Assembly (NCBI GenBank): GCA_002786505.1
Contig: PCTK01000057.1
Coordinates: 3,242 to 28,690 of the forward strand
From: Nitrospinae bacterium CG22_combo_CG10-13_8_21_14_all_47_10
GTDB taxonomy: Bacteria > Nitrospinota > Nitrospinia > Nitrospinales > VA-1
DNA: 25,449 nucleotides
Direction of reading: 5' to 3'
Shown: one piece after another, positions 1 to 25,449 of the stretch
Layout of the letters: every line of letters begins with the position of its first letter
Position numbering within the stretch: the stretch's first letter is position 1
Made by a program: the position numbers and the translations under genes
The notes under the pieces: generated by a model
What the model was told of the DNA's origin: nothing
Seen by the model: only the letters and a program-made list of their open reading frames with translations
The model's database searches: none

Positions 1-1
1 A

Positions 2-1252
2 CTGGGCAACGGCCTGATCTCAGAAAAAGCCTGCATCATCGCCGCTCAGCAACACCATCAGGACCCACTGGCCCACTATGAGTTTTCCGTAACCCTGATG
101 GCTCGAGGCAACGCCAAAGAAGCCAATAAGGAATTGGCAGAAAGTGCCCGACTAGACCCTGAAAATTCCACCTACCCCTATGAGCGTGGGATGGTTTTTA
201 ATTACCTAAACCGGAATGACGAGGCCGAAAAATCTTTCAAACAGGCATTTTCCCTCGACAAAAGCAATGTTGAGGCCGCTTACCAACTCGCTTACCTTTA
301 CGCCACCAGGAAAGACAAGGCCCAGGCAGAAACCTACATCAACCACATTTTGGACAACCACCTTGACCACCCCAAGGCAGAATCTGCAAAGCTCCTGAAA
401 GAGTATATTTATAAAGACGCCACCGATAAATTGCCGCTGAAAGTTGTCCCGGGACAATATCATTTGAGCCGGTCAAAATCCCTTTACCAGTCCAGGCAAT
501 TCGGGTTGAGCCTCATTGAGGCGGAAACCGCCTCCCGGCTGAGCCCCAATGACCTGAGCGTCCAGGAGATTCTCGTTGGACTTCACAGTATGTTTTTGCG
601 TCTGGATATGGCTGAAAATTCTGTCAAAACGTTCATTGAGTACGCCAAAGACGATGACAAATTCAAGAGCCGGGGATATCAGGAATTGGCAGACATAGAA
701 GTTTTACGCGGGCATCTTGAAAAAGCCAAAAAACTCTACGAAAAAGCAAAAAACCTGGGGGATCCCAATGATATTGCCAAAGCCACTCTCGATGAGTTTC
801 CCGCAAAAATTGAGACAATGAAACAACAACCTCTGGACCCTAATGCTTTATTCATCAGTCCGGCCAAAGCATTGAACAGAAAGGGAGAAATTTTTGCCCA
901 TTTTGGGATGTATAACCGGGCCATGGGGATTTATTCCATGGTTTTAAGAATGGAACCCACCAATCTTTCCGCCCTGCTCAATATTGCCACAGCCAATTAT
1001 AAAAAAGAAAAATACAATCAAGCCATTTCTATCCTGGAAAGATTATTTGTCATCCATCCTAACCACGAGCATATCATTGCCCACCGGTTGCTTCTGGCGC
1101 GATCCTACGTCATGAAGGGAGACCTCGTGGATGGTGTCAAAAATCTTGAAATTGCGATGAAACTGAATCCTGGCATAAAAAAAGTCATCATCGAAGACCC
1201 TACTTTCGAAAAATTAAGGGCTCTTGAATCTTTCAGAACTTTAGTTCAGTAA
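2..1252 (+). CDS. Tetratricopeptide-repeat (TPR) protein, 5'-truncated by the window edge
   Basis: Frame is open from base 2 (LGNGLISEKA...) into the ORF-track ATG at 98, so the real start lies upstream. Repeated TPR-like helical pairs: YPYERGMVFNYLNRNDEAEKSFKQAFSLD, ALNRKGEIFAHFGMYNRAMGIYSMVLRMEPTN, ALLNIATANYKKEKYNQAISILERL. Confidence 0.85.
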   Translation: MGNGLISEKACIIAAQQHHQDPLAHYEFSVTLMARGNAKEANKELAESARLDPENSTYPYERGMVFNYLNRNDEAEKSFKQAFSLDKSNVEAAYQLAYLYATRKDKAQAETYINHILDNHLDHPKAESAKLLKEYIYKDATDKLPLKVVPGQYHLSRSKSLYQSRQFGLSLIEAETASRLSPNDLSVQEILVGLHSMFLRLDMAENSVKTFIEYAKDDDKFKSRGYQELADIEVLRGHLEKAKKLYEKAKNLGDPNDIAKATLDEFPAKIETMKQQPLDPNALFISPAKALNRKGEIFAHFGMYNRAMGIYSMVLRMEPTNLSALLNIATANYKKEKYNQAISILERLFVIHPNHEHIIAHRLLLARSYVMKGDLVDGVKNLEIAMKLNPGIKKVIIEDPTFEKLRALESFRTLVQ

Positions 1253-1289
1253 CTCCAGAATTCGACCTTATTTCAATAAAAAGTTAAGT

Positions 1290-1318
1290 TTGACTTTAAA
1301 TTTTTGTTCCTGTCTAAT
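1290..1318 (+). promoter_or_regulatory. Putative sigma70 promoter for the hypothetical-bcp pair
   Basis: TTGACT (1290-1295), 17-nt spacer, TCTAAT (1313-1318) in AT-rich intergenic DNA. Confidence 0.6.
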
Positions 1319-1385
1319 GCGTACAAATATAATCTCTTTATTTTTTATAAAGATCCCATGAACCCAAGTTTCGGGGAGCCCCCAC

Positions 1386-1841
1386 ATGACCACGGCCCTG
1401 CATCCACCTAAGGATTGGAAGTTTTTCTCGATTTTCACGGCTTTTCTTGCAACATGGTTTTTCCTGCTTCAAACTCCGAAAACTTATGCCGCTGACATTT
1501 GCAAGGGTGGGCTGAAAGAACTGCAAAAAAGCCAGGCGGTCATTCAAGACAAGGGGGGAATTTGGGGGTATCTTGAACAGTCTTCCGCCCTGAAAGACCA
1601 ATCTATATTGGGACTACAAATTGACGGCAAACTACAGCGCCTGATTGTTTCTTTTGAAAATCTTTGCGAGGTGGGTAAAATCCCCACCCAAAAGCTTTTT
1701 GATTTGATTTTAAATCTGATGGGTGATGCCAGAGTAATTTTCAACAAAAACGCTGACCGGCAACCCAAAGACAAGTTGCTGGAAAATTTGAATGTTTTGA
1801 ATAAAAACATTGATGAACTTTTGGCTCAACTGCCCAACTAA
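1386..1841 (+). CDS. Hypothetical secreted helical protein (151 aa)
   Basis: GGAG 7 nt upstream of the ATG. Hydrophobic N-terminus ending TYA|AD (signal-peptide-like), amphipathic helical mature part, two Cys (C39, C94). 6-nt gap to bcp. Confidence 0.75.
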   Translation: MTTALHPPKDWKFFSIFTAFLATWFFLLQTPKTYAADICKGGLKELQKSQAVIQDKGGIWGYLEQSSALKDQSILGLQIDGKLQRLIVSFENLCEVGKIPTQKLFDLILNLMGDARVIFNKNADRQPKDKLLENLNVLNKNIDELLAQLPN

Positions 1842-1847
1842 ACGATC

Positions 1848-2312
1848 ATGGCTGAATTGAAAGAGGGGAATAAGGCTCCGGATTTTACGGCTGTTGATCA
1901 GGACGGGTCCAAAGTCAAACTCAGTTCGTTTAAAGGCGAAAAGAATGTCGTGCTTTATTTTTACCCCAAAGACATGACTCCGGGGTGCACCACTCAGGCC
2001 TGTGACTTCCGCGACCAGTATAAAAAATTCAAAAACACCGTCATTATCGGTGTGAGTATTGACTCAATGGAAAGACACAAAAAGTTCATTGAGAAATACA
2101 ACCTTCCTTTCACTCTCATTGCCGATACCGATAAGAAAGTCGTGCAAAAATATGGAGTCTGGCAAGAAAAGAAACTCTATGGCAAAACTTTTATGGGGAT
2201 TGTCCGAACCACTTTCATCATCGACAAAAACGGAACGATCCAGAAAATATTCCCCAAGGTCAAGGTAAAGACCCATATTGAAGACGTGCTTGCCGCATTG
2301 AAGGATGTCTAG
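1848..2312 (+). CDS. bcp: Thioredoxin-dependent thiol peroxidase (BCP/PrxQ peroxiredoxin)
   Basis: APDF, VVLYFYPKDMTPGCTTQAC (peroxidatic C47 in PxxxTxxC, resolving C52), IIGVSID, F-TLIAD, GIVRTTFIID. Confidence 0.95.
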   Translation: MAELKEGNKAPDFTAVDQDGSKVKLSSFKGEKNVVLYFYPKDMTPGCTTQACDFRDQYKKFKNTVIIGVSIDSMERHKKFIEKYNLPFTLIADTDKKVVQKYGVWQEKKLYGKTFMGIVRTTFIIDKNGTIQKIFPKVKVKTHIEDVLAALKDV

Positions 2313-2332
2313 CCTGCTCCTTACTCATTCAC

Positions 2333-3748
2333 TCATGCAATATACGGGTTAGGGGCCATTAATTTTTCAATCTGTTGCACCGTTTTGGCAATTTTACTCG
2401 AAAGATTCAGACAGCCCGTTTTTGTAATCACCAAGTTGTCCTCAATACGAATACCGATCTTTTCGTCATAAGTCTTTCCCTTCAAGCGCAGGCGAAACTC
2501 CCCATACAGTCCGGGCTCATTACTAATCATCCAGCCCGGTTTCATGGGTTGCCGGGCATAGTTGCGGAAGGGGTCCCCATCATGTTCCTGCTCACCCATC
2601 AAGTGGCCCACCCCATGCGGCCTTTCTTTGTATTGCAATTTAAACTTCCCCCCTATCGCCTTGAAGTCCCGTTCAAGCCCCTGATTAACCTTACCCCAAC
2701 ACACCGTATTCAATTCCTCCATCGTCAGTCCGGCCTTGGCCTTTTTCTCCACAGCAATCTGGGCTTTCAGAACAATTTCGTAAAGAATTTTCTGCATGGG
2801 ATTAAACTTTCCCGACACGGGAAACGTCCTGGTGATATCTGCATGCATGGTCATCCAGCGAACGCCGAAATCAATCAGCACCATTTCGTTATTTGAAAAA
2901 TCATCATCGTTTTTTGTGTAGTGGAGAGTGGTTGCGTTGACTCCAGAAGCAACAATGGAAGGGTAGCTGAGACCAAACGGCGTATTCATCAGCATTTGGC
3001 CTTCGAGAAACCCTTGCACCTGGCACTCATTTTTAAAGTTTCTAAAATTTTTCAGCAGAGCCTTAAATCCGCCGTTAGTAATATCCTGTGCCTTTCTGGC
3101 ATTGGCAATATCATATTTATCCAGCGGCAGGCGTAGTTCAAAGTGATTCGCCATGATGTTCTTCAAGGCCTTTTTCGGGGCTTTCCAGACCCTCAACCAG
3201 CCCTCAAGTTTCTTTTTGAAATCAAAATTATGGTCAGTCGTGATGCTGGTGACTTTACCCTTTCGAATTCCTTCCAGCCAGAGCGTTCCCATCGTTTTTT
3301 TCTTTTGCTTCATAAACCGTTCTTTCAAGACATCCTTGAACTCACGGATATCGCGCACGTCATGAATTCCCGTAACCGATCTCACTTCCCTCAAGCTTTG
3401 ATCGTCCCCGACACCAAAACGGACTCCTTCCCAAAACTCAAGGATTCGGTCCTTGCTATCCACAAATAAAATTTCATCCGATACTTTTGAGTTTGGGTCC
3501 AGCAACAGGATTACATTATTCTGATTGATGCCGGTCAGGTACATCATTGCCGGCTCCTGATATGTGGGACAATAAGCATAGGACCAGGTCGTCTTTCCAC
3601 CCGGACCATAAGGAACCCCGGTAATGGCCATGAGTTGGCCTTCCCTTTCCATCAGTTTTTTTCTTCTATCACGAAACCGCCGCTTGGAAAAAGCTCCTGC
3701 TCCCCCATCCCGGAAAATTCCGGTATAAACTTTTTTTAAAGACTTCAT
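2333..3748 (-). CDS. pepP: Xaa-Pro aminopeptidase (M24B family, aminopeptidase P type)
   Basis: Metal-ligand motifs LIDFG, ADITRTFP, HGVGH...EHD, SNEPGLY, GIRIEDNLVIT, plus TLHY. N-terminal AMP_N-like YLTG motif. Paralog identity is uncertain. Confidence 0.85.
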   Translation of the reverse strand: MKSLKKVYTGIFRDGGAGAFSKRRFRDRRKKLMEREGQLMAITGVPYGPGGKTTWSYAYCPTYQEPAMMYLTGINQNNVILLLDPNSKVSDEILFVDSKDRILEFWEGVRFGVGDDQSLREVRSVTGIHDVRDIREFKDVLKERFMKQKKKTMGTLWLEGIRKGKVTSITTDHNFDFKKKLEGWLRVWKAPKKALKNIMANHFELRLPLDKYDIANARKAQDITNGGFKALLKNFRNFKNECQVQGFLEGQMLMNTPFGLSYPSIVASGVNATTLHYTKNDDDFSNNEMVLIDFGVRWMTMHADITRTFPVSGKFNPMQKILYEIVLKAQIAVEKKAKAGLTMEELNTVCWGKVNQGLERDFKAIGGKFKLQYKERPHGVGHLMGEQEHDGDPFRNYARQPMKPGWMISNEPGLYGEFRLRLKGKTYDEKIGIRIEDNLVITKTGCLNLSSKIAKTVQQIEKLMAPNPYIA

Positions 3749-3901
3749 AAATTTTATTTTCTAAATCCTGTTTAATATTTACAAAGTACAATAGTACTAT
3801 AAGCGTGGATACGACCCAACCCATTCATGATCCCCTGAGCAATATAAAATCTGGCTGGCTCCCGACTCCAGCCTTGATGCGCTCCGAGGCCTTTTAACCG
3901 C

Positions 3902-4507
3902 CTAGATTTTCTTTTTTAAAATACCCAACCACTCCTTGCCTTTTCTCTGCTCGGCAGACAAAGAGGTTTTAGCAAGTTGCTGGATTACAAATTTTTTTGA
4001 GAAATGCGATTCAATGTCTTCCCTTGTGGTGTTGTAAGGAGGCCCACCTTTCTTTTCCGTGTGATAAAACAAACCGATCAGCATTCCCGCGGGCTTCAAC
4101 ATTCGAGACACGTTCAGAACATAATCCTGCCTTTGCCGGGGAGAAATGGCACAAAAAAAAGTCTGTTCGAGCACCATGTCATAAATACCGTTGTGGGAAT
4201 CATCCAGACTGAAAAAATCCTGATACAAAATCCGGCCTTTCAAGTTTCTCTTTTTAAGAGATTTTTTTAAAAAACTGACCGCCCCCTCAGAAAAATCAAC
4301 TGCCGTCACCTCAAACCCGTTTTCTGCCAGGAAAACCACTTCATGCCCTCTTCCGCATCCAGGCACCAGCACTTTGCCAACAGGAAATTTCTCTTCCTGC
4401 CATAACTTGACGAAAGGGGGGGCCACCTCTCCCAGGTCCCAGCCCAAGTCATTAGATTCATAATGCCCTTGCCAGTCTTCCCGGCTGTATTCATCTTGAT
4501 TCATCAA
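3902..4507 (-). CDS. Class I SAM methyltransferase, TPMT / halide-thiol methyltransferase family
   Basis: WQGHY...WDLGEVAPP, motif I VLVPGCGRGHE, VTAVDFS, DFF, YDMVLEQTFFCAISP, GGPPY. Start overlaps the stop of the upstream gene (ATGA). Confidence 0.85.
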   Translation of the reverse strand: MMNQDEYSREDWQGHYESNDLGWDLGEVAPPFVKLWQEEKFPVGKVLVPGCGRGHEVVFLAENGFEVTAVDFSEGAVSFLKKSLKKRNLKGRILYQDFFSLDDSHNGIYDMVLEQTFFCAISPRQRQDYVLNVSRMLKPAGMLIGLFYHTEKKGGPPYNTTREDIESHFSKKFVIQQLAKTSLSAEQRKGKEWLGILKKKI

Positions 4508-5427
4508 ACAGAAAAATATTCAACAAGGTTTTGAATAGCCGCCTTACCCATCGCCTCAACCGCCTCCCGGGTATTGCCGCCTATATGAGGAGTCACCATC
4601 AAATTTGGAAGCTGAAGAAAGCCGATATCTGTTGGGGGCTCTTCATAAAACACATCCAGTCCCGCACCCGCAATTTCTCCTGACACCAACGCCCGGTGCA
4701 AGTCCCCCTGATGAACCACTCCGCCTCTACTGGTATTGACCAGAAACGCCGAAGATTTCATTTTTGCAAGCACCGCTTTGTCGATAAAGCTTTTGGTATC
4801 TTCGGTCAAGGGCACATGAAGCGTAACGATGTCAGACTCCTTAATGAGTTCATCAAACCCCGTTTCCACTGCACCGAACTGGCGACAGAATTCGCCGCGG
4901 TCTACAATATCCCTCACACGGATCTGGCATTGAAACGGCTGTAACAGCCGTACCAGTTCCTGCCCCACATTGCCGCATCCAATGATTCCTACGGTTTTGC
5001 CACTGAGTTCCTGTCCGCCATCGCGTTGCCAAAACCCACTTTTTAATTTTTCCGATAACATATTGTGGCAGAGTCCGATCATAAATCCCAATGTAAGTTC
5101 GGCCACAGACCTCCTGTTCGTGCCAAAGGTCACTCGCAAGTCGATGCCAGCACGGCGCAGGGCCTCCTGGTCCACGTTGTCCATCCCCACGCCATATTTC
5201 GAGATCATTCTTAATTTAGGCAGGGAACGGATCAACTCGGCATTGATTTGGTCTCTCCCTATCAATGCGGCGTCAGCATCCGCCAGAAAATCAACCAACT
5301 CGGGTACCGAAAGGTATCTGTCTTGATCGTTGAAAACCGCATTGGGGAAGTACTGCGATAACTCAACCCTCAGTGAAGATGTTTTACAAAAGGCTGGAGG
5401 GGTGACAGCTACCTTTGGTGCGTCCAT
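4504..5427 (-). CDS. D-isomer 2-hydroxyacid dehydrogenase, SerA-like, catalytic domains only (no ACT domain)
   Basis: YGVGMDNVD, NxxSVAE, Rossmann GIIGCGNVG, acidic residue (RD) consistent with NAD use, LHVPLT, NTSRG (Arg), LDVFYEEP (Glu), TPHIGG (His). 307 aa. Confidence 0.85.
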   Translation of the reverse strand: MDAPKVAVTPPAFCKTSSLRVELSQYFPNAVFNDQDRYLSVPELVDFLADADAALIGRDQINAELIRSLPKLRMISKYGVGMDNVDQEALRRAGIDLRVTFGTNRRSVAELTLGFMIGLCHNMLSEKLKSGFWQRDGGQELSGKTVGIIGCGNVGQELVRLLQPFQCQIRVRDIVDRGEFCRQFGAVETGFDELIKESDIVTLHVPLTEDTKSFIDKAVLAKMKSSAFLVNTSRGGVVHQGDLHRALVSGEIAGAGLDVFYEEPPTDIGFLQLPNLMVTPHIGGNTREAVEAMGKAAIQNLVEYFSV

Positions 5428-5430
5428 CGT

Positions 5431-6621
5431 TCAGCCCAAAATCTGGGTCACAATCGAAGCACCAGCGGTATAGGTGCCAATTGCGGAGCCCAGACTGGAA
5501 AAAAAGAAAATCAAAAACAACCGGGCAACGCGGTTTTTCCACCACATGGAATAAACGGCAATATCTTCGCGCAAGGTTTCAAAGTCACTTACTTTAGGTT
5601 TGCGCATGTAGGACTCCACCAGGCCCACGACCATTCCTGCTCCAATAGTGGGATTCAATGATGTCAAAGGGGCGGCGAAAAACCCGGTGATAATAGAGAC
5701 AGGGTGTCCAAAAGCAATCAGGGTTCCCAGCGCGCAGAACCCCCCGTTGAACAAAATCCAGGTCATTACCAACTGTTGCCCCAACTCGGGAGACTGGTAG
5801 TAACCAACTCCAAACATTGCCAGAATAAATACGCAAATACCCCAACCGATAAAATAACCAACCCGGCCTGGAGGCGGCTTTTGATCCAACATTTCCAACT
5901 GCGCTGAGTCTGGAGGAGATGCCATGGTCGGGAGCATGCCAATCAAATGTCCGGCCCCAACCAGTGCCAGGATTTTTTTAGGGCCACCCGGTTCATGGGC
6001 AATCTGCGCCAAACGCCCCACCATGTATTGATCTCTCTCATCAATCAGCACTCTTTTGATCTCCGGCAACTCCTCGCCAAATTCGCTCACCACCGAATGC
6101 AATAAATCTCCCTCCTTGAGGTCTTCAATCTGCTGTTCGCTTATCTCTTCGCCGACAAACACTCCGGCAATAAGTCCCCCTACAATTTTTAATTTTTGCC
6201 AGAACGATACTTCGGTAACTAACCGGTGCAGGGTGGTGGATATATTACGGTCAATAACCTCCAGCCGGATATTATTGGCGTGCGCAAGTTCAACGGCCCG
6301 AATCATTTCCTGACCTGCCTCCACACCAATTCGCTGGGCCAGACGTTTTTGATAGGCGGTCAAGGCGAGGTTGATCAGCAGGAGCCCGGCTTTCTTTTTG
6401 CGGAAAACCTCGTAGATGTCGAGATTCTTCCACCAAGTCTGGTTGGTGAGATTTTCCAGGCGCGGAGGACACAATTCCACCGCGACACAGTCGTAACCAC
6501 CATTCTGAATATGCTCCTCGACCATATCCACACTTAACTGGGAGACATGCGCCGTCCCCATCAAAGTTACTTCCGCAGAACCGAGGTGAAGGACTTTTAT
6601 AACATCTTCTTGCTTTTCCAC
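5431..6621 (-). CDS. TraB/GumN (PrgY/TIKI-like) family membrane protein
   Basis: GTG start after GGAT. Motifs LMGTAHVS, AVELCxxR, GxEM, IDRNISTT, LIDERDQYM, ALVGAGHL. C-terminal hydrophobic helices (AAPLTSLNPTIGAG; WWKNRVARLFLIFFFSSLGS). Confidence 0.9.
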   Translation of the reverse strand: MEKQEDVIKVLHLGSAEVTLMGTAHVSQLSVDMVEEHIQNGGYDCVAVELCPPRLENLTNQTWWKNLDIYEVFRKKKAGLLLINLALTAYQKRLAQRIGVEAGQEMIRAVELAHANNIRLEVIDRNISTTLHRLVTEVSFWQKLKIVGGLIAGVFVGEEISEQQIEDLKEGDLLHSVVSEFGEELPEIKRVLIDERDQYMVGRLAQIAHEPGGPKKILALVGAGHLIGMLPTMASPPDSAQLEMLDQKPPPGRVGYFIGWGICVFILAMFGVGYYQSPELGQQLVMTWILFNGGFCALGTLIAFGHPVSIITGFFAAPLTSLNPTIGAGMVVGLVESYMRKPKVSDFETLREDIAVYSMWWKNRVARLFLIFFFSSLGSAIGTYTAGASIVTQILG

Positions 6622-6740
6622 AGTATCCCTTCCTGAATAGCAGAGAGCTTACAAAAACAAATCGCTGGACACATGCATGCAGTAAAATTTTAATTGAGTT
6701 AAAATGAGGGAGACCGTATCGGCGGACAGGATTACCCTAT

Positions 6741-6760
6741 TGAGTCATGAGACTCATAAT
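6741..6760 (+). promoter_or_regulatory. Perfect palindrome TGAGTC-ATGA-GACTCA overlapping a putative -10 (CATAAT) upstream of uvrB
   Basis: The inverted repeat at 6741-6756 is read directly, with CATAAT at 6755-6760. The -35 is poor (TTACCC). An operator role is inferred. Confidence 0.45.
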
Positions 6761-6798
6761 TTAACATAAACCCCCTTAGTATTGAATCGGTCTTTTCC

Positions 6799-8790
6799 AT
6801 GCAACCTTTTAAACTTACATCCGACTACGAACCTGCCGGAGACCAGCCCTCTGCCATAGAAAATCTGGTGCAGGGCCTGAATTCCAACCCCAGCACACAG
6901 ACTCTTCTCGGAGTAACGGGGTCTGGAAAAACCTACACCATTGCCAATGTCATCGAACGGGTGCAAAAACCAACTCTGGTGCTTGCTCACAATAAAACCC
7001 TTGCGGCTCAACTTTACAATGAGTTTAAAACGTTTTTTCCAGATAACGCCGTAGGATATTTTGTCAGCTATTACGATTATTACCAACCCGAAGCCTATCT
7101 GGCGCAAACCGATACTTACATTGAAAAAGATGCCTCCATCAATGACGAGATCGATAAAATGCGGCATTCGGCCACCCACGCCCTGTTTGAGCGCCGGGAT
7201 GTAATCATAGTCGCCAGCGTTTCCTGCATTTATGGCCTGGGCTCACCGGAAGCCTACCATGGCATGCTTCTATTTTTGGAAAGAGGTAAAACCCTGGAGA
7301 GGGATCAGGCCCTGCAGAAACTCGTGGAAATCCAATATAAAAGAAACGATGTGGATTTTCAACGGGGCACATTCCGTGTACGTGGCGATGTTCTGGAAAT
7401 CCTGCCGGTCTACGAAAGAAATGAAGCCCTTCGGGTCGAATTTTTCGGTGACGAAATAGACCGGATTTCGGCTTTTGATCCCCTCACCCGCCAAACCATC
7501 CGGGAGTTGGACCGCATCGCCATCTATCCGGCAAGCCATTATGTAACACCGAAGGCACACCTGGAAAAAGCCATGGAAAACATCCGGCAGGAACTGATTG
7601 AACGGGTGGCCTATTTTGAAAGTCAGAATCTTCTTATCGAAGCGCAGAGAATTGACCAGAGGACCCTGTTTGACCTAGAGATGATTAAGGAAGTCGGTTA
7701 CTGCCAAGGCATCGAAAATTATTCCCGCCACCTCATGGCCAGGCCAGCAGGCGAACCGCCGCCGACTTTACTGGATTATTTCCCCGAAGATTCGCTTTTC
7801 ATTATTGATGAGAGCCACGTCACCCTGCCGCAATTACAGGGCATGTACAAGGGAGACCGTTCCCGCAAAGAGACCCTGATTCGATATGGTTTCCGCCTGC
7901 CCTCCGCCTTTGACAACCGGCCTCTTAAGTTTGAGGAGTTTGAACAGCATGTGCGCAACATCATTTATGTTTCCGCCACCCCCTGCCCTTATGAATTGGA
8001 AAAATCATCAAACCGCCCTGTGGAGTTGATCGTGAGGCCAACGGGACTGGTCGACCCGGAAATTGAGATCAAACCCGTGGCCAGTCAGGTCGACGATTTA
8101 TATGACCAAATTCGTTCCCGAGCGAAAAAAAATCAACGCTGTTTGATCACAACTCTGACCAAAAGATTTTCTGAGGATTTGGCCGAACATTATTCCGAAC
8201 TCGGCTTGAAGGTCAAATACCTGCATTCCGACATCGTGACTCTGGAGCGAACCCAGATAATTCGAGAACTCCGGCTGGGAGAATTCGATGCATTAATAGG
8301 TATCAATTTACTACGGGAGGGACTTGATATTCCCGAGGTTTCCCTGGTGGCTATACTGGATGCGGACAAAGAAGGTTTTCTGCGCTCCACCACATCCCTG
8401 ATCCAGACCGCCGGAAGAGCCGCTAGAAATATTTCCGGGAAAGTTATCTTTTACGCGGACCACATCACCCGATCCATGCAAGCCGCCATTGATGAAATGA
8501 GCCGTAGAAGGGAAATCCAGCTTGCCTATAACCGTGAGCACAACATCACCCCTCGCTCCATTCAAAGAGCTATTGAAGCCTCCATGGAATATTCAAAAAC
8601 TCCAGAGTTTGCGCTCGAGGTGATGGAAGAAGAGGAAACCTACGAGTCGGGAAAACCGGTTCTGGAGTTGATTGCGGAACTGGAAAAAAGGATGTTCTCT
8701 TTAGCAAAGGATATGAAGTTTGAAAAAGCGGCTGAACTCCGCGACCGGATCAAACACCTGCGGGAAAAGGACCTGAATATTATTTTATAA
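6799..8790 (+). CDS. uvrB: Excinuclease ABC subunit B
   Basis: Walker [67 protein letters not shown]-terminal UVR coil ([13 protein letters not shown]). Confidence 0.99.
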
Positions 8791-8795
8791 AATAT

Positions 8796-9446
8796 TTATC
8801 TTGGTAATTCCCTGTGTTCCATAGATCTTAGGGTGATGAATTTGGATATCGACCCTTCTGACTCGGGGAGAAGGTCCTGCCATTTAATGCCAGTCACAAA
8901 GGGGGCCGAACTGCTTTTAGGGTTCTTTCTCAAATTTCTTACAGTTGCCTTTTGCAGGTTAAGGCTACCGCCGCCAGGAAGTTCCGCCATAACATTTAAC
9001 AGGTTTTGTTTACTTACCTGCTTGCGATGACTGAGCAATGCCCCCCCGGAACTGATATCTCTTATAATCCCAGAGTCCTCAAACTTTTTATCCCCCTCCT
9101 CAAAAAAAAATGTGACCGGAATATTCGTATGAAATCGTTCAAACCTCCTGAGGTTGTGCAGATCAAAAGTGCGAGGATATTCAATGACCAAAAGAGAAAT
9201 TGCCTGAGCCAGAGCATAACTGGCAGATGACTTGAAGTTGACAAACAATCCGTCCTTGATGAAATGGATTTTCACCCCGGTTTGGGGAGCAACCCGGTAG
9301 GCTTCTGCCCCAATCCTGGGCAAATCAGTAATCACATATTGCCCCTTCAACCACCCCCTGATGCAAACGGTAAAAACCTCGCCGCGAATGGTGGCGGTCA
9401 CTTTTTGTCCCATAACAAAAGGGATTTCATCTGTTTTTATAGCCAT
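8796..9446 (-). CDS. YcgR-like protein with a C-terminal PilZ domain (c-di-GMP effector)
   Basis: N-terminal beta-rich domain followed by RRFER (RxxxR) and DISSGG (D/NxSxxG), with a terminal GIKW. Confidence 0.85.
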   Translation of the reverse strand: MAIKTDEIPFVMGQKVTATIRGEVFTVCIRGWLKGQYVITDLPRIGAEAYRVAPQTGVKIHFIKDGLFVNFKSSASYALAQAISLLVIEYPRTFDLHNLRRFERFHTNIPVTFFFEEGDKKFEDSGIIRDISSGGALLSHRKQVSKQNLLNVMAELPGGGSLNLQKATVRNLRKNPKSSSAPFVTGIKWQDLLPESEGSISKFITLRSMEHRELPR

Positions 9447-9468
9447 TTAATTGAACAACCTCTAATGA

Positions 9469-9499
9469 ATTATAACCTGCCAAAACCCGATTATTTCAA
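9469..9499 (-). promoter_or_regulatory. Possible sigma70 promoter for the PilZ gene
   Basis: Minus strand TTGAAA ... TATAAT. The -10 is perfect but the spacer is a suboptimal 19 nt. Confidence 0.4.
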
Positions 9500-9547
9500 C
9501 CCTTTCCTTATCGGAAAAAACACAAACTAAACAACCGCATATTCAAG

Positions 9548-9577
9548 AAAAAAAACACGCCTGTCTCAGGCACAGGC
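9548..9577 (-). terminator. Rho-independent terminator ending mreBCD-mrdA
   Basis: Minus strand GCCTGT-gcctgag-ACAGGC hairpin followed by GTG and a run of T, about 25 nt after the mrdA stop. Confidence 0.7.
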
Positions 9578-9600
9578 TCCATGGTCCGGTTTCTCATTGG

Positions 9601-11466
9601 TTATGATGACTGACCAGAGGACGCGGGTGAATGTGGATAGAGTTCGAAATATTTCTTGAAGACTTTCCTGGCAATGGGTGCGGCTATGGACCCACCATGC
9701 CCGCCATGCTCAATAATAATGGCCACGGCAATTTCAGGCTTTTCATAAGGAGCAAAAGCAACAAACCAGGCATGATCTCGATATTTTACAGGGATGTCCT
9801 CCTCTTTCTCCAATTCTTCATTGGATTTCATTCGTACAACCTGGGCCGTTCCGGTTTTTCCAGAAACAATTATATTTTTCAACCGGGATCCTTTTCCTGT
9901 CCCCCTCGGGCCATTGACAACATCACGCAAAGCTTTTCGAACCTGTTCAAGGTTATCCGGGTCTATTCGCACCTGATTGACGATATTCGGAAAAAACTCT
10001 TTCTGGATCCTTCCTCCAGGCTCCTCAATACGTTTCACAAGATAAGGTTTGAGCAGAATACCACCATTGGCCACGGCCGCCATCATGCTTACTTGTTGTA
10101 TTGGAGTCACCAGGTTATAGCCCTGACCAATAGACGCAGAAATGGTTTCACCCAGTAGCCAGGGTTCCTTCTTATTCAAAAGTTTCCACTGAGTGGTGGG
10201 AACTAACCCTCTTTTCTCTTGATCCAAACCTAAATGAGTGAGACTGCCCAACCCAAAACGTTTTGCGTATTTCGCAATCGTATCTATGCCCAGCCGATGA
10301 CCAATGGTATAAAAATAAACATCACAGGACTCCACCAGCGCGTCGTGCAAATTCACCAAACCGTGGCCGTTTTTTTTCCAGCACCTGTAAAAACCTCGTC
10401 CTAATTTGAAATGTCCTGGGCAAAAGATGGATGTATCCGGCTTAATCACTCCCTCTTCAAGGCCTGCAAGCGCTGTTATGATTTTGTAAGTAGAACCCGG
10501 AGGATACTGGCCATGAATAGCTCTGTTCTGTAACGGGTGCCACTCATCAGCCACCAATGTATTCCAACTCCCTGGAGTGATGCCCGCCGCAAACTTATTG
10601 GGGTCGTAGGACGGACTGCTGGTCATTGCGATGATCTCTCCGGTCTGCACCTTCATCAACACCACGGAACCAGTCATATTCTGATCCATTTTGCCAGCCA
10701 TGATTTTTTCCAATTCTTGCTGAATCCTAACGTCCAAAGTAAGAATCAGATTATTTCCGCTTTCGGGAGGTAGTTTACGCAGTGCTTTAAGCTCTCTGCC
10801 GGAAACATCCACCTCAACCTCCTTGTAACCTTTTTCTCCCCGCAAAACAGGTTCATATATATTTTCCAAGCCATTTTTTCCAACAAAATCTCCTTGTTTA
10901 TAACTGGGGTCGTTCTGGCTTTCCAGGCTTGCCTTGGAAATCTCTCCCAAATAGCCCAGCGTGTGGGATGCCAGGTTATTGAACACATAATTCCTTAAGG
11001 GTTCAGCCTTAATGTGTATTCCGGGAAGGCTCATATTATTCTCTTCTACAAAAGCGACCTCTTCCCGCAAAATATCCCCTTTAATCAAAACTTCCGTGAA
11101 GGATTTGCTCCGAGCCATTTCCTTTTTCAACTTTTCACGGTCAAAGGAAATTTTTTGAGACAGTTTATCCAGGGAGGAATCCAGGTCGTCCACATCTTCA
11201 GGAGTTAAGTACAAATTGAATGAAGGCCGAATACTAACTAATGTTTCCCCATTCCGGTCCTTAATCATCCCGCGGTTTGCCGGAAGCGTCACCATTCGAA
11301 CCCGGTTGTTTTCTGAAAGCCCTGTCAGGTACTGCCATTTTAAAATCTGCAAATACCAGACACGCATCCAGAGACACAGAAATGAAATCACAGCAAGGAT
11401 GGCGAAGATACGTATCTTCTTTTTAATCACATCATTGGTTTCGGTGCCATGACGAAACAAGGTCAT
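9601..11466 (-). CDS. mrdA: Penicillin-binding protein 2 (elongasome transpeptidase)
   Basis: N-terminal TM anchor, RGMIKDRNG, PGSTYK (SxxK), ESCDVYFY (SxD), GKTGTAQ (KTG), DHAWF. The start is placed at 11466 (ATGA overlap with the mreD stop) rather than 11511. Confidence 0.96.
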   Translation of the reverse strand: MTLFRHGTETNDVIKKKIRIFAILAVISFLCLWMRVWYLQILKWQYLTGLSENNRVRMVTLPANRGMIKDRNGETLVSIRPSFNLYLTPEDVDDLDSSLDKLSQKISFDREKLKKEMARSKSFTEVLIKGDILREEVAFVEENNMSLPGIHIKAEPLRNYVFNNLASHTLGYLGEISKASLESQNDPSYKQGDFVGKNGLENIYEPVLRGEKGYKEVEVDVSGRELKALRKLPPESGNNLILTLDVRIQQELEKIMAGKMDQNMTGSVVLMKVQTGEIIAMTSSPSYDPNKFAAGITPGSWNTLVADEWHPLQNRAIHGQYPPGSTYKIITALAGLEEGVIKPDTSIFCPGHFKLGRGFYRCWKKNGHGLVNLHDALVESCDVYFYTIGHRLGIDTIAKYAKRFGLGSLTHLGLDQEKRGLVPTTQWKLLNKKEPWLLGETISASIGQGYNLVTPIQQVSMMAAVANGGILLKPYLVKRIEEPGGRIQKEFFPNIVNQVRIDPDNLEQVRKALRDVVNGPRGTGKGSRLKNIIVSGKTGTAQVVRMKSNEELEKEEDIPVKYRDHAWFVAFAPYEKPEIAVAIIIEHGGHGGSIAAPIARKVFKKYFELYPHSPASSGQSS

Positions 11467-11981
11467 CTTCTCATTCCCATATGAGGATTGGACATTTTCA
11501 GTTGCAACCAACCATCAATTTTATCCAATACCACAAACATGAAGGGTCCTGTTAATGCGTTGTAAATACTGTAAACCGGTAACGACTGGTATAAAAAACT
11601 GGGAGCGACCTCTCCTTTTAAGACAATTTCCATGGAGAAATAGAATACCAGACCATCAAAAATAGAGGAACAAATTAGAAATATCCCTATAGGTACCACA
11701 CCTTCAACATAAAACTTACCCTTAAGCGTAGAAAAGACATAAGCAATCAGGCCCTTTGAGAGCGTGTTCACTCCCAGCAATCCCCCCGAAAGACTATCCT
11801 GGACAAGCCCCAGAGCAATCCCCGTCCCAATGCCTCCCGTCCGGGAATATCGAATTCCACAATAGACCACCCATACCAGAATCAGATCAGGGGTGACACC
11901 GCCAAATGAAAAAAGTTCCAGCCAGGTAGTCTGGGCGGAAAATAAAAAAACGGCAATCAATACCTGGGAAAAATAAAACAT
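11463..11981 (-). CDS. mreD: Rod shape-determining protein MreD
   Basis: Hydrophobic protein with PDLILVWVVY and GIALGLVQDSLSGGLLGVNTL, lying between mreC and mrdA. The ATG at 11981 is preferred to the TTG at 12005. Confidence 0.9.
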   Translation of the reverse strand: MFYFSQVLIAVFLFSAQTTWLELFSFGGVTPDLILVWVVYCGIRYSRTGGIGTGIALGLVQDSLSGGLLGVNTLSKGLIAYVFSTLKGKFYVEGVVPIGIFLICSSIFDGLVFYFSMEIVLKGEVAPSFLYQSLPVYSIYNALTGPFMFVVLDKIDGWLQLKMSNPHMGMRR

Positions 11982-11988
11982 AAAAAAC

Positions 11989-12798
11989 CTAGGGTAAAAG
12001 AACAAGCACCTCTTCCAGGCGCGACAAATCCGCGCTGGGAGTTAAAGTAATTTCCTGAAACAACCCTTGTTTTTTTCTGGACACCTGGGAGACTTTACCT
12101 ATAACCAGCCCCTTCGGAAAAATCCCCCCAAGCCCTGAAGAAAGTACAGAGTCTCCTACCTTGACATCCGCGGTATTGGGAACAAATTTCATTTGGCATT
12201 CATCTTCTCCCATGCCAACAACAACTCCAGACACTCGGCTATTCTGAAACAGGGCATCCACCGCGCTACGACCATCAACAATCAAAAGCACCTTAGAAGT
12301 GTTGAGACCCACATTAATAACCTGCCCGATCACACCGGCGGCAGTTATCACCGCCAAGTGATCCCGTAGTCCACTTTGCGTCCCCTTGTTAATAATCACC
12401 ACCTTTGACCATTGGGTGGCAGTTCTGCCAATGACCGACGCTACCACAACATTTTTCTCCCAATCGTCCTGATGGGCCATGAGTATGGCCAGACGCTTTT
12501 GGCTGGAGAGATGTTCCGTGAGTTGGTTTTTTTCACTTATAAGCCGCTGGATCTCCAACTTTAGCCGATCATTTTCCCTTGCCACATCGACCAGAAAAAA
12601 ATAATGGGTGATGCTATCGGAAACAGACTGAATGGCTTGAGTAAAAAAACTTTGGAATGGAGAAAGGATGACCCCCGCTATGGAGTCAAGAAAAGTGGCG
12701 CCCTTTTCCTGCTTGACGTTCAAAGTCATCAACGACAAGGAAAACAGCAGAATAGCAGAGACTAGTACAATATTTTTTTTATTTCCCTTTTTGGGCAC
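11989..12798 (-). CDS. mreC: Rod shape-determining protein MreC
   Basis: N-terminal TM helix, coiled coil (ENDRLKLEI), IINKGTQSG, GVIGQV, SKVLLI, SSGLGGIFPKGLVIG, LEEVLV. GTG start 2 nt after the mreB stop. Confidence 0.95.
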   Translation of the reverse strand: MPKKGNKKNIVLVSAILLFSLSLMTLNVKQEKGATFLDSIAGVILSPFQSFFTQAIQSVSDSITHYFFLVDVARENDRLKLEIQRLISEKNQLTEHLSSQKRLAILMAHQDDWEKNVVVASVIGRTATQWSKVVIINKGTQSGLRDHLAVITAAGVIGQVINVGLNTSKVLLIVDGRSAVDALFQNSRVSGVVVGMGEDECQMKFVPNTADVKVGDSVLSSGLGGIFPKGLVIGKVSQVSRKKQGLFQEITLTPSADLSRLEEVLVLLP

Positions 12799-12800
12799 CG

Positions 12801-13823
<1,023 letters not shown>

Positions 13824-13882
13824 TCATATCCCCTCTCACGGATTCCATAAATTACGTAACCTCTTGTTTTTCTTCAAGTTTC

Positions 13883-13911
13883 TTTATAACAAGGGGCTGT
13901 ATAAAATGCAA
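13883..13911 (-). promoter_or_regulatory. Putative sigma70 promoter of the mre operon
   Basis: Minus strand TTGCAT, 17 nt, TATAAA, with an extended -10 TG. Confidence 0.65.
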
Positions 13912-14016
13912 GATAAATCCCGGTACACGATCACCTCATCCTGGCCAGTTAAACGCAATGGGGCATGTTAATCAGAGGGCTTCGCTAGGATTCGTTACCC
14001 ACTCATTAATAATGCC

Positions 14017-14045
14017 TTGCGATTCTCGTGGGCGTTTTATAGTAT
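14017..14045 (+). promoter_or_regulatory. Putative sigma70 promoter of ppiD
   Basis: TTGCGA (14017-14022), 17 nt, TAGTAT (14040-14045). This also supports the ATG at 14083 as the start rather than the TTG at 14017. Confidence 0.5.
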
Positions 14046-14082
14046 AGGTGCCTTCTTTAACCAAGAACCGAGAGAAACATCT

Positions 14083-16014
14083 ATGCTGAGTACGATTCGA
14101 GAACATGCTGACTCCTGGATGATTAAAGCCATTCTGTGGCTGATCATTCTGGCCTTTGTGGGAACTATTTTCTATTCATGGGGCATGGGAGGTGCTTCCA
14201 GTTCGGGAGGAGGAGTCATTGCAACCGTACAAGGAGAAAAAATTTTCCAGGGCGAGTATGAGCGCACCTTTAATAATCTTGTGGAATTTTACCGGCAACA
14301 ATTCAAAAACCAGTTTTCAGACGAGATGATCAAAAAACTCGATTTGAAAACACAGGCCCTGGATGCTTTAATCCAGAAAAAATTATTACTGCAAGAAGCC
14401 GCAAAACAGAATTTGAGAATAAGTGATGCGGAACTAATTTCCCATATCCAGAACTTGCAGGTATTTCAAAGTGACAAAAAGTTCAGCGAAAAAGCCTATC
14501 GGGATTATCTTCAGTTTCAAAGAGTCACTCCTGGGGAGTTTGAAGACAATCAGCGCGAGAATCTGATTTTAAACAAGTTGGAAAAATTGTTTGAAACCAG
14601 TTCTAAAGTTTCACAAAGTGAAATCCTTGATGCCTTTAAAAACGAAGAAGAGAAAGCCAAGCTGGATTACGTGAGATTTAACAGCGACCACTTCCAGGTT
14701 GAAAAAACTTTTACGGAACAAGAAGTGAATGATTTTTTTCAAGCCAACAAAAAGCAATTTGAGATATCGCCGCAAATCCGGGTCGAATATATAAAAATTG
14801 AGCCCAAGACCTACCTTGCCGAAATTGAGCCCAGGGATGAAGATATAGAAGACTATTACCAGACCAAAATCGTGGATTTTCGCGTTAAAAAAATGTATCG
14901 TGCCAGCCATATACTTGCGCACATAAAATCATCTGAAATTGAAGGAGATGCTTCTGCCGAAGAAAAGCAGAAACAGGCTGAAGAAAAAGCAAAAACCCGT
15001 GCCACAGAACTTCTGAAAAAAATAAGGGCAGGAGCTGACTTCGGGGAAGTTGCAAAAAAACATTCCGATGATCCCGGCTCTGGTGCCCAGGGAGGGAGCC
15101 TGGGAGAGTTCCCAAAAGGAACCATGGTCTCTGCTTTTGAGTCCGCCTTGGACAAGTTGAAGGTTGGTGAAATCAGTGAACCCGTTTTAACTCCTTTCGG
15201 TTACCACATCATCAAACTGGAAGACAGCAAAGAGGAACGGATTAAACCCCTTGCGGAGGTGCGGGAAGAAGTCATTCAATCGCTGAAACAAATCAAAGCA
15301 CAACAAAGAGCCAGAAGGACAGCAAAACGAATTAATCAGGAGGCGGAAAAAGATGGCAACCTGAAATCAGCCGCTGAAAAAAACCAGGTTCAGACCACCA
15401 TCACCGGTTTTTTCTCAAGAGAAAACCACAATCTTCCAGAAATTGGAGACCAACCGCAATTCTTTAACACGGCCTTCAGCCTGGAGGAAAACAGGGTCAG
15501 CCAACCTATTCATACCCAGGAAGCATCTTTCATTTTAAAACTGGCTGGAAAAAAAGAGGCCTATATTCCAGAATTGGCCGAAGTCAGAAAACGTGTGGAA
15601 GAAACTCTGGTTGCACGCGTAAATGAGGAACTAACCTCATCCAGGTTCAAGGAACTGGAACAAAAGCTTGCAAAGGAAAAGGACCTGGAAAAAATCATTA
15701 AGGGGATGGATTTGAATGTCCGCCATACCCCATTCTTCAGCATGGAAGACTCTATTCCGGGGATTGGAAATATCAAAGAAATTAAGGAAAAAACTTTCGC
15801 TATGAATGTGGGCGATACCTCTTCCGCAAAAGTGAAAAACCGTTTCTACCTGTTTAAACGAGTGGGAAAAGAAGCCGCTGGCGAACCCGACAAAGAACAA
15901 TCTCAAAAAATTATCAAACGGATCAAACAGGAAAAAAACCGCCAAATATTTCAGGAGTGGGTAGAAAACCTGAAAGGCCGGGCAGAAATCTTGATCGACA
16001 AAACCTTGTTGTGA
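14083..16014 (+). CDS. ppiD: Membrane-anchored periplasmic chaperone / parvulin PPIase (PpiD, SurA_N + rotamase)
   Basis: MLSTIRE-TM helix N-terminus, IATVQGEKI, RASHIL, FGEVAKKHSDDPGS..GGSLG, GEISEPVLTPFGYHIIK. 643 aa from ATG 14083. Confidence 0.9.
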   Translation: MLSTIREHADSWMIKAILWLIILAFVGTIFYSWGMGGASSSGGGVIATVQGEKIFQGEYERTFNNLVEFYRQQFKNQFSDEMIKKLDLKTQALDALIQKKLLLQEAAKQNLRISDAELISHIQNLQVFQSDKKFSEKAYRDYLQFQRVTPGEFEDNQRENLILNKLEKLFETSSKVSQSEILDAFKNEEEKAKLDYVRFNSDHFQVEKTFTEQEVNDFFQANKKQFEISPQIRVEYIKIEPKTYLAEIEPRDEDIEDYYQTKIVDFRVKKMYRASHILAHIKSSEIEGDASAEEKQKQAEEKAKTRATELLKKIRAGADFGEVAKKHSDDPGSGAQGGSLGEFPKGTMVSAFESALDKLKVGEISEPVLTPFGYHIIKLEDSKEERIKPLAEVREEVIQSLKQIKAQQRARRTAKRINQEAEKDGNLKSAAEKNQVQTTITGFFSRENHNLPEIGDQPQFFNTAFSLEENRVSQPIHTQEASFILKLAGKKEAYIPELAEVRKRVEETLVARVNEELTSSRFKELEQKLAKEKDLEKIIKGMDLNVRHTPFFSMEDSIPGIGNIKEIKEKTFAMNVGDTSSAKVKNRFYLFKRVGKEAAGEPDKEQSQKIIKRIKQEKNRQIFQEWVENLKGRAEILIDKTLL

Positions 16015-16066
16015 TTCCAGTCTACAAAAATTCTTTACAACCCGATAAACAAGTTTAACTTTGAGT

Positions 16067-17425
16067 TCAGAGTGTTTTTTGGTACAGGTTGTGAATTTTG
16101 AGAATTTTATTGGTCAATGATTCAATATCCTCAGCAATGACCCGAATCATTTCTTCCTTTCTTATTCCCCCCAGATCGTAAATGATATCCGGCACCGAGC
16201 CATAATCCATAATTGCTTTTTGAGTACCCCATTCCAGGGAAGATCCCTCACGAACCCTTACATTCCTGGGTTCATCTGCCCTGTCAAAAGAAGCGATACG
16301 GAACCGGAGACGTTGACATATTTTCAACAATGTGTCCGTATATTTGATATTCATGACGGCGCGCTTTCCAGGGTCATAACGCATGACCGTTAAAACAATA
16401 TTTGCGACATGGCGGGAACCGCCAAACTCAGGCTCAGCACCGGTGAAAATATCATCCCCGTTTTTGACAATGCGCCCTGGAATGGCGAGGACATCCTCAT
16501 GATTTTTAGCATTTTTCAATGCCAACCCGATATTCGTTTGGACCTCGGGAACCAATGAACCGATTCTTTCTTTTCGAAATAACCGGAGCGCCCGATTCAA
16601 TCCGTCCATAACCTGGGCTTTTTCACTTTCCCTGTACAGTGAGGATAATGGGTCGACACTGGGCTTTCCATTCCCGGAAATCACTTCGCCAAGAATAGCC
16701 CGTCCAATAAAGGCCTTGGCTTCCTGGACTGCAGGCAAGGTCTGTAACCCGGAAGCCAGGCCTGCGGTAATCGCCGATGAAAAAACACAGCCTGTTCCAT
16801 GAGGGTCCGACTCCGATAAGCGCTCTGAGGTTAAAACCTGTAAACCATTATTATCCAGAAAAAGGTCTTCCGGTTTCCCTTTCAGGTGTCCGCCCGTCAA
16901 CACCACTGCCCGAACTCCCAATTTAAGGATTTTGCGTGCCGCACGTTTCATATCGGAGAGTTGGCGAATTTTTACCCCAGATAGTATTTCAGCCTCTCTG
17001 ATATTCGGAGTCACAAGATGTGCCAAAGGGAGCAAGCGTTCCTTCATCATCTCCACTCCCTCTGCGGTGAGCAGTCTTTTCCCTGAAGAAGAGAAAATAA
17101 CAGGATCAACAACCAGGTTTTTAACCCGGTAGCGTTTTAGCAGGGAAGCGATGCGGTCAACGATTTGCTCATTACCCAACATGCCTGTTTTTACAGCCTG
17201 GCATTTACCATCCTCAAAAATAGATTTTAACTGGCTCTCTACAACGCCAACCGGCAAATCATCCACAGCCTGAACTCCCAGGGTATTCTGGGAGGTAACC
17301 GAGGTGATTACTGTTTTGCCAAATACCCCAAAGGCAGAAAATGTTTTAAGGTCCGCTTGAATGCCAGCCCCACCTCCGGAATCCGACCCGGCTATCGTCA
17401 AAGCCACTACAGTTTTATCAGGCAT
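16067..17425 (-). CDS. thiD: HMP/HMP-P kinase (ThiD) fused to a ThiN-type thiamine-phosphate synthase (ThiDN)
   Basis: ThiD motifs TIAGSDSGGGAGIQADLKT, VKTGML, VVDPV, TPNIREA, HGTGC. C-terminal ~180 aa has LVPEVQTNI, IPGRI, PEFGGSRHVA, AVMNIKY, PDIIYDLGG..KE typical of ThiN. Confidence 0.9.
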   Translation of the reverse strand: MPDKTVVALTIAGSDSGGGAGIQADLKTFSAFGVFGKTVITSVTSQNTLGVQAVDDLPVGVVESQLKSIFEDGKCQAVKTGMLGNEQIVDRIASLLKRYRVKNLVVDPVIFSSSGKRLLTAEGVEMMKERLLPLAHLVTPNIREAEILSGVKIRQLSDMKRAARKILKLGVRAVVLTGGHLKGKPEDLFLDNNGLQVLTSERLSESDPHGTGCVFSSAITAGLASGLQTLPAVQEAKAFIGRAILGEVISGNGKPSVDPLSSLYRESEKAQVMDGLNRALRLFRKERIGSLVPEVQTNIGLALKNAKNHEDVLAIPGRIVKNGDDIFTGAEPEFGGSRHVANIVLTVMRYDPGKRAVMNIKYTDTLLKICQRLRFRIASFDRADEPRNVRVREGSSLEWGTQKAIMDYGSVPDIIYDLGGIRKEEMIRVIAEDIESLTNKILKIHNLYQKTL

Positions 17426-17463
17426 AAATAAATCTCTTGAATGTAAGAAAATAAGGAAGGTTT

Positions 17464-17493
17464 AATGTAACAGACCGTCTTGAAACCTGGCAA
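17464..17493 (-). promoter_or_regulatory. Putative internal sigma70 promoter for thiDN
   Basis: Minus strand TTGCCA, 18 nt, TACATT with an extended -10 TG, within the 85-nt glmS-thiDN gap. Confidence 0.5.
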
Positions 17494-17510
17494 TAAAATA
17501 TTGGGAATCT

Positions 17511-19331
17511 TCAGGCAACCGTTACAGATTTGGCAAGGGATCGGGGTTTATCGATATTACGCTTCAGCGAGGTAGCCGTAAAATATGCAAACAACTGCCC
17601 AATGACTAATTGAATCAAGGGAGCTGTCAAAGGTGGCACTTTGGGAAGAATCAGTTCTTCGCTATACAATGCTCCATTTTTTCCCTGCTCGGTGAAATGT
17701 ATTCCCAGAACAAAACCAGACCGGGCGCGAATTTCCTCTATGCTGTGCAGGGTAGCTTCATAAAGCGATTTATCCTCAGGGGGCGGGACAAACACTATTG
17801 AAGACACATCATCATCAATCATAGCCAGTGTTCCGTGCTTTAAAAATCCGCCGGGCATTCCTTCTGCATGGACGTAGGCAACCTCTTTCATTTTCAAAGC
17901 CGCTTCCAAGGCAATGGGATAATAAACTCCCCGCCCAAGATACAGCCAATTACGGGTCCCAGAATATTTATGGGCCAGACGATGAATAAAACCAGACCGT
18001 TCATTCAAAATTCCCTGAATAATTTCGGGAAGCTCCTGTAAAGCCCGCATATGCTGGTTATAGGTTTTTCGAGTGATCGCCTTCTTTTTCAAGGCAAGCT
18101 TCATGGCCAGCACGGTAAGTATCACCATTTGCGACACGGCGGCCTTGGTACTGATCACGCAGATTTCGGGCCCTGAGCCCTGAAGGACCACCTTATCAAC
18201 CAACCGGGCAATGGAAGAACCCATGACATTGACAACAGCCGCTGTCCGGGCTCCTTTGGACTTCGCATATTTCAAGGCCGAAAGAGTATCAAAGGTCTCG
18301 CCTGATTGCGAAGCGGAAAAAACCAGGGACTGCTTGTTTAAATTGGTCAACACCCTGAACTCATCGGAACTGATAGAGGGATAAAACTCCTGGGCTATCT
18401 GCGAAAAAACATATTTGGCATATTTGGCAACGTAAAAAGTAGTTCCCACTCCCAGCAAATAAGAGTTCTTGGATTTTGCAAACAACTCAACTATCTCATC
18501 CAGCCCTGAGGCTTCCAGATCCAACGCATTGGAAATAGTTTGAGGTTGTTCATAAATTTCCTTGAGCATGTAGTGGGGATAACCTCCTTTTCTAGAGGTC
18601 TCGCTGTCCCATTCAATTTTAGTAATGGGTTTGGTGATTTCCTCCCTGCTCAAAAGATTTTTCACGACATACGTGTCCCTGGAAAGTATGGCATATTCCC
18701 CATCATCCAGAATCACGGCATTTTTGGTATGATCAATGAAGGCGCTGAAGTCGGAACCTACAAATTTAATTTCATCGCCTATCCCCAGCATCAGCGGTGA
18801 TTCCCTTCTCGCGCAAAAAATCTGTCCAGGAAGATGGGAGGAAATAAACGCAATCGCATAGGTTCCTTCAATGAGGTTCAGCACCTTCACAAAAGCCTTT
18901 TCAATATCACGGCTACTTTTGTAAAATTTCTCCAGGAGGTGAGCAAGGACTTCGGTATCAGTTTCGGAAGAAAACTTAAAACCTTCCTTTTGCAGTTGAT
19001 CTCTCAAAGGACGAAAATTGGAAATGATCCCATTGTGGACCACAGCAAAATTCCCATCGTTTGAAGCGAAGGGGTGGGTATTATTCTGCGTTACTTTTCC
19101 GTGCGTAGCCCAGCGGGTATGGGCGATACCAATATTACTCTGTAATTGAAGAACATTGTGTTTGCGATAAACATCTTCCACACCACCAACATCCTTTTTG
19201 AGGATGAGGCGCGTTTTGTTCATCAAAGCCACGCCACAAGAATCATAACCCCTGTATTCCAGATTCCTGATTCCTTCAAAAAGAAGCTCAGATATATTTT
19301 TTAATCCAACAGCCCCGTTGATTCCACACAT
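17511..19331 (-). CDS. glmS: Glutamine--fructose-6-phosphate aminotransferase
   Basis: MCGI (catalytic Cys1), EYRGYDS, GIAHTRWATHG, HNGII, TDTE, SQSGET, STKA, ALKMKE, terminal PRSLAKSVTVA. Confidence 0.97.
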   Translation of the reverse strand: MCGINGAVGLKNISELLFEGIRNLEYRGYDSCGVALMNKTRLILKKDVGGVEDVYRKHNVLQLQSNIGIAHTRWATHGKVTQNNTHPFASNDGNFAVVHNGIISNFRPLRDQLQKEGFKFSSETDTEVLAHLLEKFYKSSRDIEKAFVKVLNLIEGTYAIAFISSHLPGQIFCARRESPLMLGIGDEIKFVGSDFSAFIDHTKNAVILDDGEYAILSRDTYVVKNLLSREEITKPITKIEWDSETSRKGGYPHYMLKEIYEQPQTISNALDLEASGLDEIVELFAKSKNSYLLGVGTTFYVAKYAKYVFSQIAQEFYPSISSDEFRVLTNLNKQSLVFSASQSGETFDTLSALKYAKSKGARTAAVVNVMGSSIARLVDKVVLQGSGPEICVISTKAAVSQMVILTVLAMKLALKKKAITRKTYNQHMRALQELPEIIQGILNERSGFIHRLAHKYSGTRNWLYLGRGVYYPIALEAALKMKEVAYVHAEGMPGGFLKHGTLAMIDDDVSSIVFVPPPEDKSLYEATLHSIEEIRARSGFVLGIHFTEQGKNGALYSEELILPKVPPLTAPLIQLVIGQLFAYFTATSLKRNIDKPRSLAKSVTVA

Positions 19332-19346
19332 ACTTATTTCGACCTG

Positions 19347-20552
19347 TTATTTATGTTTTACGGAGTAACATGCAGGAAGGACTTTGCCAGGCGCAACAAT
19401 CGTTCCGGGTTGAATGGTATTCCCGGCCCCGACAACAACCCCATCGCCGAGAAAAGCACCCAGTTTTTTCATTCCCGTTGCCATGGGCCGCTTCCCGTTT
19501 TTCACAGAAATCGGTTTCCAGTCTATGTCCCGGTTCACAGTCATGCACCCTGCCCCCATATCCACATTTTCACCCAGCACACTGTCGCCGACAAAAGAAA
19601 GCCTGCCTATCTGGGAATTATCCATCACTACACAGTTTTTTAATTCAACGCCACTGCCCACCGAACAATTTTTGCCAACAGAGGTATAGCTCCTGACAAG
19701 AGAGTTGTTGCCGATATAGCTTTTCTCTCCGATACAACAAGGCCCTTCCAGCACAGCACCCGATTTGATAATTGCCCCCGCCTCGATGCGGACAATCCCT
19801 TGCAGGGTCACATTGGCTTCCAGCGTTGCGTCTTTGGCAATGGAGGTCTCCTTCCAGGAATCCATGATCATCTTATTCGCCGTCAAAATTTCCCACGGAT
19901 AAACGACATCCAACCATTCATCTTCCCACATGGAGGCACGCAGTCCCTCCCCCGCAACCACTTTTTTCAACGCTTTCTCCATGGAGTTTCCTGAAGATTC
20001 CAACAATTTGAAAAAGGAGGCCGGCAATATGAATACCCCGGACAAAACATAATTCCCCAGGTTATTACCTTTGGGTTTTTCAACAATTTTTGTGATTTCC
20101 ATACGCGCATTCAGGAAAACATTGCCAAACATCTGGTTCGAGGGCGGCAAACATATAGAAGCCACCGGACATTTAAATGAATGAAAAGATTGCTGGATTT
20201 TGCTGAAGATATTATCCGCAGTCAGGATATCCCCGTAAGCAAGCAGGAAAAACTCACCTGGAAGAATTTTATTTTTAACCTGCAGAACCGCATGCCCGAT
20301 TCCCAGCTTGCGCTTTTGCTCCACGTGATGCAAATTCAACCCATTATGATCCTGTTGCTGAAGTTGTTCGATCAGCTTTTCCCTTTTGTGCCCCGCCACC
20401 ACAAAGATGTCATTGATGCCCGCGCTTTTAAGCAAACCAAAGGTATTGTCCAGTAAAGTACGCCCTGCAACTCCAATCATGGAGATGGGCCGGGTTTCTG
20501 AAAATGGACTGAGGTGAGCGCCTTCACCTGCGGAAAGGATTATGGCTTTCAT
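19347..20552 (-). CDS. Archaeal-type GlmU-like protein (nucleotidyltransferase fold + left-handed beta-helix) with substituted catalytic residues
   Basis: About 400 aa architecture MKAIILSAGEG...YGD...VEKP...WLD..YPW, hexapeptide repeats, and a GDS..GE...GAG....N...KLGAFLGD tail as in archaeal bifunctional GlmU. It has GAHL instead of GxRL, RPI instead of RPK, and RLSF instead of HLSY. Confidence 0.8.
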   Translation of the reverse strand: MKAIILSAGEGAHLSPFSETRPISMIGVAGRTLLDNTFGLLKSAGINDIFVVAGHKREKLIEQLQQQDHNGLNLHHVEQKRKLGIGHAVLQVKNKILPGEFFLLAYGDILTADNIFSKIQQSFHSFKCPVASICLPPSNQMFGNVFLNARMEITKIVEKPKGNNLGNYVLSGVFILPASFFKLLESSGNSMEKALKKVVAGEGLRASMWEDEWLDVVYPWEILTANKMIMDSWKETSIAKDATLEANVTLQGIVRIEAGAIIKSGAVLEGPCCIGEKSYIGNNSLVRSYTSVGKNCSVGSGVELKNCVVMDNSQIGRLSFVGDSVLGENVDMGAGCMTVNRDIDWKPISVKNGKRPMATGMKKLGAFLGDGVVVGAGNTIQPGTIVAPGKVLPACYSVKHK

Positions 20553-20595
20553 TTGAGAAAATCCTGATTGGGAAGGATAAAGTCAGCGACGAAGG

Positions 20596-21339
20596 TTAGC
20601 GATGATCCACCAGTAATCTCTCCGCCCGGTTCAAATCGTCTGGAGAATTGATTCCCAGTATCTCGTCGGCATCCTGAGTCTGAGTTGCCTGGACAGGATA
20701 CCCTTTTCGCACCAAATATTCTATCGTATCGGTCAAATAGTATTCCTTCTGAGCATTATCGGGGCTAATATGCTCTAAAGCTTTAAAAAACAAAGCACTG
20801 TCAAAACAATATACTCCGGAGTTAAATTCGTCAACTTTTTTCTCAACCTCCAACGCATCCTTGAGTTCGACGATTTTTAATATAGAACCTTTTTCATCAC
20901 GAATGATCCGGCCAAAATCATGGCATTCGCTACTTTTAAGGGTCAACACCGTACATTTTGCCCCACTCGCTTTATGCCCGGCAACCATTTTCAGCAGGGT
21001 ATTAGGCCTGATCAAGGGCATGTCCCCACATAACACTAAAACCAACCCGTCAAAGTTTTCCAGTTTAGCCTTGGCTTGTTGCGCGGCATGGCCGGTCCCC
21101 AACTGCTCTTTCTGAACCACGAACTCAACCTCCCGATCAGAAAAGGCTTCACGCACCTGGTCCGCCTGATGCCCCACCACGACTATTGTCCTGACGGGGT
21201 TCAATCGAGAGGAAAGGTCAAGTACATAATGAAGAAGAGGATGGCCTGCAACGGGGAGGAGAACTTTGGCAAGAGAAGACCGCATGCGGGTTCCCTTGCC
21301 CGCCGCTAAAATGATGACCGCTAGGTCTTGTTGTCGCAT
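20596..21339 (-). CDS. glmU: Stand-alone GlcNAc-1-phosphate uridylyltransferase (N-terminal domain of bacterial GlmU only)
   Basis: LAAGKGTRM..AKVL, QLGTGHA, CGDMPL, FGRI, IVE.KD, FNSGVY, NAQKEYYLTD, GINS are all intact. TAA stop at 247 aa in the linker helix, with no beta-helix domain. Confidence 0.9.
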   Translation of the reverse strand: MRQQDLAVIILAAGKGTRMRSSLAKVLLPVAGHPLLHYVLDLSSRLNPVRTIVVVGHQADQVREAFSDREVEFVVQKEQLGTGHAAQQAKAKLENFDGLVLVLCGDMPLIRPNTLLKMVAGHKASGAKCTVLTLKSSECHDFGRIIRDEKGSILKIVELKDALEVEKKVDEFNSGVYCFDSALFFKALEHISPDNAQKEYYLTDTIEYLVRKGYPVQATQTQDADEILGINSPDDLNRAERLLVDHR

Positions 21340-21602
21340 TTAATTTTATATTCGGCGATTTTTTTTCTTAACGTATTGCGATTGATTCCCAGAATATTTG
21401 CCGCCTTGGTCTGATTGCCGTCAGTTTCCTTCAGAACAATTTCAACAAGCGGTTTTTCAATGCCCCCCATGATAAGTTCGTGGAGATGGCCGTTGTTTTT
21501 TTCATCCATCGCACTGACATATTGACGGATGGATTTATCCAGCCATTTTTCTAAAAAAGTTGTGACTTGTTTTTGGGTTTTTTTCATTGCAGGGGGGTTC
21601 AT
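21321..21602 (-). CDS. Stand-alone Fis-family helix-turn-helix DNA-binding protein
   Basis: LHELIMGGIEKPLVEIVLKETDGNQTKAANILGINRNTLRKKI closely parallels Fis / the NtrC C-terminus. 93 aa (or start at 21587). The stop overlaps the glmU start by 19 nt. Confidence 0.9.
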   Translation of the reverse strand: MNPPAMKKTQKQVTTFLEKWLDKSIRQYVSAMDEKNNGHLHELIMGGIEKPLVEIVLKETDGNQTKAANILGINRNTLRKKIAEYKIKCDNKT

Positions 21603-21658
21603 ATTTACTTAGATATTGAAAATTGTGACGTCCTCCCCAGGGTCGCAAGTGGCTGAAT

Positions 21659-21693
21659 GCGGCGATAGTAACAAACTCATTGCATGCGGTCAA
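21659..21693 (-). promoter_or_regulatory. Putative sigma70 promoter with GC-rich discriminator for the fis-glmU-glmS unit
   Basis: Minus strand TTGACC (21693-21688), 17 nt, TACTAT (21670-21665), followed directly by CGCCGC. Confidence 0.65.
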
Positions 21694-21733
21694 GCACGGA
21701 CTCGCAGACTATTTAAAACCATGCAATTACAAG

Positions 21734-21763
21734 TTGATTCCTCTCCAATGCATGGTCTAAGAT
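21734..21763 (+). promoter_or_regulatory. Possible sigma70 promoter for mtaB-DUF62-smpB
   Basis: TTGATT, 18 nt, TAAGAT, back-to-back with the fis promoter. Confidence 0.45.
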
Positions 21764-21807
21764 GAAGAGGAAATTATCTAAAAACTTTTCCATACAGTTT
21801 TCTCTCC

Positions 21808-23127
21808 ATGAAAATCGCCTGTGTCACATTAGGGTGCAGAACCAACCAGCACGATACTGCGGAAATGCAGACCCTGCTTGAGCAGGAGGGTTTCTCTATC
21901 GTTAACGGTAAAGAAAAAGCCGATGCTTATGTCATTAATACTTGTACAGTGACACAACGAAGCGATTATAGTTCACGCCTTGCTGTTAAAAAATCCCTGG
22001 CGATCAACCCTGAAGCCCTCGTTGTGTTTACAGGATGCTATGCGCAGTTGAATCCCCAGGAAGTTTCCCAAATACAAGGTCTGGACGTTGTTCTTGGCAA
22101 TGCAGATAAACTTGAAATCGCTAACCTTATAAAAAAGAAACTTTTAAACCCCAGCCTGCCTTGGGGAAAAGGTGCGGACACCGAAATCATCATGTCCGAT
22201 ATCCATAAAAAGCGAATATTTCGGACCATCCCCGTGCAAAACTTTCAGGGCATGACTAAAGCCTTCATCAAAGTCCAAACCGGCTGTGATGAAAAATGTT
22301 CATTCTGCACCGTTGTTAAAGCGCGGGGTAAGTCAATCAGCGATACACGGGAAAATATTTTATACAATGTCCAACAATCCATTGATTCCGGGTTTAAGGA
22401 GGTCACCCTCACCGGAATCAACTTGGGTACCTGGGGCATGGATCGAAGTGAAACTTTCTCCTCCCTGGTTCGCGATATTGTTAAACTTTCGGGAGATTTT
22501 CGGGTTCGATTGAGTTCGATCAATCCAATGGAAATCGACAACGACCTTATACGGCTCATATCCGAAACTGAAAACCTCTGTTCGCACCTGCATATTCCCA
22601 TGCAAAGCGGTGATGATGCAATCTTGAAATCCATGCGCAGAAATTATAACCGCCAACAATATCTGGAAGTCGTTCACCGGGCAGTTAACGCCATTCCCGG
22701 ACTGGGGCTGGGAGCAGATGTTATCGTTGGCTTCCCCGGAGAAACTGAAGAACAATTTGAAAGCACCCGCGAACTAATAGAACAACTGCCGTTTTCCTAT
22801 CTACATGTATTTTCCTACTCACCACGACGAGGCACCGAGGCTCATCAGTTCAAGGATAATGTTCCCGGCAACATCAAGAAACAAAGAAACCAGACCCTGA
22901 CACAATTGGCCAACCAAAAAGCTTTGAAATACCGCGAGAAATTCTTAGGACAGAAGGAAACAGTCCTACTTGAAAATCAAAGGGACACTAAATCCGGATG
23001 GCTCAAGGGCCATACCGGCAATTACATCCCCGTCATACTGGAAGGTGCCGATGCATTGAAAAACAACCTGGTTCCAGTCACCTTACAGAAGATTTCCGAA
23101 AGTCAGGTCGCGGGATGCGTCCAGTAA
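21808..23127 (+). CDS. mtaB: tRNA t6A37 methylthiotransferase (MiaB-like radical SAM enzyme)
   Basis: TLGCRTNQHDT, INTCTVT (MtaB-type), TGCYAQ, radical SAM CxxxCxxC (GCDEKCSFC), LTGINLG, HIPMQSG, DVIVGFPGET, HVFSYSPRRGT, short TRAM-like C-terminus. Confidence 0.9.
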   Translation: MKIACVTLGCRTNQHDTAEMQTLLEQEGFSIVNGKEKADAYVINTCTVTQRSDYSSRLAVKKSLAINPEALVVFTGCYAQLNPQEVSQIQGLDVVLGNADKLEIANLIKKKLLNPSLPWGKGADTEIIMSDIHKKRIFRTIPVQNFQGMTKAFIKVQTGCDEKCSFCTVVKARGKSISDTRENILYNVQQSIDSGFKEVTLTGINLGTWGMDRSETFSSLVRDIVKLSGDFRVRLSSINPMEIDNDLIRLISETENLCSHLHIPMQSGDDAILKSMRRNYNRQQYLEVVHRAVNAIPGLGLGADVIVGFPGETEEQFESTRELIEQLPFSYLHVFSYSPRRGTEAHQFKDNVPGNIKKQRNQTLTQLANQKALKYREKFLGQKETVLLENQRDTKSGWLKGHTGNYIPVILEGADALKNNLVPVTLQKISESQVAGCVQ

Positions 23128-23957
23128 TCACACTCATCACCGACTTCGGCCTAGATGACCCTTTTGTCGGCATCATGAAAGGGGTCATTCTCAATATTGT
23201 GCCCGATGCCCAGATCGTTGACATAACTCACAATATCGAGCCGCAAAATATTACCCAGGCGGCGTTGACCCTAAACGCCACCTATCCCTGGTTTCCCAGA
23301 AAGACGATCCATGTGGTGGTTGTCGACCCCGGTGTGGGAGGTGGTTTTGCACCGCAAAGCAAGGTCTCCACAAAAAAAACCCGCGACCCCGGATTGGTAA
23401 TCCGACGAGCCATGGTCGTACAATCCAAATTCCAGACCTTTGTAGGACCCGACAATGGAGTACTCACTCCTGCTTTCTATCCTGATAGCAAGGCTTATGA
23501 GATCACCAATAAAAAATATTTTCTTAAAAAGGTTTCCAACACCTTTCACGGACGCGATGTATTTGCTCCCTGCGCGGGGTGGCTCGCCAGCGGTGTCCAA
23601 CCGGCCAAAATAGGACCTAGAGTGTTGAAGCCCGTCCACCAGGACCTTCCCAAGCCCCAGTTAAAAGGGGCAACCCTTCACGGAGAAATTATTCATATTG
23701 ATCGCTTTGGCAACCTCACCACCAATATTCCGGAAGAATTAATCCACGAAACCTTTATTTCTTCCGATACAATAAAGGTGCAGATCGGAAAGCATAGCAT
23801 TGATGGACTCGTCACCGGCTATTACCAGATGAAACCCGGTCAAGCCGGAGCCATCATCAACAGTTGGAACCATCTGGAAATCTTCTGCCGTGAAAACAAC
23901 GCCCAAAAAAAACTGAAAGCCAGGGTCGGGCAGTCCGTAACCCTGAAAACCAGCTAA
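23115..23957 (+). CDS. SAM hydroxide adenosyltransferase (DUF62; SAM hydrolase of the chlorinase/fluorinase fold)
   Basis: MRPVITLITDFG, VDITH, HVVVVDPGVG, RR, VGPDNG, SNTFHGRDVFAP, IHIDRFGNLTTNI, NSWNHLEI. The true start is ATG 23115, which overlaps the mtaB stop by 13 nt. Confidence 0.9.
   Translation: MRPVITLITDFGLDDPFVGIMKGVILNIVPDAQIVDITHNIEPQNITQAALTLNATYPWFPRKTIHVVVVDPGVGGGFAPQSKVSTKKTRDPGLVIRRAMVVQSKFQTFVGPDNGVLTPAFYPDSKAYEITNKKYFLKKVSNTFHGRDVFAPCAGWLASGVQPAKIGPRVLKPVHQDLPKPQLKGATLHGEIIHIDRFGNLTTNIPEELIHETFISSDTIKVQIGKHSIDGLVTGYYQMKPGQAGAIINSWNHLEIFCRENNAQKKLKARVGQSVTLKTS
23324..23397 (+). repeat. Direct repeat (12/14 nt) exactly 60 nt apart, flanking an in-frame loop insertion
   Basis: CGACCCCGGtgTGG at 23324-23337 and CGACCCCGGatTGG at 23384-23397, encoding DPG twice. 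Confidence 0.7.
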
Positions 23958-24015
23958 ACCAGAACTATTTATGGATGACTCTCATTAAAAAAGGGTCTCT
24001 CCATTTAACCGGTTA

Positions 24016-24480
24016 TTGATCGTGAGTGACATCAAAATTATCTGCCAGAACAAAAAGGCCCGCCACGACTATTCCATCGAAGACACAATGGAAGCAGGAA
24101 TTATGCTGAAAGGCACAGAAGTAAAATCCCTGAGAAACGGAAAAGCCAACCTGGTCGACAGTTACGCCATCATTGATGGAGAAGAGGCCTGGTTACTCCA
24201 CTTCCATATTGATGCTTACACCCCTGCCACGCAGTTCAACCATCACCCCATGCGAAAACGCAAACTGCTTTTGCATAAAAAAGAGATCAATAAACTCATC
24301 GGGAAAACCCAGGAAAAAGGCTGTACTCTGGTACCCTTGAAAGTTTATTTTAAAAACGGAAAAGCAAAAGTAGAAATAGGAATTGCCAAAGCAAAAAAAC
24401 TCTACGACAAACGCGCCTCGATCAAAAAGCGCGAATCCGACCGCGAAATCGACCGGGCCATGAAATCCCGGAATAGGTGA
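24016..24480 (+). CDS. smpB: SsrA-binding protein
   Basis: NKKARHDY, EAGIMLKGTEVKSLR, RKLLLHKKEI, TLVPLKVYF, GKKLYDKR-like AKKLYDKR tail. The start may be TTG 24016 or GTG 24022. Confidence 0.98.
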   Translation: MIVSDIKIICQNKKARHDYSIEDTMEAGIMLKGTEVKSLRNGKANLVDSYAIIDGEEAWLLHFHIDAYTPATQFNHHPMRKRKLLLHKKEINKLIGKTQEKGCTLVPLKVYFKNGKAKVEIGIAKAKKLYDKRASIKKRESDREIDRAMKSRNR

Positions 24481-24493
24481 ATCATTGAAATAA

Positions 24494-24766
24494 TTACAAG
24501 AGGGCAATCAATAAGCTCTTTTTATCAAGAGATTCATGAAGCCTCTCCAAATTTTTCTTACTTAATTCTCCAACGGAATTTTCCTTTTCATAAGCTAGAA
24601 AAATTCCTCCGCCCACAGTTACAACAAGTGCTGAAGCTAAAATTCAAGTCCATAATCCCTTATTTTCTTTACCAAGAACATATAAAAACAATAAAACAAA
24701 AATGGCCAGCCCAGATAAACCCCAAGGTTGCTCGAAGATTGCACTCCAATTTTTGATATTGAACAT
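24494..24766 (-). pseudogene. Probable small two-TM membrane protein gene interrupted by an in-frame TGA
   Basis: ATG 24766: MFNIKNWSAIFEQPWGLSGLAIFVLLFLYVLGKENKGLWT, then TGA (24644-24646), then the same frame stays open for 49 codons: ILASALVVTVGGGIFLAYEKENSVGELSKKNLERLHESLDKKSLLIALL, ending TAA at 24494. Confidence 0.5.
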
Positions 24767-24931
24767 GATAGGATCTTTCAGTGGTTTGCCTTTGCCAAAA
24801 ATATCACGGGAATTATATCTGAGCAAGAAATGGGAATCCTATTAACCTTCAAAAGAAATTTATCAAGGATTCCATAAAAATCTAAAAAATAATTACAGCT
24901 AAATGTATGGACAAATGTCTACGGGTATGAC

Positions 24932-25249
24932 ATGATCAAAATAAAGGGTCTTGGTTTTGACTGGGATGTGGGCAATCGTGAAAAATGCCGAAAACACGGA
25001 CTTGACCTTTTAGAAATTGAAGCTTTTTTCCAGCAAAACCCTGTTTACATTACGCCTGATATCGACCATTCCCAAATGGAAAAAAGATATCTGGCCGCAG
25101 GTCGATCCTCGACAGAGCGTCTCATGTTGGTCGTGTTCACTTTTCGGGAAGGAGCGGGAGGCATACTGATCCGGCCCATCAGCGCCCGCTATATGCACAG
25201 GAAGGAAGCCAGAAAATATGAAGATGAAACTTCCAAAATTGAAAAGTGA
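24932..25249 (+). CDS. brnT: BrnT-family (DUF497) ribonuclease toxin
   Basis: GFDWDxGNxxK..KHG, DxxHS..EKRY..AG, LMLVVFTFR, IRPISAR....EARKYE. Confidence 0.9.
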   Translation: MIKIKGLGFDWDVGNREKCRKHGLDLLEIEAFFQQNPVYITPDIDHSQMEKRYLAAGRSSTERLMLVVFTFREGAGGILIRPISARYMHRKEARKYEDETSKIEK

Positions 25250-25449
25250 TAAGGAAGCAGAGGACTTTCTTGAAAAGGACCTCACAGACTACCTGGATTT
25301 AAAAAAATTCCGGAAGGTTTCCTTTGAGTTCCAACCCAAAACCAAAAAGGTCAATCTCCGCTTCCCGGAAAAACTTCTCGATGCGGTGCGGAAAGAAGCC
25401 AAACGGCAGGGTATTCCTTACCAGAAATACATCCGCCAGGCCGTGGAGC
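25218..25449 (+). CDS. brnA: BrnA/CopG-like ribbon-helix-helix antitoxin, 3'-truncated by the window edge (absent from the ORF track)
   Basis: Translated by hand: MKMKLPKLKSDKEAEDFLEKDLTDYLDLKKFRKVSFEFQPKTKKVNLRFPEKLLDAVRKEAKRQGIPYQKYIRQAVE... Overlaps the brnT 3' end by 32 nt and is preceded by AGGAAG. Confidence 0.85.
   Translation, partial: MKMKLPKLKSDKEAEDFLEKDLTDYLDLKKFRKVSFEFQPKTKKVNLRFPEKLLDAVRKEAKRQGIPYQKYIRQAVE

Follow-up and report, generated by a model that had tools for sequence, protein, structure and literature searches.

The window analysed here, a stretch of 25,449 nucleotides from contig PCTK01000057.1 of a Nitrospinae metagenome-assembled genome (MAG; 249 contigs, 87.6% complete), contains on its minus strand a row of genes in the order Fis-like HTH, GlmU-N, X401, glmS and thiDN. 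The row is headed by a Fis-family HTH gene (93 aa; 21321..21602, minus strand), which overlaps the start of GlmU-N and is preceded by a promoter-like site at 21693-21665 on the same strand. GlmU-N (247 aa; 20596..21339, minus strand) encodes a short, bacterial-type GlmU N-domain, i.e., the uridylyltransferase only, in which the motifs AAGKGTRM..K, GTGHA, CGD and EYYLTD are canonical. It is followed by X401 (19347..20552, minus strand), the stop codon of which occupies positions 19347-19349. A spacer of 15 nt (19332..19346, minus strand) separates this stop codon from the start of glmS (606 aa; 17511..19331, minus strand), which encodes a canonical glutamine--fructose-6-phosphate transaminase (TIGR01135, 636.6 bits). 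The last gene in the row is a thiDN fusion (452 aa; 16067..17425, minus strand), whose position is syntenic within the order. No terminator-like site was found on the minus strand in a scan of positions 15900-22000. Contigs spanning the whole row at ~97-98% identity were present in three groundwater metatranscriptome libraries, although contigs from RNA libraries are no proof of transcription or of a single transcript.

Domain structure and altered active sites of X401

X401 is a 401-aa paralogue of the Arch_glmU family encoded by an uninterrupted reading frame. Residues 1-230 form a nucleotidyltransferase-like (NT) domain (19863..20552, minus strand) and residues 231-401 a left-handed beta-helix (LbH) domain (19350..19862, minus strand). 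The Pfam domains recognized were NTP_transferase and Hexapep/LbH. With the TIGR03992 (Arch_glmU) model the protein scored 294.3 bits, only just above the cut-off of 292.1 bits. A model of X401 computed with AF2 from a 100-sequence alignment had a pLDDT of 93.6 and a pTM of 0.91; it matched ST0452 (5z0a/2ggo) with a TM-score of 0.87, and its predicted architecture is that of TIGR03992 proteins, a Rossmann-like nucleotidyltransferase joined to an LbH. The names given by the sources to near relatives are 'bifunctional...' or 'GlmU protein'. Proteins near-identical to X401 bear Nitrospina or Nitrospinota names.

The closest solved relative was ST0452 of Sulfolobus tokodaii (2ggo/5z09), with an E-value of 4e-49. 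In the pairwise alignment, R13 and K23 of the ST0452 nucleotidyltransferase site correspond to H13 (codon 20514-20516) and I23 (codon 20484-20486) of X401, and H308, Y311 and N322 of the beta-helix site correspond to R317 (codon 19602-19604), F320 (codon 19593-19595) and D331 (codon 19560-19562), all codons lying on the minus strand; N331 of ST0452 is unchanged as N340. The RGELELTD segment of ST0452 is replaced by SSGNS..MEKAL, which is 6 residues shorter, and YGD, VEKP and WLD are retained. The residues lost from the nucleotidyltransferase site are the catalytic Arg (GxGxRL) and the catalytic Lys, which were 100% conserved in 52 His-type relatives, and those lost from the acetyltransferase site are the catalytic His, which serves as the base, and its adjacent Tyr (HLSY). 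The roles that we take the ST0452 residues and E. coli H363 to have are supported by the conservation table.

The original prediction, made from the sequence alone, had described an uninterrupted two-domain protein encoded 15 nt upstream of GlmS. The former is borne out by the ORF, by the Pfam and TIGR03992 matches and by the structural model, the coding strand being the minus strand, and the latter agrees with the spacer at 19332-19346. Likewise, the replacements it had listed (H13, I23, SSGNSMEKAL, R317, F320 and D331) and the features it had listed as kept (N340, YGD, VEKP and WLD) were all recovered in the alignment with ST0452.

For the conservation table, residues conserved to at least 85% in the 52 canonical His-type relatives were compared with 34 core-clade sequences. 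The core clade (n=34) was variable at R13, K23, G9 and T18, which serve catalysis and phosphate handling: position 13 was occupied by Asn (17), Lys (6), His (4), Asp (2), Arg (2) and Gly (1), and position 23 by Lys (20), Ile (6), Asn (3), Leu (2), Gln (1) and Ala (1). E190 of the GE..TD segment varied among the same 34 sequences, as did N331, L341, R342 and D344 of the acceptor loop, which are conserved in the His-type relatives. The changes fixed in the core clade were H317>R (34/34), Y320>F (32/34), T85>I, T192>E and P282>N. Retained were Q79, G84, A88, D108, G143, E158, K159, W213, R287, E303, K305, N340 and K363, together with D215 of the nucleotidyltransferase domain of X401. From the structures of GlmU and ST0452 we take Q79, G84, D108, G143, E158 and others of these to form, in the NT domain, the uridine/sugar pocket, and R287, E303, K305, N340, K363 and others to contact the sugar-phosphate in the LbH site. 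Retained pockets combined with lost catalytic residues are the pattern that would be expected of a ligand binder without the chemistry.

Conservation of X401 and the split UDP-GlcNAc pathway

Of 120 Nitrospinota genomes, 115 encode a full-length orthologue of X401 (49-95% identity), among them all 57 of high quality. The motif GRLSF(V/I)GDS was constant across 50 orthologues; among orthologues, position 13 was His, Asn, Lys, Gly, Asp or Arg, and position 23 was Ile, Gln, Leu, Asn or Lys. The within-genus dN/dS of X401 was 0.059 (NT domain, 0.060; LbH domain, 0.062), compared with 0.054 for GlmS, 0.152 for GlmU-N and 0.066 for the Fis-like gene; with dS at ~1 these figures are rough, but their ranking is clear. 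The constraint on X401 is about that on GlmS. Damage to the two catalytic motifs and drift at positions 13 and 23 might be seen in a decaying pseudogene or in a recently inactivated, functionless duplicate; however, full-length orthologues diverged to 49% identity are present in every high-quality genome, dN/dS is at the level of GlmS, the AF2 model is confident and synteny is kept, so that this explanation has virtually no probability left. Private decay is ruled out by the occurrence of full-length orthologues throughout the phylum and by the dN/dS of 0.06.

The altered residues put forward in the original prediction as candidates for conservation divide into two groups, R317 and F320, which are fixed, and H13 and I23, which vary among orthologues. 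Its alternative to private decay, a conserved protein that is either a pseudoenzyme or re-specified, was the right frame: catalytic residues are lost, constraint is strong and both reactions have separate proteins.

The synthesis of UDP-GlcNAc is essential for peptidoglycan and lipopolysaccharide. A full-length GlmU above the cut-off was found in none of the 120 Nitrospinota genomes, the five closed genomes included, and a canonical GlmM above the cut-off in none of four genomes; a hidden copy of either enzyme was rejected on these grounds. Instead, GlmU-N occurs alone (matching the model from position 2 to ~240) in 108 of the 120 genomes and in 55 of the 57 high-quality ones. A stand-alone LbH protein of 267 aa is encoded at a second locus (contig 49 of genome G000). 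It carries the canonical signature GHFNYIGDS..NLGAG..ANL, matches the C-terminal half of TIGR03992 with 154 bits and was found in 106 of the 120 genomes (56 of the 57 high-quality ones). Its gene adjoins that of a 725-aa phosphohexomutase ('long mutase'), the best match of which is GlmM. In the metagenome locus L154, the X-like protein of which (P0131) is 39% identical to X401, the gene order is GlmU-N, X-like, GlmS, long mutase and canonical LbH, and this five-gene row leaves no vacant enzymatic step for X401. Every step from fructose-6-P to UDP-GlcNAc has a canonical-looking candidate besides X401. As is the case for non-catalytic NT-LbH paralogues, competent counterparts co-occur with X401, namely GlmU-N and the canonical LbH protein in 55/57 and 56/57 high-quality genomes, respectively. 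That X401 supplies the acetyltransferase part of a GlmU in two pieces is disfavoured, a canonical His-type LbH protein being encoded in 56 of the 57 high-quality genomes and also within the L154 operon.

X401 might still be an enzyme, one in which R317 and F320 adapt the LbH site to a different acceptor, a different acyl donor or an acetyl transfer that needs no base, and in which the N-terminal domain is vestigial. Some LbH N-acetyltransferases (QdtC, WlbB) act without a catalytic His, and the replacement of His by Arg alone is therefore no proof that X401 is inactive. The invariance of R317 (34/34) suggests a specific chemical role; F320 is near-invariant, the ligands R287, E303, K305, N340 and K363 are retained, and the LbH domain (dN/dS 0.062) shows the same constraint as the remainder of X401. 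Against this stand the canonical His-type LbH protein of nearly all high-quality genomes, encoded in the same operon in L154, the variable acceptor-loop positions N331, L341, R342 and D344, the Ser or Gly found at position 317 in sister lineages, and a pathway without an unfilled step. The operon acetyltransferase, the variable acceptor loop and the Ser/Gly sisters make re-specified chemistry less likely, and we regard it as improbable.

Linkage to glmS and the wider family

Of 104 distinct Nitrospinota loci, 101 have glmS as the next gene after X401; the gene immediately before X401 is GlmU-N in 92 of 100. In a deep family (loci L062, L063 and L151), X401 occurs without glmS next in the row. 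In genome G054 (1.7 Mb, 97% complete) the row has undergone a clean loss of GlmU-N, but X401-glmS and the LbH protein are still present; a search for GlmU-N elsewhere in this genome yielded no copy at E <= 1e-8.

A family search was run against 1.84 billion representative proteins, the motifs were tabulated and a tree was built. The clade of X401 (support 100) comprised 14 representatives, all with Arg at the His position. The larger clade enclosing it contained no His-type members; it held 28 Arg-type and 9 Ser/Gly representatives, and R13 was mostly lost. Among the His-type representatives (n=91), nearly all retained R13 and K23. According to the names given by the sources, the wider His-less clade includes members from Heimdallarchaeum and Hodarchaeota, the range of the X401 family beyond the Nitrospinota resting on a handful of named sequences. 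In genome contigs, 399 relatives were matched, and the 80 loci retained were nearly all labelled as Nitrospinota, with a few bearing other MAG labels, which did not broaden the taxonomic range.

Outside the Nitrospinota, glmS was directly adjacent to the X-like gene in 8 of the 10 contexts read. It was found beside the core-clade members P0123 and P0127-P0132 and beside the wider-clade members P0134 and P0138, with gaps of ~0-150 nt. In the context of P0134, glmS is upstream of the X-like gene; in that of P0138, which is Heimdallarchaeal, the order is PGI, GlmS, a 49-aa ORF and X. The remaining neighbours of the X-like genes differ and are unrelated between contexts. Two more distant Arg-type representatives were without glmS linkage. 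Regarding the canonical His-type relatives, glmS was directly adjacent in 2 of 58 loci, a control that is indicative only, as the 58 loci with room on both sides, from 80 metagenome loci fetched, lack phylogenetic matching and could stem from a small number of lineages. In one further His-type context glmS was not adjacent either. Adjacency to glmS is near-universal in the X401 clade and rare in its canonical relatives. The putative link between X401 and GlmS is one of gene order only, and as such it appears strong.

The loci described above in which glmS is not the neighbour count against GlmS as the partner of X401. Moreover, the linkage may be inherited operon structure, and all the known precedents, GMPPA, KONJAC, GlgD and eIF2B gamma/epsilon, pair with, or regulate, paralogues of their own fold, to which GlmS is unrelated. 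By analogy, a pairing of X401 with the split GlmU enzymes would fit the precedents of GMPPA, KONJAC and GlgD at least as naturally. X401 would then pair with the LbH acetyltransferase and/or GlmU-N to form a GlmU-like assembly from split parts with allosteric control by the product, and its adjacency to glmS would reflect co-expression of the pathway only. Every known non-catalytic member of this fold works in a heteromer together with a catalytic paralogue (PMC11228364; 7d72 and 8yre as structural matches). X401, GlmU-N and the LbH protein co-occur throughout the phylum (57/57, 55/57 and 56/57 high-quality genomes, respectively) and share one row in L154, and the position of GlmU-N directly upstream of X401 in 92 of 100 Nitrospinota loci is in accordance with such an assembly. 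However, it is glmS, rather than LbH or GlmU-N, that stays beside X401 in divergent contexts; in the Nitrospinota, the LbH protein is encoded away from the row, and G054 still has X401 in spite of the absence of GlmU-N. A pairing with the split enzymes, the foremost rival to an action on GlmS, is conceivable but somewhat doubtful.

Possible role of X401 and comparison with known systems

The known means of GlmS control are a ribozyme, small RNAs, GlmR and, in eukaryotes, direct feedback, and they are lineage-specific. No Rfam family, the glmS ribozyme included, matched in the window, and the GlmR/YvcK family PF01933 was found in none of five Nitrospinota genomes by a search that was positive in 11 of 14 control genomes; X401 itself has no PF01933 match. 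A resident glmS ribozyme or GlmR was rejected as regulator of GlmS on the basis of these searches.

We tentatively favour the reading that X401 serves the UDP-GlcNAc pathway as a ligand-binding subunit without catalysis and most likely acts on GlmS, a proposal whose chances we consider nearly balanced. X401 would have descended from an archaeal-type bifunctional GlmU and would have lost both GlmU reactions. Its relic pockets (Q79, G84, D108, G143 and E158 in one domain; R287, E303, K305, N340 and K363, plus the new R317, in the other) may bind a metabolite of the pathway, the candidates being UDP-GlcNAc, GlcNAc-1-P or GlcN-P. Occupancy of the pockets would be relayed to the activity of GlmS, resulting in a protein-based feedback control, and X401, built like a GlmU, would have a function comparable with that of GlmR or GMPPA. 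A more far-reaching version is possible, yet we hold it to be rather less than probable: an ancient, doubly inactivated GlmU family would serve as a dedicated feedback sensor of GlmS in prokaryotes where the glmS ribozyme, GlmY/Z and GlmR are missing. Such a family, whose Arg-type core is found in bacteria, the Nitrospinota among them, and whose relatives without the His occur in Heimdall- and Hodarchaeota, would have UDP-GlcNAc or GlcN(Ac)-P as ligand of its relic active sites and would tune GlmS in a stoichiometric complex.

How GlmS is controlled is a classic question of regulation, and X401 may point to one more answer, a protein-based one that uses the GlmU scaffold; it occurs in nitrite oxidisers, a phylum of global importance, and has relatives in Asgard archaea. 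Annotation is affected as well. Since X401 just passes the TIGR03992 cut-off and is named a bifunctional GlmU by several sources, metabolic reconstructions can be expected to misassign activities in this pathway: X401 will be credited with two activities that are almost certainly absent, and the actual split pathway, consisting of a long mutase, a stand-alone acetyltransferase and a short uridylyltransferase, will be missed. The literature library that was searched yielded no paper describing such a protein, none joining GlmU with a pseudoenzyme, and none joining GlmS, GlmU and Nitrospina.

Among the known systems, ST0452 and the TIGR03992 proteins are the most similar to X401 in two-domain architecture and length, and they provide its best sequence match and best fold match. 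Unlike ST0452, X401 is without the equivalents of R13, K23, H308 and Y311, carries a 6-residue deletion and belongs to a separate clade without His-type members. The bacterial GlmU proteins (E. coli, S. pneumoniae) share homologous domains with X401, and their beta-helix sugar-phosphate ligands are retained in it, whereas X401 is without the catalytic residues of both reactions, and its phylum encodes the two activities in separate genes. GlmR (YvcK) of Bacillus subtilis is a UDP-GlcNAc-binding protein that modulates GlmS (PMC7525490, PMC6171935); its likeness to X401 lies only in the hypothesised role of the latter, the fold (PF01933) being unrelated.

GMPPA is described as binding GDP-mannose, the product of its pathway, and as regulating GMPPB (PMC11228364). 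The model of X401 matched the GMPPA/GMPPB complex (7d72) with a TM-score of 0.75 and the VTC1-KJC2 (KONJAC2) complex (8yre) with TM-scores of 0.64-0.66. GMPPA of animals, KONJAC1/2 of plants and X401 have in common the NT plus beta-helix fold and the maintenance of an inactive paralogue beside an active enzyme; as in proteins of the GMPPA, KONJAC and GlgD type, a homologous fold, the loss of catalytic residues and purifying selection are combined in X401. GMPPA and KONJAC are eukaryotic, belong to the GDP-mannose pathway and have a paralogue as their partner. X401, in contrast, is prokaryotic, belongs to the UDP-GlcNAc pathway, has lost two sites and is gene-linked to the unrelated GlmS. The dead NT-LbH paralogue as a regulator is thus already known; new in the case of X401 are the loss of both sites, the prokaryotic UDP-GlcNAc pathway and the link with glmS.

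Gene content and conservation of the glmU-N/X401/glmS row

The row begins with a 93-aa Fis-family HTH gene (window 21321-21602, minus strand), which overlaps the start of the gene for the short GlmU N-domain (GlmU-N) by 19 nt. Its synteny is kept across the order and it is under strong constraint (dN/dS 0.066); the encoded protein may control transcription of these genes. In G054, a streamlined genome (1.7 Mb, 97% complete) of the same genus as the source of the window, the row on contig 25 (L037) is reduced to the Fis-like gene, X401 and glmS; the GlmU-N gene has been lost, and no copy was found elsewhere in G054 at E <= 1e-8. A candidate for the UDP-GlcNAc-making enzyme of this genome is a nucleotidyltransferase-LbH (left-handed beta-helix) protein encoded by a 396-aa frame on contig 10. 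The sole Nitrospinota lineage in which the X401-glmS pair is broken is one deep family (L062, L063 and L151), where GlmU-N is followed by X401 but no glmS comes after X401.

The plus strand carries mtaB (window 21808-23127) and a SAM hydrolase ORF (SAM_HAT, 22998-23957 as listed). The hydrolase ORF in its listed form shares 130 nt with the 3' end of mtaB, although no family match covers it before residue ~44; translation of the hydrolase probably starts downstream of the listed position.

Occurrence in other data sets

The whole row (window 16000-22000) is covered by contigs of three groundwater metatranscriptome libraries at ~97-98% identity, which indicates that a close relative inhabits groundwater. 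The depth of these contigs reaches ~126, and nucleic acid of this relative is thus abundant in the RNA libraries. Another member of the Arg-type core clade to which X401 belongs, P0135, has a database entry under the freshwater mussel Potamilus streckersoni, where it is called a hypothetical protein (322-kb contig); it is probably derived from bacterial contamination or a symbiont.

Related proteins of amino sugar metabolism

No canonical GlmM scored over its cut-off in four Nitrospinota genomes. A conserved pair, found on contig 49 of the Nitrospinota genome G000 (L067:5858-6661 and L067:6956-9133, both minus strand), in L068 and in the metagenome locus L154 (8186-10767), consists of an unusually long phosphohexomutase (588-795 aa; best match GlmM) and a canonical stand-alone LbH acetyltransferase of ~265 aa, which looks like Arch_glmU/alt_bact_glmU with a truncated N-terminus. 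It is likely these two proteins that serve Nitrospinota as the actual GlcN-6-P mutase and GlcN-1-P acetyltransferase.

Among 58 canonical His-type metagenome loci, ten (L181, L220, L224, L234, L238, L240, L241, L244, L245 and L246) encode a bifunctional GlmU, then a second paralogue of ~392 aa, then glmS. This paralogue keeps the catalytic Arg and Lys of the nucleotidyltransferase domain, and its beta-helix is devoid of any acetyltransferase residues; judged by these residues, it is a half-dead type placed between glmU and glmS, different in kind from X401.

Follow-up and report, generated by a model that had tools for sequence, protein, structure and literature searches.

GlmU is generally regarded as a drug target and as an essential enzyme with two functions that all bacteria share, and glmU-glmS operons are classical. 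Feedback on entry into the hexosamine pathway is exerted elsewhere by the glmS ribozyme, by the small RNAs GlmY and GlmZ, and by GlmR. Non-catalytic paralogues that combine nucleotidyltransferase and beta-helix domains are also known, namely GMPPA, which regulates GMPPB, GlgD, the partner of GlgC, and the gamma and epsilon subunits of eIF2B.

The N-terminal pyrophosphorylase domain of GlmU carries the fingerprint L-X2-G-X-G-T-X-M-X4-P-K, and the domains of the enzyme are individually active, uridyl transfer having no need of trimerisation (PMC10087520). Some species that bear NagU have GlmU domains that are N-terminal-only, C-terminal-only or separately encoded (bioRxiv 10.64898/2026.06.23.733835). 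Protein regulators of GlmS include GlmR/YvcK of B. subtilis, which binds and responds to UDP-GlcNAc (PMC7525490, PMC6171935), and EIIA-Ntr of Salmonella (PMC5024086).

Here we analyse a stretch of 25,449 nucleotides (the window) from the Nitrospinae bacterium CG22_combo_CG10-13_8_21_14_all_47_10, in which a gene for the N-terminal half of a bacterial GlmU (the short gene) stands next to a gene for a two-domain, archaeal-type GlmU homologue (the long gene) and glmS (Table 1). We consider it reasonably probable that GlmU is disaggregated in this organism and that a GlmU-derived pseudoenzyme binds GlmS.

Table 1 Features of the operon, with positions in the window
Feature	Position	Strand	Description
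Promoter-like site (candidate operon promoter)	21665..21693	-	Upstream of fis-like gene; consensus match only
fis-like gene	21321..21602	-	93-aa Fis-family HTH protein; first gene of unit
Short gene (GlmU-N)	20596..21339	-	247 aa; stop TAA at 20596-20598
Short/long intergenic gap	20553..20595	-	43 nt; flanking genes in different frames
Long gene, archaeal-type GlmU homologue	19347..20552	-	401 aa; NTP-transferase and left-handed beta-helix
glmS (GlmS-L, divergent long-associated subfamily)	17511..19331	-	TIGR01135 match

Organisation of the locus

The fis-like gene and the start of the short gene share 19 nt, glmS begins 15 nt past the end of the long ORF, and a search of the operon for terminator-like sites on the minus strand yielded none. 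The candidate promoter reads TTGACC-17-TACTAT with a TG and matches the consensus at 9 of 12 positions. The fis-like protein matches HTH_8 (1.2e-14) and scores 75 bits with the Fis model NF001659, below its cut-off of 99; its gene precedes the short-long-glmS series in 51 of 87 related loci. No Rfam family, the glmS ribozyme included, was found in the window.

The original prediction held that the 247-residue gene and the out-of-frame gap behind it are not the product of a simple frameshift, and this is borne out by the different frames of the two ORFs and by the agreement of independent contigs. Positions 20386-20703 are covered by contigs from an independent metagenome with 0 differences and 0 gaps, a 7.6 kb contig of an RNA library runs through the entire operon, its genes being free of indels, and the short-long architecture is kept in more than 60 independent assemblies, closed genomes among them. 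Because the junction, including the suspected interval 20553-20598, is covered by independent contigs without indels, the split is not an assembly error; together with the conservation in more than 60 assemblies, this coverage likewise excludes a frameshift or a decaying pseudogene. One detail needed correction, as the TAA stop does lie past the GINS motif, but 16 residues after it and not directly behind it.

The short protein and the probable supply of the GlmU activities

The short protein matches TIGR01173 with 261 bits over model positions 2-238 only, the full-length cut-off being 366.85, and a GlmU equivalog model with 277 bits over positions 2-236 only, such that its matches to bacterial GlmU models are limited to about positions 2-240. 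Residues 8-243 align to solved GlmU structures (E 2e-54), and the motifs LAAGKGTRM...AK, QLGTGHA, CGDMPL, NSG and GINS are all present. The pyrophosphorylase fingerprint reads L-AA-G-K-G-T-R-M-RSSL-A-K, with Ala in place of Pro. The fingerprint is shared with the bifunctional bacterial enzymes of the TIGR01173 type (E. coli, S. pneumoniae), whose N-terminal domains are 43-50% identical to the short protein. Unlike in these enzymes, the chain ends inside the linker helix and has neither a C-terminal left-handed beta-helix acetyltransferase domain nor a full-length score over the cut-off.

Orthologues of the short gene, of about 250 aa, occur in 38 of 41 Nitrospinales genomes, and the short and long genes lie side by side in 38-39 of the 41, several of them closed. 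A full-length GlmU, defined as a match over the cut-off, was found in none of the 41, the genome under study (87.6% complete) included. The split is thus real and lineage-wide, and it withstands the search for a full-length glmU elsewhere in the genome. We also considered substitutes for GlmU. The only UDPGP-family gene in the genome resembles UDP-glucose pyrophosphorylases (E 5e-113) far more than UDP-GlcNAc diphosphorylase (6.5e-13), which led us to reject a uridylyltransferase of the NagU/UAP type, and the other nucleotidyltransferases of the genome, RmlA, encoded within an rml cluster, and one resembling ManC/MurU, were rejected as well. The short protein is the only good candidate for uridylyl transfer in the genome, as had been predicted: its fingerprint is kept and no NagU/UAP-type alternative was found. 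Its sequence shows an origin from a bacterial GlmU minus the beta-helix domain, and it would act as a stand-alone GlcNAc-1-P uridylyltransferase. The published survey of truncated GlmU proteins (bioRxiv 10.64898/2026.06.23.733835) concerns NagU-carrying genomes, whereas the present genome has no NagU-type enzyme, and neither a dead two-domain paralogue nor its link to GlmS is described there.

The other activity, GlcN-1-P acetylation, is probably carried out by an unlinked, stand-alone left-handed beta-helix protein of 267 aa, encoded on another contig of the same genome (C49), as judged from its motifs and gene context. The closest family of this protein is archaeal-type, with 154 bits against positions 248-393 of the Arch_glmU model. 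The segment AGHFNYIGDS...ANL is invariant in 21 of its orthologues, and the catalytic His, Tyr and Asn are retained. Of the Nitrospinales genomes, 40 of 41 encode the protein, as do 4 of 4 deeper Nitrospinota, and throughout Nitrospinota it co-occurs with the short gene; it is absent from a Binatia-labelled MAG (G044) that has a full-length GlmU. Its gene comes directly after that of an unusual GlmM-like mutase of 690-725 aa, the two being neighbours in 23 of 24 loci. The TASHNP phosphoserine loop is retained in the mutase, and the 41 genomes yielded no canonical GlmM. At the threshold used, the Zixibacteria, the Ignavibacteria and one unclassified MAG that bear a short GlmU-N gave no stand-alone beta-helix match of the Nitrospinota type, and the pairing of the short and stand-alone proteins is therefore not replicated in an independent phylum. 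The original prediction had named an unlinked enzyme as one source of acetylation and a pathway hole as another outcome. The former is upheld by this candidate, a beta-helix protein with its catalytic residues in nearly every genome, and since it appears to supply the acetylation step, there is apparently no hole. Compared with bifunctional GlmU, the acetyltransferase would here be a separate, unlinked gene product of archaeal-type ancestry.

The long protein, its linkage to glmS and a predicted complex

Over its whole length the long protein fits the Arch_glmU model (TIGR03992), passing marginally with 294.3 bits against a cut-off of 292.1, and it aligns end to end with ST0452 of S. tokodaii (PDB 2GGO/5Z09; E 4e-49 with 2GGO), with which it shares the two-domain architecture. 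Unlike in ST0452, the catalytic residues are replaced in both domains: R13, K23 and T80 of the nucleotidyltransferase site are H13, I23 and I85 in the long protein, and H308 and Y311 of the acetyltransferase site are Arg317 and Phe320. We take this His to be the catalytic one (E. coli His363, ST0452 His308) and this Tyr to be the equivalent of E. coli Y366. Ile85, Arg317 and Phe320 are each found in 77 of 77 sequences of the long protein. Position 13 is variable (Asn in 40, His in 23, Lys in 12 and Arg in 1 of the 77, with Gln and Glu also seen), and Lys is still present at position 23 in 10 of the 77 relatives but has been lost in Nitrospinia. The loss of nucleotidyltransferase function that had been predicted is thus supported at the level of the catalytic residues, as the Arg, Lys and Thr are gone.

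A comparison of 134 homologues, each representing a cluster at 50% identity, places the long protein within a distinct clade with Arg in place of His (the Arg clade). The His and an intact nucleotidyltransferase triad are found together in 74 of the 134, and all 74 homologues with intact nucleotidyltransferase residues have the His; Arg occurs in 29, and the triad is intact in 0 of these. Several residues of the binding type are kept in the long protein (Q79, D108, G143, G172, W213, R287, E303, K305, N340). Across the order it is as conserved as GlmS, with 66-73% identity versus 53-61% for the short protein. It is therefore annotated here as a putative double pseudoenzyme, in which the catalytic residues of both domains are lost, and not as the missing half of GlmU. 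In its fold, in the combination of lost catalytic and kept ligand-binding residues and in its proposed regulatory role in sugar-nucleotide metabolism, it resembles GMPPA, GlgD and eIF2B. These, however, pair with catalytic paralogues of the same fold, whereas the predicted partner of the long protein is the unrelated GlmS, contacted through the pseudo-nucleotidyltransferase domain.

The most constant neighbour of the long gene is glmS and not the short gene, which had been expected to be its companion. Wherever the flanking sequence sufficed, the long gene was seen immediately upstream of glmS, also in the Binatia-MAG relatives and in 5 unrelated metagenomic bacteria with long homologues that are 38-47% identical. 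Deeper Nitrospinota keep the long-glmS pair and encode the short gene elsewhere. A distant member of the Arg clade (P0143, 33% identity) has no glmS nearby. The GlmS of the window scores 637 bits with TIGR01135 (cut-off 418), starts with MCG, which provides the N-terminal Cys nucleophile, has two SIS matches and shares 107 near-invariant columns with other GlmS. GlmS-L is the only GlmS found in each of the Nitrospinales genomes checked (G000, G006, G013, G025). In a tree, a branch supported at 100/100 separates all 20 GlmS encoded next to a long gene from 9 other GlmS. The former are 46-59% identical to the window GlmS, versus 34-39% for other GlmS of the same lineages. The Arg clade and this divergent GlmS subfamily form a conserved two-gene module. 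Since glmU-glmS operons are classical, a place next to glmS is in itself no sign that the proteins touch.

Complex prediction gave 0.79 for the long protein with GlmS in three runs versus 0.00 for the best of 3 controls, this score being the own confidence of a model that used no alignment. Among the pairs used for calibration, 51 of 78 solved complexes attained the 0.79 mark, as against 2 of 108 mismatched pairs; an older calibration included 44 pairs of neighbouring genes picked blind, of which 7 passed as well. The long protein is thus predicted to bind GlmS, and the contact is predicted to lie in its residues 1-211. On this side, insertions peculiar to the Arg clade (97-98, 124-128, 149) fall at the predicted interface, as do L135, Y168 and I208, hydrophobic residues at positions that are Glu or Lys in the catalytic homologues. 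On the GlmS side, the interface contains clade-specific residues (E177, F195, N196, T237, D242, P252, K590) and a clade-specific segment with a one-residue insertion, LNE(R/K)SGF (442-448). Within GlmS-L, conservation is higher at the predicted interface positions of GlmS than in the remainder of the protein (0.73 versus 0.61, p=0.03), and the difference for the long protein has p about 1e-4, in tests on few, mutually related sequences grouped by the very feature under study.

We propose that UDP-GlcNAc synthesis is disaggregated in this Nitrospina and across Nitrospinota. The 401-aa protein, its catalytic residues lost in both domains and many ligand-binding ones kept, forms a two-gene module with GlmS-L, and the model suggests that its N-terminal domain most likely docks on GlmS so as to span the glutaminase active site and the hinge between the domains. 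It may act as a non-catalytic subunit or regulator that probably senses a pathway metabolite, for example UDP-GlcNAc or GlcNAc-1-P, both the ligand and the direction of regulation being speculative. More tentatively, and with somewhat less than an even chance in our view, such double pseudoenzymes might, in several bacterial phyla, be obligate partners of a GlmS subfamily of their own, with dead pockets that sense UDP-GlcNAc or GlcNAc-1-P and an N-terminal domain that clamps the glutaminase site and hinge, providing protein-level feedback on hexosamine entry. The logic would be shared with GlmR/YvcK and EIIA-Ntr, which are partner proteins that contact GlmS and tune entry into the pathway. Unlike these regulators, the long protein comes from an unrelated family, is derived from the last enzyme of the pathway itself and co-evolves with a dedicated GlmS subfamily.

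Alternative readings and consequences

The role first assigned to the long protein was that of acetyltransferase half and partner of the short protein, the two reconstituting a GlmU in which the short protein performs uridylyl transfer and the long one acetylates GlcN-1-P through its beta-helix, perhaps as a hetero-oligomer. The genes are adjacent and apparently co-transcribed across Nitrospinales, the long beta-helix retains R287, K305, E303 and N340, which align with residues contacting the phosphate or sugar of GlcN-1-P, and the protein still exceeds the Arch_glmU cut-off. We nevertheless regard this arrangement as quite unlikely, given that the changes from His308 to Arg and from Tyr311 to Phe are invariant in the 77 sequences, while the His is kept in all 74 homologues with an intact nucleotidyltransferase site. 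Its partnership with the short protein is further contradicted by the deeper Nitrospinota, where only the link to glmS is maintained, and by the Binatia-MAG relatives, which carry the long gene alongside a full-length GlmU (17 of 19 long-gene genomes have both). Throughout Nitrospinota, moreover, the short gene is accompanied by the separate beta-helix protein with an intact site.

The long protein might also be an enzyme with a changed reaction, using another acyl acceptor or donor or transferring nucleotidyl groups by different residues, and acting on GlmS, or at its side, within a channelled hexosamine pathway without regulating it. The Arg-bearing site could support different chemistry, and residual or altered activity is conceivable for a protein that barely passes the Arch_glmU cut-off and keeps sugar-phosphate-binding residues. 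Strong purifying selection, the invariance of the replacing residues Arg317 and Ile85, the many kept substrate-binding residues and the tight linkage to, and predicted contact with, GlmS would all fit such an enzyme. Position 13, occupied by the universal catalytic Arg in sugar nucleotidyltransferases, varies freely, however (His, Asn, Lys, Gln, Glu), Lys23 is lost in Nitrospinia, and Arg serves poorly as a general base; no GlmU-type site that works with Arg is known to us, and we hold a changed reaction to be improbable. Least probable to us is that the protein is non-catalytic but its contact with GlmS a false positive, its role being to form mixed beta-helix trimers with the stand-alone acetyltransferase, to scaffold the short uridylyltransferase or to buffer a metabolite. 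Related pseudoenzymes do pair with catalytic paralogues by their beta-helix domains (GMPPA-GMPPB, GlgD-GlgC), and chance passes of the complex test do occur among neighbouring genes, as the 7 of 44 pairs illustrate. Against this stand the gap between 0.79 and the 0.00 of the controls, the match of the interface with clade-specific conserved residues on both proteins, and the strict co-inheritance of GlmS-L with the long gene even where there is no adjacent short gene or no stand-alone acetyltransferase.

Under the preferred reading, that of a GlmU-derived pseudoenzyme bound to GlmS, a whole phylum of nitrite oxidisers would divide the pathway among three or four separate components, namely a variant GlmS, an unusual mutase, and an acetyltransferase and a uridylyltransferase that each stand alone. 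The complex, if true, would be a previously undescribed control of the committed step of amino-sugar synthesis, in which the last enzyme of the pathway has been recycled as a sensor for its first. Annotation pipelines label the long protein, the putatively dead paralogue, "bifunctional GlmU", and metabolic reconstructions therefore give it both GlmU steps and overlook the more probable proteins.

A split GlmU beside glmS

Bacterial GlmU models give a strong match to the short protein, confined to their N-terminal half (277 bits, model positions 2-236). For the long protein, the match is to the archaeal-type bifunctional family TIGR03992 and extends over the full length; at 294.3 bits it narrowly passes the cut-off of 292.1 bits. 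These domain matches bear out the original prediction of a split GlmU, a short GlmU-N beside an archaeal-type partner, with one correction: the shorter chain runs on for 16 residues past the GINS motif instead of stopping just after it. On the minus strand, the Fis-like gene is preceded by a promoter-like site, and the four-gene unit contains no terminator-like sites; no Rfam families, the glmS ribozyme included, were found in the window.

Genes of the glmS operon and other reading frames, in window positions
Feature	Position	Strand	Remark
Fis-family helix-turn-helix (HTH_8) protein, 93 aa	21321-21602	minus	First of four closely spaced genes
Short protein (GlmU-N), 247 aa	20596-21339	minus	Start overlaps Fis-like gene by 19 nt
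Long protein, 401 aa	19347-20552	minus	43-nt gap from short gene, different frame
glmS	17511-19331	minus	15 nt beyond long gene
452-aa ORF	16067-17425	minus	Downstream of glmS; by eye, HMP-P kinase (ThiD)-like N-terminal part and extra C-terminal domain
Two small overlapping ORFs, 105 aa and at least 77 aa	24932-25448	plus	At window end; by eye, resemble a BrnT/BrnA-type toxin-antitoxin pair

The split is not an artifact and is lineage-wide. An assembly error at the junction is contradicted by contigs of an unrelated metagenome, which cover positions 20386-20703 without one difference. A 7.6-kb metatranscriptome-library contig from a 97.6%-identical strain carries the complete operon with no indels inside genes, an RNA-library contig being no proof of a single transcript. 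Together with the spread of the gene pair, these independent contigs confirm that this is no simple frameshift. Among 41 Nitrospinales genomes (four families, eleven genera, several closed chromosomes), a GlmU-N of about 250 aa occurs in 38 and the long protein in 39, the two genes being adjacent in every genome with both coordinates listed; no genome (0/41) had a GlmU score above the family cut-off. The region 17400-21750 is found in groundwater, sediment, soil and hot-spring metagenomes. Three groundwater metatranscriptome libraries contain a 97.6%-identical strain, and in one of them a single contig spans the whole operon at a word depth of 126.

Catalytic and binding residues of the long protein

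S. tokodaii ST0452 (PDB 2GGO) and the long protein can be aligned from end to end (E 4e-49). R13 and K23 of ST0452, the catalytic Arg and Lys of the nucleotidyltransferase, and T80, in the same site, are replaced by H13, I23 and I85, in line with the predicted loss of uridylyltransferase activity. H308, the general base of the acetyltransferase, and Y311, in the same site, are replaced by R317 and F320. In E. coli GlmU, the general base of the acetyltransferase is His363. As an internal control for these residue roles, we used 134 representatives of 50%-identity clusters from the long protein's family: 74 combine the His with an intact R13/K23/T80 triad, and 29 carry Arg in place of the His (the Arg clade), with an intact triad in none of these 29.

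Arg317, Phe320 and Ile85 are the same in all of 77 distinct long-type sequences, which come almost entirely from Nitrospinota; position 13 is free to vary (Asn 40, His 23, Lys 12, Gln 1, Arg 1). Binding-type residues are retained in both the N-domain (Q79, D108, G143, G172, W213) and the β-helix (R287, E303, K305, N340). Source databases name these proteins bifunctional GlmU, and the original prediction allowed the long protein to be the acetyltransferase half; the invariant substitution of both His and Tyr argues against that role. A decaying gene does not fit this signature either, as the long protein is under strong constraint, with 66-73% identity across the order, similar to GlmS (the short protein has 53-61%). 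The long protein quite probably lacks the canonical activities, and its residue pattern is that of a pseudoenzyme with ligand binding retained.

Candidates for uridylylation and acetylation

The short protein is very probably the uridylyltransferase. It is the sole plausible enzyme for the uridylylation of GlcNAc-1-P, because the genome's UDPGP-family protein is of the UDP-glucose pyrophosphorylase type. The latter, eukaryote-type protein (contig C206, L109:1423-2784, minus) matches PF01704 with 479 bits and solved UTP--glucose-1-phosphate uridylyltransferase structures such as 5WEG with E 5e-113; the family was not detected in 14 control genomes.

A search of the genome with the archaeal model found a 267-aa stand-alone protein on contig C49, consisting of a short N-terminal remnant and a β-helix that matches the C-terminal part of Arch_glmU with 154 bits. 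Its motif AGHFNYIGDS...ANL, invariant in 21 orthologs, contains the His, Tyr and Asn missing from the long protein. The protein is present in 40 of the 41 Nitrospinales genomes and in 4/4 deeper Nitrospinota examined, and was not found in a Binatia-labeled MAG (G044) bearing a full-length GlmU. In 23 of 24 loci its gene directly follows that of a 690-725-aa phosphohexomutase with a TASHNP phosphoserine loop, whose best family matches are bacterial and archaeal GlmM. Judging by its motif and gene context, the stand-alone protein is likely the GlcN-1-P acetyltransferase, which favors the unlinked enzyme of the original prediction; the pathway hole it had otherwise envisaged is most probably filled by this unlinked mutase-acetyltransferase gene pair. 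None of the 41 Nitrospinales genomes yielded a canonical GlmM, so that the 725-aa mutase or one of two PgmG-like mutases must make GlcN-1-P. In the source genome, the 725-aa mutase (contig C49, L105:6956-9133, minus) is about 250 residues longer than GlmM and has GTDG and SGTE motifs besides the TASHNP loop; the PgmG-like mutases are on contigs C91 and C158.

The split of GlmU is real, its two halves most probably being the short protein and, unlinked to it, the stand-alone β-helix protein. The two GlmU domains function independently and only the acetyltransferase needs trimerization (PMC10087520), so the split is biochemically unproblematic. A recent preprint describes NagU-bearing bacteria in which GlmU domains are truncated or encoded separately (bioRxiv 10.64898/2026.06.23.733835); the split itself therefore belongs to a known phenomenon.

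Zixibacteria, Ignavibacteria and an unclassified lineage (L055, L062-L065, L070, L071) likewise have stand-alone GlmU-N proteins, of 247-261 aa. In these genomes we found no full-length GlmU and, at the threshold used, no stand-alone β-helix protein of the Nitrospinota type; Arch_glmU-like N-terminal matches lie inside far longer open frames, of 468-1504 aa. These lineages may solve acetylation another way again.

Pairing of the long protein with a GlmS subfamily

The most constant neighbor of the long gene in 87 related loci is glmS, not the short gene: the order is fis-short-long-glmS in 51 loci, short-long-glmS in 13, and long-glmS alone in 9. The Fis-like protein of the 51 loci has its place taken in a distant metagenomic locus by a 463-aa protein (L228:1289-2695) with AAA_lid_14 and HTH_8, a sigma-54-activator-like domain pair, followed by short-long-glmS-long mutase. 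Several deeper Nitrospinota keep long-glmS and have the short gene elsewhere, beside a second, canonical glmS; G041, G042 and G045 (L191-L193, L221, L226) each have two such paralogs, the divergent one adjoining the long gene, and both types also occur in G053, a relative of the Binatia-labeled MAG. Among 31 relatives of that MAG, 19 have the long gene, 17 of them together with a full-length GlmU over the cut-off; at six loci inspected, the long protein has GRLSFVGDS and its gene lies 7 nt upstream of glmS. Arg-clade homologs with 38-47% identity have glmS immediately downstream in five of five unrelated metagenomic bacteria, one archaeal-context member has it immediately upstream, and none was found near one distant member. 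The long protein belongs to a separate, wider module, in which a probable GlmU-derived double pseudoenzyme is paired with a dedicated GlmS.

This GlmS forms a divergent subfamily, GlmS-L. Long-adjacent GlmS score 600-655 bits against the glmS model and are 46-59% identical to the GlmS of the window, versus 747-810 bits and 34-39% for GlmS without a long neighbor. A maximum-likelihood tree has a 100/100-supported branch that separates all 20 long-adjacent GlmS from nine others, among them paralogs from two of the same genomes. GlmS-L is the sole glmS in each Nitrospinales genome checked, and must therefore be functional.

We predicted the complex of GlmS (residues 2-606) and the long protein (residues 1-395) without alignments. 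It scored 0.79 in three of three runs, a mark reached in calibration by 51/78 solved complexes and 2/108 mismatched pairs; the best of three controls scored 0.00. From the long protein, the predicted interface draws solely on the pseudo-nucleotidyltransferase domain (residues 1-211); on GlmS, it takes in the area around the glutaminase active site (C2, R27, W74, N100-I102), the hinge between domains (234-252), the isomerase segment 439-454 and part of the C-terminal tail. Since no alignments were used, conservation is an independent check. Within GlmS-L, interface positions are more conserved than others (0.73 vs 0.61, p=0.03), and the same positions in other GlmS are not (0.54 vs 0.59), these tests and that below comparing few, related sequences in groups defined by the feature under study. 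Among the interface positions, E177, F195, N196, T237, D242, P252, K590 and the 442-448 segment, which has a one-residue insertion, are fixed only in GlmS-L. The long protein's side of the interface falls on Arg-clade-specific insertions and includes hydrophobic L135, Y168 and I208, which are Glu or Lys in catalytic homologs (conservation shift, p about 1e-4). This conservation is supportive of the predicted contact without being conclusive, and the modeling makes it fairly probable that the long protein binds GlmS.

GMPPA and GlgD share the fold of the long protein, are dead and are regulatory, and GlmR and EIIA-Ntr are protein partners of GlmS. By analogy with these four, the long protein would most likely be a ligand-sensing subunit controlling GlmS, and we tentatively propose it as a metabolite-sensing regulator. 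A limited literature search turned up no description of the Arg-clade pseudoenzyme, nor of a GlmS subfamily paired with it.
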